Shown here in pieces: positions 1-55,448 of a stretch of DNA of 55,448 bases. The stretch covers positions 1-55,448 of the forward strand of contig JAGVYS010000004.1 in the NCBI GenBank assembly GCA_018303125.1. The letters run 5' to 3'. Origin of the DNA: Candidatus Woesearchaeota archaeon (GTDB taxonomy: Archaea; Nanobdellota; Nanobdellia; Woesearchaeales; WJIZ01). The translations under genes were made by a program, and so were the position numbers. The notes beneath the pieces were generated by a model that saw nothing but the letters and a program-made list of their open reading frames with translations, had not been told where the DNA came from and searched no databases. The first letter of the stretch is position 1. The number at the start of each line of letters is the position of its first letter.

Positions 1-71
1 AGGGTCTGTCCTAAAATAGAAACGTTAATATAGTAGTTCTTTTATAGGTTTAGCTATAAGAGGTGCATAGA

Positions 72-542
72 ATGGCTAGACCAAAAACACATAACAAAGC
101 AGTTTGCCAAAACCCAGAATGTTCTTTTTTTAGGAAGGAAAACGGGAAGGATATAACAAAACAAGGCAAAAATTATGCAGGTCATCAGAGGTTCTTGTGT
201 AAACATTGCAGCGTTGTTTTCGTAGAAACTAAAGGAACTCCATTATACCAAAAAAAATTAAGCGAAAGAAAAATAAAAGCGATTTGCAAGGAGCTTGTCG
301 AAAAGAAAGGAATACGCGCTGTTGAAAGAACTCTAAACGTACATCGTGATACCGTCGGAAATCTTCTCAAGGACTTGGCAGAGCATGCTTTATCCATGAC
401 AAATTATATGGTTCACGATTTAAAATTAAGCGCTTATGAAGTTGACGAACTCTGGACATTTGTTAAAAAAAACAAGAAAAATCTGAGCGAGACAACGATG
501 AATTCCCTAAGCGCAATGAAACCATTATCTCGACGTGCATAA
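72..542 (+). CDS. IS1 InsA-like N-terminal transposase ORF (Zn finger + HTH)
   Basis: CQNPEC...CKHC Zn finger, HTH GIRAVERTLNVHRDTV, then EVDELWTFVKK (first DDE Asp). ATG at 72 follows AGGTG; the ORF track starts at GTG 63. Confidence 0.85.
   Translation: MARPKTHNKAVCQNPECSFFRKENGKDITKQGKNYAGHQRFLCKHCSVVFVETKGTPLYQKKLSERKIKAICKELVEKKGIRAVERTLNVHRDTVGNLLKDLAEHALSMTNYMVHDLKLSAYEVDELWTFVKKNKKNLSETTMNSLSAMKPLSRRA
465..473 (+). other. -1 programmed ribosomal frameshift site (A8C) of IS1
   Basis: AAAAAAAAC right after the WTFV codons. The -1 frame reads KQEKSERD...FGVGKWDKNTLRLM without stops into ORF 608-1066. Confidence 0.8.
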
Positions 543-607
543 AGAGAACTTCCTTATTTTTTGCTGCGTTTGGCGTAGGAAAATGGGATAAGAATACTCT
601 GCGGCTG

Positions 608-1066
608 ATGTTCAACAAATTTGAAGATTACGTAAGCCACCCAACGCATAAGCATAAACTGGGGATTTACTCCGACGGCAATGATGACTATGTCTCTGTC
701 TTGCAAGAATATTTTCATAAGGACAGCCTTTGCTATGGACAGAAAGTCAAATCGAAAAACGGGGTGAAAATTATCCCGGCTATAAGAAGAAAAGTTTTTG
801 GGAATCCATCTCACGATGACATTGACACAAACACAAATGAGAGCTTCAACAGTATTTTGAGGGAGAGGCTTTCAAGACTGGTACGAAAATCTAAAGATCA
901 TTCAAAAACAAAATTTCAGCTAAACAATGCTTTATTTTTGTTCCAGTTTTACTGGAATTTCATGCATGAAATTGACAAAAAAGTGACGCCAGCAATGATT
1001 GAAAGACAGGCAGCAAAAATCTGGACGTGGGGTAACTTTCTTCATGCTAAGTTAACGTTCGCTTAA
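608..1066 (+). CDS. IS1 InsB-like catalytic (DDE) part, probably translated as a fusion with ORF 72-542
   Basis: IYSDGNDDY (second Asp) and TNTNESFNSILRERLSRLVRKS (Glu, IS1-like signature). The frame is open upstream to about 470. Confidence 0.85.
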   Translation: MFNKFEDYVSHPTHKHKLGIYSDGNDDYVSVLQEYFHKDSLCYGQKVKSKNGVKIIPAIRRKVFGNPSHDDIDTNTNESFNSILRERLSRLVRKSKDHSKTKFQLNNALFLFQFYWNFMHEIDKKVTPAMIERQAAKIWTWGNFLHAKLTFA

Positions 1067-2669
1067 TAGGACAGACCCGAAACGTACTAGCGCAGATAGT
1101 CGTCACTTCACGGAAATTCTGGCAGGTTGCAGTAAATCCTGAATTGGCAGCTAGCTGAGAACTTGAGTCATATTTGAAGACACTCAATGAGGAGCTATAT
1201 CCGTGTGCACTGATAAAAACTGTTGGAGGTCTTTTACACAAATATTTCTTTGCCACTTCGTTAATTCCTGTTTTAATGTTCTGTATAGGTATTTCCTCCT
1301 TCACCTCACAATTAAGGGTCGTGCCTGCGGGGAGCGGCTTAATAGTACCATCGAAAAAATAACCGCATGATTTCTTTAGCTCTTCACTGTCTTTCCCCTT
1401 TGAGTCATATAGGCAAAAACAGCACTGTTTCCCAATATCCTGAAGGATACTTTGTTCAATCAGTTCTCGTCCTCCTCCGCCAGGAGAACCCCCCCTCTTA
1501 GGCGTATTACTGCACCATGGATCTAAGGCATCCTGCTCAAATTCGCATAGGCCACCTCGAGATGATGCAAGGCAATCACCATTGAAATAGCGACTGCATG
1601 CTGTTATGCCTGAATACATTGTCCCCTTCACTGCTTCTCCAGTAGAGGGGTCAAGGGTATCACAAGTTCCTTCCGGGTTTTCCTCTAATTTTACAGGCCT
1701 TGTTGATTCTCCATCCAAGATCCCTTCATTTGCAGCCATGCAACGAGCTGTACCCAGACATATTTCAGGGTCATTGCAGGCCAAAACAGGCAACCTGAAT
1801 CCAACGCTGATAGAATCCCCAGAAGTTTGGGATTCATCAAGAAGTTCAACCACTTCGATAAAAGGGCAAGCCAAGCCACCTGCAGCATTTCCAAAGCTCT
1901 GTGAAAATGGGCCAATAGTAAAGGGCATTCTTCCTTTGCCTTTAACTATAATATGTTTCTCAGAGTCTAGGGACATAGATACCTTATAAGTCCCAGAGCA
2001 ATACTTTGAATCCCTCAAAAATCCCTGAAACTCAAATGGTTTTCCATCTTCAGGCACAGAGGAAGCACTAAAGGCATCAACAAGTAGCCTGCATCTCGGA
2101 CTGTCTGTAAGCTGCTCGTGCGGACCGAGCTTGAGAAGCACACCGCCAGGTTTAGGGAAATGGAATACCTCTGGCTCCTTCTTAGCCACACCGATTCTCA
2201 CGGCATCCCCTGTTATGGAGCCAGAGAAACCAGAATCACCTTTTGAAAGGTATACTGTTAAAGATTCTTTATTTCCTTCAACAAATTCATATTCAACTAT
2301 CTGCGGCCCATAATCTTCAGCAGCAACATCAATATAATATATACGGCTGTCGAGCATGTTGATGGCAGGTACATCCTTTCCATTTTCCTCATAAAGACTC
2401 AATATTTCATCAGTAAACTGAATAGGCTCATTTTTAAATACTGCCAACCCTTTTCTTGATGCTTCCTGTGTTTCAATCTCTGTAAGGCTGTCATCATACA
2501 GTGTAACTTCAGCATACTTGATGGGCCTTCCTGAATCAGCATCAACAACATTTACGCTTATTGAACCTCCTTCCTCGGTTCCATAGGAAAGTTCTCCTGC
2601 TTTTCCTGTCTGCGAAAGGTCATTTGCAAAAAGAGAAACACCAAGAGTCACAAGCATGAGAGAAGCCAA
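1047..2669 (-). pseudogene. Secreted Cys-rich protein, 3' end truncated by IS1
   Basis: Hydrophobic signal-like N-terminus, a beta-sandwich-like segment (ISVNVVDADSGRPIKYAEVTL) and many Cys. The last ~10 codons run through the IS right end. The in-frame ATG at 2702 is followed directly by TGA. Confidence 0.65.
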
Positions 2670-2787
2670 AATAAAGAGGTATTTTGGGTTTATCCTTCAC
2701 ATAGTTGCCCATTCGAACAATTGATATTTAATCCTTTCTGGCAACATAGGATAAATTTTTATATATAATCAATGTTTGTTTTCCGTG

Positions 2788-4665
2788 ATGAAATTTCCTG
2801 TTCCATTGGAAGCCTATAAGCCGCTCAAGCTTGACCCAGCAGAAAAGACACTTGGCAAGGCATCTAAGGAGATTCTTGAGAATAATATTTCACTTTTGAG
2901 GGACGCGATAGTTTTCTTTACTGCATGCGCAGGTGCAAAAGGCCTAGGAGGGCATACCGGCGGGGCGTATGATATAGTGCCGGAAATGCTTATTATAGAT
3001 GGGCTTAGAAGAGGCGGTGCAAGAATCCATCCTATAAATTTTGACGAGGCAGGCCACAGGGTTGCTATTCATTATCTCATGGCAGCGCTTGACAAAAAAA
3101 GCGGGATGAGCATATCTGATCTGCTCCATTACAGGGAATATGATTCCGGCCTTCCAGGCCATCCTGAAATAGATGCGAAGAAAGGTATACAGTTCAGTTC
3201 AGGAAGGCTTGGGCATATGTGGGGGCATGCAAATGGTGTTGCCGAGCAAAATCATGACATAAAAATCGCTCTTTTTTGCAGCGATGGTTCTCAGGAAGAA
3301 GGCAATGATGCAGAGGCAGCAAGATATGCAGTGGCAAACAACCTTAAGATGATATTGTTGGTTGATGATAATAATGTAACTATAGAAGGGCATCCGCAGG
3401 AATACATGAAGGGGTTTTCCATAGCAAGGACTCTTGAAGGCCACGGCATGGCTGTTGACATAGGCAATGGAGAAGACACAGAAAAACTATATGAGAGGGT
3501 AGTAAAGGCATTATCTGCTGATAGGCCAATTGCTCTTGTGAACAAAAGGCCCATGGCAGTAGGCATAATGGGGGTTGAAGGCTCAACAAAGGCGCATGAT
3601 GTTATCGCAACCGAGGAAGCTGCTGAACACCTGAGAAAAAAAGGATATGGGAGTGCAGCTGATTATCTGTCCTCATTGAAAGATGAAACAAAAAGTGCTC
3701 AAAGTCTCGGCTCATCAAAGGAAACATACAAGCCAAGATCAGAATTCGGAAATATAATATGCGAAATACTTTCCAGGAAAAAAGATGCAGAAAGGAAAAA
3801 AGTCCTGGTTATAAGTAATGATTTGGGCGGCTCCTGCGGCCTCAGCATAATAGGGCAGAAATATCCCAGCATTTATAGGAAATCAGGTGTGATGGAAAGA
3901 AACAACTTCCTCGTTGGTGCCGGCTTTGGCTCAAAGGATGGCTATCAGGGCATATATGGCACTTTCTCTGTCTTCATGGAGATGATAATATCTGAAATAG
4001 CCATGTCAGGCCTCAACAAGGCCAATGTCCTTGCACACTTTTCACATGCAGGCATTGATGACATGGCTGATAATACCTGCCATTTCGGCATAAACAATTT
4101 CTTTGCCATGGGCGGCTTTGAAAACTCTAACATGCTCTATTTCCCTGCTGACAGGCACCAGATGAAAGCCATACTTGAAAAGGTATTTGACAATAAAGGC
4201 CTGAGATTCATATTTTCATCAAGGTCATCTGTCCCGGACATACTTGACGAAAATAGAAACGCATTATTTGCAGGCAATTATGCATTCACGGGCAAGGATG
4301 AAATCATTAGAGAGGGGAAAAAAGGCTGCATTGTGAGCTATGGCGAGATGCTCCATAGGTGCCTTCATGTTGCTGAGGAGTTTAAAGGCGAGATAGCGCT
4401 TCTGAACAAACCCTTACTGAACCAATTTGACAATTCCATGCTGGATAATCTATGTTCATATCCTTTTGTGCTTGTTGTTGAAAGCCAGAGCATAAATTCG
4501 GGCCTTGGCATAAGGCTCGGGGCAAAGCTCCTTGAAAAAGGTTATCGTGGCAAATATTCCATAATGGGTTCATCAAAGCACGGCAAAGGCGGCTTGTCAG
4601 AGCAATTGCTTAACCAAGGCTTGGATATAGCATCCATAAGGAAAATGGTCAAGAAGATGCTCTAA
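2788..4665 (+). CDS. tkt: Transketolase-family TPP enzyme (single chain, divergent)
   Basis: GHTGG, LPGHPE, SSGRLG and a TPP motif SDG...EEG...DDNN, followed by pyrimidine-binding and C-terminal domains. The ORF track starts at TTG 2776. Confidence 0.8.
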   Translation: MKFPVPLEAYKPLKLDPAEKTLGKASKEILENNISLLRDAIVFFTACAGAKGLGGHTGGAYDIVPEMLIIDGLRRGGARIHPINFDEAGHRVAIHYLMAALDKKSGMSISDLLHYREYDSGLPGHPEIDAKKGIQFSSGRLGHMWGHANGVAEQNHDIKIALFCSDGSQEEGNDAEAARYAVANNLKMILLVDDNNVTIEGHPQEYMKGFSIARTLEGHGMAVDIGNGEDTEKLYERVVKALSADRPIALVNKRPMAVGIMGVEGSTKAHDVIATEEAAEHLRKKGYGSAADYLSSLKDETKSAQSLGSSKETYKPRSEFGNIICEILSRKKDAERKKVLVISNDLGGSCGLSIIGQKYPSIYRKSGVMERNNFLVGAGFGSKDGYQGIYGTFSVFMEMIISEIAMSGLNKANVLAHFSHAGIDDMADNTCHFGINNFFAMGGFENSNMLYFPADRHQMKAILEKVFDNKGLRFIFSSRSSVPDILDENRNALFAGNYAFTGKDEIIREGKKGCIVSYGEMLHRCLHVAEEFKGEIALLNKPLLNQFDNSMLDNLCSYPFVLVVESQSINSGLGIRLGAKLLEKGYRGKYSIMGSSKHGKGGLSEQLLNQGLDIASIRKMVKKML

Positions 4666-5230
4666 ATATTCCCTTCATTATCTCCTTGTGTATCTGTGCT
4701 ATGCTCCCTGAGCCATCTACCCTCAATATTATGCTTTTGGGATATTCCCTGAGGATTTCTTCTGTTTTTTTATGATATACATCAATGCCATGCTTTATCA
4801 CAGCCATGTCCTGGTCATCCTCCCTTTTCTCCTTCTTTGCCCTCTTAAGAATCCTGTTGATTAATGCACCCTCTTTTTCAAAGTGGAGAAGGATTATCTG
4901 CACAACATCAAATCTCTTGTTTACTTCCCTAACCTGCTTTCTGTCCCTTGGCATCCCATCTAGTATTATTATGTCTTTCAAAGAATCAAAAGCCTTGTTC
5001 TCAACTAACCTCTTTAGCTCTGCATCAAAGAGTTTCATGGCAAGTGAATCAGGGACGAGTTCCCTCTTCTCAAGGTATTTTTTCACTTTCTTTCCAATCT
5101 CGCCATGATGCTCAACATATCTGAATATATCACCGGTAGAAATATGGAAATATCCCTTCTTTTTGCCTATCAGGATGCCTTGAGTGCCTTTTCCTGCACC
5201 AGGAGGCCCGAATATCAGTATGGCTTTCAT
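4649..5230 (-). CDS. adk: Adenylate kinase (bacterial type, short LID)
   Basis: P-loop GPPGAGKGTQ, HISTGDIFR, LDGMPR, KREDD. Confidence 0.9.
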   Translation of the reverse strand: MKAILIFGPPGAGKGTQGILIGKKKGYFHISTGDIFRYVEHHGEIGKKVKKYLEKRELVPDSLAMKLFDAELKRLVENKAFDSLKDIIILDGMPRDRKQVREVNKRFDVVQIILLHFEKEGALINRILKRAKKEKREDDQDMAVIKHGIDVYHKKTEEILREYPKSIILRVDGSGSIAQIHKEIMKGIFRASS

Positions 5231-5303
5231 TGCAAAAATCTAGGAAAAACAGGTTTAAATATGTTTTCAAAAATTTTTTAAATGCCCATCATTTACCTAA
5301 ATT

Positions 5304-6614
5304 ATGAATCTTATAAATGAAATCTCTGATTCTGACCCTGAAATTGCCCAAGCCATAAGAAATGAGTTGAGCAGGCAGGAGCAGGGTGTTGAGCTTATCC
5401 CATCTGAAAATAATGTTTCTAAGGCAGTCCTGCAGGCAATGGGGAGCATATTCACCAACAAGTATTCCGAAGGCTACCCGGGCAAGAGGTATTACGGCGG
5501 GCAGGAATTTGTCGATGTTATAGAAGGGATAGCAATCGCGCGTGCAAAGAATCTATTTGGTGCACAGCACGTCAATGTACAACCATATTCGGGAAGCCCT
5601 GCAAACCATGCGGTCTTTTTTGCCCTGCTTGAGCATAAGGACAAGTTCCTTGGCTTTAGCCTCACAAGCGGCGGCCATCTCACTCATGGTTCACCAGTGA
5701 ATTTCTCTGGGAGAGAGTACCAGTGTATTCCATATGAAGTTGACAAGGAAACAGAGCTCCTTGACATGGACGAGATAAGAAAGCTTGCTGTCAGGGAAAA
5801 GCCAAAGATGATTGTTTCAGGCTTTACAGCCTATCCAAGAAAGATAGATTTTAAGGAATTCCAGGACATTTGCGATGAAGTTGGCGCTTATCATTTTTCA
5901 GATATATCCCATATATCGGGCCTTGTTGCTGGAAAAGCGCATGAAAGCCCTGTCCCTTATGCAGATGTTGTCACAACAACAACCCACAAGTCGCTGAGAG
6001 GCCCAAGAGGGGCAATGATAATGTGTAAGGAAAAAGACAGGCTTCATGACAAGTATCATTCAGAATCAAAGAAGAACCTTGCCCAGCTGATAGACTCTGC
6101 TATATTTCCTGGCTTGCAGGGAGGCCCGCATGACCACACAACAGCAGCAATGGCAGTTGCATTAGGCGAGGCTTTAAAGCCTGATTTCAAAGAATATGCA
6201 TCGCAGATAGTGAGGAATTCCAGGGCCATGGCTGATGAGCTTATGAAAAACGGCATAAAGCTCGTGACAAACGGCACAGATAACCACCTTATACTCATAG
6301 ACTTAAGACCGATAGGGCTTACAGGAAAGGGCAAGCTTGTCCAGGATGCCTTGGACAAGGCGGGCATAACAGCGAATAAAAATACAGTCCCATATGAGCC
6401 TTCAACTCCTTTTAATCCTTCAGGCATAAGGCTTGGCACACCCGCTGTCACAACAAGGGGGATGAAAGAATCTGAGATGAAAGTCATAGGCGAGTCAATT
6501 GCAAAAATAGCGAAGGCTCCTGAAGATGAATCAGTAATCAGCAGGGCAAAGAGCGCAATTGCAGAACTGACGAAGAAATTTCCGCTCTATCCGGGCATGG
6601 GAATACTGAAGTGA
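5304..6614 (+). CDS. glyA: Serine hydroxymethyltransferase (bacterial type)
   Basis: LIPSEN, NKYSEGYPGKRYYGG, GGHLTHG, TTTTHKSLRGPRG (PLP Lys), FPGLQGGPH, SGIRLGTPA. Confidence 0.97.
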   Translation: MNLINEISDSDPEIAQAIRNELSRQEQGVELIPSENNVSKAVLQAMGSIFTNKYSEGYPGKRYYGGQEFVDVIEGIAIARAKNLFGAQHVNVQPYSGSPANHAVFFALLEHKDKFLGFSLTSGGHLTHGSPVNFSGREYQCIPYEVDKETELLDMDEIRKLAVREKPKMIVSGFTAYPRKIDFKEFQDICDEVGAYHFSDISHISGLVAGKAHESPVPYADVVTTTTHKSLRGPRGAMIMCKEKDRLHDKYHSESKKNLAQLIDSAIFPGLQGGPHDHTTAAMAVALGEALKPDFKEYASQIVRNSRAMADELMKNGIKLVTNGTDNHLILIDLRPIGLTGKGKLVQDALDKAGITANKNTVPYEPSTPFNPSGIRLGTPAVTTRGMKESEMKVIGESIAKIAKAPEDESVISRAKSAIAELTKKFPLYPGMGILK

Positions 6615-6621
6615 ATTTATT

Positions 6622-7059
6622 ATGGGCTTGCTTCATCGACATCTTAAAGAGTTAAAGAAGGCTTTGTCAAGAATAGAAAGAATGCCGAACCATGATAATA
6701 TTAACTTGTTCCATGCTCTAGTTTCAGAAAAGCGGGAACTATTAAGGAAGGAATTTGAGCATATAAAATTTCTAGTGGACAACGCAAGGGCAATTTCGAC
6801 AAAGTTGAATCAAATTGATGGAATTTTTGGCAATATGATATTTATGAAAGGTGAAGTTGCGAAAATGCAAGATCGTGCGCTTGGACAAGAAGTGAAAACA
6901 TTCAGGACTGGATTGGATGATGCCTCACAGAAACTGGAGCTTATATGGCAGGACATTGAGATATTGGAGAAAGCCATAAAGCTTGTAAAAAAAGAATCAG
7001 GAATTATGGAAAGAGTAATGAAGTTGGTAAAACGTGAGCAAAAAGTTGAAGAAAGGTAG
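6622..7059 (+). CDS. Hypothetical coiled-coil protein
   Basis: 145-aa ORF 7 bp after glyA on the same strand, helical and K/E-rich, no recognised motif. Confidence 0.65.
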   Translation: MGLLHRHLKELKKALSRIERMPNHDNINLFHALVSEKRELLRKEFEHIKFLVDNARAISTKLNQIDGIFGNMIFMKGEVAKMQDRALGQEVKTFRTGLDDASQKLELIWQDIEILEKAIKLVKKESGIMERVMKLVKREQKVEER

Positions 7060-7101
7060 CGATAAATAAAATAAAAAATAATGCAGTAATTTATTTGAAA
7101 C

Positions 7102-8400
7102 TTAGGAAACATCAGGCAAAATTTTCACAGAAGCAAAATACTTCCCGCTTTTGACAGTTTTTATGGAATCGTTAAGCGGCTCTTTTGTTATCTCAACATA
7201 ATATGTCTTGCAGCCTTCACTCATGCTCACATCGTTAATGACCTTTCTCTGGGAATAATACCCAAGCACTGGCCAGTTTAATACGTTGTAAACACATGAA
7301 TCGTTCTCTATGTTGTTTTTTAGGTAGATCCCCATATCCTTGGATACTTCCCTTAGGCCTTCCTGCAAAGCAATTTTTGGAGTATATGCAGTAATGTATG
7401 ACGGCGCAAAAACAAGAATAAACACTAAAAAAAATGCAGCAAGCCTTTTCATGCTTAATTCCCTTAGGCTGATGGCTGCAAGCAATATTGCTGGCGCAAG
7501 CACCGGGAAAAGGAATCTCTGGACTTCCCACTCCATTGTTTCCGGCATAGCAACGCCCTTGACTATACTAACAAAAAATGCCAAAGTAAAGAGTAACCAG
7601 AAAATAAGGAATGCATCCTTTCCCTTAATTATGCTGTATACTATTGGAATTACAAGCAATCCGAGGAAAAGCACAATTTGCAGTATTATGAAAAAAAGTG
7701 ATACATCCCAAGGAGTGGCAATTACATGTGTTGCCCTCAAGATGGGATAGAAAGGGTCTTTGAACATTGTAATGTTAAAGATAAAGAATGGCAACAAAGT
7801 AGCAATTGCTGCACCAGCAGAATAGAGCAAGAAAGATAGTTTTGGCCTCTTGAGGAGGAATAAGGTAAAAAGTAAAACAACAATCATCATGTATGTGAAT
7901 TTCATCAGGAATGAAAGAGAAACAAAAAAACCTCCAAGAAGGTAAAGCAAAAGGCTTTTTCTCTCAATGCCTTTCCAATAGCTCCATACAGCAATCATTG
8001 CAAGAAGCATTGCCAATGAGTCTGTCATGACCCATCTGCTAGTGAGGATATGGAACGGAAATAGTGCAAGAATAACCATTGAGATTCTTGCAGTCTTTTT
8101 CCCATAGAATAATCCCAGATTGTAAATCATGACAATGGAAAGAGAATTTAAAAGAACCATAACAAGTACCATAATCAGCTCGCTATTGAAAATAGGGACA
8201 AGAATAAGCGGCAGAAGGATTGGCCTCTCATAAAACTGTGCATGTGGCGAGCTTCCCGTCGCCAGTTGCTGGGCATTCATTATGTAGTTAGTCTCATCCC
8301 AGAAAAAATATGATGTATCAAGGTATAGGCGTACGGCTATTCCGACCAATAGGATAAGTATGAAAAAGCCATCATATCTCCTATCTTTTTTTTCTTGCAT
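7102..8400 (-). CDS. GT-C fold membrane glycosyltransferase (PMT/ArnT-like)
   Basis: WDETNY after the first TM helix, ERPILLP, about 11 TM segments, MTDSLA and FLMKFT motifs. Confidence 0.8.
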   Translation of the reverse strand: MQEKKDRRYDGFFILILLVGIAVRLYLDTSYFFWDETNYIMNAQQLATGSSPHAQFYERPILLPLILVPIFNSELIMVLVMVLLNSLSIVMIYNLGLFYGKKTARISMVILALFPFHILTSRWVMTDSLAMLLAMIAVWSYWKGIERKSLLLYLLGGFFVSLSFLMKFTYMMIVVLLFTLFLLKRPKLSFLLYSAGAAIATLLPFFIFNITMFKDPFYPILRATHVIATPWDVSLFFIILQIVLFLGLLVIPIVYSIIKGKDAFLIFWLLFTLAFFVSIVKGVAMPETMEWEVQRFLFPVLAPAILLAAISLRELSMKRLAAFFLVFILVFAPSYITAYTPKIALQEGLREVSKDMGIYLKNNIENDSCVYNVLNWPVLGYYSQRKVINDVSMSEGCKTYYVEITKEPLNDSIKTVKSGKYFASVKILPDVS

Positions 8401-8443
8401 GCAATTAAGCTTAGAAATTAGCTTAATAATTTATCGATACAAT

Positions 8444-10081
8444 CTAATGAAGAAAAAGCCTTATTCCTGTAAAAACCATTGCTATGCCATACTCGTTTGC
8501 CGCATCAATCACTTCATTGTCCCTTATGGAGCCACCTGGCTGGATTATTGCGGTAATGCCTGCTTTTGCAGCCTCATCGACAGCATCTCTAAAAGGAAAG
8601 AATGCATCCGAGGCCATTACTGCTCCCTTTGATTTTCCAACTGATTTCCTTGTAGCTATTATTGCAGAGTCAACCCTTGATGTCTGGCCTGCCCCTATGC
8701 CTACCGTAACAAGGTCCTTTGCATACAGTACAGAATTAGACTTTACATGCTTGCATACTTTCATGGCGAATATCATGTCAGCCATCTGCTCTTTTGTGGG
8801 CATTTTTTTTGTGACGCACAATACATGCCTCAATGTGCCTTTCCTTGCCTCCTCTGTCAGCTTGTCTATCTCATCCTTGCCAGCATTCTGCTTATGGTGT
8901 ATTTCAACGCCTTCAATGGAATAGTCAGGAAAGCTTCTTGTCTGCACAAGCATGCCGCCGATTACTTTCTTTATGGTTGAGCTTTCATGACCATGCTTCC
9001 TGCCATGGTATGACGATATCTTCTCTACCTTGAGCAGTCGGAGATTTTTCTTCTCGGAAAGAATGGACATTGCCTCCTTGTCAAAATCCTCTGCTATTAT
9101 GACCTCGATGAATTTATCTTTCACAAATTCTGCGCACACGCCTGTAAATATCCTGTTCATTGTTATTATGCAGCCAAATGCTGACAAAGTATCCGCATTG
9201 TATGCCTTCTCAAGCGCATCCTCAATCCTGTTTCCAACTGCAACTCCTGACGGATTGGCATGCTTTATGACAGCAACACAAGGATCTCTAAACTCCTTCA
9301 ATATCTCTATCCCTGCATCAGCATCCATTATGTTGTTGTACGAAAGCTGCTTGCCCTGTATCTGGACAGAGCTGCTGACGCATGGCTCATTAAGCTCATC
9401 AGATACATAGAATGCTGCATCCTGATACGGGTTCTCGCCGTACCGCATGTTTTGCTGCTTCGTATAAGCAAGGACAATTTTCTTTGGAAAGGCCTCCTTG
9501 GAAAAATAATGGCTTATTGCCGCATCATAGGCAGATGTTATTTGGAAAGCCTTCACAGCCAGCTCTTTTCTCTTCTCGCTGCTTATGTCACCTTTACTTG
9601 AAAGCTCGGATAGGACAAAAGAGTAATCATCAGAATCTGTCACCACAATTACATCATTGAAATTCTTTGCTGCGCTGCGCAGCATGGAAGGCCCACCTAT
9701 GTCAATCATTTCAAGTACTTTCCTGACAGGAACTTTCTTTTTGATTGTTTCTTCAAATGGGTAAAGGTTCACAACAAGCATATCTATCATGCTTATCTCA
9801 TTATCTTTCGCATCCTTCATATGCTTCTTGTCATTTCTTTCTGCCAAGAGCCCGCCGTGTATCTTTGGGTTCAGGGTCTTTACCCTCCCATCCATTATTT
9901 CAGGAAAGCCGGTATATTCGGAAACGCTCACAACCTTTATTTTGTTGCGTGAAAGCTCTGTAGCAGTACCCCCAGTAGATAGTATCTTTACGCCCATTCT
10001 ATCCAACCTGCGTGAGAACTCAACTATGCCTTTTTTATCATAAACAGAGATGAGCGCTGTCTTGACTTTCAGTTTATTCAT
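8444..10081 (-). CDS. purH: Bifunctional AICAR transformylase / IMP cyclohydrolase
   Basis: ALISVYDK, STGGT, GRVKTLNP, IDIGGPSM, RYGENP, KHANPSG, KHVKSN, GAGQTSRVDS, SDAFFPF. Confidence 0.97.
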   Translation of the reverse strand: MNKLKVKTALISVYDKKGIVEFSRRLDRMGVKILSTGGTATELSRNKIKVVSVSEYTGFPEIMDGRVKTLNPKIHGGLLAERNDKKHMKDAKDNEISMIDMLVVNLYPFEETIKKKVPVRKVLEMIDIGGPSMLRSAAKNFNDVIVVTDSDDYSFVLSELSSKGDISSEKRKELAVKAFQITSAYDAAISHYFSKEAFPKKIVLAYTKQQNMRYGENPYQDAAFYVSDELNEPCVSSSVQIQGKQLSYNNIMDADAGIEILKEFRDPCVAVIKHANPSGVAVGNRIEDALEKAYNADTLSAFGCIITMNRIFTGVCAEFVKDKFIEVIIAEDFDKEAMSILSEKKNLRLLKVEKISSYHGRKHGHESSTIKKVIGGMLVQTRSFPDYSIEGVEIHHKQNAGKDEIDKLTEEARKGTLRHVLCVTKKMPTKEQMADMIFAMKVCKHVKSNSVLYAKDLVTVGIGAGQTSRVDSAIIATRKSVGKSKGAVMASDAFFPFRDAVDEAAKAGITAIIQPGGSIRDNEVIDAANEYGIAMVFTGIRLFLH

Positions 10082-10694
10082 TTATTATCACTTTATTCTT
10101 CTCAACTTTTATCTTGCCATCCTGGAAAAACTTGATTGCCTCAATGAATCCCTCTCCCTCAAGCAACTGTATTTTTTGCTTCAGTGTTTCAGGAGTATCA
10201 TCCGGCTCTATTGTACAGCTTTTCTGCAATATTATCGGACCGGTATCCGGGCCTTCATCAACGAAATGTATAGTCATGCCTGACTCCTTTTCTCCTGCAT
10301 CGATAACTGCCTTGTGCACATTCAAGTCCATGCCACCTGCAAATTTCGGGAGAAGAGAGGGGTGCACATTCATTATCTTGTAGCGCCACTTTTCCACAAA
10401 TTCAGTGGAAAGGTATCTCATGTAGCCTATGAGAAGCACAAGCTCAATCCCTTTCCTTTCAAGTATCTTCATCACTTCAATGTCAAATTCCTTCCTTGTT
10501 TTTCCTAGTTGTTGGAGGTAAATGGCTTCTATGCCATACTTCCTTGCTCTTTCAAGAATATACGGATTTTCCTTGTTGGAGATAACGACTTCTATGGAAG
10601 CATCAAGTTCTTCCTGCTCTATAGCATCAATGATATACTGAAGCGTGGAACCCTTTGTAGAACCTAGTACTGCCAGTTTTATAATCAAAACCAC
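10074..10694 (-). CDS. purN: Phosphoribosylglycinamide formyltransferase
   Basis: LAVLGSTKGS, LIGYMRYL, NVHPSLLP, GMTIHFVDEGPDTGPII. Overlaps the purH start; exact start codon uncertain. Confidence 0.95.
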   Translation of the reverse strand: MVLIIKLAVLGSTKGSTLQYIIDAIEQEELDASIEVVISNKENPYILERARKYGIEAIYLQQLGKTRKEFDIEVMKILERKGIELVLLIGYMRYLSTEFVEKWRYKIMNVHPSLLPKFAGGMDLNVHKAVIDAGEKESGMTIHFVDEGPDTGPIILQKSCTIEPDDTPETLKQKIQLLEGEGFIEAIKFFQDGKIKVEKNKVIINE

Positions 10695-10764
10695 CAGTGA
10701 TTTGTGTTACCCGATTTAGTTTATAAAACTTTCTGGGCACTATTCGGTAAAAGCCATTGATTTT

Positions 10765-11814
10765 TTATCTCGCTCTTGTTGTGTAATAGGAAAACTCTAC
10801 AAAAGACTCTTTGTTTGGGCTCTTATAGCCTGGTATTTCCATAGCTATGTTGGTTACCATTATAGAAAGACCAGAGTTGAAAAGATAGTGGCTCCCTTTC
10901 ATTAGTGTCGGGGAAACCTCACCATTGACAATGATCCTTACGGTCCCATCCTCCGCATCTACCTGCTCAGGCCATATTATGTAATTTGCACCCCTAAAAG
11001 TGTAGGTTTTAGTTTCGCCACCGTACTGCACCATCCATTTTCGGCCGACTTCCTTCTCTATGTAATCCATGGGCAGATAAAGCCTGTAAAATCCTTTCCA
11101 TGACTTTACTGACAGGGGATTCACCCACATCGTTGAACTTTTGAAGAAGTCTTCCCAAGCCGTCTTATCATTTTCCTTTATCTTAAAAAAGCATGTACTC
11201 ATGAAGTAGCTTTTCACTTCTTCACCATCATTGTAGATTATATAACGCGCAATATCCTCGCGTGGAACGCCTGAAAGCAAGGCATCAAATGCTGCATTGT
11301 ACTCTTCCTTGGTTGGAGGCCTGCCGCGCAGGATCGAATATACTGACTCGACAAAATCGCCATCATCCAGTTCCATGAACTTTTTCTTTGTTCCTGTGAA
11401 TTTTGTATAGATGCCCTGTTCCTGAAATCCCGAAGAAAGGTAAAGATGGTAAATGAATTCCTGGCGTGATGGCGCAAACTTGGAGCCCAGTCTGCCCAGC
11501 CAATAGGCAAACTCGCCTTTGACATCCTGCATCCCGGTCGGGTCCTTGAAGAGGTAACATCTATATGCTGCTATGATAAAGTTTCCGTTTTCTGATGTAT
11601 CAAATGCAGAGCTATCCTGCCTTATTGCCAGAGTTGGCGGCTGGTTAACCGTTACTATCCTCTGCTGACCGCTACCTTTGGCAGAAATAGATTCATCCAC
11701 GCTCCCGGACATGATGGCACCGTAGGCAGCCCCGACAGTCTTTTCTCCTGCATTGGAGCTACATGCAACCAGTATGACTGAAACAAATGCAAGCAAAAGC
11801 AGGATTTTTTTCAT
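10765..11814 (-). CDS. Putative surface lipoprotein with two DUF4214-like repeats
   Basis: Lipobox-like LVAC after a signal peptide. FIIAAYRCYLFKDP...YWLGRL and FVESVYSILRGRPP...LLSGVPREDI resemble DUF4214; the C-terminus is beta-rich. Confidence 0.6.
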   Translation of the reverse strand: MKKILLLLAFVSVILVACSSNAGEKTVGAAYGAIMSGSVDESISAKGSGQQRIVTVNQPPTLAIRQDSSAFDTSENGNFIIAAYRCYLFKDPTGMQDVKGEFAYWLGRLGSKFAPSRQEFIYHLYLSSGFQEQGIYTKFTGTKKKFMELDDGDFVESVYSILRGRPPTKEEYNAAFDALLSGVPREDIARYIIYNDGEEVKSYFMSTCFFKIKENDKTAWEDFFKSSTMWVNPLSVKSWKGFYRLYLPMDYIEKEVGRKWMVQYGGETKTYTFRGANYIIWPEQVDAEDGTVRIIVNGEVSPTLMKGSHYLFNSGLSIMVTNIAMEIPGYKSPNKESFVEFSYYTTRAR

Positions 11815-11923
11815 TTTTCATATCTTTGGCATTTAAATTTATAAAACTTTCTGGGACGGTGCATTGTAGGGAGATAAATAGGTAACTTTTTAAAGGTCTA
11901 ATACATTTTACTAACTAATCTAG

Positions 11924-12556
11924 ATGAATAAAAAAAATATCCTTTTAATCGTATTCGTTATGTTATTGGCAAGTTCTGTTTTTGTAATAGCCTCAACAGG
12001 AGAGAGTTACATCAATATAGAGAAAGGGTGGAACCTTATCTATGGTTTTGTTCCTGGTTCTTTAGAAGGGCAGGCTCTAGATTTTAGCCACATAAAAGCC
12101 ATTTACGCTTACATTCCTGAAGATGATGAATATTTGCGGATTCATCCAAATCCCGATAATACGAAAATTGATTTGGTAGGTGACAAATACTTAGAAAGTT
12201 CTATAATGTGGGCTTATTCAGATATTTCTCAAAGAACAGAATATTGGTTTGAACAGCCATTACCAATAAGCGAAACAAGTTTATACCCTGGTTGGAATCT
12301 CGTCAGGGTTACACCGGATATGTTTTATGAAAAGGATGGACAAGAGTTTTTTTCTTGGGATTCTGTAAAAGGCAATTGTAATATTGAAAAAGTCTATGCA
12401 TGGAATCCTGAAATCCAGAATTGGATGCTTATATCACCTGCAGAGGAATCTTTTGATTTTAATGATTTTTTTATGATGGGCATGGCTGTCAAGGTTGAAG
12501 AAGGATGTAATCTTGGTAAAAGTGAAATTGGAGCACCTCCAACAATACCGAATTAA
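11924..12556 (+). CDS. Secreted or membrane-anchored hypothetical protein
   Basis: N-terminal hydrophobic helix and two GWNL motifs (EKGWNLI, YPGWNLV). Confidence 0.7.
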   Translation: MNKKNILLIVFVMLLASSVFVIASTGESYINIEKGWNLIYGFVPGSLEGQALDFSHIKAIYAYIPEDDEYLRIHPNPDNTKIDLVGDKYLESSIMWAYSDISQRTEYWFEQPLPISETSLYPGWNLVRVTPDMFYEKDGQEFFSWDSVKGNCNIEKVYAWNPEIQNWMLISPAEESFDFNDFFMMGMAVKVEEGCNLGKSEIGAPPTIPN

Positions 12557-12597
12557 AGAGTGTATATAACAACCGATACAAGAATAGTTTTTATAAA

Positions 12598-13443
12598 TTA
12601 ATCAATCATGTTAGACATATTGTAGCATTCAAGAGTGTTCTCAAGCAACATTACCACTGTCATCGGCCCAACTCCACCCGGAACAGGAGTGATGTATGAA
12701 GCTATTTTTTTCACTTTCTCAAAATCAACATCTCCTTGTATCGTATCTCCTTCCTTGCTTATACCTACATCTATGACAACTGCTCCTTTTTTTACCATGT
12801 TTGCCTTTATGATTCCTGCTTTTCCTGCAGCACTCACTATTATATCAGCCTGCTTGGTCATTTTTTTCAGGTCCTTTGTCATTGAATGGCACATGGTTAC
12901 TGTTGCGTTCCTTTGCTGGAGAAGCAATGCAATAGGCTTCCCTACGATGTTGCTCCTGCCGACAACTACTGCATGCTTCCCTGAAACATCTATTTTGTAC
13001 TCATCAAGGAGCCTTATTATTCCCTTTGGAGTTGCCGGCAGCAAAACATTTTTCCCTGCCATCATGTTGCCCATATTTATAGGAGAAAAGCCATCTGCAT
13101 CCTTATGGGGTAATATTCCATCAAGGACTAAGCTGGCATCTATCTGCTTTGGAAGAGGCAGCTGGACTATGTAGCCGTGCACGTTTCTATCCTGGTTCAG
13201 GTCATCTATGGCATTCATTACATCATCCTGTGTGCTGTCCTCATCAAGTACTATGCGTTTTGCTGTCATGCCTACCCTTTCGCATGCCCTAACCTTGCCT
13301 GAAACATAAATCTCGGATGAAGAATCATTTCCAACAGTTACTATGCCAAGGCCTGGCTTTTTGCGCAGGGCAGAGACTTTTACCTTCAATGCAGAGATAA
13401 TTTTTTCTGCAGTGGCCTTTCCATCCAGAATTACAACTGTCAT
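12598..13443 (-). CDS. folD: Methylenetetrahydrofolate dehydrogenase/cyclohydrolase
   Basis: VHGYIVQLPLP, KDADGF, PATPKGI, VGRSNIVGKP, ITPVPGGVGPMTV. Confidence 0.97.
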   Translation of the reverse strand: MTVVILDGKATAEKIISALKVKVSALRKKPGLGIVTVGNDSSSEIYVSGKVRACERVGMTAKRIVLDEDSTQDDVMNAIDDLNQDRNVHGYIVQLPLPKQIDASLVLDGILPHKDADGFSPINMGNMMAGKNVLLPATPKGIIRLLDEYKIDVSGKHAVVVGRSNIVGKPIALLLQQRNATVTMCHSMTKDLKKMTKQADIIVSAAGKAGIIKANMVKKGAVVIDVGISKEGDTIQGDVDFEKVKKIASYITPVPGGVGPMTVVMLLENTLECYNMSNMID

Positions 13444-13485
13444 ATATGATAATACTCAGCCAGATTAATATATAAATCTTGTTGC

Positions 13486-14784
13486 TCACCAGAGCATATT
13501 GCCTAATGGGATAGTTTCTTCTCTTCCTGCACCAACTGAAATTATGCCTATTGGCACTCCGATTACCTGCTGGAGCCTACCAAGGTAATTCTTTGCTGCC
13601 GCAGGAAGGTCATCTGCTTTTCTTGCCTTGCTTATGTCCTCTTTCCATCCGGACATTTCCTCATACACTGGCACGGCCTTTGAAAGTTCTTCAGCCCCGA
13701 GTAGGAAATTGCCTGTTTGCTTCCCGTTAATTAGGTATGCTACGCATATTTTTATCTTGTCCAAATTTCTCAGCACATCAAGCTTGGTTATTGCCGCACA
13801 TGTCATGCCATTTACTCTTGCAGCATACCTTGCTGCCACGCCATCAAACCATCCTGTCCTTCTCGGCCTTGACGTTGTTGTGCCGTATTCATAACCCTGC
13901 ATTCTTAGAAGCCTGCCTTGAGTATATGCATCTCCTTCATTTGCTTTTATTACTGTTTTTCTGAGAAGCCTCTCAAATCCCTCTGCGCTAAGCTCCTTCC
14001 TCAGCATATCAACAGAATCCTCTTCCTTTGTCATGCTTTCATTCCCGAGCTCTGTTGGAAACGGCCCCCCTCCTACCCTGGTGGAATATGCCTTGAATAC
14101 TCCGCATACTTCCCTTATCTTAGTAGGACCTACACCAGAGCCTATAAGCGCCCCGCCTGCAATTGAATTGGAAGAAGTGACAAAAGGGTATGTGCCGTGG
14201 TCAACATCAAGAAGCGTTCCTTGTGCACCCTCGAAAAGCACATGCTTACCGGCATCTATTGCGTCATTTATTATTGAATAAGTGTCCTTCACAAATGGCC
14301 TCAGGCTTACTGCTGTGCCTGATTTACCCTTTACAAAATCCCCGATTCTTGTTCCTGTCCTTACTACCTTGTCGCAATAGCACGGCCCTATTCCCCTTCC
14401 TGTTGTGCCTATCATTTTTGAGCTTGCGCTGGATGAATCATCCATGATATGCCTCTCGGATATTACGTGCGCGGCAGAGGATAATATAAGGTTTTTCTCG
14501 TTAACGGTTAATCCCATTTTTTCCAGATTTTCCATCTCGTCTACCAGAACATCTGGATTTACCACAGTGCCATTGCCTATTATGTTTACCTTGTTTTTCC
14601 TTATTATGCCTGAAGGAATTATGTGTAATTTGAAAGTTTCCCCTCCAGATACGACAGTATGCCCTGCATTATTGCCGCCTGAATACCTTACTATCATGTC
14701 AGCCTTTTCAGCCAGAAAATCAACAATTTTACCCTTGCCCTCATCGCCGAACTGCCCGCCTACAATTATTAACGTGTTTGCCAT
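13486..14784 (-). CDS. purA: Adenylosuccinate synthetase
   Basis: QFGDEGKGK, GGNNAGHT, IGTTGRGIGP, EGAQG, GTYPFVTSS, EYGTTTSRPRRTGWFD. Confidence 0.97.
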   Translation of the reverse strand: MANTLIIVGGQFGDEGKGKIVDFLAEKADMIVRYSGGNNAGHTVVSGGETFKLHIIPSGIIRKNKVNIIGNGTVVNPDVLVDEMENLEKMGLTVNEKNLILSSAAHVISERHIMDDSSSASSKMIGTTGRGIGPCYCDKVVRTGTRIGDFVKGKSGTAVSLRPFVKDTYSIINDAIDAGKHVLFEGAQGTLLDVDHGTYPFVTSSNSIAGGALIGSGVGPTKIREVCGVFKAYSTRVGGGPFPTELGNESMTKEEDSVDMLRKELSAEGFERLLRKTVIKANEGDAYTQGRLLRMQGYEYGTTTSRPRRTGWFDGVAARYAARVNGMTCAAITKLDVLRNLDKIKICVAYLINGKQTGNFLLGAEELSKAVPVYEEMSGWKEDISKARKADDLPAAAKNYLGRLQQVIGVPIGIISVGAGREETIPLGNMLW

Positions 14785-14876
14785 AAAAAAAAGGAGAATG
14801 CCATTTATTTAAAGGTTATGCTCTTGGCATGCACATTGCCGATAGCTTTTTAAATGCAATAATTACACCTTTGAAA

Positions 14877-15263
14877 ATGGCAATATCACAGAAAAGATCC
14901 CGCAGGAAGTCAACAGGCGGCAAGTACCGCAAAAGCCATGCAAAGAAAAAATTTAATGAGCTTGGCTCTGACCCAACACTTACAAGGCTTGCTGCAATAA
15001 GAAGAAAGGCAGAAAGGATTTCAGGCGGGCATATAAAACATAGATTATTGTCAACAGATTCTGCAAACATCTACGATCCAAAGTCAGGAAAGCATAAGAT
15101 GGCCAAGATTAAATCAGTCATCGAAAACCCTGCAAACAGCAACTACATCAGAAGAAATTTCCTCACCAAAGGGGCAATAATCGTTACAGATATTGGAAAG
15201 GCAAGGATAACATCAAGGCCAGGCCAGGAAGGGACAGTCAACGCAATTCTTCTAGTGGAATGA
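14877..15263 (+). CDS. rps8e: 30S ribosomal protein eS8 (S8e)
   Basis: MAISQKRSRRKSTGGKY, ELGSDP, NPANSNYIRRNFLTKGAII, ITSRPGQEG. ATG at 14877 preferred to the track start at 14829. Confidence 0.95.
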   Translation: MAISQKRSRRKSTGGKYRKSHAKKKFNELGSDPTLTRLAAIRRKAERISGGHIKHRLLSTDSANIYDPKSGKHKMAKIKSVIENPANSNYIRRNFLTKGAIIVTDIGKARITSRPGQEGTVNAILLVE

Positions 15264-15316
15264 TTTTCTGACATAACAAGGAATGCCTTATATATGTAAT
15301 TGTACCTTCCTCCAGT

Positions 15317-15763
15317 ATGCCAATTACAGCATCAAATAAGGAATACCATTATTGCAATGCGGGTTTAATAGATTCTATAAAAAACCAGCCCACAATAGAT
15401 AGTTCTGGGCTTTCCGGCTTGCTTGATAAATTGGGTGTGAAAGCACAAATGCCTGTATCAAACTATAATTCAGTAACTTTGATAGGCAGAGATATGGGTG
15501 AGTTTGTATTTTTACAGAATGGTAGTGGTTTTTCCTTATTATATTCCAACCCCGATAGAATCCCGATGGACGGGCCATATAATAGAGTATGTGACTTATT
15601 TGAAGGCAATAGGTGCAACCCTTCACTACTTGTTGCAGATATGGCATGGACCGATATCATTGATTATGCGTATGAAATCGCAAATAAGAGGGCTGCAGAT
15701 AAAGCCGAAGTATTTTATAGATTTTCGCAAAGCCAAGAAAGTCACTTCGTGACTAATTCCTAG
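15317..15763 (+). CDS. Hypothetical protein
   Basis: 148-aa ORF with no recognised motif; its 3' end overlaps the stop of the convergent IS91-like transposase. Confidence 0.5.
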   Translation: MPITASNKEYHYCNAGLIDSIKNQPTIDSSGLSGLLDKLGVKAQMPVSNYNSVTLIGRDMGEFVFLQNGSGFSLLYSNPDRIPMDGPYNRVCDLFEGNRCNPSLLVADMAWTDIIDYAYEIANKRAADKAEVFYRFSQSQESHFVTNS

Positions 15764-16943
15764 AACTACTACTAATCCAAGCAGACAATTCTCTTTGCTT
15801 CTTTGGTATTTCTGGAGGAGGTTTCCTGCAATACCATACAAATTCAAGTTCATTGTGACAAAAAGGACAGTATTTTATTCTTTTAATTCCAAAATGATAC
15901 AAAGTCAGTTGAGTTATACCTGAACGAGATTTAGCACCATACTTACTTTTGTTTGCTCTGGCATAAGCTCCATAATATCTTATCATTTTGAAATGTGGGG
16001 GAGGAATATGTTGGATTAATGAAGAGATAAACTGCTCAACAGACATAGTCACATTCACTTTTCTATCTTCGTGGTCTGTATAGTAAAATATGACAACCCT
16101 GCCATTGAAATAGCAGATTCTGTTATTAGCAATAGCAGGATGTCTTACATACCTACCAACATATTTTGCGATGACTTTTGGGTGCTTGATAGTCCCTCTC
16201 TTATGCAGCCATACATAGAATCCGTTAGGATACTTAATGTACATTTGAGTTGCAAGATTATTTGGCAATCCGCAAGATTGGAGTTTCTGAAGAATGTGAT
16301 ACTGCCAAGACTTGCGAAAGCCGTCTGCAGGGATGAACTCAGCTTTAATGAAATTGCGCCTATTATCAAAACCTCCTTCAGTCACGAGCAAATGTAGATG
16401 GGGCTGGAACCTCATATCTTTTCCGAATGGATGTAAGATAACGATAACACCAACTTTGATGTTACAATGAAGGAGCTTTGAGAAATAATCGTTGAAGCAC
16501 TTGATTGCAACATCCATATATGCCTTGAGATTATTCCAATCTCGAAGAAAAGGCCAGAGGGCAGAAGGAACACTCATGACAAAATGACGATGAGAAACTG
16601 GAAACATGGCTTGGCTAAGGCTATAAGACCATTGGTCTGTGTATCTCTTGCCACAGCAAGAGCATATCCTGCTATTACATCCTTTTGACTGGAATATCCA
16701 TTCATTGCAGTGCTTACAATAGAAGACGAAGCAGCCATGACTACTGCCATAGCAATTGATTGCTTTTTCGACTTCTTTGATTTGGTAGTCGGTTGGCACA
16801 TTGGTGTTTAGGTAGGATTTCCAGCACTCTGAGAGAATTTGCTTTACAGAAATCAAAGGATTTTTATCAGACGTTAAATTTAAACACCCTGTTGTTTTTT
16901 TGGACAATAAACAACAGGCTTGCTAGTATAAAAACTAGCAGGC
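15738..16943 (-). mobile_element. IS91-like element, boundaries approximate
   Basis: Transposase plus two adjacent hairpins at the 5' end (CCTGTTGTTT 16888-16897 / AAACAACAGG 16909-16918; TGCTAGT 16921-16927 / ACTAGCA 16934-16940). A GTCAC-TTC-GTGAC hairpin (15741-15753) lies next to CAAG (15734-15737) at the 3' end. Confidence 0.5.
15753..16907 (-). CDS. IS91-family rolling-circle (Y2 HUH) transposase
   Basis: N-terminal Zn-binding region CKHC...CNSRICSCCG, HUH region HPFG...PHLHLLV, catalytic YVGRY (YxxxY), HFKMIRYYG and C-terminal CPFC. No ATG near the start; TTG start assumed. Confidence 0.9.
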   Translation of the reverse strand: MSKKTTGCLNLTSDKNPLISVKQILSECWKSYLNTNVPTDYQIKEVEKAINCYGSSHGCFVFYCKHCNEWIFQSKGCNSRICSCCGKRYTDQWSYSLSQAMFPVSHRHFVMSVPSALWPFLRDWNNLKAYMDVAIKCFNDYFSKLLHCNIKVGVIVILHPFGKDMRFQPHLHLLVTEGGFDNRRNFIKAEFIPADGFRKSWQYHILQKLQSCGLPNNLATQMYIKYPNGFYVWLHKRGTIKHPKVIAKYVGRYVRHPAIANNRICYFNGRVVIFYYTDHEDRKVNVTMSVEQFISSLIQHIPPPHFKMIRYYGAYARANKSKYGAKSRSGITQLTLYHFGIKRIKYCPFCHNELEFVWYCRKPPPEIPKKQRELSAWISSSSRN

Positions 16944-16995
16944 TTTATACTTTATATACCATAAAAAAGTATAATAATTTTAGTACACTGCCAAA

Positions 16996-17685
16996 ATGAA
17001 AAGCCTGAAAAGAGTATACAATATTCTCCTTAAAGAATATGGCCCACGGGGATGGTGGCCGATAATAAGCGATAAAACTCTTTCTTGCGAATATTATGTC
17101 AATGCGCCGAGAAACAGCGAGGATTCTTTCGAAATAATATGCGGAGCGATACTTACCCAGAACACAAACTGGTATCATGGAGTAATCAGGGCGCTGCAGC
17201 AGCTCAAGCTAGGCAGGCAGCTATCAGAAAAAGAAATTGAATTGCTCAAGCTTGGAACTGCAAATCTGAAAAGCAACAACAAAATTCTTCCTGAATATAT
17301 ACTCGGAATGGAAAAAGACAGGCTGAAGGAGCTTATAAGGCCTGCCGGATACTTCAATCAGAAAGCTACCTACCTTAAAGAAATAGCAAAGTTCTATGAG
17401 AAAAAGAAAACAGTGCCAAAAAGGGAAGAGCTGCTGGAAGTGAAAGGAGTTGGAAACGAGACAGCCGACTCCATTTTGCTTTATGCCCATGGCATGCCTG
17501 AATTTGTGGTTGATGTTTACACTAGGCGCATTTTCTCATCGCTTGGCATTATAAGAAAAGATGCCAAATATAATGAAATCAAGGCATATTTTGAGAGCAG
17601 GCTGGAAAAAAGTGCGCAGCTCCTCAATGAGTACCATGCCCTTATTGTAGCACATGGAAAGGCACAAGGCCAAAAAATTTATTAA
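16996..17685 (+). CDS. HhH-GPD DNA glycosylase (endonuclease III-related, no Fe-S cluster)
   Basis: FEIICGAILTQNTNW, LIRPAGYFNQKA, HhH LLEVKGVGNETADSILLY, FVVD, YHALIV. No C-terminal Cys cluster. Confidence 0.85.
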   Translation: MKSLKRVYNILLKEYGPRGWWPIISDKTLSCEYYVNAPRNSEDSFEIICGAILTQNTNWYHGVIRALQQLKLGRQLSEKEIELLKLGTANLKSNNKILPEYILGMEKDRLKELIRPAGYFNQKATYLKEIAKFYEKKKTVPKREELLEVKGVGNETADSILLYAHGMPEFVVDVYTRRIFSSLGIIRKDAKYNEIKAYFESRLEKSAQLLNEYHALIVAHGKAQGQKIY

Positions 17686-17697
17686 AGAGCAGGGCTC

Positions 17698-18396
17698 ATG
17701 AATATTATGGAGTTGTTCCTCGTCTTGATTATTATTTTGGTCATATTGATTGCCATAGTAGGTTTATCCATAATCAGGAAGCTGATAAAGATAATCCTGA
17801 TATGTATGCTTGTGTTTATAGTATTCGTTGTAATAGCTGGCTTGTCAATTGTCAATGATTTGGGAAGCCTTGGCGAAAGGCTGGGTTCAGGCAACGAAAT
17901 TGTGCTTCTTAGCTACGGTGAAAATATAGTGGCCGGATTTGAAAAAGGAAAGGCGCTGGATGAGAAAAAGCTAGGAGAAAACCCATCTTTTTACGGAAAA
18001 AACAAGACAATATTCATAGTAAAGGCAGCGCTTTTAAGCAAAATTAATTCTACAGTAAATGGAAAAGAAGTAACTGGCCCTGAACTTTACAGTTTTTTCA
18101 GCGAGAACAAAGAAATAAAGCAAGTCACAATAGAGGATTTACATGCTGAAGGCATAAGCGAGCGCTCAATGCGCGATGCCCTTTTCATCTATATTTATGG
18201 TAGGCACATAAATGCCACAGAAAATCCTGTTTTCTTCTTCATAGAGTACAGGAAAGGTAACATAAAGGTCATTCCTCAGACAGCATTTTTCAGGTTTGCC
18301 AAAATAGCACCGCTATCATTTCTAGAGGAAAAGATTAATAAACTCAAGGAAGGGATAAAAGATAAAAACGAGGTGCAGGATGGGATTTCTGGATAA
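17698..18396 (+). CDS. Hypothetical membrane protein
   Basis: Two N-terminal TM helices followed by a soluble domain; tightly packed with its neighbours. Confidence 0.7.
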   Translation: MNIMELFLVLIIILVILIAIVGLSIIRKLIKIILICMLVFIVFVVIAGLSIVNDLGSLGERLGSGNEIVLLSYGENIVAGFEKGKALDEKKLGENPSFYGKNKTIFIVKAALLSKINSTVNGKEVTGPELYSFFSENKEIKQVTIEDLHAEGISERSMRDALFIYIYGRHINATENPVFFFIEYRKGNIKVIPQTAFFRFAKIAPLSFLEEKINKLKEGIKDKNEVQDGISG

Positions 18397-18802
18397 GCTA
18401 ATGTTCTGGAAGAAAGATGATTTTCCTGATTTGAATCCTCCAGGTATGGGAATGGATGATAGGCTGGATTTTGGAGATGCTGGCCGTGACCATTTTCCAA
18501 GCAGCCAGGGATTTCCTGATGTTGGCAATTATAGAGGCTCTGGCGATTTCCAGTCAAGGCAGGAGATGGGGCAGAGCCTGAGAAACCAATACCCTGATTT
18601 CGGTTCTAACCAAGGTTATCAGGTCCAAAAACCATTCCAGTACCACGAGGTAAATGAGCAGCCCCAGAACAACCATGAGATGCAGATAGTGTCTGCCAAG
18701 CTTGATGCAATAAAGGCCACTTTGGATGCTCTAAACCAGAGGATAGCGAACCTTGAAGCCTCGTCATATACCGATAGGGAAAGAAGAAGAAACCAGTGGT
18801 AA
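18380..18802 (+). CDS. Hypothetical protein (disordered middle, C-terminal coiled coil)
   Basis: GAGGTG SD upstream; MGFLDKLMFWKK start; heptad-like AKLDAIKATLDALNQRIANLE. Confidence 0.7.
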   Translation: MGFLDKLMFWKKDDFPDLNPPGMGMDDRLDFGDAGRDHFPSSQGFPDVGNYRGSGDFQSRQEMGQSLRNQYPDFGSNQGYQVQKPFQYHEVNEQPQNNHEMQIVSAKLDAIKATLDALNQRIANLEASSYTDRERRRNQW

Positions 18803-18839
18803 ACCATAAATTTATTAATATTATTCGCGTATTTTCCTT

Positions 18840-19280
18840 ATGAGCCTGAGAAAGCATTCTATATGGATAGTTTCTGCAACTGTTTTTTTTTTGAGCGTAA
18901 TTCTCAGGTATACATTTATCGGATTCCTGCAGCCGGGCCAATCTGTGCCTGTAATAAATGGGATTATTCATTTTACCCTTGTCTTCAATAATGGCGCAGG
19001 CTTTGGCCTCCTGAAGGGCTATAGAATCCTGCTTATTTTTTTCTCAGTGGCAGCACTAGCTGCAATAGCTTACTACTGGAAAAAAATACCCGATAGTTAT
19101 AATACAATGATTCCTATAGGGTTAATAACAGGCGGCATATTAGGCAACTTGCTTGAGAGAATCTCTCTCGGACATGTTGTAGACTACATTGATTTCAGGT
19201 TTTGGCCAGTATTCAACATTGCGGATTCCGCTATAAGCATTGGCGTAATATGGCTAATAATTTACCTCTGGGGCAAATAG
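18840..19280 (+). CDS. lspA: Lipoprotein signal peptidase (signal peptidase II, peptidase A8)
   Basis: NNGAGFG, GGILGNLLER, GHVVDYID and PVFNIADS keep both catalytic Asp; 4 TM segments. Confidence 0.9.
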   Translation: MSLRKHSIWIVSATVFFLSVILRYTFIGFLQPGQSVPVINGIIHFTLVFNNGAGFGLLKGYRILLIFFSVAALAAIAYYWKKIPDSYNTMIPIGLITGGILGNLLERISLGHVVDYIDFRFWPVFNIADSAISIGVIWLIIYLWGK

Positions 19281-19281
19281 G

Positions 19282-19860
19282 ATGAAGAAGATACTGATAG
19301 TACAAGGAAACACAAAAACAACAAGCTTTTGTTCTGCCATCGCTGATGAGTATGAAAAAGGGGCATCAGGCTCAGGTTTTGAAACAAGAAGGATAGATAT
19401 AGGCAAGCTCAAATTTGACCCTATTCTTTTGGAGGGATATTCCAAAAGGCAGGAGCTTGAAGAGGACCTAATAAAAGCCCAGGAAGATATCAGATGGTGC
19501 ACGCATCTTGTGCTTATATATCCGACATGGTGGGGGTACATGCCTGCTGCGTTGAAAGGATTTTTTGACAGAGCGCTTTTGCCTGGATTTGGCTTCAAAT
19601 ACAGGAAAAACTCAATTCTCTGGGACAAGCTCCTTAAGGGGAGGTCAGCAAGGATAATAACAACAACAGGCGGCCCAAAATGGTACTATGATTTTGTTCT
19701 TTTTGGTGGTGGTGCAAGGGTTGCAAAGAAAATTGTCCTTGAATTTTGCGGTTTCACGCCAGTAAAGGTCACACAAATTCCCTCAGCAGAAAGAATGTCT
19801 GGAAGAAAAAGAAGCAGATGGCTTGAAAAGGTCAAAAAAAATGGGATGAAAGGCAATTAA
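19282..19860 (+). CDS. NAD(P)H:quinone oxidoreductase, flavodoxin-like (MdaB/KefF family)
   Basis: IYPTWWGYMPAALKGFFDR, PGFGF, LLKGRSARIITTTGG. Confidence 0.88.
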   Translation: MKKILIVQGNTKTTSFCSAIADEYEKGASGSGFETRRIDIGKLKFDPILLEGYSKRQELEEDLIKAQEDIRWCTHLVLIYPTWWGYMPAALKGFFDRALLPGFGFKYRKNSILWDKLLKGRSARIITTTGGPKWYYDFVLFGGGARVAKKIVLEFCGFTPVKVTQIPSAERMSGRKRSRWLEKVKKNGMKGN

Positions 19861-19861
19861 C

Positions 19862-20284
19862 CTATTTCTTCTTCTTTTTGCGCCCTCTTTTCTTTGGGGC
19901 AGGCTTAGGCTCTTTCGAGCTTTTTTGGGCAATTTCAGAATGTGCAACTGCCTGCTCTGCGCCTATCTGTACAAATGAAATGGCAAATGCTGATATGGCA
20001 GAGATAATTGAAAGGAAAAGCACAAGGCTGGACCTTCCTACATAATAGAATGCAGCCAAATTGATAAGCATTGCGATGGAAATAAGCGATGCTAGCACAT
20101 AGCCTGCATCTGCACTATTGTATATCAAAAGGATTGCAATAACCCCTAAAAATAATAGTCCAAGCAGAAAAATGAATTCTATGTAGAATTTTATTCCTGA
20201 AATGCTGAAAACATGCAATATGAGCCCCATGAATGAAACAAACATGAGAAGCAATATGGTGATGAAATTCATTCTTTTCTTCAT
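19862..20284 (-). CDS. Membrane protein with basic C-terminal tail
   Basis: Four hydrophobic segments followed by PKPAPKKRGRKKKK. Confidence 0.7.
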   Translation of the reverse strand: MKKRMNFITILLLMFVSFMGLILHVFSISGIKFYIEFIFLLGLLFLGVIAILLIYNSADAGYVLASLISIAMLINLAAFYYVGRSSLVLFLSIISAISAFAISFVQIGAEQAVAHSEIAQKSSKEPKPAPKKRGRKKKKK

Positions 20285-20381
20285 CCCCTCCGCTGAATCA
20301 TTATTCTATATAAATATTTCTATTTTAGAGTAGTTAAAAAAACAGCGAAATAATTAAGAAGATGTGATAAGGCTAGAGGTT

Positions 20382-20858
20382 ATGGGAAAAAATGTGAGCA
20401 GGGACACGCCGTTGGCAGAAGTTACCTTGAGAAAGTACGAGAGGCCCGGCAGCCTTGCAGACAGGGAACTCGCAAGGAAGCTCTGCCTTTCTCTCGGTTT
20501 GCTGCATCCGGGCGATTCGAGGGACGTTATAGTAGACATACTTCTTCAGCTGCTGGTTTCAGAAACTCCATTAAACATCGCAGAGCTTGAGAAGCAGGTA
20601 ATTCTTTCAAGGAAAAAAGAGGGCATGGCAGCCAATGGCACAGCATCCTCAAACATAAGGAGGCAGGTAAGGAGGCTTAAGGGCATGTTCATAGTGGAAA
20701 AATCAGGAAAGGGCTATAAGGTTTCTGACAATATGTGCGACATTCTTGATAACATGATATCCAAGCATTACGTTGCAGCTATAATGGAAAGAGTCAAGGA
20801 ATACTGTGGAGAAATGGACAAGAGATTCAACAAAATTTATAAGGATAAGATACAATGA
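20382..20858 (+). CDS. Hypothetical protein, possible winged-helix DNA-binding fold
   Basis: GAGGT SD before ATG 20382 (track start 20364). LNIAELEKQV...ASSNIRRQVRRLKGMFIVEKSG resembles a wHTH. Confidence 0.55.
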   Translation: MGKNVSRDTPLAEVTLRKYERPGSLADRELARKLCLSLGLLHPGDSRDVIVDILLQLLVSETPLNIAELEKQVILSRKKEGMAANGTASSNIRRQVRRLKGMFIVEKSGKGYKVSDNMCDILDNMISKHYVAAIMERVKEYCGEMDKRFNKIYKDKIQ

Positions 20859-21761
20859 GTGACAGGCATGAAAAAAGCCGTCATTTTGCTTTGCATTGTG
20901 TTTGCCTTGATAGCAGCGTTTTTCTTCTTTAATCCGCTTAACGTAGGAAAGGCCGGTTATTTTTTTGTGACCCTGAAGCATGACTCTTCGAACTATCTCA
21001 ACTCCAATAAGGAGGTATGTAATGATGAGAAAATGCTTGATGAGGACAAGGATGGGCTGGCAAATTGCATTGACCCTGACTGCGAGAAGCATGCTTCCTG
21101 CATAAGCATCGAGGACACCTATGCACTTTGCAGGGATGGTGTTGACAATAACAAGAACCGCCTAATAGATTGTGAGGATACAGGCTGTGGTGTTTTCGCG
21201 CACTGTGATTCTTATCTTTCTTCCGAAAAAGAGTCATGCGAACTCCTTGAAGACAGTAACAATGATGGACTTTCTGGCTGCTCTGACCCAAATTGCATTA
21301 ACACAGAGTATTGCAGGCAATCCCTTACAGGGAGCAGCTGCAATGCAGAGGGTGCAATAAAATACTCACACTTGCTTTACTGCTGTAATGGGAAAATAAC
21401 AGACGTTTCAGGTGATGACTTCAACTGCGGCTCATGCGGAAACAGCTGCAATGGTGAACCATACGACCATTATGCAGAAAGAACATATCAGGTATGCTAT
21501 GCAAGGCAATGTATTTACACTGACCAGATTAAAGGGGATAAAAGCATCCCTCTATCAGAATATTACGCCATCAGAGCGCAGATTAGGAGAATTTCTGATG
21601 ATGAAGGTGAAGCAGGGCAGCTCGTTGTGGGTAAACTGAATAGGCTCCTTGGCTTGCCAAAAAACACAATGATGTATGAGAAAGAGAAGCTAAAAGACCC
21701 ATTAGGTAACGACCCTGAAAGGGACATGACATTGCACAAGATACTTCTTCGAATTAACTGA
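20859..21761 (+). CDS. Membrane-anchored Cys/Asp-rich repeat surface protein
   Basis: N-terminal TM helix; three C-x(5-8)-D-x-D/N-x-D/N-G-L-x-x-C-x-D-x-x-C-like repeats; DDFNCGSCGNSC motif. Confidence 0.7.
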   Translation: MTGMKKAVILLCIVFALIAAFFFFNPLNVGKAGYFFVTLKHDSSNYLNSNKEVCNDEKMLDEDKDGLANCIDPDCEKHASCISIEDTYALCRDGVDNNKNRLIDCEDTGCGVFAHCDSYLSSEKESCELLEDSNNDGLSGCSDPNCINTEYCRQSLTGSSCNAEGAIKYSHLLYCCNGKITDVSGDDFNCGSCGNSCNGEPYDHYAERTYQVCYARQCIYTDQIKGDKSIPLSEYYAIRAQIRRISDDEGEAGQLVVGKLNRLLGLPKNTMMYEKEKLKDPLGNDPERDMTLHKILLRIN

Positions 21762-21904
21762 CATCTGAACAAGCGTATAAAGGTTAGTTCATGCGTATTT
21801 ACAGGATAAACGAATTATTTTCAACATAAAAAAGTTTATATACTAGATATGCTATAAAAAGTAGAAATTATTCGTCACCCGTCGATAGGGTTCAAGAGGC
21901 GAAA

Positions 21905-22228
21905 TTGTATAGAAGTGATAACCTAGAAGGGCAAGTTGGCGCTTATTATTCGGCTTCTGAGCAAAGCGTATGCCCAAATTGTGTATGCAATCCGTGTTGC
22001 TGTGAATTTTTGTATTATCAGTCAGAGGAAAGTACTGAACCCGTTATGGAGAATGAGGCAAATTCAGATATAGTTGATGAGCTATTTTCTCCAGAAAGAT
22101 ATGGTTTTACAGGCTTTGACTGGGATGGCCTTGATCCTGAAGACAAGGTACAGCAGTCAGCATACATGGTTAGGGGCTTACCTGAATGGATAGTGCCCTA
22201 TCTGGTAAAACGAGACTGGAACTTCTGA
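21905..22228 (+). CDS. Small acidic hypothetical protein with a Cys cluster
   Basis: GAGG SD then TTG start; CPNCVCNPCCC motif. Confidence 0.5.
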   Translation: MYRSDNLEGQVGAYYSASEQSVCPNCVCNPCCCEFLYYQSEESTEPVMENEANSDIVDELFSPERYGFTGFDWDGLDPEDKVQQSAYMVRGLPEWIVPYLVKRDWNF

Positions 22229-22373
22229 TTTGAATCAGGTGAAGGCATAGAAAAGATTGTTTCTAAAGCCAAATACATACTAAAATATAGCTATTATTTA
22301 CCATATTGAAACTAATTGAAAACCGAAACATTTATATACTTCAATATACAAAAGACTATACTAGTAGGTAAAT

Positions 22374-22613
22374 ATGAAAAAAGAGTTTGATGCCTTCAAG
22401 ACAGAGATGGATGGTTGGGTAAAAGACATAAACGGCACTATACAAGATTACAGGGGTATGCCAAGGATTATAGAAGAAAGCATCCAGAACATCGACCATA
22501 ATTATGAGCTGATAAGGGAGCTTAGTTCTGAAATCAGAAGCCTGAAAGAAGAGATTTCTGCAATAAAGGCAATCCAGATTTTTTCACTTAGGTCACAGGA
22601 AAGAAGGGTCTGA
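22374..22613 (+). CDS. Small coiled-coil protein
   Basis: 79 aa; TGA overlaps the ATG of the next gene; TATA-like TTTATATA upstream. Confidence 0.7.
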   Translation: MKKEFDAFKTEMDGWVKDINGTIQDYRGMPRIIEESIQNIDHNYELIRELSSEIRSLKEEISAIKAIQIFSLRSQERRV

Positions 22614-23974
22614 TGGCACTCATAGAGTCCCTGTCTGGAATAAGGGGAGTGTATGGAAAGGACTTAGATGACAGTGTTGCCACAAGGTACGGCTATGCAT
22701 ATGCGGAATTTCTCAGAAAACGCGGAAAGAAAATTAAAGTAGTCATAGGCAGGGACACAAGGGAGTCTGGAGAAATGTTAAGGTCTTCTATAATTGACGG
22801 CCTTTGCTGTGACATCATAGATGTGGGCATCTCTCCCACGCCTTGCATAAGCAACGCTGTGAGGGAGTACAAGGCAGATGGAGGAGTAATTATAACTGCA
22901 TCCCATAACGAGCCAGAATTCAATGGCTTCAAGTTTCTTGAGAGAGACGGCTCATTATTAGGTCCTGAGGATGTTGCAGGCCTGATAGAAAAGTACCATT
23001 CACTTGCAGGCATGGACGAAGAGGAATTTCTTACAAATCTATATAGCGGAAGCCGTGAGGTTAGGAACATAGCCAAAATGGACTCAATAGACCCCTATAG
23101 GAAAGCTATAAGGAAGCATATTGGAAGGAGCAGGACAAAAATAGTCATAGACCCGAATGGCGGAGCAGGTATTAGGTGCATAGAAATCCTAAACAGCATA
23201 AATGCAAGATACATCAATACACAGCCTGGAAAATTCTCAAGGAAAGTAGAACCTGGAAAAGAATCTTTGTCATATCTCCAAGCAGAAATAAAAAAGCACA
23301 AGGCAGAATTCGCCGTTGGCTTTGACTGCGATGCTGACAGGATAGAGATACTCATGAAGGATGGGAATCTTATATCAGGCAACCAGATACTTGCCCTTAT
23401 AGTGGACGGCATACTTTCAGAAACAAAGAATCCTGAGCTATGCACTGTTGTTGCAAACACAGCAACAAGCTATGTTGTCAAGGAGCTAGTTGAGATGCAC
23501 AATGCAAGATGGAAAGAGGTTGATGTTGGAGAGATAAACATAGTGAAAGCAATGCTTGACTTCAATTCCCCTGTTGGAGGGGAAGGAAGCAGCGGCGGCG
23601 TAATCATACCACCTTCAAGGTGCAGGGACGGCATTCTCGCACTTTCCTATCTGCTGGGCATGATTGAAAAAAAAAGCAAGAGCCTTGCAGAAATGGTATC
23701 GGCACTTCCGGAATATTACTATATCAAGGAAAAGGTAAAGTTAAGAAAGAGTTTTTCCATAGATAAAGTTAAAGGATATTTTCTTAAAAACGGCTATCTT
23801 TTGGAAGAGGCAGGACAGGAAGGAAGCATAAAGGCAGTAAAGGGCAATTCCTGGCTTCTCCTTAGGCAATCAAGGACAGAGAGCGAAATACTGAGGATTA
23901 TAGCAGACTCAAAGGACTCCCTTGAGGCAAAAGCCCTGATTAAGCTTGGAAAGAAGCTTGTTTCAGGAATCTAG
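22613..23974 (+). CDS. Phosphohexomutase (PMM/PGM family)
   Basis: SGIRG, GRDTRESG, ITASHN (phospho-Ser), FDCDADR, GGEGSSGG, RQSRTE. Confidence 0.92.
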   Translation: MALIESLSGIRGVYGKDLDDSVATRYGYAYAEFLRKRGKKIKVVIGRDTRESGEMLRSSIIDGLCCDIIDVGISPTPCISNAVREYKADGGVIITASHNEPEFNGFKFLERDGSLLGPEDVAGLIEKYHSLAGMDEEEFLTNLYSGSREVRNIAKMDSIDPYRKAIRKHIGRSRTKIVIDPNGGAGIRCIEILNSINARYINTQPGKFSRKVEPGKESLSYLQAEIKKHKAEFAVGFDCDADRIEILMKDGNLISGNQILALIVDGILSETKNPELCTVVANTATSYVVKELVEMHNARWKEVDVGEINIVKAMLDFNSPVGGEGSSGGVIIPPSRCRDGILALSYLLGMIEKKSKSLAEMVSALPEYYYIKEKVKLRKSFSIDKVKGYFLKNGYLLEEAGQEGSIKAVKGNSWLLLRQSRTESEILRIIADSKDSLEAKALIKLGKKLVSGI

Positions 23975-24041
23975 CTGAGAAAAGCCCATAAGATTTATAT
24001 AGCAGGAAATCAAATTCAGCATGGGGGGTAGATTGGAAGAT

Positions 24042-24173
24042 ATGCCTGATGTAAAGTCTTTGCAAGATGTTGAAGCAGAAGGGGCTAAGAAGTGTCCGGA
24101 ATGCGGTTCAACAGAACTTGCAAAAAGGGATGACGAGATATTTTGCAAGAAATGCGGTTTGGTCCTTGAGTAA
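24042..24173 (+). CDS. Stand-alone TFIIB-type zinc-ribbon microprotein (43 aa; not in ORF track)
   Basis: Manual translation MPDVKSLQDVEAEGAKKCPECGSTELAKRDDEIFCKKCGLVLE*; ends 2 bp before the next ATG. Confidence 0.8.
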   Translation: MPDVKSLQDVEAEGAKKCPECGSTELAKRDDEIFCKKCGLVLE

Positions 24174-24175
24174 GC

Positions 24176-25381
24176 ATGGAAATCCACATAAGTTCATTCT
24201 CAAACATATCAGAATATGAAATCATGTGCGCAATGCTGGCAGAAGCCGGCTTTAGCATTGCAAAAAGGCCTGAAGAAGCAGACATAGTTCTCATTAACAT
24301 AGGCAATTCTGACTGCATTGACGCTATAAAGGCCTCAATTAGCAATTTTCCTGGTAAAAAGCATGTAATTGCCGGCTGTATGACAAGCAAAAAAATCAGG
24401 GAGATAAGGAAGATAACTGAGGAAGCTTCCATTATTGATACTGACAACCTAGCTGAGATAGTGCAAGTTGTTGAAGAAACAATGCATGGCAACACTTTAG
24501 AGTGCTTAACATTCAACAGCAGGAAAAGAATACTCCTTCCCAAAGTAAGGAAAGAGGGAATAGGCAGGCTGCCAGTTATGTCAGGCTGCAGCGAGCCATG
24601 CAGGGAATGCACATTCAGGCTCGAGAAAGGCCTCCTTTCATCATACAGCAAGGAAGATATAATCAGGGAAGCCAAATCATGCCTAAAAGACCGCTGCAAC
24701 CAAATATATCTTACTGGACAGGACATTTCTGCCTTCGGCAGGGAAGAGATATGGAGATCTCCTTTGCCAGAGCTTGTGAATGATATACTTGGCCTGGGTG
24801 AAGGATTCAGGCTTCTGCTTGGCAGGGTAACTGCACAGAACATAAGAAGCATAGAAGATGAGATTATTGCACTATACTCTAATCCAAGGGTGTATAAATG
24901 CGTAAATATGCCGATGTATTCAGGAAGCAGCAATGTGCTTTCAATGATGAGGCGGCCAGATTATTCTGAAACAATGGTTAAATTCCTCAGGAAGCTCAGG
25001 CAAACCATACCTCAAGTATACTTCATAAGCGAAGCGATAGTTGGCTTCCCTGGTGAAACAGAAGATGATTTCCATGCCACTATGGATTTGGTGAAGAATG
25101 TAATGCCTGACAGCCTTGTCATTCATGAATTCAGCAATGAATGTGGCAATAGGGCAAAAATCCTGGACAGCCTCCAGAGGAATATCTCGGTCATTAATCT
25201 TGAAAAATACGTCTTTTCAACAATGGATGTTTTCATTGAGTCAGGCTCCGGAGAGAGCTTTGTTGCAAGGGACAATTCTTATAGGAAGGTGCTTGTCAGC
25301 GGAAAATGCAAGCTAGGAGAGAAAGCTTCTGTAAATATCACCTCAGCATTCCCAGGTTTCCTGAAAGCAGAGCTTGCCTGA
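24176..25381 (+). CDS. MiaB/MtaB-like radical SAM methylthiotransferase paralog (degenerate)
   Basis: UPF0004-like N-terminus, CSEPCREC (CxxxCxxC), LTGQDISAFG, GSSNVLSMMRR, IVGFPGETEDDF, TRAM-like C-terminus. Confidence 0.8.
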   Translation: MEIHISSFSNISEYEIMCAMLAEAGFSIAKRPEEADIVLINIGNSDCIDAIKASISNFPGKKHVIAGCMTSKKIREIRKITEEASIIDTDNLAEIVQVVEETMHGNTLECLTFNSRKRILLPKVRKEGIGRLPVMSGCSEPCRECTFRLEKGLLSSYSKEDIIREAKSCLKDRCNQIYLTGQDISAFGREEIWRSPLPELVNDILGLGEGFRLLLGRVTAQNIRSIEDEIIALYSNPRVYKCVNMPMYSGSSNVLSMMRRPDYSETMVKFLRKLRQTIPQVYFISEAIVGFPGETEDDFHATMDLVKNVMPDSLVIHEFSNECGNRAKILDSLQRNISVINLEKYVFSTMDVFIESGSGESFVARDNSYRKVLVSGKCKLGEKASVNITSAFPGFLKAELA

Positions 25382-25424
25382 CAACTATCCATAAATGATA
25401 CATTTTAATAGTATGGGATTGTAA

Positions 25425-26015
25425 ATGTGTAAAATGAAGAAAGCAATAATTTTTACATTCCTTCTTGCACTTTCAATAGCTACTATGATTTTTATTAGTG
25501 GTTGTAGCCAGGGAGCATCGATAAAGGACAATGTATCTGGCCAGCTAACTGAAACTGCAGGATTAACGTCTTACGAAAATAAGGCTTATGGAATAAAAAT
25601 CAATTATCCCTCAGATTGGGCAAGGAATGAGGGCTCTATGGGAACTGTCGCAATGTTCTTGTCTCCTTTGGAAAGCTCTTCAGATACTTTCCGGGAAAAC
25701 GTCAATATAATTGTTCAGGACTTGTCAGCACAGCCAATGACCCTTAAAGAGTATACAGATTTGTCTCTGGCCCAGATTGGGGAGTTTGTAACAGATTCAA
25801 ATGTTATTTCTTCAACTGCAACAGTTATTGATGGGAATCCTGCCAATAGCATAATTTATACCGGAAGGCAAGGTCAATATATCTTTAAGTGGATGCAGGC
25901 TTGGGCAATCAAGGACAATAAAGCATACGTTTTGACATACACTGCAAATGAAGATACTTACAATGCCTTCCTGAGCATGGTTCAGGAAATGTTAGGCTCT
26001 TTTGAAATTATTTGA
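25425..26015 (+). CDS. PsbP/DcrB-like lipoprotein
   Basis: Lipobox-like ISGC after a signal peptide; YENKAYGIKINYPSDW, ENVNIIV, IDGNPA, KAYVLTYTA. Confidence 0.75.
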   Translation: MCKMKKAIIFTFLLALSIATMIFISGCSQGASIKDNVSGQLTETAGLTSYENKAYGIKINYPSDWARNEGSMGTVAMFLSPLESSSDTFRENVNIIVQDLSAQPMTLKEYTDLSLAQIGEFVTDSNVISSTATVIDGNPANSIIYTGRQGQYIFKWMQAWAIKDNKAYVLTYTANEDTYNAFLSMVQEMLGSFEII

Positions 26016-26088
26016 TTCTTGGCTGGCAATATAGCAAAGTTTATATATTGAAGCGAGCAGGTATGTTAAATTAAAAGAGGCTGATAAA

Positions 26089-26586
26089 ATGGATGAAAGG
26101 ATAACACCTTATTCTGATATTGCCGATTCAAAAAAGCAGGTAAATAAAATCCAGGCTAACCCTAATCCGAGTTCTGACCAGCTTATCATGACTGTACAAC
26201 ATCTCACAAGAAGCATGGGCAGCATGCTTGAGCTTTTCAGGACTGCTGCTGAGGAAATGAAGCTTGAAGAGAAGGAAGAGCATGCTGTAGCACAGCAAAT
26301 CACGCCACTTCTTAGGAAGCTTGATGAAATGATGGAGCAGAACAAGGTTATAGCTGAGGGAATGGTAGCACTTGCCGACCTTGTAAAGGAAAGAATACCT
26401 TCTCCTGGAATGGAAATGCCCAGGCCAAAAGCAAATTCTCCTTTCGACACTCCACCTTTCCCAAAGCCTGCTATGCCTCCGATTCCACAGCAGCCGTTCT
26501 TCCAGCCTCCCCCACAGATGCAGTTCCAACCTGCTGCTCCTCCGCCGGCTGAGCCAGCCAAGAAGAAAGGCCTATTCCGCAGATGA
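26089..26586 (+). CDS. Hypothetical protein, helical core with Pro/Gln-rich tail
   Basis: GAGG SD upstream; tail PPFPKPAMPPIPQQPFFQPPP...KKKGLFRR. Confidence 0.7.
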   Translation: MDERITPYSDIADSKKQVNKIQANPNPSSDQLIMTVQHLTRSMGSMLELFRTAAEEMKLEEKEEHAVAQQITPLLRKLDEMMEQNKVIAEGMVALADLVKERIPSPGMEMPRPKANSPFDTPPFPKPAMPPIPQQPFFQPPPQMQFQPAAPPPAEPAKKKGLFRR

Positions 26587-27167
26587 TGAATTCAGGCATA
26601 GGAAGTTACCAGATGAAGAGATTTCTCAAGCACCTTTGCGTAGTTTCCAAAAGGTATTACGAGCGTGAGCAGGCAAGGAAGAAGTTTGATGTCCAGCTGA
26701 AGAAGGTAACCAAGTCACCAAATATTGATTCTGAGCTTGCTTTGCTCAACAGGAAAGTATCTTTGCTCCTTGATGCCGAGGCAAAAGTTGCTTCCCTTGG
26801 CAAGGATAAGGGCACTCCTGCTGCAGTAAAGCGCAGGCTGAAAATAATGGAAGAGAAGCTTTCATGGACAGAATCTGAGAGGGATTTGCTTGCAAGGCAG
26901 AACGAAAGCCTGATGAATGCCCTTACATCAGCATGGAAAATGTCTGAGGGATCAAGCGATGAAAGCATAGAGGAAAAGCTGGAAGAGCTAAAGTTAAGCT
27001 CTGAAAAGGACCATAAAGAGTTTGTTATAAAGGACATGAAAGGAAAAATAAGGCTTCTTGAAGACAGCTATCAGGAAATAAGGAAGGACAAATCAGTAAG
27101 CAAAGACAGGCTTGCTGCGATAAAGAACAAGCTTGAATCATACAAGGAAACGCTCGAAAACTTATAA
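26583..27167 (+). CDS. Hypothetical coiled-coil protein
   Basis: ATGA overlap with the upstream gene; K/E-rich helices. Confidence 0.7.
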   Translation: MMNSGIGSYQMKRFLKHLCVVSKRYYEREQARKKFDVQLKKVTKSPNIDSELALLNRKVSLLLDAEAKVASLGKDKGTPAAVKRRLKIMEEKLSWTESERDLLARQNESLMNALTSAWKMSEGSSDESIEEKLEELKLSSEKDHKEFVIKDMKGKIRLLEDSYQEIRKDKSVSKDRLAAIKNKLESYKETLENL

Positions 27168-27344
27168 GTCCTTGGGCATGACTGTTGTCCTGCCGTTAAG
27201 CACTGCCCTTTTGCATGCCTCTGCAATTATACCTTCAACTTTCTTTGTAAGCTCAGCTGAAAGGTCTGAGGCAACATTGAGCTGCTTTCCCTCATGCTTT
27301 GCCAGTTCCTTTACCCTTGAAACAACGATAAGTGTTTTTGCCAT
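27162..27344 (-). CDS. Histone-fold protein with truncated alpha-3 helix
   Basis: IVVSRVKELAK, L1 NVASD, long alpha-2 ending ACKRAVLNG, and L2 RTTVMPKDL with the R...D clamp. Confidence 0.8.
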   Translation of the reverse strand: MAKTLIVVSRVKELAKHEGKQLNVASDLSAELTKKVEGIIAEACKRAVLNGRTTVMPKDL

Positions 27345-27466
27345 AAATCCACTCTATAAGGCCTGGCATTTAAAAATTTATGGTATGTGCCATCTGTTTT
27401 GAATGTGAATTATACAGCAATCACTTTAATTTGGCAAAAAGTATTTAAGCCATTAATCTGATTGAT

Positions 27467-27871
27467 TTGCATATGGATTGGAATAAATTTTTCAAACCGG
27501 ATATACCTAAAATTGCAATATTTGTGCTCTTAGTTTTGATATTCGGCGTGCCGGCAACATCTAGAGATTGCCAGACATATGTTAAAACATCAACACCCCC
27601 TCCATGCATAGAAAAATTTACTTTCTCGAATGTTATTATTGATGCATTAGGCCTTACAAGATATCCTTATGTATTGGATGCTGCCACTTATTTTTCATAT
27701 AATCCATCCGTAGTCATATTTTATCTCACTGGATTATATGTTAGTTTATCTTCAATTTTCCATATTGCAGATTATAATTGGAAAAAAGCCTCACTTTATA
27801 CTGTAACAGCCATATTACTGACACTCTTGATTACCATTCTATTTTCTGTAATGAAGAATAGAGCATTTTAA
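27467..27871 (+). CDS. Small membrane protein
   Basis: Three hydrophobic segments; AT-rich codon usage. Confidence 0.6.
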   Translation: MHMDWNKFFKPDIPKIAIFVLLVLIFGVPATSRDCQTYVKTSTPPPCIEKFTFSNVIIDALGLTRYPYVLDAATYFSYNPSVVIFYLTGLYVSLSSIFHIADYNWKKASLYTVTAILLTLLITILFSVMKNRAF

Positions 27872-27945
27872 ATCTATATTACGGTAGGTATAGGATAGAA
27901 TTAAAGTCTATTCACTTTTGAAAACATTTTTTGTTTCTCTTGTTT

Positions 27946-28151
27946 GAGGATTATGCACTGCAATCCCGTCAATAGTCGACCTGAGTATCCTAGAGTGTAA
28001 AATCAGTTATAAGGTCACTAAGGAGTGAATCGGTCGTTTAGCGACGGCAGATATGGTGGATTAGAAAATGCGCTGTAGCTACACTTGGCTACGCTTCCTA
28101 AGGCGAAAACTTAGGGCGTGGAAAACAAAACACGCGAAGTAATAATCTCGC
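27946..28151 (+). ncRNA. Candidate structured non-coding RNA (~205 nt), family unidentified
   Basis: GC-richer island with no credible ORF. At least seven nested helices, a 5'/3' closing helix, a 6-7 bp loop-loop pairing, and a T tract directly downstream. Confidence 0.65.
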
Positions 28152-28165
28152 TTTTTTTATTTTTT
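28152..28165 (+). terminator. Oligo-T archaeal-type terminator after the candidate ncRNA
   Basis: TTTTTTTATTTTTT immediately after the closing helix. Confidence 0.5.
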
Positions 28166-28205
28166 AATCGAAAAATTTAAATAGTATATCTCAGTTATAC
28201 TAATT

Positions 28206-28757
28206 ATGGCAAGTCCTAGTAAAGAAGAAAATGTATTAAAGCTAATTTTAGAAAATAGTCCTCTAAAAGAATGGCATTTTGAAGAAATAGTTAGAGAAGC
28301 AAAAATTACAAAATTAGTGGCGAATAAATGGCTTAAAAAATATGTATCTGAGGGATTACTTAAACATATTAAAGAAAAAAAGAAATTTCCACATTTTACA
28401 GTAGGAATCAATAATTCTGTTTATTATTCTCTCAAAAGAGTTTACGCTTTGGAGCAACTTCATAAAAGTGGACTTATTCCCAAACTTTTATCTCTCAAAA
28501 CAGCCAAGACAATCATATTATTTGGAAGCATCATAAAAGGTGACTGGTATAAAGATTCAGATATCGATATTTTTATTTTCGGAGATATTTCTGATTTTGA
28601 CAAAAACATTTATGAACTTAAACTGCACACTAACATAGAACTACATATCTTCCAAAACAAAGAAGAAATGGACGAAGTCAAAACAGGACTTATAAGAAAT
28701 ATAGTCAACGGGTATGTTATAAAAGGACAGATTCAAGACTTTGCCGAGGTTGCATAA
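28206..28757 (+). CDS. HTH-MNT minimal nucleotidyltransferase (putative antitoxin)
   Basis: N-terminal HTH (WHFEEIVREAKITKLVANKWL), then LFGSIIKGDWYKDSDIDIFI (GS...DxD). Confidence 0.85.
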   Translation: MASPSKEENVLKLILENSPLKEWHFEEIVREAKITKLVANKWLKKYVSEGLLKHIKEKKKFPHFTVGINNSVYYSLKRVYALEQLHKSGLIPKLLSLKTAKTIILFGSIIKGDWYKDSDIDIFIFGDISDFDKNIYELKLHTNIELHIFQNKEEMDEVKTGLIRNIVNGYVIKGQIQDFAEVA

Positions 28758-29231
28758 ATGAAACTTACAATTGATAATCTTGATAAAACATACAAACTCT
28801 GCACGAGCACAGGAAGCATAAAGGAAAAGTCTATAGATATTGAACTTATAAAATCATTAAAGATTGTCGCAGAAAAAGGTCTTGAATTCATCAACAGCAA
28901 ATCAAAAGATATTCCCAAAGATAGTACAGATTGGACATTTGTCTTTCGAGACCATTATGAATCACTCCGAGGATTAATAGAAGCTTATCTATTATTTGGC
29001 GGAATTGTAGCAGATAATCATCAATGCAAAAATGCATACATTTGCTTCAAACATTCAGAACTAGAACTTGACTGGGAATTCCTAGAAACAATCAGACTAA
29101 AAAGAAATGCAATCAATTATAGAGGACAATTATTGAAATATGATGATTGGAAAATGCTTAAATTGAAATTTGAATTACACATTAGTGCACTAAAAGAAAA
29201 AATTGGAAAAAAACTTGAAAAAGATTTATAA
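28758..29231 (+). CDS. HEPN-domain protein (putative toxin)
   Basis: Abuts the MNT gene; all-helical; HYESLRGLIEA and RNAINY (R-x4-Y variant of the HEPN motif). Confidence 0.75.
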   Translation: MKLTIDNLDKTYKLCTSTGSIKEKSIDIELIKSLKIVAEKGLEFINSKSKDIPKDSTDWTFVFRDHYESLRGLIEAYLLFGGIVADNHQCKNAYICFKHSELELDWEFLETIRLKRNAINYRGQLLKYDDWKMLKLKFELHISALKEKIGKKLEKDL

Positions 29232-29265
29232 ATATGCATTTATATAATGATATAAAAGCAAAATT

Positions 29266-30243
29266 CTAAACTATTTCAGAAGCTGCCTTCCTCAGCCTAT
29301 TCATTATTGCTATTCCAATTCCTTTCTCTTCAACGCCCTCAACCAGAATGACATCTACTTTCTCCTCCAGCTCCCTGAAAAGCGCAAATATGCTCCTGGC
29401 ATACTCATGCAATGAGTTCCCTGCATGCCTCGCCTCATCAGCCCTGAAACTGTGGTAAATTGATATTACCCCGACCTTCTTGCTTTTCATGAGCCTGTCA
29501 GCATATTCCTGGATTGCCTTTTTCCTGCCTGTGAACAATATTACTTTTGCAGAGGGCGCATAATGCCTGTATTTCATGCCCGGTGATTTATTTGTAGATG
29601 CTGTGCTGATTTCAACTCTTCCTATTACTTTTTCAATCTCTTCCTTGGTTATGCCTCCTGGCCGGAGAATTTCAGAAGTGGAAGCATCTACAACCGTAGA
29701 CTCAAGGCCAATTCTTGACTTTCCGCCATCAACTATTGCGTCTACTCTTCCCATGAAATCACTGATGACATGCTCTGCTGTTGTCGATGATGGCCTCCCT
29801 GAGATATTTGCAGATGGCGCCGCTATTGGTATGCCTGCTTCTTTTAGGATTGCCTGTGCTACTTTGTGTTTAGGCATCCTTATTGCGACAGTCTCCAGGC
29901 CGCCGCTCGTGGCATAAGGCACAATTCCTGTTTTATTCATTATAAGCGTAAGCGGCCCTGGAAAAAAAGCATCTATCAGCTTCTTCTCCTTTTCAGAAAT
30001 GCCTGATACAAGTATAGGCAATTGCCTCTTACTGCCTATATGCACAATAAGCGGATTATCAGATGGCCTTCCTTTGGCCTTGAAGACTTTTTCAACTGCA
30101 TCCTCGTCAAAGGCATTGCATCCCAGGCCATAGACAGTTTCGGTTGGAAAAGCAACAACCTTTCCCTGCGAAAGAAGCTGTGCTGCCCTCCTTATCTTTG
30201 CCTTCTCAGGCATTGAAGGATTAACTTTTATAATCTCAGTCAT
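29266..30243 (-). CDS. sua5: Threonylcarbamoyl-AMP synthase (YrdC + Sua5 domains)
   Basis: VAFPTETVYGLG, KGRPSDNPLIVH, AAPSANISGRPS, ESTVVD, SPGMKYRHYAP. Confidence 0.95.
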   Translation of the reverse strand: MTEIIKVNPSMPEKAKIRRAAQLLSQGKVVAFPTETVYGLGCNAFDEDAVEKVFKAKGRPSDNPLIVHIGSKRQLPILVSGISEKEKKLIDAFFPGPLTLIMNKTGIVPYATSGGLETVAIRMPKHKVAQAILKEAGIPIAAPSANISGRPSSTTAEHVISDFMGRVDAIVDGGKSRIGLESTVVDASTSEILRPGGITKEEIEKVIGRVEISTASTNKSPGMKYRHYAPSAKVILFTGRKKAIQEYADRLMKSKKVGVISIYHSFRADEARHAGNSLHEYARSIFALFRELEEKVDVILVEGVEEKGIGIAIMNRLRKAASEIV

Positions 30244-31888
30244 GCGCGAACCAGAATTTCATTCCCTCTTTTTTGTCCAGCCTGCAAAACCCGAACCTTA
30301 CGAACTGTACAATGCTACCTTCCTTTAGGCAGGAGATGTTCGCCTCTGCAACTCCTTTAAGGATTTTCTTGTCAGGCATGAGCACCTCTATTGGAACATT
30401 GCCTGAGGCAGGAAGCCAATTCAGCATCCTCTTTCCCTTGAAATCCTTGTAGCTGTATGAGTCAAGGATTATTTCCTTTTTCTTGACTATGTTAAGGCAG
30501 TCCATCAGCCTTACACTATCTCCCTCAGAAATAGAGGATAAATCTTTGGAAGATAATATGAAATTCTCATTCACCCTGAACTTCCTGCCGCCTTCCTTCC
30601 TGTTAGGGTTTAAATGGAGCTCAACATCCATTTCCTTGGCTCCATTTATCTTTACAGGCACAGGGTCAAATATTGCTGAATACCTGTTGGCGCTTTGGTC
30701 AAGAAGCCTGCGGTTGTGCATTATCAGGTCATCCCAAGTGAGCGTTGCCTCTGCCTTAGATATGCCTGTTGACATCACAAATCCTTTTATCGCCTCAGGC
30801 AAAAATCCTCTTCTTCTAAGGGCAACAAGTGTTGTAAGTGAAGGATCGTCCCAGCCAAGAAGATCTCCATTTTCGACCTTCTCCCTGATTATCCTGCCTG
30901 ATGAAAGCACTCCTTCCATGTTGAATCTTCCAAACTCATAAGTTGCTGTTATCCTCATCCCAAGCTTCTCCTGTATCCATCTCTGCAATTCTGAACGAAG
31001 TTCAAATTCCTTGCTCCTTAGCCTTATCGTCACACCAGTATGCGAATCCATGATTGCATTCTGGAAATCATAATTCGGCCATACCCTGTATTTCCATTGC
31101 CTTGGGTGCGCTGCATTAACAATCCTGAATATTATCGGGTCCCTCATTGTCGTGTTCTGGTGCTTCAAGTCTATCTTCAGCCTCAGGACAGAAGAGCCTT
31201 CTTCCATTTTGCCCATCTCTTTCCAACATTTGAGATTCTCATCTGCTTTCTTGTCCCTATATGAAGTAGCCTCGCCTTTTTCCCTGCTCTCTCTTATCTC
31301 TTCCTGAGAGGATTTATCCACATATGCAAGCCCTTTTTTAATCAGGTACTCTGCTTTCTCATAGAAAAGAGGCAGGAAATCTGATGCATAAAGAAGCTCA
31401 TCCCACTTTATGCTAAGCCATGAGAAATTGTCAAGCATTATATCATAATATTCCTTCTTTACCGTTACAGGATTTGTATCCTCGAATCTTAGAAGGAATT
31501 TCCCATTGTGCTTTTTTGCAAGCTCATAATTAAGTATGCAGGCTTTTGCATGCCCTATATGTGGGTATTTCTCAGGCCCTGGTGGAAAGGCGGTAATGAC
31601 TTTCTCCCCTTCTTTTATGCCTAGGAAAGCAAAGATATCCTTCTCCTCTTTTTTGCTCTCGAACGCCTCAGGCGCTATCTTGGCAAGTTCCTTCTTTTGC
31701 TCATCAGGAGATAATTTGTTAACTTCCCTTACTATCTGGGCTATCTTCGCGGATATTTCCTTCCCTTTTTTCCTCAGCTCTGGGTCTTCTCCCAGAATCT
31801 TGCCCATTATTGCACCAGAAGATGCCTTGCCGTTATACCTCACAGCATTCTGTAGAACATATTTCCTGATTGATTGTTCAAGGCTCAT
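30236..31888 (-). CDS. gltX: Glutamyl-tRNA synthetase (archaeal type)
   Basis: HIGH, LRFEDTNP, WPNYDF, LSSGRI, GWDDP, VQFVRFGFCR. ATG at 31888 preferred to track start 31900. Confidence 0.95.
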   Translation of the reverse strand: MSLEQSIRKYVLQNAVRYNGKASSGAIMGKILGEDPELRKKGKEISAKIAQIVREVNKLSPDEQKKELAKIAPEAFESKKEEKDIFAFLGIKEGEKVITAFPPGPEKYPHIGHAKACILNYELAKKHNGKFLLRFEDTNPVTVKKEYYDIMLDNFSWLSIKWDELLYASDFLPLFYEKAEYLIKKGLAYVDKSSQEEIRESREKGEATSYRDKKADENLKCWKEMGKMEEGSSVLRLKIDLKHQNTTMRDPIIFRIVNAAHPRQWKYRVWPNYDFQNAIMDSHTGVTIRLRSKEFELRSELQRWIQEKLGMRITATYEFGRFNMEGVLSSGRIIREKVENGDLLGWDDPSLTTLVALRRRGFLPEAIKGFVMSTGISKAEATLTWDDLIMHNRRLLDQSANRYSAIFDPVPVKINGAKEMDVELHLNPNRKEGGRKFRVNENFILSSKDLSSISEGDSVRLMDCLNIVKKKEIILDSYSYKDFKGKRMLNWLPASGNVPIEVLMPDKKILKGVAEANISCLKEGSIVQFVRFGFCRLDKKEGMKFWFAHD

Positions 31889-31889
31889 C

Positions 31890-32087
31890 TTATTGCACAT
31901 TAAAATAGTATATGGCGCAGACTATGCCCCAAATAACGGTGAAGAATCCGACTGTTATTGTAAGGGACTTTAAGCCTGACGGGGAGCCCATACCCATGTT
32001 CATGCTCCCTGCATTTAGAAGCACCACAAGCCAAAATATAAGCAGTAAGCCTGGCAAAAGTATAAGATGGTTCTTCTTTCTTTTCAT
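31890..32087 (-). CDS. Small two-TM membrane protein
   Basis: 65 aa, two hydrophobic helices, directly upstream of gltX. Confidence 0.55.
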   Translation of the reverse strand: MKRKKNHLILLPGLLLIFWLVVLLNAGSMNMGMGSPSGLKSLTITVGFFTVIWGIVCAIYYFNVQ

Positions 32088-32136
32088 ATCCTTGCTCTTA
32101 TTTCAGGATTTAAATAATTGTCGGAGAAAGTAAATA

Positions 32137-32220
32137 CGCCGACGCCCAGATTTGAACTGGGATACCCTTTCGGGAACAGGATTTCCAGTCCTGCGCAGTA
32201 CCAGATTGTGCCACGTCGGC
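32137..32220 (-). tRNA. tRNA-Ser(GGA)
   Basis: Reverse complement gives acceptor stem GCCGACG/CGTCGGC, anticodon arm CAGGA-CTGGAAA-TCCTG, a long variable arm, T loop GTTCAAATC and discriminator G. CCA is not encoded. Confidence 0.95.
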
Positions 32221-32261
32221 ATGTTGATGGAAATATGGTGGAAATTTAAAAGAGTATCGGA

Positions 32262-32849
32262 CTATTTCCTGCAGATGAATACCCTGAAAACATCACCAAG
32301 AAAGATGCTCTTCTCTGACTCTATGGACAAGCCTACCTTTTCAATGCTCTTTCCTGTATCCCTATCAAGGCTGCACCCAAACATGAGCTTCCATACAGGG
32401 CTTGCAATCTTTTGAAAGAATGATATTGCCTTATTCCTGCTCCTTACATGTTCAATGAGTAAAATTTTGCCATTTTTCTTCATAACTCTCTTCATCTCGC
32501 GCAATGCATTCAATGGCTTCTCAATTGAGCAGAGGCTTAATGTGCATACAACAGCATCAAAGGAATTGTCATTAAAACTAAGCTTCTCGGCATCCATCCT
32601 ATGCAGCCTCGCATCTTTATTTCTTTTTTCCGCAATAGACAGCATGCCCTGGCTCGCATCAACAGCATCAAGGGAAACATCCGATGGATAATGCTTAAGG
32701 TTCTTTCCCGTCCCAAGGCCAATCTCAAGAACTTTTCCGTGCAAACCCTTAAGCAGTTTCTTCCTGAACTTTGAAATTTTCCATTCCAGAGGCAGGTCAA
32801 TTAAATCGTATATTTTTGCCAGATTATCGTATTTTTTAGATTTCATCAA
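32262..32849 (-). CDS. Class I SAM-dependent methyltransferase (PmtA/UbiE-like)
   Basis: VLEIGLGTG, MDAEKLSF, FDAVVCTLSLC, LLIEHV. Confidence 0.88.
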   Translation of the reverse strand: MMKSKKYDNLAKIYDLIDLPLEWKISKFRKKLLKGLHGKVLEIGLGTGKNLKHYPSDVSLDAVDASQGMLSIAEKRNKDARLHRMDAEKLSFNDNSFDAVVCTLSLCSIEKPLNALREMKRVMKKNGKILLIEHVRSRNKAISFFQKIASPVWKLMFGCSLDRDTGKSIEKVGLSIESEKSIFLGDVFRVFICRK

Positions 32850-32854
32850 AAGAA

Positions 32855-33166
32855 TTAGATATCAATCATTTCAATCTCAATGTTGATTCCCTCTGGTATG
32901 GGAACCCTCATCACAAGCTTTAATGCCCTTTCATCTATGCCCAGGTCAATGAGCCTTTTATGGACTCTGGTTTCGTATCGCTCCCATGATGCTTTGCCAT
33001 CACCGCATGGGGACTTTCTTGTTGTAATCTTAAGTTTCTTCGTAGGCAATGGAATAGGCCCACGCATTTCTACACCGGTCTTGTTAGAAATTTCCTTAAT
33101 AGCATTGGATACATCATTAATCTTCTTTATGTCGATGCTTGCCAGCTTTATCCTTGCTTTTTGCAT
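32855..33166 (-). CDS. rpsJ: 30S ribosomal protein uS10
   Basis: [31 protein letters not shown]. Confidence 0.97.
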
Positions 33167-33243
33167 ATTGTCTCCGCGGTTTATTTCATGATAAGCTTCC
33201 TGTTCACCATGATCCAGTTATCCCGGATAGTGGCAAAATTTGC

Positions 33244-34530
33244 CTATTTCTTGACTAGGTCGATACACATACCTGCTGCAACTGTGGTTCCTGAATCCCT
33301 AACTGCAAACCTTGACATCTGAGGTATGTCCTTCTGCCTCTCTATTACGAGCGGCTGTATTGGCTTGATGTGGATTATTGCAGTGTCTCCGTTCTTTATG
33401 AAGTCTGGGTTTTCAGCTAATGTCTCGCCTGTTGCTGGGTTAAGCTTCTTTTCTATCTTTGTAACCTGACAAGCTACCTGTGCAGTATGTATGTGGAATA
33501 CAGGTGTATACCCAACTGTAATCACAGATGGATGGTTTAGTACGACAATCTGTGCTGTGAATTCACTTACCACAGTAGCTGGCTTGTCAGCATGAGATAC
33601 AACATCTCCTCTTGCTATATCCTTCTTTCCAAACCCTCTTACGTTGAATCCGATGTTGTCTCCAGGCAAAGCTTCCTGCAACTGCTCATGATGCATCTCT
33701 ATTGTCTTGCACTCTCCTGGAACTCCCTTGCCTTCCCTTCCTGGCATTGCAACAACCTTATCGCCTATCTTTAGGATTCCTGTCTCTACTCTGCCTACAG
33801 GGACTACTCCTATTCCTGTGATATTATAAACATCCTGTATAGGAAGCCTCAATGGCTTGTCTACTGGCTTCTCAGGCTCCTTGATATCGTCGAATGTCTC
33901 AAGCAATGTCTTGCCCTTGTACCATGGCATCTTTGTCTGCTTCTTTACGATATTCTCTCCTATCAAAGCTGCGGTAGGTATGAAAGGTATCTGGTCAGGC
34001 TTGTACCCTACAGATCTAAGAAGGGTTGAAACCTCTTCCTTGACCTTATTGAATCTCTGCTCAGAAAAATCCACTCCAGGCATGTCCATCTTGTTGATAG
34101 CTATTATAATCTGGTTTACACCAAGTGTCTTTGACAGGAAAACGTGCTCCCTAGTCTGTGCATTAATGCCATCATTTGCAGCAACAACAAGTACTCCGAC
34201 ATCAGCCTGTGATGCACCGGTAATCATGTTCTTGATGAAATCCTTGTGCCCTGGAGCATCTATGATAGTGAAATAATACTTAGGAGTATCGAATCTCTTG
34301 TGGGCAAGGTCAATGGTTACTCCTCTCTCCTGCTCCTCTTTCAGGTTGTCCATTATGAATGCAAACTCAAAGCCCCTCTTTCCAAGGCTCTCTGCCTTCT
34401 CCTTGAGCTTCCTCATTGCCTGCTCATCTACGTTTCCTGAGTCGTACAATAGTCTTCCTACTGATGTGGATTTTCCATGGTCAACATGGCCTATAAAGAC
34501 AATGTTTATGTGTGGTTTCTTCGCTGCCAT
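33244..34530 (-). CDS. tuf: Translation elongation factor EF-1 alpha
   Basis: [43 protein letters not shown]. Confidence 0.98.
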
Positions 34531-34636
34531 TTTATTCCTCCCTTAAATTAATTTGCATCTCTGGTATTTAATGCCCATTTATAAACTTAGCGATAGTGCA
34601 GCATATAAAAAGCTATCTGTGCCTTGTCGGCGATTG

Positions 34637-35599
34637 TTATCCAATATTTAGCACATTCTTGTAAAGCGCCGCACTGTTAGCTACATCATCTATTGTTCCT
34701 TTTCCCAAGTCGCTTGCCCCTGCCGCAATAAACCCTTTTGTTTTCAAGCATGGAGTTACTGTATCAACATACTGATGGTCTGCATAATTTACACTTACTC
34801 CACTTCCGTTTTGAAGCTGTAAATCTTGCAATTGCCTTGCACTTCCTCCTGTTTGGAACAATTTTATTCCCAAGCCGCCTGTACCCATTGAGCCTTCACG
34901 CACATAATCAGAAGAAGTAGCAACAATAAGTTCATTCCATCCTGCAGGATTGCGTGAATTGTATGGAAAAACCTTATCAGTTGTTGCTCCCCTTACAAGC
35001 AGATCTCCCAACTCTGCCCTCGTTGACCACGCCGGAAATGCTATAACTTCCCTGGCAATGCAGTAAGCAATAGGGTCCATGGATAATGGATTTTCGTATA
35101 TGGCATCCTTTTCACTATTACCCAGCTTTAAGCACTCTACAAAAGATTCTATGTGATCTCTGACAAATCCAATGAATTTTTGAGCATCTGCAATTTGGCG
35201 CTCGGGCAAGGTATACCTGCCTGCAAGTACAGGCATTTTATCGGCTGCAACAGCAATCGGAATACCAAATTGTGTTGCATAATGAATGGAAACTATGTTG
35301 GTGTGTGTTCCCCATGCAGGTATGACTCTTGAGTCTTTATCCCGTATCTCGGCAAGAATTTGGATAGCATCTCTATAGTTTTCTGCGCGTGCTGTGCCCT
35401 CAACAACATAAATGCCTGCATCTGCAAGAACCTTTGCTTTACCTCCAAGAACATCCTTTAAGTTATCAATTTCAAGCTCATTTTTCCCGAGAACAGGCAT
35501 TACCTTGATTTCTCTGAGCTTTTGCAAAGTCTGCGTCCTCTGCTCAGGACTCTGTATTGCAAATAGTGTATCTGACGGCAAATCATTCATGTTTCCCAC
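34637..35599 (-). CDS. Divergent KDPG/KHG aldolase-like (Eda family) TIM barrel
   Basis: Motifs in Eda order: KVMPVL, GIYVVEGTAR, AWGT, FPAWSTRAEL...DKVFP (Schiff-base Lys), LFQTGG, AAGASDL. Confidence 0.65.
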   Translation of the reverse strand: MGNMNDLPSDTLFAIQSPEQRTQTLQKLREIKVMPVLGKNELEIDNLKDVLGGKAKVLADAGIYVVEGTARAENYRDAIQILAEIRDKDSRVIPAWGTHTNIVSIHYATQFGIPIAVAADKMPVLAGRYTLPERQIADAQKFIGFVRDHIESFVECLKLGNSEKDAIYENPLSMDPIAYCIAREVIAFPAWSTRAELGDLLVRGATTDKVFPYNSRNPAGWNELIVATSSDYVREGSMGTGGLGIKLFQTGGSARQLQDLQLQNGSGVSVNYADHQYVDTVTPCLKTKGFIAAGASDLGKGTIDDVANSAALYKNVLNIG

Positions 35600-35676
35600 C
35601 TTACTAAGTATTTCACCCTTTAGCCAAAAGAGAGTTTACCTTTAGTTTATACATTTTTTCAATAATTGCACAGCCA

Positions 35677-36897
35677 TTAAAAATTCTGATGCAGGAACTT
35701 GATTATTTTTTCAGTGACTTTGTTATTTTTGAAAGGAGTTGCTGTAATATGCTCATTAGGATTGTTCATCATCAGATGGGTAAACTTGCCATGGTATATT
35801 TCTGCATTGCCGCATGAATTGTAAAAATTCTCAATCCTCCTATTCCTGAATGGTAGGAATGACCAAAGAAATAGGTCCCTTGAACCATAGATAAACAGCT
35901 TTGGCTTTGCGAGCAAATATTTTTTCTGGTAATATTCAAAAAAGTTAGTCATGCCGTCCTTATGCCTGAATTTTGCCATGTTTTCCACAAGTGTTAGGAA
36001 ATCAGAAGGCTCCTTCATGCTGAGCATGTACTCCAAAAATTCAGCCGATTCATCTGTCCTGAAGAACATCCACCTTACATATTTTCTTTCATCCTCTGCA
36101 CTTTTAAGGAATCCTATTTCATCATGCTCATTCTTGCCGTGCGCCAGTGTTGGCTTGTGCAAGAGAGTTTCGACAATAATCTTTTTCCATTTATGGCTCA
36201 GTTTTCTCAGCAGGCTTAAGCCCGGTATAGCGTTCTTGGCACTTGGAGGCGGTGCAAGATAAACATAGCAGGCCACGTTCAGATTTTCTTGCATCCCTTT
36301 TTTGAGGGAGTAGAATATCCATTCTTTCATCCTAGCATACAGCGTATCAATTGTCTGTGTGATAAAAACAACCTTCTCCCTTTTGCCTTTTTTCTCCAGC
36401 CACGCTATATGCCTTACATAGTCGATCATCAGGTTCCAGGTATCATAGATGTGCTTCTCTATCTCCTTTGTGTAGCCTGCATTCGAGAACAATGCGCCCA
36501 CACCACCGAAGCTATGGCTTATGACGGCAATCCACTTCATCCCGTACCTGTTCCTAAGAATAGAAACGCCCTCAGTTACTGTCTCGCTCATCTCTCCGAG
36601 TGTGAATTTTGAAACATTAAGGTAATGTGATGGCAAGTCTATGCTAAGGCAGAAGAAACTGCATTCTGCCAAACGATCAGCAAGCACGCCCATCCCGAAC
36701 CTATTTGAGGCAATTCCCGGCACTAGTAATATCCCTCTATGCACATCCTTATTTTTGTAATAGATCGTCCCATGAATCCTTCCTGCAGAAATATTTTCTC
36801 TATGTATGTCGCTTTTCTGCCCGTAAATCGCTCTCTTGATGAGCTTCTTTTGTATTTTACTCCATTTGCCCATAGAGCACTCTTCAAAAGAGGACAT
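35677..36897 (-). CDS. Alpha/beta hydrolase
   Basis: LLVPGIAS, SIDLPSH, nucleophile elbow SHSFGG, IYGSRD (Asp), FTH (His). Confidence 0.75.
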   Translation of the reverse strand: MSSFEECSMGKWSKIQKKLIKRAIYGQKSDIHRENISAGRIHGTIYYKNKDVHRGILLVPGIASNRFGMGVLADRLAECSFFCLSIDLPSHYLNVSKFTLGEMSETVTEGVSILRNRYGMKWIAVISHSFGGVGALFSNAGYTKEIEKHIYDTWNLMIDYVRHIAWLEKKGKREKVVFITQTIDTLYARMKEWIFYSLKKGMQENLNVACYVYLAPPPSAKNAIPGLSLLRKLSHKWKKIIVETLLHKPTLAHGKNEHDEIGFLKSAEDERKYVRWMFFRTDESAEFLEYMLSMKEPSDFLTLVENMAKFRHKDGMTNFFEYYQKKYLLAKPKLFIYGSRDLFLWSFLPFRNRRIENFYNSCGNAEIYHGKFTHLMMNNPNEHITATPFKNNKVTEKIIKFLHQNF

Positions 36898-36921
36898 TAT
36901 AAAATTATTCCAAGAAAAGTT

Positions 36922-39105
36922 TTATGCGCCAAGCATTGCGTCAGTCAGTCCTTTCCTTTCCTTGAGCTGCGCCTTGATTCTCTCCTGCAGCTCCATCGGC
37001 ATCTTCTCGAACATCTGGTCCATGAGGCTTGAGTTTCCCCTTCCTTCTGTTGCTGACCTCAGCTCTGATGACCATCCAAACATCTCGCCTACTGGAAGCT
37101 TTGACTTTGCAATAACAAGTGAGCCTTCCTGGTTCATCTCAAGAAGCTGTCCTCTCTTGTTTGAAACTAGCTTGGATATCTCGCCCATGAATTCAACAGG
37201 CGCCTCTATCCTCATTACTTGGAGAGGCTCATAGAGTACTGGAGTAGCAAGCATCATTGCGCCCCTTATTCCGTCCCTTATTGCAGGATAAACCTGTGCA
37301 GGCCCCCTGTGGATTGCGTCCTCGTGCAGGCTCATGTCCGTTAGCCTTACTTTCACTTTCACGCAAGGCTCTTTTGCCAATGGGCCGCCTTTCATGACAT
37401 CCTCAAACATATCAAGTATCAGATCTATTACCTCCCCGACATGCACTTGCCCTCTTGTCTCATCCGTGAACATGTTGCCTTTGAATATGTCCTTTACCCT
37501 GACAGCATCCTTGGAATCCATCCCTGCTTCCACCAATGCGTCCCTCATCTCAGTTGACTTCTTCTTTATCCTTCCTTCCGGTATGTTCCCAGACTTGATT
37601 AGAGTATAGACACTGTCCTCAAGAGGCTCAACCCTGAAATAGAATTTGTTGTGCTTGTTTGGTGACTTTCCTTCAACCTCACCGGATGATGGCTTTGTAA
37701 CGGTCTCCCTGTAAACAACTATGGGGGGGCTTGTCTTTATCTTCACGTTCTTCTCTGTGATAATTCTGTTCTCTATTATCTCGAGGTGCAGCTCGCCCAT
37801 GCCGTGCATTAGGTGCTCCCCTGTCTCCTCGTTAATTTCTATCTTTATTGATGGGTCTTCCTTTGCCACTGTTCTCAGTGTCTCGACAAGCTTTGGAAGC
37901 TCTGCCGGATTCTGGGCCTTGATTGCCTTGGTGATGACAGGCTCAAAGATATGTGTTATCTCCTCAAATGGAGTAGTTTGCGATGTAGTGACTGTCTCTC
38001 CAGGATATGCCCTTAAGCCGCTCACTCCAATTATGTTCCCTGCCGGAACATTGTCAACTATCTCCCTCTTTGCCCCATTGTAGACAAAAACCTGCTGTAT
38101 CCTCGAACTCTGTTTCATCCTGTTCAGGTATACCTCAGTCCCTCTTGTCATTGTCCCGCCGAAAAGCCTTCCTGCTGCTATTTCGCCGGCTTGTGGATCT
38201 ACAACAACTTTCGTTATGACAAAGAAAAGCTGGCCTGAAGGGTCGCATTTAAGCAATGACTTGCCTTCCTCAGACTCAAGCTCTCCGTTCCATATCTTTG
38301 GAATTCTATAAGACTGTGCAGTCACTGGGTTGGGAAGATGGTCAATTACCATGTCAAGCACTACCTCATGTAATGGTACTCTCCTGGCAAGCTCCTTGTA
38401 TTCCTTTTCCTCTCCTGACTGGTATGCTGCAATTACATCCTTGAAGCTTATGTTCTTTTCCTTCATGTATGGCAGGCTAAGCGCCCAGTTGTGGAAAGCC
38501 GAGCCGAATGCTACTTTGCCATCCATGACATTAAGCTGCCACTTCTCACCGAATTCCTTCTCTGCAATGTCCCTTATCAACTGGTTGACTGCGGTTATTA
38601 TCTTGATGAATCTCTCTTGCATCTGCTCTGGTGTAAGCTGAAGCTCCTTGATTAGCCTGTCTACCTTGTTGATGAACAATATTGGCTTGACCCTCTCCCT
38701 TAGAGCCTGCCTGAGAACTGTTTCTGTCTGCGGCATTATTCCCTCGGAAGCGCAAACCAGTGTAATTGCACCGTCGACTGCCCTCATGGCTCTTGTTACA
38801 TCGCCACCGAAATCGACATGCCCAGGTGTATCAATAAGATTAACAAGGTACTCTGTGCCGTTGAAATCATGAACCATTGATACAGATGCAGCATCTATGG
38901 TTATGCCCCTTGCCTTCTCGTCCTCGTGAAAGTCGAGGGCAAGCTGCTTGCCTGCCTGGTCCTTGGATATCATTCCCGCCCCACCGAGCAGGTTATCAGA
39001 AAATGTTGTCTTTCCATGATCAATATGTGCACAGATGGCTATGTTCCTTATCTTGTCAGGATACTTCATAATCCTCATGACCTTCTCAACCATCTTTTCT
39101 CCCAT
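36922..39105 (-). CDS. fusA: Translation elongation factor EF-2
   Basis: AHIDHGKTT, RGITI, DTPGHVDF, NKVD; diphthamide loop LHEDAIHRGPAQ. Confidence 0.98.
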   Translation of the reverse strand: MGEKMVEKVMRIMKYPDKIRNIAICAHIDHGKTTFSDNLLGGAGMISKDQAGKQLALDFHEDEKARGITIDAASVSMVHDFNGTEYLVNLIDTPGHVDFGGDVTRAMRAVDGAITLVCASEGIMPQTETVLRQALRERVKPILFINKVDRLIKELQLTPEQMQERFIKIITAVNQLIRDIAEKEFGEKWQLNVMDGKVAFGSAFHNWALSLPYMKEKNISFKDVIAAYQSGEEKEYKELARRVPLHEVVLDMVIDHLPNPVTAQSYRIPKIWNGELESEEGKSLLKCDPSGQLFFVITKVVVDPQAGEIAAGRLFGGTMTRGTEVYLNRMKQSSRIQQVFVYNGAKREIVDNVPAGNIIGVSGLRAYPGETVTTSQTTPFEEITHIFEPVITKAIKAQNPAELPKLVETLRTVAKEDPSIKIEINEETGEHLMHGMGELHLEIIENRIITEKNVKIKTSPPIVVYRETVTKPSSGEVEGKSPNKHNKFYFRVEPLEDSVYTLIKSGNIPEGRIKKKSTEMRDALVEAGMDSKDAVRVKDIFKGNMFTDETRGQVHVGEVIDLILDMFEDVMKGGPLAKEPCVKVKVRLTDMSLHEDAIHRGPAQVYPAIRDGIRGAMMLATPVLYEPLQVMRIEAPVEFMGEISKLVSNKRGQLLEMNQEGSLVIAKSKLPVGEMFGWSSELRSATEGRGNSSLMDQMFEKMPMELQERIKAQLKERKGLTDAMLGA

Positions 39106-39106
39106 C

Positions 39107-39613
39107 TTAGCCGCCCTTCCAGAATGTTTCCTTTGTTGTCATGCTCCTCGTCTCAGTCTCGAATATCGCCGAAACAAGCTCGCCTGGCCTGAACCAGAGC
39201 TTTATTTCCCTTTCCCCTTCTTTTGCGCTCTCTGAAGCATGTATGACGTTTTCAAACCTACCCTTTGAGGTTATCCTGCCGTATTTCCCCCTTATGCTGC
39301 CCGGATGCGCTTCCTCGGGGTTCGTCGATCCTGCGGCATCCCTTATCTTCTTGCATGCATATTCTCCTTCATAAACAAGCGCTACAACAGTTCGGGTATG
39401 GAACTCCCCTGTGATATAATCGATAAGCTCGCTGAAAAATTTCTCTTCCCTGAGATGCTGGTAGTGCTCCTCTGCAAGCTCCCTGGTCACTTCAACAACT
39501 TTGGCCCCAACAATCCCGAGGCCAGTAGCTGCCAAATCAGAAATGATGTCTCCCGTCAGGCCCTTTAGCACTGCGTCAGGCTTAATTAGAACAAGGCACT
39601 GCTCTTTTTTCAT
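39107..39613 (-). CDS. ndk: Nucleoside diphosphate kinase
   Basis: LVLIKPDAV, GSTNP, GSIRG, NVIHASES. ATG at 39613 overlaps the eL24 TGA; track start 39640. Confidence 0.95.
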   Translation of the reverse strand: MKKEQCLVLIKPDAVLKGLTGDIISDLAATGLGIVGAKVVEVTRELAEEHYQHLREEKFFSELIDYITGEFHTRTVVALVYEGEYACKKIRDAAGSTNPEEAHPGSIRGKYGRITSKGRFENVIHASESAKEGEREIKLWFRPGELVSAIFETETRSMTTKETFWKGG

Positions 39614-39786
39614 TGTCTCTTTATGTACCTCTTGCTCCATCTCGTTGTTATTGGCTTTCTCTTCAGCTTAAGGTAGCTTTTCTCGCATTTCTTGTTTTTG
39701 AAATAAAGCGCCTTTCCTTCTTTTGTGACAAATATCATGCCTGTGCCAGGCTCAATCTCTTCTCCTGAAAAAGTGCATTTGACCAT
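39610..39786 (-). CDS. rpl24e: 50S ribosomal protein eL24 (58 aa; not in ORF track)
   Basis: Manual translation MVKCTFSGEEIEPGTGMIFVTKEGKALYFKNKKCEKSYLKLKRKPITTRWSKRYIKRQ*. Confidence 0.93.
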   Translation of the reverse strand: MVKCTFSGEEIEPGTGMIFVTKEGKALYFKNKKCEKSYLKLKRKPITTRWSKRYIKRQ

Positions 39787-39788
39787 TT

Positions 39789-40133
39789 TCAGCTCCTCCT
39801 TCCCCTTCCTGCACTGTTAAGCGGCTTGGCCTCGAACTCTGTTTCCCTGAGAACAAGTATGTCCCCTATCTGTATAGGCCCCTTGATGTTTCTCCTAAGG
39901 ACTTTGTTTTCATCTCTTCCCTCCAGTATTTTGCATCTTACCTGAACGGCTTCTCCCCTTGTCCCTGTCCTTCCGATTATTTCCTGAACCTCTGCAGCAA
40001 ATCCCTTGACAAAGCTTACCTTTCCCTTTATTTCCCCTTCCTGCTTCGGAGGAACGCCCTTATTATCTTCCTTTGGCTTGTCCTTTGCCTGTTCGGGCTT
40101 CTGTGGAACCGTCTTTTTTTCTTCCTTCTGCAT
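39789..40133 (-). CDS. rps28e: 30S ribosomal protein eS28 with N-terminal extension
   Basis: AEVQEIIGRTGTRGEAVQVRCKIL, RRNIKGP, DILVLRETE. ATG at 40133 follows the L7Ae stop. Confidence 0.93.
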   Translation of the reverse strand: MQKEEKKTVPQKPEQAKDKPKEDNKGVPPKQEGEIKGKVSFVKGFAAEVQEIIGRTGTRGEAVQVRCKILEGRDENKVLRRNIKGPIQIGDILVLRETEFEAKPLNSAGRGRRS

Positions 40134-40134
40134 T

Positions 40135-40461
40135 TTACTCTTCCTTCTTTCCCGGCTGCAGCTTGTCAATCATTCCCTTTGCTTCTGCCGCATCAACAAT
40201 CGCAACCGCAGATGTGCCTACCTCAATGCCCGCTGCTGCACCAAGCTCCTCCTTTGTTGAAACCTCGAAGCATGGTATCCCTTTCTCCTTACAGAGTATA
40301 GGTATATGCATGATAACTTCCTTAGGCTCAACATCTTTTGCATAGGCAACAAGCTTTGCCTTGCCTTTTTCTATTGCTTTTGTGACCTCATTCGAGCCTT
40401 TTCTTATCTTTCCTGTTGCTTTTGCGACCTCGATGGCCTCAAGCACGTTGTCTTCTCCCAT
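40135..40461 (-). CDS. rpl7ae: Ribosomal / RNP protein L7Ae
   Basis: GKIRKGSNEVTKAIEKG, AKDVEP, ELGAAAG; AGGAGG SD upstream. Confidence 0.97.
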   Translation of the reverse strand: MGEDNVLEAIEVAKATGKIRKGSNEVTKAIEKGKAKLVAYAKDVEPKEVIMHIPILCKEKGIPCFEVSTKEELGAAAGIEVGTSAVAIVDAAEAKGMIDKLQPGKKEE

Positions 40462-40496
40462 TTTAACCCTCCTAGTAAAACCATTAACAGAATGAT

Positions 40497-40538
40497 CTTA
40501 CCTCAATCACCCTTGCGGGCTCATTTGTCATTGGTAAG
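40497..40538 (-). promoter_or_regulatory. Tandem K-turn hairpin in the l7ae 5' leader
   Basis: Minus strand CUUACC AAU GA C A AAU GA GCCC GCAA GGGU GA U U GA GGUAAG: two 3-nt bulges, each followed by tandem G.A/A.G pairs, capped by a GCAA tetraloop. TATA-like TTTATATA at about 40556-40563. Confidence 0.8.
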
Positions 40539-40641
40539 AGGATGGAAAGCCAACATATATAAATAGGTATCGGAGATATGGACTGTAAAGTAAGAGGAAG
40601 CCAGAAAGTTTTAAAAAGTTGAAAAGGAGTTAATCAAGAGT

Positions 40642-41358
40642 ATGAAGGGAACGTTTTTTCTCATGCTAATTTTTGCCGTGTTAGTTAGTTTCTTGGTTCT
40701 TGCCCAGGAGGTTGTTGATTCAAAAGATAGTGAGATAAGAACGATTTCTAATGATGAAAATTACTGTCGTGCGTGGTTGCAACAGAACTCTGTTGGAGAG
40801 GAGTGCGCTTATGGGGAGTGTTATATGAATAACTTGAAGGTGGATACCACAATAAATTGCAAAAGCACAATTCCGGATGATGTTCCAGAAAATGTGAGGA
40901 TGTCTGGTGAACCTTGCAATGTTACCTATGATAAAGATAATGATGGTTGCTTGGTTCTAAGGTGCCCTGGGTATTCAAAACATATATGCGTAGATTCATA
41001 TAGCGAACCCAAAAAAGAAGAAACGAAAACAGTCCTTTTCAGAAATCCTAAAACTGTAATTAGCAATACGCTGTATGCTTCCCAGACATTTTATGGTTTA
41101 AAGATTAAAGCCGATGCTTTAGCTGATTACTATGATACAATTGGAGATGCAGAAAATTCAAACAAATACAACAGTATTGCATCTCAATTCCTGGAAGTTT
41201 CAAATATGATTGATTCTTTAAGAACTAAATTGATTGGAAAAACGCGGGGAGTAAAGGATATAAATGACCTGAGTGATGCAGGCAAAAAAGAAATAATAAG
41301 TGATGTCATCAAAATTGAAGGCAAGATAAATCAGATAAGGAAAGACATTTATGGTTAA
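40642..41358 (+). CDS. Secreted hypothetical protein (Cys-rich domain + helical bundle)
   Basis: Signal peptide, seven Cys in the N-terminal half, helical C-terminus. Confidence 0.7.
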   Translation: MKGTFFLMLIFAVLVSFLVLAQEVVDSKDSEIRTISNDENYCRAWLQQNSVGEECAYGECYMNNLKVDTTINCKSTIPDDVPENVRMSGEPCNVTYDKDNDGCLVLRCPGYSKHICVDSYSEPKKEETKTVLFRNPKTVISNTLYASQTFYGLKIKADALADYYDTIGDAENSNKYNSIASQFLEVSNMIDSLRTKLIGKTRGVKDINDLSDAGKKEIISDVIKIEGKINQIRKDIYG

Positions 41359-41359
41359 A

Positions 41360-41896
41360 ATGAACTACCCACCGGAGCAGAGCTCCGGGGTATCTCTTAG
41401 AAATTGATAAGCTGAAGCTGACTAGCATCCCTACCCTGGTGCCTGATGTACTCCTTCATTTTCTCCTCGCCATACCCGTCTCCTACGGTATCGATGTGCC
41501 CACCTTCTGTCCAGAAGTGCCCACCCCACAACTCTTTTTTGATTTCTGGAAAACGCTTGAAGATTTCTTTTGCCGTGATGCTTTTGCAAATTTGCATGAC
41601 TTCTGATGGCGAATAGCGGGGCCTAGCTTCAACGAGGAGATGAAGGTGATCCTCGTCAGTACCGAGTGCGTGGAATTTGAGGTAGTAGCGCTTTTCGATG
41701 CCATGGCAAACTTCCTGGAGGAAGCCAAGTATAGCATCGGAGATGAGATCTTTGCGGTATTTGACAACGAAGACCATATGGTAGCGAATCCTGAAACTGC
41801 AGTGAGGTGCAAATTCAACCTTCATAACTGGGCAGAAGTGATGTAGATTTAAATTCTATCCGGAGCAGAGCTCCGGGGTATTAAACCCAACGAGGA
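41360..41896 (-). mobile_element. IS200/IS605-family element, TnpA only (~537 bp)
   Basis: Identical hairpin CCGGAGC-AGA-GCTCCGG near both ends (41372-41388, 41860-41876). On the minus strand the right end finishes in TTCAT and the left flank is TTTAT. No TnpB. Confidence 0.85.
41397..41825 (-). CDS. tnpA: IS200/IS605 Y1 HUH transposase
   Basis: YHMVFVVKYR, DEDHLHLLV (HUH), LWGGHFW, YIRHQ (catalytic Tyr). Confidence 0.95.
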   Translation of the reverse strand: MKVEFAPHCSFRIRYHMVFVVKYRKDLISDAILGFLQEVCHGIEKRYYLKFHALGTDEDHLHLLVEARPRYSPSEVMQICKSITAKEIFKRFPEIKKELWGGHFWTEGGHIDTVGDGYGEEKMKEYIRHQGRDASQLQLINF

Positions 41897-42181
41897 ATAA
41901 AAAAATATTCAATTGTCGGATTAGTAATTTTAATTATTATAATTGCGGGATTATTTCTCTATAACTTCACACAGCAAGATATCCCTGCAGAGTACAATAA
42001 AAAACCAGTAATAAATTCGGAATCTGATTCCCGGAAGGTTATTAATGATATTGATGCATCAGTAAACGATTCTTTGAGCCTTTTAGGAGATTTGAAGGAC
42101 TCTCTAAGCTGATTGGCACGAACTAAAAGAAGTCTTTAAAACATGAAAGTAGTATAATCAAGAAAGAAATGCCAGATAAGC

Positions 42182-42583
42182 ATGGATTGCTCAGAAGGGA
42201 ACTGGAAAGAGAAGCTCACTCCGAAGCAGTACCATATCCTAAAGGAAAAAGGCACTGAATTGCCCTTTACAGGTGCATACTGGAACAATAAGAAAAAGGG
42301 AGAATATTTGTGTGCCGGTTGCGGTGCAAAGCTCTTCATCTCAGATACAAAATTCGAATCAGGGACAGGCTGGCCAAGCTTCTATGAGCCTGCGGCTAAA
42401 AAAGCTGTTGAGAAAAAGGAAGACAAGGGCATGTTCATGAAAAGAACGGAGGTACTATGCAACAAGTGCAAGGGCCATCTTGGGCATGTATTCAATGATG
42501 GTCCAGAGCCAACAGGATTGAGGTACTGCATAAATTCTGCAGCTTTAAAATTCAAGGAAAATGACAAAAAAGGGGATAAGTGA
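42182..42583 (+). CDS. msrB: Methionine-R-sulfoxide reductase
   Basis: [43 protein letters not shown]. Confidence 0.97.
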
Positions 42584-43017
42584 TGGATTCAGAAGCCATG
42601 CAATACCGGTATCCGGACGCATTGCTGAAAGAGAAGTACAAGATTTTCAACTATGCGCTGATAGGGATATGTGCAATATTCATTGTGTTCAGGATAGCTC
42701 TCTACACGTTGCTATATCCCCTTATGTTTACAAGTGGATTTAGCGGTGAGTGGTTTAAGGCTGTGGGATGGCTTGCATTATTGCTTAACACAGTAATGCT
42801 GGTATTGATGGTTTGGATAATAAAGCTGCTTTTCAGATTTGATGCACGTGCTTACCTCTTGCTGATTATTCTATCTTTGACATCGCTGTCTTCCATGATT
42901 AAGTATTTCGACATGCTAAGCACGGTGTTAGTATTGGCAGGATTAGGCCTTTCATTTTTCCTCAAGAAAAAGCTCTTCCCAAACATACCTGTCTTCAGTT
43001 ACGTCCCTAAGAAATAG
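42580..43017 (+). CDS. Hypothetical four-TM membrane protein
   Basis: Overlaps the msrB stop; four hydrophobic segments. Confidence 0.65.
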
Positions 43018-43046
43018 TTTTTTATTGCCTCAGCTCTAATGGTAGC

Positions 43047-43793
43047 TTACACTTCTATTTTTGAAAACAGATAAGAGCCGAGCAATCCCAGCAAGATTGC
43101 TCCAGAGATTATTACAGAAAAGTCAAGCAATATTGGAAAATGGCTCGCTCCAGATAGCGTTCCACGCAATCCATCTATGCCATAAGTGAGCGGATTTGCC
43201 ATGGAAACTGCCTTTATTCCTGCAGGTGCCTCTGTAAGCGGAAAAAGCGATCCTGAAAGGAAAAATATGGGCATTATAATGAAGTTCATCACAAGTGGAA
43301 ATGCCTGCATGTCAGTCATTCTTGAGGCAATTGCCGTCCCGAAAGCAGTAAACATGAAAGCAATTAGGAAAATGAATGCCATGCTTAGGAGAGCGCCTAA
43401 CAAAGATACAGGGCGGAACCCGATTAGCAAAGCTATTAAGAGCACAATTATTCCCTGGATAGATGATGTTGTTGCCCCTCCCAGCGTTCTTCCGAGCATA
43501 ATCTTCCATCTTGGGATAGGTGCCACAAGTGTTTCTTTTAGAAATCCGAATTGCCTGTCCCAGATAATCTCAATGCCTGCGAACATCGCAGTAAAAAGAA
43601 TGCTCATGGCTATTATTCCAGGGACCAGGAAATTTACGTAATTGCCCTGGCCTGCTTTTTCAAAAACAGCACCGAGTCCGAAGCCAAGCGCCAGGAGAAA
43701 CAAAAGAGGTTGGCCTAAAGAGCCTATAATCCTTGCCTTGGATCTCCATGTCTTTTTAAGCTGCCTTAGCCACATGACATAAACCGCTTCCAT
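43047..43793 (-). CDS. ABC-2 type permease (DrrB-like)
   Basis: IIWDRQFGFLKETLVAP, FFLSGSLFP, NPLTYGIDGLR. ATG at 43793 overlaps the ATPase stop. Confidence 0.92.
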   Translation of the reverse strand: MEAVYVMWLRQLKKTWRSKARIIGSLGQPLLFLLALGFGLGAVFEKAGQGNYVNFLVPGIIAMSILFTAMFAGIEIIWDRQFGFLKETLVAPIPRWKIMLGRTLGGATTSSIQGIIVLLIALLIGFRPVSLLGALLSMAFIFLIAFMFTAFGTAIASRMTDMQAFPLVMNFIIMPIFFLSGSLFPLTEAPAGIKAVSMANPLTYGIDGLRGTLSGASHFPILLDFSVIISGAILLGLLGSYLFSKIEV

Positions 43794-44599
43794 TATCTCC
43801 TGCCCCAAAGCTTTGCCATTGCCCTAAGCTGGTCCTGGGCTGTCCCTGCTTCCTTTCTGATTGAATGCCCTGTAAGCTTCAGGAAGGCTTCTTCCAACGT
43901 TTCTGCCTTGGCTTTCTCCTTGATTTCCTGTGATGTACCCTCGACTATTATTTTTCCGTGGTCGATGATTGCTATGATGTCTGAATTTTTATCTGCCTCT
44001 TCCATATAGTGCGTCGTAAAGAAAACAGTCATGCCTTCTTTTTGATTCAGTTCCCTGACGTAATCCCATAGATGATTCCTTGTCTGCGGGTCAAGGCCAA
44101 GTATTGGCTCATCCAGGAACAGTATTTTAGGGTGGTGTATGAGCCCTCTTGCTACTTCCAGACGCCTTTTCATCCCTCCGGAAAATGTCTTGACGAAATC
44201 ATCTTTCCTTTCCCAGAGGTCAACAAGATTTAATAGGTATTCAATGCGCTCTTTCCTTAATTTTTTAGGGACATCATAAAACGCTCCATGAAAATCCATG
44301 TTCTCATATGCGGTTAAATCATCGTCCAGGCTTGGGTCCTGGAAAACAATCCCGAATGATTTCCTTGCTAGCTGCTGCTCTGTAACAGGGTCATATAAGT
44401 CCACCTTGATATTTCCTGAAGTTGGATGCAAAAGAGTTGTCAGGATTTTGATAGTTGTTGTCTTGCCTGCACCGTTCGGCCCGAGAAATACAAACTTCTT
44501 TCCTCTTGGAACAGTAAATGAAATATTGTCTACTGCAGTAAAATTTCCGAATTTTTTTACCAGATTTTCCACTGATATTGCAGGAGATTCTGTTGCCAT
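43793..44599 (-). CDS. ABC exporter ATP-binding protein (DrrA-like)
   Basis: Walker A GPNGAGKTT, signature FSGGM, Walker B LFLDEP, H-loop TTHY. Track start 44620. Confidence 0.95.
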   Translation of the reverse strand: MATESPAISVENLVKKFGNFTAVDNISFTVPRGKKFVFLGPNGAGKTTTIKILTTLLHPTSGNIKVDLYDPVTEQQLARKSFGIVFQDPSLDDDLTAYENMDFHGAFYDVPKKLRKERIEYLLNLVDLWERKDDFVKTFSGGMKRRLEVARGLIHHPKILFLDEPILGLDPQTRNHLWDYVRELNQKEGMTVFFTTHYMEEADKNSDIIAIIDHGKIIVEGTSQEIKEKAKAETLEEAFLKLTGHSIRKEAGTAQDQLRAMAKLWGRR

Positions 44600-44660
44600 G
44601 TTAGATAATACTGCATACAATTATTGTAGATTTAAATAGCTTAGTGTCTGTATGATTCTC

Positions 44661-44855
44661 TGTTATCCAGAAACTACTAGACATCACGAAACTACTAGAC
44701 AATTCTGAGTTCATCCCATACTTCAAGCGGTGTTCTGTAGCCGAGGCTCATGTGAATCCTCTTTTTGTTATAGTGCATAATTTATCTTTTCTGAGTTTGT
44801 TAATTACGCATAAAATAGACAAATATCTGTTGTCTGGTTAAATCGTGATAGCACA
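44661..44855 (-). mobile_element. IS481-like non-autonomous miniature element (~195 bp)
   Basis: TGT...ACA ends with related subterminal motifs; GAAACTACTAGACA twice (44670-44683, 44688-44701); flanking direct repeat GTGTCTGTATGATTC (44644-44658, 44856-44870); minus-strand remnant MHYNKKRIHMSLGYRTP. Confidence 0.7.
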
Positions 44856-44889
44856 GTGTCTGTATGATTCCAAAAAGTTTATATACTTA

Positions 44890-44933
44890 TGTTACAAATT
44901 TGATGCAATATAGGTACTTATTTGTTACAAATT
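44890..44933 (+). promoter_or_regulatory. Putative operator: TGTTACAAATT direct repeat
   Basis: Identical 11-mers at 44890-44900 and 44923-44933, between TTTATATA (44878-44885) and the RHH start codon. Confidence 0.55.
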
Positions 44934-45093
44934 GGTAAAAAGAGTGAGCATAAGCCTGGACAGCGAACAGACAAGGCTTCTCAGCCGGGTAAAGGGCTAC
45001 GGCACAAAGGACGCAGAGAAAGTCAAGAGCATCCTCATGGCCTACCTGTCTGAGAAAGGCTACCTGCAGGAATTCAACAGGAGGAAAGGATAA
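44932..45093 (+). CDS. Ribbon-helix-helix-like regulator (53 aa; not in ORF track)
   Basis: TTG start, MVKRVSISLDSEQTRLLSRVKGYGTKDAEKVKSILMAYLSEKGYLQEFNRRKG*. TAA abuts the antiporter ATG. Confidence 0.7.
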   Translation: MVKRVSISLDSEQTRLLSRVKGYGTKDAEKVKSILMAYLSEKGYLQEFNRRKG

Positions 45094-46815
45094 ATGCTCG
45101 GCAACATTTTTTTTGAAATAGGAATAATAATAGTTGTTGCAACGCTGTTTGGGTTTATTGCCAAAATGCTTAGGCAGCCGCTCATACCAGCCTATGTCCT
45201 AGCTGGCTTGCTTATAGGCCCTGTATTCAGTCTTGTATCAAACCAGAGCATAATATCTACTTTATCAGAGATGGGCATAGCATTCCTGCTTTTCATAGTC
45301 GGGCTTGAGCTGAACTTTAAAAAGCTCAAAAGCGTTGGCTTTATGTCTGCCATCGGCGGCACAGTGCAATGCCTTATCGTATTTGTAATCAGCTTTGCAC
45401 TTGTGTCAATGCTCGGATTTGCTACCCTTGAAGCATCGTATATAGGCATCATACTTGCGTTCTCATCAACAATGGTTGTCATAAAGATTCTCTCTGACAG
45501 GAAGGAGCTGGATACCTTGCACGGAAGGATTATAATAGGAATCTTGCTGATGCAGGATTTTATCGCCATATTGGCTCTGTCTGTGCTGGGCAACATTGAT
45601 GGATTCAACTTGGCTCTGCTGATAGCTGCAATAGGTAAAGTGTTTGTCCTTTGCTCCACTGCATGGCTTGCAAACAAGCTGGTTTATCCATGGTTTTTCA
45701 AGCACTCTGCATCAATTCCTGAACTCCTTTTTCTTGGTGCCGTTACAGTCTGTTTCCTTTTTTCATTCCTGTCTGTATGGGTACTTGGCTTCTCCGTTTC
45801 CATAGGTGCATTCATAGCAGGAATTTCACTTGCTAACTTGCCCTACAACTTTGAGATAATAAGCAGGGTAAAATCTATAAGGGATTTTTTCTCGACGATA
45901 TTCTTTGCCTCACTTGGCATGAGTATATTGCCAATAACGCAGGAGCAAATATGGCTGCTTATCCTGCTCTTTGTCATTGTAACAATAATAAAGCCTATAG
46001 CTATATTGTGCATAACTGCCTTCTTCGGCTACAAGAAGCGCATAGCCTTCCTTAGCGGGATTTCCCTCGGGCAGACAAGCGAATTTTCTCTCATAATAGC
46101 AACTCAGGGATTACTTCTTGGACATGTTTCCGAAAGCATATTCTCAATATCTGTCATATTGGCTGTATTGACGATGATGGGGACAAGCTACATGATAAAA
46201 TATGAGTACCATGTGTACAGCATACTTAAAGGAATGTTAAGCAGGTTTGACAATTTCTCAGTGAATAGCAAATATGAGCTGGTGAAAAATCATAAGTATG
46301 ATGTACTCTTGGTTGGTTATGACCGCATAGGCTATTCAATAGTGAAGAAACTCCATATAATGAAAAAGAAACTCCTTGTTATTGACTATAATCCAGAGGT
46401 TATCAAAAAGCTCATCAGCGAAGGCATACATTGTATTTATGGAGATATATCTGACCATGAGATTCTTGAAAGGGTAAACCTCGGCAAGACGTCAATGGTC
46501 ATATGTACCTCGCCTGATAAGGTAGCGAATTCAGTACTGATAAAGAAATCAAGGGAGCAGAACAGAAACATAGTTATATTCACAACCGCATATACTGTTG
46601 AAGATGCACTTGAGCTTTATGAAGAGGGCGCAGATTATGTTATCCTGCCTCATTTCCTGAGCGGCGAGCATGCATCGATACTTATTGAAAAATTTGGCAA
46701 TGATTCAGGCAAGTTAACCCGACATAAGATTAACCATATAGCTGAGCTGAGAAGCAGGCATAAGCTGGGGCATTTGCACCCGCAGCATCACAATGAAACC
46801 AGACTACACGGATAA
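45094..46815 (+). CDS. CPA2 cation:proton antiporter with RCK/TrkA_N domain (KefB/C-like)
   Basis: About 13 TM segments, LLFIVGLEL, FSSTMVV, ILLMQD, GYDRIG, IYGDISD. Confidence 0.92.
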   Translation: MLGNIFFEIGIIIVVATLFGFIAKMLRQPLIPAYVLAGLLIGPVFSLVSNQSIISTLSEMGIAFLLFIVGLELNFKKLKSVGFMSAIGGTVQCLIVFVISFALVSMLGFATLEASYIGIILAFSSTMVVIKILSDRKELDTLHGRIIIGILLMQDFIAILALSVLGNIDGFNLALLIAAIGKVFVLCSTAWLANKLVYPWFFKHSASIPELLFLGAVTVCFLFSFLSVWVLGFSVSIGAFIAGISLANLPYNFEIISRVKSIRDFFSTIFFASLGMSILPITQEQIWLLILLFVIVTIIKPIAILCITAFFGYKKRIAFLSGISLGQTSEFSLIIATQGLLLGHVSESIFSISVILAVLTMMGTSYMIKYEYHVYSILKGMLSRFDNFSVNSKYELVKNHKYDVLLVGYDRIGYSIVKKLHIMKKKLLVIDYNPEVIKKLISEGIHCIYGDISDHEILERVNLGKTSMVICTSPDKVANSVLIKKSREQNRNIVIFTTAYTVEDALELYEEGADYVILPHFLSGEHASILIEKFGNDSGKLTRHKINHIAELRSRHKLGHLHPQHHNETRLHG

Positions 46816-47050
46816 GGCCTTCCTTAGGATAGGCAAGAATGGACTCACAGAAGGCGCGGTTAGGGAAATAAGCATACAACTAAAAAAAAGAGGAGTGATA
46901 AGGATAAAGATTCTTAAGTCTGCCATGTCTACCGGGAATAAGGATGATCTGATAAAAAAGTGCCTGCAAAGCACAAAGGCTGAATTGATTAGCAGCATTG
47001 GCAACACGTTCACCATAAGATATAAAAAAGCGCAAGCCAAGGGAGATTGA
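46793..47050 (+). CDS. YhbY-like CRM RNA-binding protein
   Basis: LRIGKNGLT, GVIRIKIL, IGNTFTIR. Confidence 0.85.
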   Translation: MKPDYTDKAFLRIGKNGLTEGAVREISIQLKKRGVIRIKILKSAMSTGNKDDLIKKCLQSTKAELISSIGNTFTIRYKKAQAKGD

Positions 47051-47051
47051 T

Positions 47052-48446
47052 ATGATAACAGAAGCCGACATCAAGGAATTCGAATTTGAGCCCGAGATGG
47101 ATGAGGAGGTAAGGGCAGCAAAACCAATTTTCACAGGCTTCGTCAAGCCCATACTAAGGCATAGGCTTGTTGTTGAAGCTTATAACATGTCAATAGAGGA
47201 GCCTTACTTCTGGGTTCTGGAATACCTTAGAAACTATCATGGCTTCCCTTACATCATCAAGATTAATGATGTCTTTTCAGCTGCCGAGAACAGCTCTTTC
47301 TTCGGCGCATCCCAGCAAAGGCTCGGAATGCAGCAGGACAAAGTGAGCCAGTTCCTTGCCACTATTGGAAAGATGGTCAAGGAACTGTTCCAGCTTGTTA
47401 GGGAATTAAGGATATTGGACGAGAGGCTCGGTTATTACAAGGATTCTTATGACGCGGTATCAAAATCAAGGGAATCAGCAGAGATTACGCTCAAAGGCAT
47501 ATGGGTCGACATGGTTGAGCAGGGCGCAAAGAACCCGGCATCTGTTTACGGCATGGCAAGGGAAGTTCAGTTCACGACCTTGCCTGACTTATTCTTCAGT
47601 ACACATCCTGTCAAGCAGGAAGATGTGGATACAATAGTTGATACGGAAAGAGGCCAATTTAACAGGAAGGTAAGGGAAGTCTTGAAAAGGAAATTGAGAA
47701 GCTACCTTGCCTGGAAGGAGCATTCCTTTGAGGAGATAAAGAACAGGAGGATTTTCACATTAAAGTACCTAAGACAACACTATGACATAATCAAGATGTA
47801 TATCTCCTGGGCAAAGCCTTACTTGAGGAACATAGAAAGATTGACAATGGACCAGAGCAAGATGGAATCTCCGGATATGCTAAATGCATTCGAGAATTCA
47901 ATGATAGAGATAGAGATACTGGCAAAGAAGCCAGGCACACTGGTAAATCAAGTTATCCTTATGCATTTCCTTTACAGGACAAGGCCTGAGATGAATTACT
48001 CGCAGGAATACCAGAGGGGGCCGTTGCATGTCGGCAAGGTTGACATGAATTACCGGGCATATATATGGAGCGACGAGCAGATAGAGAAATACAAGAAACT
48101 CAAGTCAAGAGAGGATTTCAAGCTTCTTGGTGTGATAGACAGCTCGGTCAAAGCAGCAATGGAAAGCCTTGGTGAAGAGCTTGAAAGGTATCTTGGTGAG
48201 GCAGGGGAAGATTTCGAGTCAAAGCAGAAAGATGACATAAAAGTTGCAAAGGAGTCAGGGAAGCCCCATAGCAGCACATTTATTTCACTCAAGGAAATGG
48301 TAGGCAAGGCAGCTGAAAAAAAGAAGAAAAAACACGATGACTGGCACAGGCAGATAGAGGAAGCAGAAGTGACAAAAAAACTCATGGAGTCAATGTGGGG
48401 CCTTTACCATCACTTCAAGAAGCATCACGACATGCTCAACTGGTAA
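47052..48446 (+). CDS. Conserved-looking hypothetical protein (mostly helical)
   Basis: 464-aa ORF 1 bp after the yhbY-like gene; no motif I can name. Confidence 0.8.
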   Translation: MITEADIKEFEFEPEMDEEVRAAKPIFTGFVKPILRHRLVVEAYNMSIEEPYFWVLEYLRNYHGFPYIIKINDVFSAAENSSFFGASQQRLGMQQDKVSQFLATIGKMVKELFQLVRELRILDERLGYYKDSYDAVSKSRESAEITLKGIWVDMVEQGAKNPASVYGMAREVQFTTLPDLFFSTHPVKQEDVDTIVDTERGQFNRKVREVLKRKLRSYLAWKEHSFEEIKNRRIFTLKYLRQHYDIIKMYISWAKPYLRNIERLTMDQSKMESPDMLNAFENSMIEIEILAKKPGTLVNQVILMHFLYRTRPEMNYSQEYQRGPLHVGKVDMNYRAYIWSDEQIEKYKKLKSREDFKLLGVIDSSVKAAMESLGEELERYLGEAGEDFESKQKDDIKVAKESGKPHSSTFISLKEMVGKAAEKKKKKHDDWHRQIEEAEVTKKLMESMWGLYHHFKKHHDMLNW

Positions 48447-48466
48447 TAGGCTATATAGTTGGATAT

Positions 48467-49813
48467 ATGAAGAAAGGCAAAGCTACCTTCTGGATAATTT
48501 GTATCGTGGCAATTCTGATAGCCATCTTAATTGGGGTTTATCTGCTTGTCTTTTCTTTCGGAACTCAGAATGCCAAATCAGGAAGCAATTTACAGATTGA
48601 GAGCAATCCTGAATTCTTTGTTGTTCCGCAAACCTCATCCGAAAGACAGATTAGTAGCTTTGACGCTGCGATTGATGGTACCGATAATATCTATGTCTTC
48701 TGGGTTGATTTTGATAATATGGTGCGATATACATACAAAGAGGCAGGTGGCTCTTCATGGAGCGCAATAGCACAACTTCCAGACAGAGGAAAAGATGTGC
48801 GCATATTGCCTGCTAATGACGGGCTGCATGCAATTGTTGTTGGCGTATATTCACTGGGCATACATTCAGTAAAGCATTACTTAAGCAAAAACCAAGGCAA
48901 GACGTGGGAGCCAATGCCGGCAATAATTGAATCCGATAACTTTATCGCAGAATGCGATGCCACAGCAACGAATGAAGCCATCTACGTTGCTTGCTTGATG
49001 GGCGAACCTTCCACTGAAGACGTGCTTGAGCTCAAAATGGTGCGCATAGATTCCAATGGAATATCTTCAATAAGCACAGTTGCTGGGAATGTCACGAAGT
49101 CTGGAGCTATTCCCCCGAGCATCGAATTTTTTGGAGATGAGTTGCATGTTCTTTGGGCGGATAATATAGGTTTAACCAACACAAAATCTGCCATGCGGTA
49201 TGCGAAAAGCGCTGATGGTGGAAAGACATGGACTACTTCCCTTGATATCCTTTCCATCAAAGATGGCAGGAAATCTGTTTCAGATGAGGTCGTACAATAC
49301 CAATACATAGTGTCTGCGACAGTAGTTGCTACCCAAAAGCGCATCTATGCATTGTATGCTAGCAGTGCACCTTGGATTTCATTTTCATCCGATGGAAAAG
49401 ACTGGCCAGCACCAATCTCTGTCTCACCATATAGTCAAGGTAGTTGGGGTGATGCATCAATAAAAATGGTTAGCACGCCAGAATGCGATAGCGTTATATG
49501 GATTGACGGGCGCTTTGAGAAGCGAGACATAAATATAGGACTCCCATGGTCAGATGCTGATCCCTCATGGCACAATAATGATATCCTTACTGCATGCCTG
49601 CCAGAAAATATAGATGGCCTTCTCAAAGACAAACTGGAATGGAAGCGCATAACGCCAAAGTTTTCATATAGCGATGAATTGAAGGCACTGCAATCAGGCT
49701 CAAAAACCTATGTCTTCTGGTCAGGTGTTGAGAGAGTATCTAAAGCCAGCAAAGAAAATCTCCCTGAAAAGATTTCTGAAGAAGGATCAAATATTTTCTA
49801 TGCGGTAATTTAG
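48467..49813 (+). CDS. Membrane-anchored BNR/Asp-box beta-propeller (sialidase-like fold)
   Basis: TM anchor after MKKGK; Asp boxes SKNQGKTW, SADGGKTW, SSDGKDW. Track start 48395. Confidence 0.75.
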   Translation: MKKGKATFWIICIVAILIAILIGVYLLVFSFGTQNAKSGSNLQIESNPEFFVVPQTSSERQISSFDAAIDGTDNIYVFWVDFDNMVRYTYKEAGGSSWSAIAQLPDRGKDVRILPANDGLHAIVVGVYSLGIHSVKHYLSKNQGKTWEPMPAIIESDNFIAECDATATNEAIYVACLMGEPSTEDVLELKMVRIDSNGISSISTVAGNVTKSGAIPPSIEFFGDELHVLWADNIGLTNTKSAMRYAKSADGGKTWTTSLDILSIKDGRKSVSDEVVQYQYIVSATVVATQKRIYALYASSAPWISFSSDGKDWPAPISVSPYSQGSWGDASIKMVSTPECDSVIWIDGRFEKRDINIGLPWSDADPSWHNNDILTACLPENIDGLLKDKLEWKRITPKFSYSDELKALQSGSKTYVFWSGVERVSKASKENLPEKISEEGSNIFYAVI

Positions 49814-49960
49814 CCTTATTTATGAACAGTGCGAAAGACTCTGCCAAGATTTTGTAACCTGGCCGCATACAAGAAAGAAAAAAGTCAGATTTGAGTGTAA
49901 AAAGAGAATAAATCCCTTCACATCACAACATTTATATAATATACTAATCCATATACTAAT

Positions 49961-52192
49961 ATGCAGTTTCATTCTGGTTATGCAGCTATGGCAGATGCGT
50001 ATGGCAGTTCTGCCTATCATGGTCCCATGGACAGGGACTTTCATGAATCAAGCGAGCATGTCGCCGGGGCAGAAAGCTTGGGCCTTGGTGTTGGCGATAT
50101 TGGAATGAGTGTTCCTTTTGGCATCAGCGCACCTAATGTGCAGGGAGTATACAGCAAGATAAGGTCAGGTGTAGGCAAGATGGAGCTTGGCTTTCCCGGT
50201 GCAATATCAGGGAACAGGCAGGCACAGACTCCTGAAATGTACGGCAAGGACCAGAGACAGGCATTGAGGGAGTTAGCAGCTATTAACGAGGTAGAATACA
50301 CTACACATGCCGCGTATCAGATGATGGGAATGACAGGCGCAATAGAGCAGGCCTCTGACATGATAAAGTTTGACATGAACAGGGCAAGGATGGCGCAGCA
50401 TGAAGTCGAGAGAGCAATTGATTTTGCTGCAGATGTTGCTGGAGGCGGAAGTGTCGTCATACATACCGGAGAATTCCTCAGGCCTTTAACAGATATGTAT
50501 CTTGACCCGACCAAAAAGCATAATCTCTCCGCAGGAGAAGACGGCAGGATAATGTTCAAGCAAAGGCTCACTGAAGACAAGGACGCAAAATTTTACCTTG
50601 TTGATGACCGAACTGGTCAAGCAATGAGCACAGTTGAAAAGGACAGGCTCGTTGCTTACCCTGTCTGGAACAAATACCTTCCTGATAACACAAAATTCTG
50701 GGAAAGGGAAAGAGGGAAGAGCTACATTGATGACAACGGGAGCGAGGTAAGGCAAGGAGATTACATTGATTACAGGGGAAACCGCGTTAATGACCCATTC
50801 GACCCAAGGAAAGGGCGAGTTCCGCTTTACGATAATGTCTCAGGCAGATTCAGAGTAAGGTACATGAGCTACGATGATTTCGACACAGAGGCAAAGGAGA
50901 AGAATTACTACAAGCAGAAAAGAATTGGCAGGCCACTTACTTTCTATGAAACAATAACGCAGACAGAGGCATTTTTACAGGCAACACTGGAAACAAACGA
51001 AGGGCACTCAAGGGGATGGGCTCTGCAGTATGCAGACAGGGTTGACAAGGAATTTGACCTCATGGACAAGCTTTACAAGGCAAAGGAAGTTTATTCGAAG
51101 CTTGATGCAAGTATTCCTGAAAGCGAGAAATGGAAAATAATGGTCCAAGAATCCGCAGCTTCCCATAGCCATGCCTTGCAACAGCTAATCCCTCCTGACT
51201 CGAAAAATCCTGTTGAGCTTATTGACGAAAACATAAGCTCGCTTCGCAAGCAAATTGAGTTCGCAAGGCAGGCATCTGTTTCACAGGAGCAGCAGGCAGA
51301 GGATACAGCAGAGCAGAAGAGGCACATTGTTGAGCCATTAAAATATGTGGAGAAATTCACTATAAGGCATTATGCTGAAGCGGGCCTGCATGCAATGAAC
51401 AAAACAATTGACCCGCAAAATCCAATCTTTGTTTCTATAGAGCATATCTTCCCTGAGCGTTTTGGCGGCCATCCGCAGGAGCTCAAATGGATAGTGAAGA
51501 AAGCACGGGAAAAAATGGAAGATTATCTTACCTCTCCAGAGATGGAGTTAGGTACAACATATGCGGGCCAATCTGTCTTTGACCGTGATCCCGTGACTCA
51601 AGAGCTGATACTTAAGAAGCAAAAAAACCCATATTTTGTACCGGGAATGAGCAAGGGGGAGGCAAAAAAAATTGCAGAGGACCATATTAAGGCAACCCTA
51701 GACACAGGCCACCTTAACATGTGGAGAAAGTATTTCCAGCCTAAGCCTGGCGCAACATCTGAACAGAACGAAGCAGAGTTCAAGAAATGGTATCTAGGCC
51801 AGATAGAAGGTCTTGCAAAGGAAGGCCTTGTTGGAAACGTGCATCTTGTTGATAACTATGGCTACCAAGATGACCATCTCTCTCCAGGCACAGGAAACGC
51901 GCCGCTTAAGGAGGCTCTTGCTGTTCTCAAGAAATTCGGGTATGACAAGGCAATAACTATAGAGCCTGGCGCAGATGCCTCAACTGACCTAAGTGATTTC
52001 CACGGCCTTATGAAGACATGGAGATATTTAGGCTCACCAATTTACGGTTTTGGTGCATCATCAGGCGGCCAGCAAAGATGGTCACAGGTGCAGTATGGCT
52101 ACTTTGGCCAAGGCCAGCCTCCATACTTCATATTCGGCGCATACGCCCCAAGCAATGACTGGACTCTCTGGAGCCAGACTCCCATGGAATAG
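49961..52192 (+). CDS. Xylose-isomerase / AP-endonuclease-2-like TIM barrel with large insertion
   Basis: TTHA, VVIHTGE, VSIEH, TLDTGH, VHLVDN, DDHL, TIEPG in the expected order. Confidence 0.75.
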   Translation: MQFHSGYAAMADAYGSSAYHGPMDRDFHESSEHVAGAESLGLGVGDIGMSVPFGISAPNVQGVYSKIRSGVGKMELGFPGAISGNRQAQTPEMYGKDQRQALRELAAINEVEYTTHAAYQMMGMTGAIEQASDMIKFDMNRARMAQHEVERAIDFAADVAGGGSVVIHTGEFLRPLTDMYLDPTKKHNLSAGEDGRIMFKQRLTEDKDAKFYLVDDRTGQAMSTVEKDRLVAYPVWNKYLPDNTKFWERERGKSYIDDNGSEVRQGDYIDYRGNRVNDPFDPRKGRVPLYDNVSGRFRVRYMSYDDFDTEAKEKNYYKQKRIGRPLTFYETITQTEAFLQATLETNEGHSRGWALQYADRVDKEFDLMDKLYKAKEVYSKLDASIPESEKWKIMVQESAASHSHALQQLIPPDSKNPVELIDENISSLRKQIEFARQASVSQEQQAEDTAEQKRHIVEPLKYVEKFTIRHYAEAGLHAMNKTIDPQNPIFVSIEHIFPERFGGHPQELKWIVKKAREKMEDYLTSPEMELGTTYAGQSVFDRDPVTQELILKKQKNPYFVPGMSKGEAKKIAEDHIKATLDTGHLNMWRKYFQPKPGATSEQNEAEFKKWYLGQIEGLAKEGLVGNVHLVDNYGYQDDHLSPGTGNAPLKEALAVLKKFGYDKAITIEPGADASTDLSDFHGLMKTWRYLGSPIYGFGASSGGQQRWSQVQYGYFGQGQPPYFIFGAYAPSNDWTLWSQTPME

Positions 52193-52232
52193 CGAGGAAA
52201 AGTTAATATATTCTGCAATTAATGTATGCCCT

Positions 52233-52685
52233 ATGGGCCTTAACAAGGATGATTTCGACAGGCTTGAGCCTGAAGCCAGGATAAAGAAACTGCGAAAGAT
52301 TGAGGAAAGCAGCAAGAGTGACCTAAAGGAGGCAGGCGAGCTTATAAAAAGGGCAAAAGCAGAGATAAGCACAAAGCTGCCTGAAGGGATAAGGGTTCCT
52401 GAGCCTGTAAGGGTTGACATAACCACAATTTTTGATGAGATTCCTGGGCTTGAAGCTACAGTAAGGATGGAGGCATTTTCAGCAGAGGAGCAGATTAGGT
52501 ACATCTCTGCAGAGATGCAGACTGTGATAGAGCAGCATTACGGCGCAACTGACAGCTTCGTAAAGCACGTTTTTCAGGTAAAGCTAGATGACCTAAATAA
52601 GTATGAGAATGAGGCAGACAAGGTATCGGATGGCGCTGCCTCAAGGTCTGTGCTGAAGAGCATTAAGAAATATTCGCTGGGTTGA
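52233..52685 (+). CDS. Hypothetical acidic helical protein
   Basis: ATG at 52233. The track ORF from 52050 overlaps the upstream gene, so its N-terminal extension is probably spurious. Confidence 0.65.
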   Translation: MGLNKDDFDRLEPEARIKKLRKIEESSKSDLKEAGELIKRAKAEISTKLPEGIRVPEPVRVDITTIFDEIPGLEATVRMEAFSAEEQIRYISAEMQTVIEQHYGATDSFVKHVFQVKLDDLNKYENEADKVSDGAASRSVLKSIKKYSLG

Positions 52686-52694
52686 ATCCTAAAA

Positions 52695-53231
52695 ATGGAT
52701 ATCGACCAAATAAAGGACACATACCGGAATTTTCATGAGGAGTACCTTTCAGGCTCACCGGTGCTGCTGAAATATATGGAGCACGGTGTCTGGGCGCCAT
52801 CCTCAATAAAGGACATGTGGAGACTATTCAGGAAACATGGTGGCCGGGAAAAGAGATTCCTTGACCTTGGCTCGGGTGATGGCATCGCTGTTGCCACTGC
52901 ATCGCTTTTTTTCATGGAAGCCCATGGGATAGAGATTGATGAATCACTTTACAATTCGTCAAATAGGCTTATTGAGCTCTTGGGCATAAAAAACGCGCAT
53001 CTTGAAAAAAAGGATTTCATGGAAGCTGATTTCTCCGCATTTGATGCCATATTCATAGCACCTGACAAGCCGTTCACGCTAAAGCTTGAGAGGAAAATAA
53101 GGAACGAGCTTAACGGAATCCTCATTGTGTACTCTTCAATCTTCAGGCCTGAAACACTTAAGCCTTCTGAAATAATTCCAACAAAGCATCATGAGACAGC
53201 TCTCTACAAGAATTCAGCCATGAATGTGTGA
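52695..53231 (+). CDS. Class I SAM-dependent methyltransferase
   Basis: FLDLGSGDG, HGIEID, KKDFME; GVWAPS motif upstream. Confidence 0.8.
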   Translation: MDIDQIKDTYRNFHEEYLSGSPVLLKYMEHGVWAPSSIKDMWRLFRKHGGREKRFLDLGSGDGIAVATASLFFMEAHGIEIDESLYNSSNRLIELLGIKNAHLEKKDFMEADFSAFDAIFIAPDKPFTLKLERKIRNELNGILIVYSSIFRPETLKPSEIIPTKHHETALYKNSAMNV

Positions 53232-54034
53232 GCATCATTCACCTCAACCCCACCTATAAGGAACCTGTTCCTGCCCAGAATGACTATTCTCCCTTTCTTC
53301 AGCAGGGAATAAAAGTCATTGATGCAGCTTGGCTCTATATCCTCGGGAGTGTATTCTATTATTCCATTCCCGGCAACATATTTCCTTATTTTGTATACTC
53401 CAATCCCTTCAGAATAGATGACTATTCCCTTAAGAGCTGCCTCGATTGAATTAAGCAACGTCGCATCAGATGCTCCAATAACCTTCTTGTTCCTGTCAGC
53501 AATAAGCCTGCTATCCTCGCAGCCGAAGGAGCATGGAAAATGGGATATTAGGCAGGCATCAAAGCACCTCATTGAAGTGTTAATTCCGGCATAAAACGAT
53601 GAAGAATTTTTCCAGCTCTGGACAGTAAGGTCACTGCTTTTTGATTTCTCAATATTTTCTGAAAAAAAAGACCTGCAGCATTCCGGGTACCCTAGAATCT
53701 CCCCGAGTTTATTATTGTCATTCCTGTCCTCTGCTTCTTTGGCTTCAAGTGCTTTTTCCCCGCTTCTGGCTATGTACAGGACACTTTCGCCTTTCTCCAT
53801 ATTCCTTACTCCGCTGTCACTGAAGCATCTTGATGCATCATTCCTAAGCATCACTTTGAAATCAGAGGTTTCATAGAACAATCCATTTGACTTGACTAAT
53901 TCCTGCATGCCGGGTGAGGCAAATACTCTTGCCGCTTCCTTTGCGCCTTTCAGGACATAGAAGATATCAAGTGCCTTGATAACTGAGCATGTTACATCTG
54001 CAATTGATGCTATTTCACTCTTCATAGTAAGCAC
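53204..54034 (-). CDS. DUF483-like protein
   Basis: LGEILGYPECC and LISHFPCSFGC motifs. Confidence 0.65.
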   Translation of the reverse strand: MLTMKSEIASIADVTCSVIKALDIFYVLKGAKEAARVFASPGMQELVKSNGLFYETSDFKVMLRNDASRCFSDSGVRNMEKGESVLYIARSGEKALEAKEAEDRNDNNKLGEILGYPECCRSFFSENIEKSKSSDLTVQSWKNSSSFYAGINTSMRCFDACLISHFPCSFGCEDSRLIADRNKKVIGASDATLLNSIEAALKGIVIYSEGIGVYKIRKYVAGNGIIEYTPEDIEPSCINDFYSLLKKGRIVILGRNRFLIGGVEVNDAHTFMAEFL

Positions 54035-54107
54035 TATTTTGAAATGGTGACTAACCTTTATATACGTTTCTTCCCTATACTGACATTGGTAGCTTAAGGA
54101 CTATAAG

Positions 54108-54917
54108 ATGGAGATTGACATACCCAAAAGGCCCCATCCGAACATGGAGCATTACAGCGGCGAAGAGTATGAGATAGCCTCCAAGTTTGCAAGGGAAATA
54201 TACAAGGAGATGGGCAAGTATATCAAAGCAATAGTTCTCTTTGGCTCATCAGCTAGAAAAACAACTAAGCCGCATTCAGATGTCGATGTCCTTATCCTAA
54301 TGGATGACCTTTCCATTGTTCTTACTAGAGATGTTGCGGATGCTTACAGGATAGCCATACAGAACATAATTGCAAAGATATCAAAGAGGCTCCATGTAGT
54401 GACATTGAGAATAACCTCCTTCTGGGAGTACATGAGGAATGGCGACCCTATAGGGATAAATATACTAAGGGATGGAGTCTCTCTCTATGACTCTGGTTTC
54501 TTTGACCCTTTGCAGATATTGCTGAAGAAGGGAAGAATAAGGCCGTCAAGGGAAAGCATCTGGTCATATTACCTCAAGGCAATGCCCACTCTCAATAATG
54601 CTAAGTGGCATGTCCTTCAGGCAACAATAGACATCTACTGGGCTGTAATTGATGCTGCCCATGCAGCGCTAATGAGCCAGAACACTATTCCTCCCACTCC
54701 GGAGCATGTTGCTGACATGCTGGATGAAGTCTTGGTAAACAAAGGCCTTCTGGAAAAGAGATATTCCAAGATAATGAGAAACTGCTATGACAGGGCAAAA
54801 GCGATAATGCACAAGGAGATCCAGGAAGTATCGGGAAAGGACTTTGATTCTTACCTTAAAGAAGGCTTCGAGTTCATTGAGAGAATGAAAAGGTTTATAG
54901 ATATTAAAGTAAATTAA
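54108..54917 (+). CDS. MNT nucleotidyltransferase-HEPN fusion protein
   Basis: LFGSSAR...SDVDVLI, followed by a helical HEPN-like half (DIYWAVIDAAHAALM; RAKAIMH). Confidence 0.8.
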   Translation: MEIDIPKRPHPNMEHYSGEEYEIASKFAREIYKEMGKYIKAIVLFGSSARKTTKPHSDVDVLILMDDLSIVLTRDVADAYRIAIQNIIAKISKRLHVVTLRITSFWEYMRNGDPIGINILRDGVSLYDSGFFDPLQILLKKGRIRPSRESIWSYYLKAMPTLNNAKWHVLQATIDIYWAVIDAAHAALMSQNTIPPTPEHVADMLDEVLVNKGLLEKRYSKIMRNCYDRAKAIMHKEIQEVSGKDFDSYLKEGFEFIERMKRFIDIKVN

Positions 54918-54926
54918 AGATGAAAT

Positions 54927-55175
54927 ATGACATGGGAAAAATTGGTAATGGCTTCTGCTTTTCTATTATTGATGGTGACCGGATGCACTGGAATAAATAG
55001 TCTCAATAAATGCAATAGCCTTTGTATTGACGCCGGATTTAAAGAAGGCAATTGCGCTTGGCCAGATGAAGTTACAGAATCTTATTCAGAATCACTCGGT
55101 GAATGCCTCATTCCCAGTTCAAAGCACTGCGGTGCAAAGGGAGCCTGCGATTGTTACTGCCTAAAGACTGAATAG
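54927..55175 (+). CDS. Small Cys-rich putative lipoprotein
   Basis: Signal peptide ending VTGC; eight further Cys, including CDCYC. Confidence 0.65.
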   Translation: MTWEKLVMASAFLLLMVTGCTGINSLNKCNSLCIDAGFKEGNCAWPDEVTESYSESLGECLIPSSKHCGAKGACDCYCLKTE

Positions 55176-55448
55176 CTAAATACCATAATTAGTTTCTTAG
55201 TAGTGATAACAGATGCAAAAATTTTAAATAAGCTGTGTTAAACCAGAGCTATAGGGCATTCAGTGCTTTGCATTAAAATGGTATATACCTGAGGCATAAC
55301 ATGAACATATACCAAAAAATCGGAGTGAAACTCTCCAGCCTTACGGCTGAAGCCTCTTCTTAAAGTCATTTTCCTCTTTGATGCCTTCGGCATGATGAGG
55401 ATTCTCGGAACATAAGCTTTTCCCCCTTCGGGGTCGGCTAAAATCCTT

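Follow-up and report, generated by a model that had tools for sequence, protein, structure and literature searches.

The AT-rich island and its flanks

The window, i.e. the whole 55,448-nt stretch of Woesearchaeota DNA that was analysed, features an AT-rich island at 27345-29265. The island holds a small membrane protein gene (27467..27871), an intergenic stretch with a structured RNA (27872-28205), an HTH-MNT gene (28206..28757) and a HEPN-like gene (28758..29231), and all of these parts lie on the plus strand, as the first-pass annotation had stated. The AT-richness that it claimed for the block was borne out by a sliding GC profile (31% in the island versus 42% around it), with values of 0.28-0.34 over 27300-29250 and 0.41-0.46 in the flanks. 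Overall GC is 0.311 for the island, 0.419 for the window and 0.414 for the genome (G000), and the block is supported as a compositionally foreign island. The RNA stretch has a GC of 0.419, so the RNA part itself is not AT-rich. A search for flanking direct repeats or a target-site duplication around the island found none. The two genes named as flanks differ in standing: the sua5 gene is solid, whereas the assignment of the gene at 27162-27344 (minus strand) as a histone has weak family support, with an NCBIfam E-value of 0.068. A synteny comparison revealed that same-family genomes are without the 325-aa Sua5 and carry just a short YrdC-type paralogue.

The membrane protein has 134 amino acids and three long hydrophobic segments that were read from its sequence. 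It has no match in Pfam, NCBIfam, PADLOC or PHROG, and its homologues form only 11 clusters at 54-79% identity, i.e. a narrow family that is dispensable. In relatives that carry the gene, synteny ends at it. One relative (L146) features a DUF3368/UPF0175 toxin-antitoxin pair after the gene, and in another (L147), whose contig is 100% identical over 27581-27706, the gene is interrupted by an IS630-like element. The survey of genes next to the RNA copies described below determined that the membrane protein gene adjoins no other copy. Most probably it lies outside the cassette and marks where a variable hot spot borders on host DNA. The gene is followed by a window-specific AT-rich spacer (27872..28007, plus strand), which contains a T6 run at ~27926-27931 and stands where the RNA element canonically has its promoter/5' block. 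BLAST searches with 27872-28010 against 400 genomes of the order, on both strands, returned only low-complexity matches of 20-45 nt.

The MNT-HEPN cassette

The right part of the island is a cassette of ~1.07 kb (28166-29231, plus strand) that consists of a BRE/TATA promoter, an inverted repeat and two genes. The promoter region, AATCGAAAAATTTAAATA at 28166-28183, forms the conserved left boundary. It includes the TATA-like sequence that had been noticed ahead of the HTH-MNT gene (TTTAAATA, 28176-28183, with 22 nt between it and the MNT start codon), and its position within the conserved boundary agrees with the earlier suggestion that the pair has a promoter of its own. The inverted repeat AGTATA-N7-TATACT at 28183-28201 is likely an operator for the HTH domain, and the promoter region (28166..28205) leads into a near-leaderless MNT start. 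A comparison of nine loci showed that conservation begins ~45 nt before the MNT ATG and ends at the HEPN stop codon; the left boundary (28166-28205) is conserved in all nine, and the DNA upstream of it is otherwise unrelated. Nucleotide identity of the cassette between families is 83%, and its GC content is 30-34% in hosts with a local GC of 42-48%. More than 600 homologue clusters were found, all labelled 'hypothetical', with identities of 83% or more throughout the best 120, and the cassette occurs in hundreds of DPANN assemblies. A cassette of HTH-MNT and AF0298-like HEPN genes is thus very abundant and highly conserved, and its HEPN side is missed by current libraries.

The HTH-MNT protein combines an N-terminal winged-helix-like domain with a minimal nucleotidyltransferase that has the GS-x10-DxD arrangement, and GSIIKGDWYKDSDID satisfies the catalytic motif hG[GS]-x9-13-Dh[DE]. 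Profile searches matched it to Pfam NTP_transf_2 (1.5e-8) and Polbeta (1.1e-8), to the NCBIfam Sta1/Lrs14 HTH at the N-terminus, and to PADLOC PDC-M05A (E 6.9e-11, residues 7-153). The NCBIfam MntA match (1.5e-5) stays below the cut-off, at 24.8 versus 60 bits. HTH-MNT is presumed to be both antitoxin and autoregulator.

The second gene encodes a 157-aa HEPN-fold protein of the AF0298-like HEPN-T type, an assignment that was made from a fold search and residue conservation. Its ATG directly follows the MNT stop codon, and the R-x4-Y motif reported in the first-pass annotation is present as R116-N-A-I-N-Y121. The protein itself has no direct match in Pfam, NCBIfam or PADLOC; PF05168 HEPN is matched by 3 of the 51 members of its family, at best with 1.1e-3. 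Sequence and profile searches against the PDB gave nothing useful, and matches came from the fold search alone. The AF2 model (pLDDT 97.5) has the HEPN domain of AF_0298 (2hsb) as its best Foldseek match, with a probability of 1.0 and an E-value of 0.013. The HEPN toxins of the HEPN-MNT complexes 7ae9, 7ae6, 5yep, 6m6u and 8xeh come next, and the HEPN matches as a whole have modest E-values (0.013-1) and TM-scores of 0.5-0.65. Among the 51 members, R113 is conserved in 47, R116 in 40, Y121 in 39 and H88 in 40; N117 and G123 (R116-N117-x3-Y121-x-G123) and N87 (N87-H88) are conserved as well. An R-x4-H(-x-Y) motif is absent, with tyrosine at the histidine position in 39/51 members and histidine outside the five commonest residues there. 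The pair is supported as an HTH-MNT protein with a HEPN-fold partner of toxin-antitoxin or defence type, in which the HEPN protein is the presumed toxin.

As a toxin-antitoxin module the pair is ordinary. In type VII systems, HEPN toxicity is neutralised by MNT-catalysed AMPylation, and the tyrosine of the R-x4-H-x-Y motif is AMPylated. Known HepT/MntA systems of this type are SO_3165/SO_3166 from Shewanella and the HEPN/MNT pair from Aphanizomenon (PDB 5yep, 6m6u, 7ae8, 7ae9). The cassette resembles them in its abutting bicistronic MNT-then-HEPN order, the GS-x10-DxD motif, the HEPN fold match and its small, mobile, AT-rich character. However, the HEPN motif is R-x4-Y instead of R-x4-H-x-Y, an HTH domain has been added to the MNT at its N-terminus, and the MntA profile is matched only below its cut-off. 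AF0298-like HEPN-T proteins have been reported to keep the motif arginine, to lose the histidine and to feature an alternative, strongly conserved histidine N-terminal to the motif (PMC3710099). The window protein, whose best structural match belongs to this group, shares the retained arginine, the lost histidine, an N-terminal H88 and the association with MNT. It differs in being too divergent for a direct Pfam HEPN match, and the AF2 model of its 157 residues has an additional helix at the N-terminus as well as small beta elements. The cassette would allow a clean test of whether HEPN proteins can use an 'alternative histidine' in the active site. The PDC-M05A match also links the HTH-MNT to the PADLOC candidate system PDC-M05, but its HEPN-like partner matches no PADLOC model.

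The RNA copy in the window

The RNA is a 5'-truncated copy of a Woesearchaeota structured RNA element that is unclassified in Rfam, and it extends on the plus strand from about 28003/28008 to 28165. It features the hairpins P2 (28015-28028), P3 (28033-28048), P4 (28075-28092) and P5 (28091-28119), a terminal hairpin (28134-28151) and a T-tract (28152-28165). Another note of the first-pass annotation had drawn a folded RNA over 27946-28151. Conservation and covariation hold only for ~28003-28165, and the 5' third of the drawn RNA is without homologues in the 400 genomes of the order. BLAST homology to relatives begins at query position 79, i.e. 28008, and the window RNA is 81-92% identical to copies from other families of the order. 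Covariance models score it at 182 bits (R1) and, for 28091-28155, at 81.3 bits (R3), among the top scorers.

Helices were tested block by block since the alignment of all subfamilies is too heterogeneous for a global RNAalifold analysis, which was uninformative. P5 is 87% paired and has 5-6 pairs with compensatory changes versus ~2 in shuffles (0/500), and slid controls score far lower. The P5 helix also shows an RNA-type excess of G.U pairs on the plus strand, 39 versus 5 A.C. The MFE z-scores of the stretch are modest at -2.9 (plus) and -2.1 (minus). No Rfam 15 family reaches its gathering score, the best permissive match being LOOT with 15 bits versus a gathering score of 46. The RNA is supported as a genuine structured element outside all Rfam families. 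RNase P and SRP RNAs were both located elsewhere in G000 and its relatives, so a divergent form of either was rejected. TRF found no tandem repeats in 27850-28210. The window copy keeps the 3' block of the family (P5, terminal hairpin and T-tract), with a GUAAU terminal loop versus GUAAC in the family and one weakened stem pair. The conserved 5' block, i.e. TATAAAT and the GTTTCG... segment, is absent from its aligned row (L032).

The RNA element family in Woesearchaeota

Of 401 genomes examined from the order, 37 carry the element, often in several copies, and the six same-family genomes are all without it. Prevalence ranges from 7 to 11% of genomes, leaving ~90% of the order without it, and a housekeeping RNA was rejected on this distribution. 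Full copies are ~200 nt long and consist of a 5' block with a BRE/TATA promoter/operator, followed by a structured RNA that ends in a hairpin and T-tract. The 5' block has the order TWTATAAAT-GTTTCG-seg1-seg2-U/A tract-seg3, is present in ~55 of 62 copies, and contains inverted and direct repeats that covary without strand bias. The 3' block includes a P5 hairpin with a GCGAAAA loop, the terminal hairpin with its GUAAC loop, and the T-tract. For a putative long-range helix P1, formed by the 5' U-tract and GAAA(A/G)UGC, the pairing is plausible only in two of the subfamilies. No prior description of the element was found in the literature, and it represents a previously undescribed structured-RNA/promoter family with a patchy distribution in Woesearchaeota. 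Exact-pattern scans of IMG/VR, which are limited evidence, were empty and lend no support to a viral origin.

Full copies have a divergent gene on one side and, on the other, accessory cassettes that vary from copy to copy and are co-oriented. The downstream gene was scored for 47 of the 62 unique copies. It is co-oriented in 39/47 loci and usually starts 45-70 nt past the T-tract. Cargo includes NTP_transf_2 (5), Bro-N (4), Fic (2), C5 MTase (2) and M48 (2) genes, as well as NgoPII, N6_N4 MTase, UvrD, LemA, restriction-modification, RelE, peptidase and other genes. In DPANN archaea the element thus recurs upstream of many kinds of cargo, from defence to mobile genes. Tandem [element-cargo][element-cargo] arrays were found in four genomes (G173, G113, G327 and G036). 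Neither Pfam nor PHROG annotates the operon behind copies with only a 5' block (c1, c7, c5). A 5' block elsewhere in the host genome (G000:C35:18952-19006) was considered as the missing half of the window RNA and rejected, since it belongs to another element that has cargo of its own.

Association between the RNA and the cassette

The first-pass annotation had proposed a three-part module in which the RNA is a substrate, cofactor or antitoxin of the HEPN protein. The genomic distribution argues against this. With covariance-model filters off, 5 of 6 independently sampled cassette contexts are without the RNA, and only 1 of the 17 NTase genes in G000 has it; other MNT-HEPN pairs in that genome occur without RNA. 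The covariance-model neighbour test placed an NTase/HEPN pair downstream of 7 of the 47 scored copies, with an eighth (G328) found later, and other contexts prevail: cargo is unrelated for ~85% of RNA copies, and 39 of the 47 scored ones bear non-NTase cargo. Co-occurrence of RNA and proteins is therefore not obligate, as cassettes are found without RNA and RNA with other cargo.

Chance had also been suggested as a reason for the adjacency. The eight loci with NTase/HEPN pairs (G000, G052, two in G173, G204, G250, G342 and G328) belong to three sequence families. Across whole genomes, NTase genes have a frequency of ~1% (24 genomes gave 282 matches, 17 of them in G000). NTase/HEPN pairs follow the element ~15-fold more often than this background, so the adjacency is not pure chance, and the element may have some functional or positional affinity for these pairs. 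The window, G052 and G328 have one junction between the RNA 3' block and the cassette in common, and everything 5' of it differs. One common junction indicates that the adjacency was inherited from a single ancestral juxtaposition. The adjacency fits co-residence in cassette hot spots and hitch-hiking.

The favoured reading (probability about 0.7) is an autonomous, horizontally moved MNT-HEPN cassette beside a promoter-less RNA relic, with no place for the RNA as a third component of the toxin-antitoxin module. Two separable units would adjoin in a variable hot spot, with the dispensable gene for the membrane protein upstream of it. The self-contained cassette (28166-29231) would spread horizontally and most likely function as a toxin-antitoxin or defence pair in the manner of type VII HepT/MntA systems. 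The HEPN protein would be an RNA-targeting toxin that uses R116 and the alternative His88 in place of the canonical R-x4-H, MNT would neutralise it, probably by nucleotidylylation, and the HTH domain may repress the promoter via the inverted repeat. About 28008-28165 would be a promoter-less fragment of the Woesearchaeota accessory element, present because the cassette was presumably transferred together with the 3' part of a former upstream neighbour. The common junction with differing 5' DNA points to a hitch-hiking relic, which may serve at most as an upstream terminator or insulator and would not be a functional partner of HEPN.

Alternative roles of the element

A broader role is possible but unlikely: the ~200-nt element, as a bidirectional promoter/operator with structured RNA and terminator, could be a new organiser of Woesearchaeota accessory cassettes. 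It would head integron-like arrays of defence, toxin-antitoxin, restriction-modification and phage-derived genes, acting as a recombination/capture site or as an array-controlling regulatory RNA, and the window would hold a decayed unit. To our knowledge, almost nothing is known of the mobile-element biology of DPANN archaea. If the element does organise or regulate cassette arrays, it would provide a new handle on gene flow in episymbiotic archaea.

It is distinctly doubtful that the element serves as a leader in cis, i.e. as a riboswitch- or attenuator-like expression platform. Transcription would then start in the 5' block, enter the structured RNA and either stop or continue at the hairpin and T-tract, and this would gate the downstream cassette, whatever its kind. 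The co-orientation and regular spacing of the cargo are consistent with such a role, as are the mutually exclusive pairings of seg1, seg2 and seg3, both of which covary, and the 5'-block-only copies that directly precede operons. However, the cargo examined has its own BRE/TATA right behind the T-tract, the 5'-block pairings are without the G.U bias of RNA helices, as for DNA-level symmetry, and seg1 is so near the TATA box that transcription from there would not include it. In the window, where the promoter block is missing, a leader role is impossible.

Slightly more doubtful again is a role in recombination or as a boundary, in a cassette system that is integron-like or IS200/605-like and whose hairpins are recognised as DNA. 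An integron attC site is an imperfect palindrome of 55-140 nt with R''/R' cores and an integrase nearby. Integron gene-cassette arrays have reportedly been seen in Archaea (bioRxiv 10.1101/2022.02.06.479319, PMC9668308). The tandem units, the patchy, HGT-like distribution and a cargo spectrum like that of integron cassettes favour this role, as do the strand-unbiased covarying repeats of the 5' block and a Y1 (IS200/605 TnpA) gene near AR3-type arrays. The element also resembles tRNA/tmRNA-adjacent islands in being a conserved non-coding element beside variable horizontal toxin-antitoxin, defence and restriction-modification cargo, but it is not a housekeeping RNA. In contrast to integron sites, it is ~200 nt long and conserved in sequence, begins with BRE/TATA and ends in an archaeal terminator, and P5 has an RNA-type G.U bias. 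No recombinase is consistently adjacent in ORF lists judged by eye, and the distal cargo end is without a conserved sequence or repeat. By inspection, R''(RYYYAAC)/R'(GTTRRRY) cores are absent, and an integrase was not seen in those flanks that were checked by eye.

A functional third component remains the least credible role, highly improbable in our view, and setting the RNA-linked three-part architecture aside avoids a misleading annotation. In type III systems the antitoxin is an RNA of tandemly repeated units, encoded upstream of the toxin. The window resembles type III (ToxIN-type) and AbiF systems in a terminator-ended RNA that lies directly upstream of a co-oriented putative RNase toxin operon, but its RNA has neither tandem repeats nor a promoter, is not obligatorily found with the proteins, and is accompanied by a protein antitoxin (MNT). 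RNA-regulated HEPN systems exist, e.g. AbiF in C. difficile (PMC12373285); no single type of cargo is commoner behind the element than NTase/HEPN pairs, and the RNA-cassette junction is kept in three lineages. Against this, the RNA portion varies among the four loci with a common cassette, and the copy in G173 is without the 3' block that the window retains.

AT-rich island and the MNT-HEPN pair

The window, contig C40 of its genome (1.35 Mb, 41% GC), has a sliding GC profile that dips to 0.28–0.34 at ~27300-29250, with both flanks at 0.41–0.46 and a GC of 0.311 for the block 27345-29265. This bears out the AT-rich island of the first-pass annotation, and a foreign origin of the island is supported. 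Every other feature named there is also present. The parts lie on the plus strand, as claimed: a hydrophobic ORF of 134 aa, the membrane protein gene (27467-27871), an intergenic stretch with the RNA (27872-28205), an HTH-nucleotidyltransferase, MNT, of 183 aa (28206-28757), and an abutting HEPN-like ORF of 157 aa (28758-29231). The TATA-like sequence is TTTAAATA (28176-28183, plus strand), 22 nt before the MNT ATG, and the R-x4-Y motif of the abutting ORF is R116-N-A-I-N-Y121. The 'histone' flank, a 60-aa ORF at 27162-27344 on the minus strand, is a candidate only (NCBIfam archaeal histone model, E = 0.068; score 13.6 bits, cut-off 50).

MNT features Pfam NTP_transf_2 and Polbeta domains with a GS-x10-DxD motif; its N-terminal HTH is related to Sta1/Lrs14, and the protein matches PADLOC PDC-M05A. 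The partner protein has no direct match in any library searched, and Pfam HEPN matches 3 of 51 diverse relatives. Foldseek searches with its AlphaFold model (pLDDT 97.5) ranked the AF_0298 HEPN at the top (2hsb, probability 1.0), followed by the HEPN toxins of HEPN-MNT complexes, with modest E-values (best 0.013, none ≤0.001). The MNT domains and motif together with these fold matches support the proposed toxin-antitoxin (TA) identity of the pair. Conserved residues of the partner are R113, R116, N117, Y121, G123, and N87-H88. In AF0298-like HEPN-T proteins, the His of R-x4-6-H is typically missing, and another conserved His lies N-terminal to the motif, which could give an alternative active site (PMC3710099); the partner protein fits this description. 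The pair fails the canonical motif test for type VII HepT/MntA; by analogy, however, it most likely acts like such a system, and HTH-MNT / AF0298-like HEPN-T pair is the most fitting label.

Autonomy of the cassette

The 157-aa HEPN-like protein has >600 homologue clusters; identity is 83% or higher in each of the best 120, which come exclusively from Woesearchaeota/Nanoarchaeota and are without exception labelled 'hypothetical'. Comparison of nine loci places the left boundary of the cassette ~45 nt before the ATG, where conservation starts with AATCGAAAnnTTTAAATA followed by AGTATA-N7-TATACT, and the right boundary at the HEPN stop. This conserved unit includes the promoter suggested for the pair. 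The cassette has 30–34% GC in hosts with 42–48% local GC, and 83% nucleotide identity across families.

The first-pass annotation had proposed that the RNA is a third functional component of the module; this is not supported. The window-type pair was traced in six independent genomic contexts, and a covariance model with filters off found the RNA element at only one, the G173/AR3-type tandem locus. The other five have upstream gaps of 110–230 nt and no match under the same settings. NTase matches number 17 in the window's genome, which also encodes two additional MNT-HEPN pairs, both without the element: one at contig C42:2775-3768 (with 50% and 38% identity to the pair in the window, also AT-rich, 0.334) and one at C36:18844-20578, adjoining a Fic-like gene. 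Another NTP_transf_2 match (E 2.2e-10) lies in the window at 54192-54377, inside a 274-aa open frame. One RNA-less cassette copy, on contig L142, has an RVT_1 reverse-transcriptase gene (400 aa, 142-1344) two genes upstream and an intein/LAGLIDADG-bearing CDC48 gene close by.

The RNA element

Neither gathering nor permissive thresholds gave a match for the window RNA in Rfam 15. RNase P RNA and SRP RNA were rejected as candidates, both being encoded at other sites in this genome and its relatives. BLAST found the window sequence from 28008 on at 81–92% identity in six genomes from other families of the same order. Of 401 genomes in the order, a covariance model seeded with four copies recovered 37 carriers of the element, and the six genomes of the window's own family are all negative. 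In several carriers, 2–3 copies lie only a few kb apart. When 185,579 species genomes were scanned by pattern, the element proved almost confined to Woesearchaeota and other DPANN MAGs, and carriers of sequences related to the window are nearly all Candidatus Woesearchaeota (DPANN) MAGs. IMG/VR gave no match in two exact-pattern scans. The family is new to Rfam and, within the literature searched, without prior description.

The element (62 unique copies) comprises a conserved 5' block, a variable middle, and a conserved 3' block. The highly conserved 5' block starts exactly at a TATA box (TWTATAAAT-GTTTCG-...); the 3' block consists of the P5 hairpin CCUAAG-GCGAAAA-CUUAGG with an extended stem, a terminal hairpin with a GUAAC loop, and T7-A-T6. 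Searched separately, the blocks occur in 44 (5') and 28 (3') of 401 genomes. P5 is 87% paired, with 5–6 pairs showing compensatory changes against ~2 in shuffles (0/500) and far lower values in slid controls. On the plus strand, G.U against A.C counts are 39 vs 5 in one register and 11 vs 7 in the other, and this G.U excess together with the T-tract supports a plus-strand RNA.

In the 5' block, seg2/seg3 is 84% paired with 38 double-change cells against 19.5 in shuffles, and the alternative seg2/seg1 pairing has 20 against 9.5 (both 0/500), with no G.U bias in these pairings (19 vs 20 and 18 vs 41). Seg1 lies only a few nt past the TATA box. On the minus strand, the block start reads CGAAAC-ATTTATAWA, a canonical BRE+TATA aimed at the upstream gene, which is divergent in 46 of 56 loci and starts ~23 nt from the TATA. 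From these sequence features we infer that the RNA proper is the downstream part, the 5' block serving chiefly as promoter/operator DNA.

Copies with a 5' block only directly precede operons or cassettes. A three-gene operon (~90, ~60, and ~160 aa) directly behind such copies is conserved in 5–7 genomes of other Woesearchaeota (loci L112:228-1100, L074:4524-5700, L083, L086, L066, and L113); its proteins have no Pfam or PHROG match, and it may be the core of a mobile element owning the promoter/operator block. The window's genome has a second element of the family at C35:18952-19317, a 5' block only (60 bits), with a divergent gene 32 nt upstream, as usual for the family. A cassette with its own TTCGAAAGATTTATATA promoter and an ATPase-like protein (MENRTFYDRKQEIKLL...GRRRVGKTE) follows, and the contig ends ~310 nt beyond the block.

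Cargo of the element and origin of the adjacency

In 39 of 47 loci, the first gene downstream is co-oriented with the element, and its start usually lies 45–70 nt past the T-tract. Genes upstream of the copies have no mutual relationship. The cargo is diverse and accessory: HTH-NTase + HEPN-like pairs of three sequence families (genomes G000, the window's own, G052, G173 (two), G204, G250, G342, and G328), Bro-N/Ant-like proteins (phrog_15286, 4 loci), Fic (2), restriction-modification (~4), AbrB/RelE (1), and, at single or few loci each, RHH proteins, UvrD, M48 peptidase, LemA, DUF1697/DUF1801, a multi-HTH/HNH-repeat protein, and others. G173, G113, G327, and G036 carry tandem [element-cargo][element-cargo] arrays. 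On two archaeon GW2011_AR3-like contigs, an IS200/IS605-type Y1 transposase gene (PF01797; L126:5509-5982 and L128:4042-4515) lies 1–2 genes past a tandem [RNA-MNT-HEPN][RNA-MNT'-HEPN'] array. A short motif, CCACnnnCCACTGGACA(A/T), directly follows the T-tract in L003, L006, and L007 (G031, G059, and G019), which differ in cargo, two having Bro-N and one R-M; the window does not have the motif.

The tabulated neighbours are thus mostly non-NTase, which also speaks against a three-part module. NTase/HEPN genes follow the element in 7–8 of 47–48 loci, ~15-fold over a genome-wide background estimated at ~1% of genes (at an assumed gene spacing of about 0.9 kb; 282 NTase matches in ~29.7 Mb of 24 element-bearing genomes), and the element is upstream of only ~3% of NTase genes. 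Most likely, the element is an independent accessory ncRNA gene of the MGE type that has a regulated bidirectional promoter and shares hot spots with cassettes. A cis-acting leader, in keeping with the co-oriented downstream genes, ranks second, and a recombination or boundary site third. In none of these roles would the window RNA fragment act as a HEPN partner.

In the window copy, the 5' block with its TATA box is missing, and the 136 nt in its place have no homologues in 400 genomes (BLAST). Window, G052, and G328 have a common junction of 3' block, T-tract, AAT(C/A)GAAA(A/G)ATTTAAATAG, and MNT, and all differ 5' of P5, where G052 belongs to another subfamily and G328 carries long insertions; the junction in G173 is another one, without the 3' block. 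The common junction and this divergence point to a single ancestral juxtaposition that spread by horizontal transfer with breakpoints within the RNA. Along with the cassette, the window would have acquired the 3' portion of the RNA without a promoter; no direct repeats flank the insertion. The earlier suggestion that the adjacency could be chance does not fully hold either: the ~15-fold excess and the common junction argue against pure coincidence.

Membrane protein gene and probable hot spot

The membrane protein gene belongs to a tiny family and in relatives has a different TA pair downstream of it. In L147, an ENA contig 100% identical over window positions 27581-27706, the gene is split by an IS630-like element (DDE_3 + HTH genes) that is multi-copy in the window's genome (contigs C32, C26, C4, C12, and C39), which indicates a strain-level insertion polymorphism. 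The other TA pair and this interruption suggest that the position is a variable hot spot and the gene dispensable. The sua5 flank (29266-30243) encodes a 325-aa Sua5 with a Sua5_C domain. The six same-family genomes have no counterpart of it, only a ~194-aa YrdC-type protein resembling a second copy at C38:3350-3853 of the window's genome, and the long Sua5 may be an acquisition or a lineage-specific retention.

Follow-up and report, generated by a model that had tools for sequence, protein, structure and literature searches.

Does the unannotated, GC-richer island at 27946-28151 of an archaeal contig encode a large structured RNA and, if it does, in what fold? A reading made from these letters alone (the sequence-only reading) had proposed a non-coding RNA of ~205 nt, closed by a long-range helix into a multi-branched structure with two pseudoknot-type pairings, and had noted a resemblance to the bacterial raiA-motif RNA. 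We know of almost no non-coding RNAs described from DPANN archaea beyond the universal ones. Our analysis of the window, the whole stretch of 55,448 nt from Candidatus Woesearchaeota archaeon, favors the following reading, to which we give a probability of about 60%: the locus would belong to an undescribed RNA family of the Woesearchaeales, and the copy in the window would be a truncated relic.

The locus and its accessory islet

The host of the window is marked as archaeal by genes for EF-1alpha, aEF-2 and an archaeal GluRS. The stretch was rightly read as non-coding, in that no plus-strand ORF of at least 40 aa lies within 27872-28205 and no frame stays open across the homologues described below, and it is modestly GC-richer (0.40) than its flanks (0.26–0.33). 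Its lack of tRNA, RNase P and SRP hallmarks was likewise borne out, with no tRNA found at 27946-28151. A search against Rfam 15, which the sequence-only reading had proposed, gave no match at the locus at the gathering score or at E ≤ 10; the sole match in the whole window at the gathering score was a tRNA-Ser (32137-32220). The suspected kinship with raiA was not upheld: the RF03072 model had no match at E ≤ 10 on 27850-28250, nor at E ≤ 1 in canonical family members, and the host is an archaeon.

The locus is part of an accessory islet (Table 1) that is missing in four same-family genomes, as judged by GluRS-anchored synteny. The gene order there is o165, o194 (three of the four genomes), an opposite-strand histone-like gene and the opposite-strand GluRS gene (all four), with an islet-free gap of 270–550 nt between o194 and GluRS. 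As a synteny anchor, Sua5 had no match in the same-family genomes. Directly downstream of the RNA locus lie a wHTH-nucleotidyltransferase (NTase) and a partner protein, with 86 and 88% amino-acid identity, respectively, to the copies in G052. When the pair was checked against MNT-HEPN (type VII-like) modules, the NTase domain was present; the partner had no Pfam or PADLOC match and carries RNAINY at the place of the HEPN Rx4-6H motif. The ATG of the NTase gene lies 22 nt past the TATA box of its own promoter, indicating a leaderless mRNA. The junction between the RNA 3' end and this promoter recurs in G052, G328b and L068, and no direct repeats, including short att-type ones, were found flanking the cassette.

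Homologues define a patchily distributed family in Woesearchaeales

Homologues were found in Woesearchaeota metagenome-assembled genomes, which supports the reading as an unannotated structured element of a DPANN archaeon. The window sequence is 92% identical over 153 nt to that of G043, a genome of a different family, and 88% identical to that of G031. Thirteen matching GTDB contigs are titled Woesearchaeota or Nanoarchaeota, and a further 22 metagenome contigs match the family. We collected 34 distinct full-length members and built the covariance model R1, to which window positions 27921-28158 score 145 bits (E = 1e-35) and canonical members 160–232 bits. By BLAST, 16 of 401 genomes of the order were positive; by the covariance model, 49 of 401 (12%). 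The model found no member in six genomes of the same family as the window, and in a 401-genome sample of the phylum every match but one weak one fell inside the Woesearchaeales. Patchy occurrence, 92% identity across families and close relatives without copies are, on this sequence evidence, the mark of horizontal movement.

At E ≤ 1, Rfam matched no family on five canonical loci, and literature searches returned no description of such an RNA; the predicted family looks both real and new. A search for antisense targets of at least 16 nt in the window's own genome found none beyond chance. There is too little evidence to call a virus origin: in IMG/VR a single match to the H5 pattern turned up, put down to chance, and one short-form copy, found with the 5' module pattern, lies on a predicted viral contig with a Dam methylase and a ParB-like gene.

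Architecture and covariation of the family

Canonical members are self-contained, ~190–250 bp long, and run from a TATA box to a hairpin and T7-A-T6. Close to the promoter, behind the TATA box, lies a conserved hairpin (H0), and helix P1 closes the 5' domain that comes next. Hairpins H4 and H5 follow, then a conserved GGGCGU linker; at the 3' end stand H7, a terminal hairpin that covaries and has the loop GGUAAC, and the T7-A-T6 tract. An optional insert of two hairpins stands directly after H4 in some members. The family is mosaic, with all four combinations of 5' subgroup and terminator type, and of subgroup and insert, represented. The motif CG(C/U)UAC and its complement are repeated many times along the 5' half. 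No ORF is conserved across the members, and tandem repeats of the ToxI kind are absent.

Compensatory changes, which the sequence-only reading had suggested looking for, were found at the level of the family. In an alignment of 32 sequences, 89.1% of the cells at 42 family pairs were paired, compared with 30–45% in slid controls, and 14 pairs showed double-sided changes (70 cells), a score reached by 0 of 500 shuffles. Independent compensatory events are few because the 32 sequences form two or three subgroups. P1 covaries between subgroups (columns 33/132; G-C in 16 sequences, A-U in 10) and closes the 5' domain, from the predicted transcription start, in the separate RNAalifold folds of both subgroups; an alternative local partner of P1 covaries equally well. 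In H4, 95% of the cells are paired (at columns 135/153, 22 sequences have U-A and 8 have C-G), and in H5, 99% (at columns 213/223, 26 sequences have A-U and 6 have U-A), with a G(C/A)GAAAA loop in nearly all members. H7 is paired in 95% of cells, and four of its pairs have changed on both sides (GCGAG/CUCGC versus GCAGG/CCUGC). Within subgroup 1, H2 shows changes from U-A to U.G and from C-G to U.G, and pairs 93-106 and 94-105 of H3 alternate between C-G and U.G; subgroup 2 folds differently in the H2 region. Loops and linker are conserved above the stems in the family alignment. We consider it likely that the family is a real structured RNA of the plus strand.

The window copy retains the 3' part of the unit

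BLAST and the covariance model agree that homology to the family begins at about 28008, and the 3' 150 nt (28008-28158) are, by this alignment, the 3' three-quarters of a member of the predicted RNA gene family of the Woesearchaeales. The window copy enters the family consensus ~40 model positions in; model positions 1-36 (TATA box and H0) have no real counterpart. Neither the family TATA box nor H0 is present, and the 5' strand of P1, which is GGCGGAUUUUC in canonical members, is missing too; the P1 pairs of the copy are flagged as non-canonical. The only part of the 5' segment with any likeness to the family is 27996-28011, which resembles the subgroup-2 motif UAAAAUC(A/C)GUUAU. H4, H5 with its G(C/A)GAAAA loop, the GGGCGU linker and the terminal hairpin with oligo-T are all present (28075-28165), the sole deviation in the 3' part being a terminal loop GUAAU where almost all members have GUAAC. 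The copy is very likely truncated and non-canonical, and it is probably non-functional.

Table 1. Coordinates of the accessory islet and of the features of the window copy
Feature	Coordinates	Strand	Remarks
Accessory islet, ~1.9 kb	27380-29265	.	Left boundary approximate; small ORF, RNA relic, wHTH-nucleotidyltransferase and partner
134-aa ORF, TTG start	27467-27871	+	No Pfam match
5' segment	27946-28007	+	Window-only; not homologous to the family 5' domain; holds one strand of each long-range helix and pseudoknot of the sequence-only reading
Hairpin H2 (UCACU-AAGG-AGUGA)	28015-28028	+	Conserved in subgroup 1
Hairpin H3 (GUCGUU-UAGC-GACGGC)	28033-28048	+	Subgroup-1 RNAalifold consensus
Orphan 3' strand of closing helix P1 (GAAAAUGCGCU)	28064-28074	+	Covariance-model alignment
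Hairpin H4 (GUAGC-UACACUUG-GCUAC)	28075-28092	+	Variable loop
Hairpin H5 (CCUAAG-GCGAAAA-CUUAGG)	28097-28115	+	Most conserved part of the family
Linker GCGUGG... and subgroup-specific hairpin H6 (GCGUG/CACGC)	28116-28135	+	Linker conserved
3' terminal hairpin H7 (GCGA-AGUAAUAAUC-UCGC), then T7-A-T6 archaeal oligo-T terminator	28134-28165	+	
Promoter of the downstream gene	28166-28205	+	AATCGAAAAATTTAAATA (BRE and TATA); palindrome GTATA-N7-TATAC
wHTH-nucleotidyltransferase (MNT-like), 183 aa	28206-28757	+	Pfam Polbeta, NTP_transf_2; PADLOC candidate family PDC-M05A
157-aa partner protein	28758-29231	+	HEPN-like by context only; no Pfam or PADLOC match

The pseudoknotted fold, a probable artefact of a single sequence

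All complementary segments named by the sequence-only reading are present in the DNA at the positions it gave, and so is the T tract after the folded region (T7-A-T6, 28152-28165). Three of its hairpins, corresponding to H2 (28015-19/28024-28), H4 (28075-79/28088-92) and H5 (28097-102/28110-15), recur in homologues from other genomes. A fourth, H6 (28116-20/28131-35), stood in part: it is present in about half of the members, the others having gaps or mismatches, and it shows no double-sided change; it also overlaps H7 by two base pairs.

The long-range elements fared otherwise, and all of them draw on 27946-28007, a segment common to no homologue. The closing helix (27946-54/28142-49) would take its 3' strand from 28134-51, which is the 3' terminal hairpin of the family. 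The helix of CTG plus CCGTC with GACGGCAG has its 5' strand in the same segment and takes up GACGGC (28043-48), which in the family pairs locally with GUCGUU (28033-38). The CGACC/GGTCG and CTGA/TCAG helices depend on that segment as well, as do the kissing pair (27993-99/28080-86) and the pseudoknot (27962-66/28058-62). A metagenome contig (L077) is 99.7% identical to the window, so that a near-unchanged copy exists in a second sample; it differs by 3 of 278 nt in the RNA region and by 2 of 1176 nt in coding sequence. One of the RNA-region changes falls on a family-invariant G, and two break the proposed tertiary pairings uncompensated, G27997C in the kissing pair and G28058A in the pseudoknot.

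The minimum free energy fold of 27940-28160 does use several of the proposed helices (z = -2.2 against whole-sequence shuffles). When only 27946-28007 was shuffled (mononucleotide shuffles, n = 300), the real sequence gave -61.4 kcal/mol versus -59.7 ± 3.0 kcal/mol, and 79 of the 300 shuffles were as good (z = -0.6). The family data give other ends and another fold than the ~205-nt boundaries and the closed multi-branch topology. The double-pseudoknot fold of the window copy is not supported, and we regard it as an artefact of reading a single sequence.

Strand and promoter

Across the family pairs, G.U outnumbered A.C by 120 to 46, and this excess indicates that the plus strand is the one that folds. 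Prediction of the start site was calibrated on the SRP RNA, RNase P RNA, tRNA-Ser and the leaderless NTase gene, and the TATA-to-start spacing for the three RNAs in this genome is 20–23 nt. The first base of P1 lies 22 nt past the TATA box, at the expected archaeal start position. H0 is placed between the TATA box and the predicted start, and its own RNA-like excess of G.U (17 versus 4) is hard to square with that start. On the opposite strand, the conserved TATAAATGTTTCG reads as a BRE plus TATA facing leftward. Divergent ORFs of at least 60 aa, mutually unrelated, start 23–26 nt away from it in 26 of 52 loci, which suggests that conservation may lie partly at the DNA or promoter level.

Upstream of the window copy there is no TATAAAT(G)TTTCG promoter box. 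The only TATA-like box is TTTTAAAT at 27866-73, through which some transcription of the relic is possible, and a T6 run (27926-31) stands between this box and the proposed 5' end at 27946.

Cassettes, arrays and truncated copies

More than 20 classes of gene lie downstream of the family copies. The cassettes directly downstream include NTase/HEPN-like pairs, Bro-N, RHH antitoxin-like genes, a DNA methyltransferase and an AAA ATPase; M48 peptidase, Dcm and DUF1801 genes are also found. In 10 of 55 copies the gene that comes first downstream is the wHTH-NTase, which is represented by two NTase subfamilies and begins ~45–70 nt past the terminator. The downstream gene has a separate BRE/TATA, placed behind the terminator. 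Five sets of loci form RNA-cassette-RNA-cassette arrays (G173/L072, G113, L070, G036 and G327), and a second conserved element, E2, stands before the tandem copies. Further copies that are truncated at the 5' side but keep the whole 3' end occur in G059 and L073, where a Bro-N gene adjoins, and in G335, where nothing was identified downstream. No integrase, recombinase or other mobility gene was noted in the neighborhoods looked at.

Discussion

We propose that the family is transcribed on the plus strand as a stand-alone RNA of ~170–230 nt, whose invariant loops and linker would probably bind protein, and that the RNA gene forms part of a mobile pool of accessory genes. Loss or recombination would have removed the TATA box, H0 and P1's 5' strand from the window copy. 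For this copy, a relic travelling with the neighboring gene cassette is a likelier reading than a complete RNA, and as a recombination relic that arrived with the NTase cassette it would probably not be a working RNA now. The recurrent cassettes, the arrays, the mosaicism and the 5'-truncated copies with an exact 3' end suggest that the RNA gene offers shared homology, or a landing pad, for cassette exchange, a role that we put forward only tentatively.

The same features may be taken for those of an element acting mainly as DNA, either a portable bidirectional promoter, terminator and insulator or an integron-like recombination site whose hairpins form in DNA. Its left end reads as a leftward BRE (CGAAAC) and TATA, with unrelated divergent ORFs 23–26 nt away in half of the loci (26/52); arrays with E2 before the tandem copies, truncated and mosaic copies, and the recurrence of CG(C/U)UAC and its complement along the 5' half would all suit such a module. 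Yet the G.U excess is strand-specific, the unit closes with a same-strand hairpin and double oligo-T, in both subgroups the first base of P1 coincides with the predicted rightward start, loops and linker outrank stems in conservation as in a folded RNA, no integrase was noted in the neighborhoods looked at, and the unit is far more complex than an attC site; we therefore hold a DNA-level module to be unlikely. Somewhat less likely again is an extended form of the proposal, in which the family would be the hallmark of an undescribed cassette-exchange platform: the RNA gene would insert at the TATA boxes of leaderless genes, keep the neighbor expressed via an outward BRE, and then, acting either as an RNA or through DNA homology, gather toxin-antitoxin, Bro-N, restriction-modification and further accessory cassettes and stack them in arrays. 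If true, this would be an integron-like system without a recognizable integrase, and the RNA might join in recombination or in cassette control.

That the window holds a complete, functional ~205-nt RNA with a lineage-specific 5' domain, closing helix and two pseudoknots would agree with the complementarity of all proposed segments, their partial use in the minimum free energy fold (z = -2.2) and the near-unchanged copy in L077. We find it improbable in view of a 5' segment seen in no other member and no better than its shuffles (z = -0.6), of two of the three L077 changes breaking the two tertiary pairs, of a closing helix that consumes the covarying terminal hairpin and a CCGTC/GACGG helix that consumes H3, and of the missing family-type promoter and the T6 run behind the TATA-like box. 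Slightly more doubtful is a partnership of the RNA with the wHTH-NTase/HEPN-like pair, as a type III-like antitoxin, a decoy or an NTase substrate. The frequency of the NTase as first downstream gene (10/55, two subfamilies) and the order of RNA gene, terminator and toxin-type genes, as in type III systems, speak for it, and RNA-based regulation of the HEPN-type AbiF system has been described (PMC12373285); most copies, however, precede other genes (Bro-N, RHH-like, M48 peptidase, Dcm, AAA ATPase, DUF1801), the NTase gene is served by a BRE/TATA of its own and by an operator-like palindrome, and ToxI-like tandem repeats are absent. We give hardly any weight to a divergent form of a known class, be it raiA-motif, RNase P or SRP RNA, a leader riboswitch in front of the NTase gene or a gene for a small protein. 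Size and a multi-hairpin look do recall raiA, and a gene placed behind a terminator is reminiscent of a riboswitch, but no Rfam model matched at E ≤ 10 (window) or E ≤ 1 (canonical members). A housekeeping RNA was rejected because RNase P and SRP RNAs were found at other loci, with RF00373 and RF01857 above cut-off at C26 and C53 and in 7 relatives, that is, elsewhere in 8 of 8 genomes tested. A riboswitch or cis-leader was set aside, given that the downstream class is not constant (>20 classes), varies by locus and is served by its own promoters. An AUG at the predicted start opens an 18-aa frame in some subgroup-1 members; it is AUA or missing in many others and no frame is open family-wide, and the small-ORF reading was rejected as well.

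A split gene, with its 5' half on C35, its 3' half in the window and complementary tails as in the Nanoarchaeum split tRNAs, was also considered, the two pieces having 11/12 complementarity (GAGGAUUAUGCA versus UGCAAAAUCCUC). Overlap of the pieces in homologous sequence, and the intact occurrence of the C35 form in G082 before the same gene, led us to reject it.

On the preferred reading, a conserved structured RNA family limited to one order would be moving horizontally, in association with the pool of accessory and defence genes. If expressed, it would be a new orphan RNA class of tractable size, with clear conserved loops for probing of protein partners. The fixed placement of the RNA gene at a TATA box that it shares with a divergent leaderless gene, and the arrays, may show how ultra-small archaea shuffle cassettes; the cassettes in question are of toxin-antitoxin and defence type, and the hosts have no obvious transposases or integrases. 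For the window itself the practical message is modest, the copy being truncated and its fold a single-sequence artefact.

Among known systems, the family resembles the raiA-motif RNA (RF03072) and similar bacterial orphan RNAs in being ~200 nt long, multi-hairpin and non-coding, with conserved loops and junctions and a stand-alone gene with terminator. The raiA-motif RNA occurs in Bacillota and Actinomycetota. In contrast, our family has no match to the raiA covariance model, an archaeal host, a TATA promoter and an oligo-T terminator; it is patchy and HGT-like within one order, linked to accessory cassettes, and its 5' domain depends on the subgroup. With ToxI/ToxN and the abiF-motif RNA, which lies upstream of the HEPN-type AbiF, it shares the sequence of RNA gene, terminator and toxin-type genes in a mobile or defence context, often (10/55 copies) beside an NTase/HEPN-like pair. 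It differs from these in lacking tandem repeat units, in that most copies precede unrelated genes with promoters of their own, and in downstream proteins that fall outside the ToxN, AbiQ and Abi_2 families. HEARO/IscB omega-RNA, ROOL and GOLLD are likewise structured RNAs that spread with mobile DNA, patchy and multicopy; unlike them, the family has no adjacent IscB/TnpB or variable guide segment and no Rfam match, and it is much smaller than ROOL and GOLLD.

Integron arrays reportedly occur in Archaea, and they too alternate a conserved structured element with one- or two-gene cassettes rich in toxin-antitoxin genes, the element being mosaic. An attC site is a single imperfect hairpin of 57–141 nt, whereas the family unit spans 190–250 bp, reads by eye as a multi-hairpin element (at least five) with a promoter and a terminator, and precedes its cassette where attC follows; neither an IntI gene nor R'/R'' core sites were noted. 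Compared with the tRNA/tmRNA integration hot spots and tRNA-linked repeats, the family RNA is itself accessory (12% of genomes) and absent from the window's own family, with no integrase seen and no att-type repeats around the window cassette. It is like them in placing variable accessory DNA immediately 3' of a structured RNA gene: partial copies keep the exact 3' end beside the cargo (window, G059 and L073), and tandem RNA repeats bracket the cargo.

The predicted RNA and its relatives

The locus is real, and it appears to belong to a new family of structured RNAs in Woesearchaeales, predicted from sequence, that is tied to mobile accessory cassettes. Inspection of 27700-28400 showed that the segments named in the sequence-only reading are all in place and complementary as described. 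The region was likewise confirmed as non-coding (27872-28205 has no plus-strand ORF of at least 40 aa), modestly GC-richer than its flanks (0.40 vs 0.26-0.33) and followed by a T tract. Rfam 15 gave no match to the locus at the gathering score or at E≤10; the sole Rfam match within the window was a tRNA-Ser. Folded as a single sequence, the locus was only mildly better than its shuffles (z about -2.2), with both strands alike. Among the genes of the window are those for EF-1alpha, aEF-2 and an archaeal-type GluRS. Its genome comprises 54 contigs (1.35 Mb), and the GTDB genomes with homologous loci bear titles of Woesearchaeota or Nanoarchaeota MAGs.

In a BLASTN comparison with relatives, no part of the query except its 3' portion was matched. 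The matches were in G043 (153 nt, 92% identity), G031 (88%), G036, G052 and G059, all from families of the order other than the window's own. Among 401 genomes of the order, 16 matched. A further 13 contigs from GTDB and 22 from metagenomes came from pattern scans, and 34 distinct full-length members were extracted. All members except the window type have TATAAAT(G)TTTCG and a hairpin (CUACU-AAGC-AGUAG) as their left end; the 3' end is a hairpin with a GGUAAC loop, then T7-A-T6. The 5' domain distinguishes two main subgroups, with additional variants, and an optional two-hairpin insert 3' of hairpin H4 was seen in both.

A covariance model built from the family (R1) detected it at E≤1e-3 in 49 of the 401 genomes of the order, with full-length, high-scoring copies in about 22 and two or three copies in several; the six genomes of the window's own family gave no match at this threshold. 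In a 401-genome sample of the phylum, new R1 matches were confined to the same order, save one weak match elsewhere in the class. Shorter forms retain the 5' module joined to different 3' parts; one lies in the window's own genome, and its layout is repeated in G082, 5' of the same ATPase-like gene. The promoter-plus-hairpin 5' module also heads short units elsewhere in the window's genome. Another short-form copy (65 bits) is on a predicted viral contig (L117, IMG/VR UViG_3300004209_000001), together with genes for a Dam-type methyltransferase and a ParB-N protein.

Covariation and structure of the family

Seven helices with 42 pairs were scored in a 32-sequence alignment (A4). Paired cells amounted to 89.1%, compared with 30-45% when the 3' partners were slid, and in 14 pairs (70 cells) both partners had changed. 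The alignment had a covariation score of 0.212 vs 0.150 ± 0.006 in shuffles, none of 500 reaching 0.212, although the sequences fall into few clades and thus represent few independent events. Best supported were the 3' terminal hairpin H7 (GCGAG/CUCGC vs GCAGG/CCUGC), hairpins H5 (one pair A-U in 26 sequences, U-A in 6) and H4 (U-A in 22, C-G in 8), the promoter-proximal hairpin H0, and P1, the closing helix of the 5' domain (G-C in 16, A-U in 10). Hairpin H6, proposed earlier as GCGTG/CACGC, showed no covariation and is missing from about half of the members.

When the subgroups were folded separately from the predicted start, P1 closed the 5' domain in both, as GGCG-G-AUUUUC/GAAAAU-G-CGCU in subgroup 1 and AAUAACGCUUUUUC/GAGAAGGCGUUAUU in subgroup 2. 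Its 5' strand has an alternative local partner that covaries equally well, and many alternative pairings are possible because the motif CG(C/U)UAC, like its complement, is present in several copies. The first base of P1 lies 22 nt past the TATA box; in the window's genome, SRP RNA, RNase P RNA and tRNA-Ser start 20-23 nt past their own, and the leaderless wHTH-nucleotidyltransferase (NTase) gene 22 nt past its own. The excess of G.U over A.C in the helices (120 vs 46) favors an RNA from the plus strand. No reading frame conserved across members was found.

The copy in the window

The window holds a 5'-truncated copy of the family. It scored 145 bits with R1, and before about model position 37 its alignment contains no real sequence. 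Nothing in it corresponds to the TATA box, H0 or the 5' strand of P1, whose pairs the alignment marks as non-canonical. Apart from 27996-28011, which is similar to the subgroup-2 motif UAAAAUC(A/C)GUUAU, the stretch 27946-28007 is therefore specific to the window. The sole upstream TATA-like box (TTTTAAAT) is separated by a T6 run from the 5' end proposed earlier.

The sequence-only reading had modeled a 205-nt RNA with two pseudoknots, and this model was unsupported. Its long-range helices and both pseudoknots all depend on 27946-28007, and shuffling this segment gave the same folding energy (-61.4 vs -59.7 ± 3.0 kcal/mol; 79 of 300 shuffles as good). Two of its helices use up the covarying family helices H3 and the terminal hairpin. 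A metagenome contig (L077) is 99.66% identical to the window over 1454 nt, and three of its five SNPs lie inside the 278 nt containing the RNA. Among these, G27997C places a C-C mismatch at the center of the kissing pair, and G28058A disrupts the AAUCC/GGAUU pair and alters a G invariant across the family. We conclude that the window copy is truncated or rearranged; it is probably decaying.

Promoters, cassettes and arrays

The left end of the family loci (e.g. L058, L063, L084) is the conserved TATAAATGTTTCG, whose minus strand reads CGAAAC-ATTTATA, a BRE (CGAAAC) plus TATA like those before leaderless genes here. The window has no equivalent. In 26 of 52 loci, the start of a divergent, unrelated ORF (60 aa or longer) is 23-26 nt away from this pair, indicating that the TATA box is shared with an unrelated leaderless neighbor gene. 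Such an arrangement points to a promoter that is bidirectional or else to TATA boxes as sites of insertion and recombination, and no other argument for a DNA-level role of the element weighs as much.

The first gene 3' of the terminator belongs to a few recurring classes, each gene with its own BRE/TATA: NTase with partner (10 of 55 copies, two subfamilies), Bro-N proteins, small RHH-like proteins, an M48-type peptidase, DUF1801 plus DUF1697, a cytosine methyltransferase and an AAA ATPase. Upstream genes are mutually unrelated, mostly without a Pfam match. NTase genes carry palindromes (GTATA-N7-TATAC; ATACCT-N6-AGGTAT) after the TATA box and before their leaderless ATG; these probably serve as operators at which the wHTH domain exerts autoregulation. 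RNA-cassette-RNA-cassette arrays occur in G173/L072, G113, L070, G036 and G327, and in other 5'-truncated copies the 3' end is preserved exactly, beside a cassette (G059 and L073, before Bro-N; G335). The 5' subgroup was found in all four possible combinations with terminator type, and likewise with the insert, indicating recombination within the element.

The NTase and partner of the window are 86-88% identical to those of G052, from a different family. Four genomes of the window's own family have the order o165, o194 (in three of four), histone-like gene and GluRS (both on the opposite strand), with a corresponding gap of just 270-550 nt. An islet of about 1.9 kb and Sua5 are additional in the window. 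Sua5 had no match at E≤1e-20 among the six same-family genomes, in which GluRS instead adjoins the histone-like gene's promoter.

Identities as raiA, RNase P RNA or SRP RNA were all ruled out. The layout resembles type III TA and abiF-motif systems only in copies followed by the NTase pair, and the family is without tandem repeats. Its relation to cassettes is like that of tRNA/tmRNA integration hot spots and integron arrays, but its RNA is itself accessory, and no integrase, att or attC features were seen.

Coordinates of features in the window, its genome and other loci
Feature	Location	Strand	Remark
Histone-like gene	window 27162-27344	minus
Islet	window about 27380-29265
TATA-like box	window 27866-73
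T7-A-T6 tract	window 28152-28165
NTase promoter palindrome	window 28184-28200		also NTase-208 loci (e.g. L072)
Sua5	window 29266-30243		after GluRS, 8-nt overlap
tRNA-Ser	window 32137-32220
Short form	C35:18945-19071		window's genome
5' module	C35:17053; C49:22259; C43:4014		window's genome
Short form	L117 7497-7615	minus	predicted viral contig
Element E2	L033:11260-11517
Element E2	L070:6980-7182
Element E2	L104 about 2900-3156	minus
Element E2	L043 about 1300-1373	minus
Motif CCACTNNCCACTGGACA	L032, L067, L074, L082, L083, L084, L053, L063		Bro-N loci

G059 (L035) has two copies of CAAGTCCCCCCTCCGACAGTTTTTTT, a sequence resembling the 3' end of a tRNA, at a distance of about 160 nt from each other and immediately upstream of a 48-nt RNA remnant and a Bro-N gene; the doubling suggests an att-type duplication. 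Past the RNA terminator, and ahead of the promoter of the Bro-N or small RHH-like gene, the motif CCACTNNCCACTGGACA is conserved. In tandem arrays, a further conserved structured element (E2) adjoins the second RNA copy on its upstream side with no gap. E2 contains an X-like hairpin (GGCGGAUUUGAGGAAAGCGCC), followed by UUUCUGNUUCACGACG and by another hairpin whose loop is GGUAAC or AAUAAC, and it ends at the TATA box.
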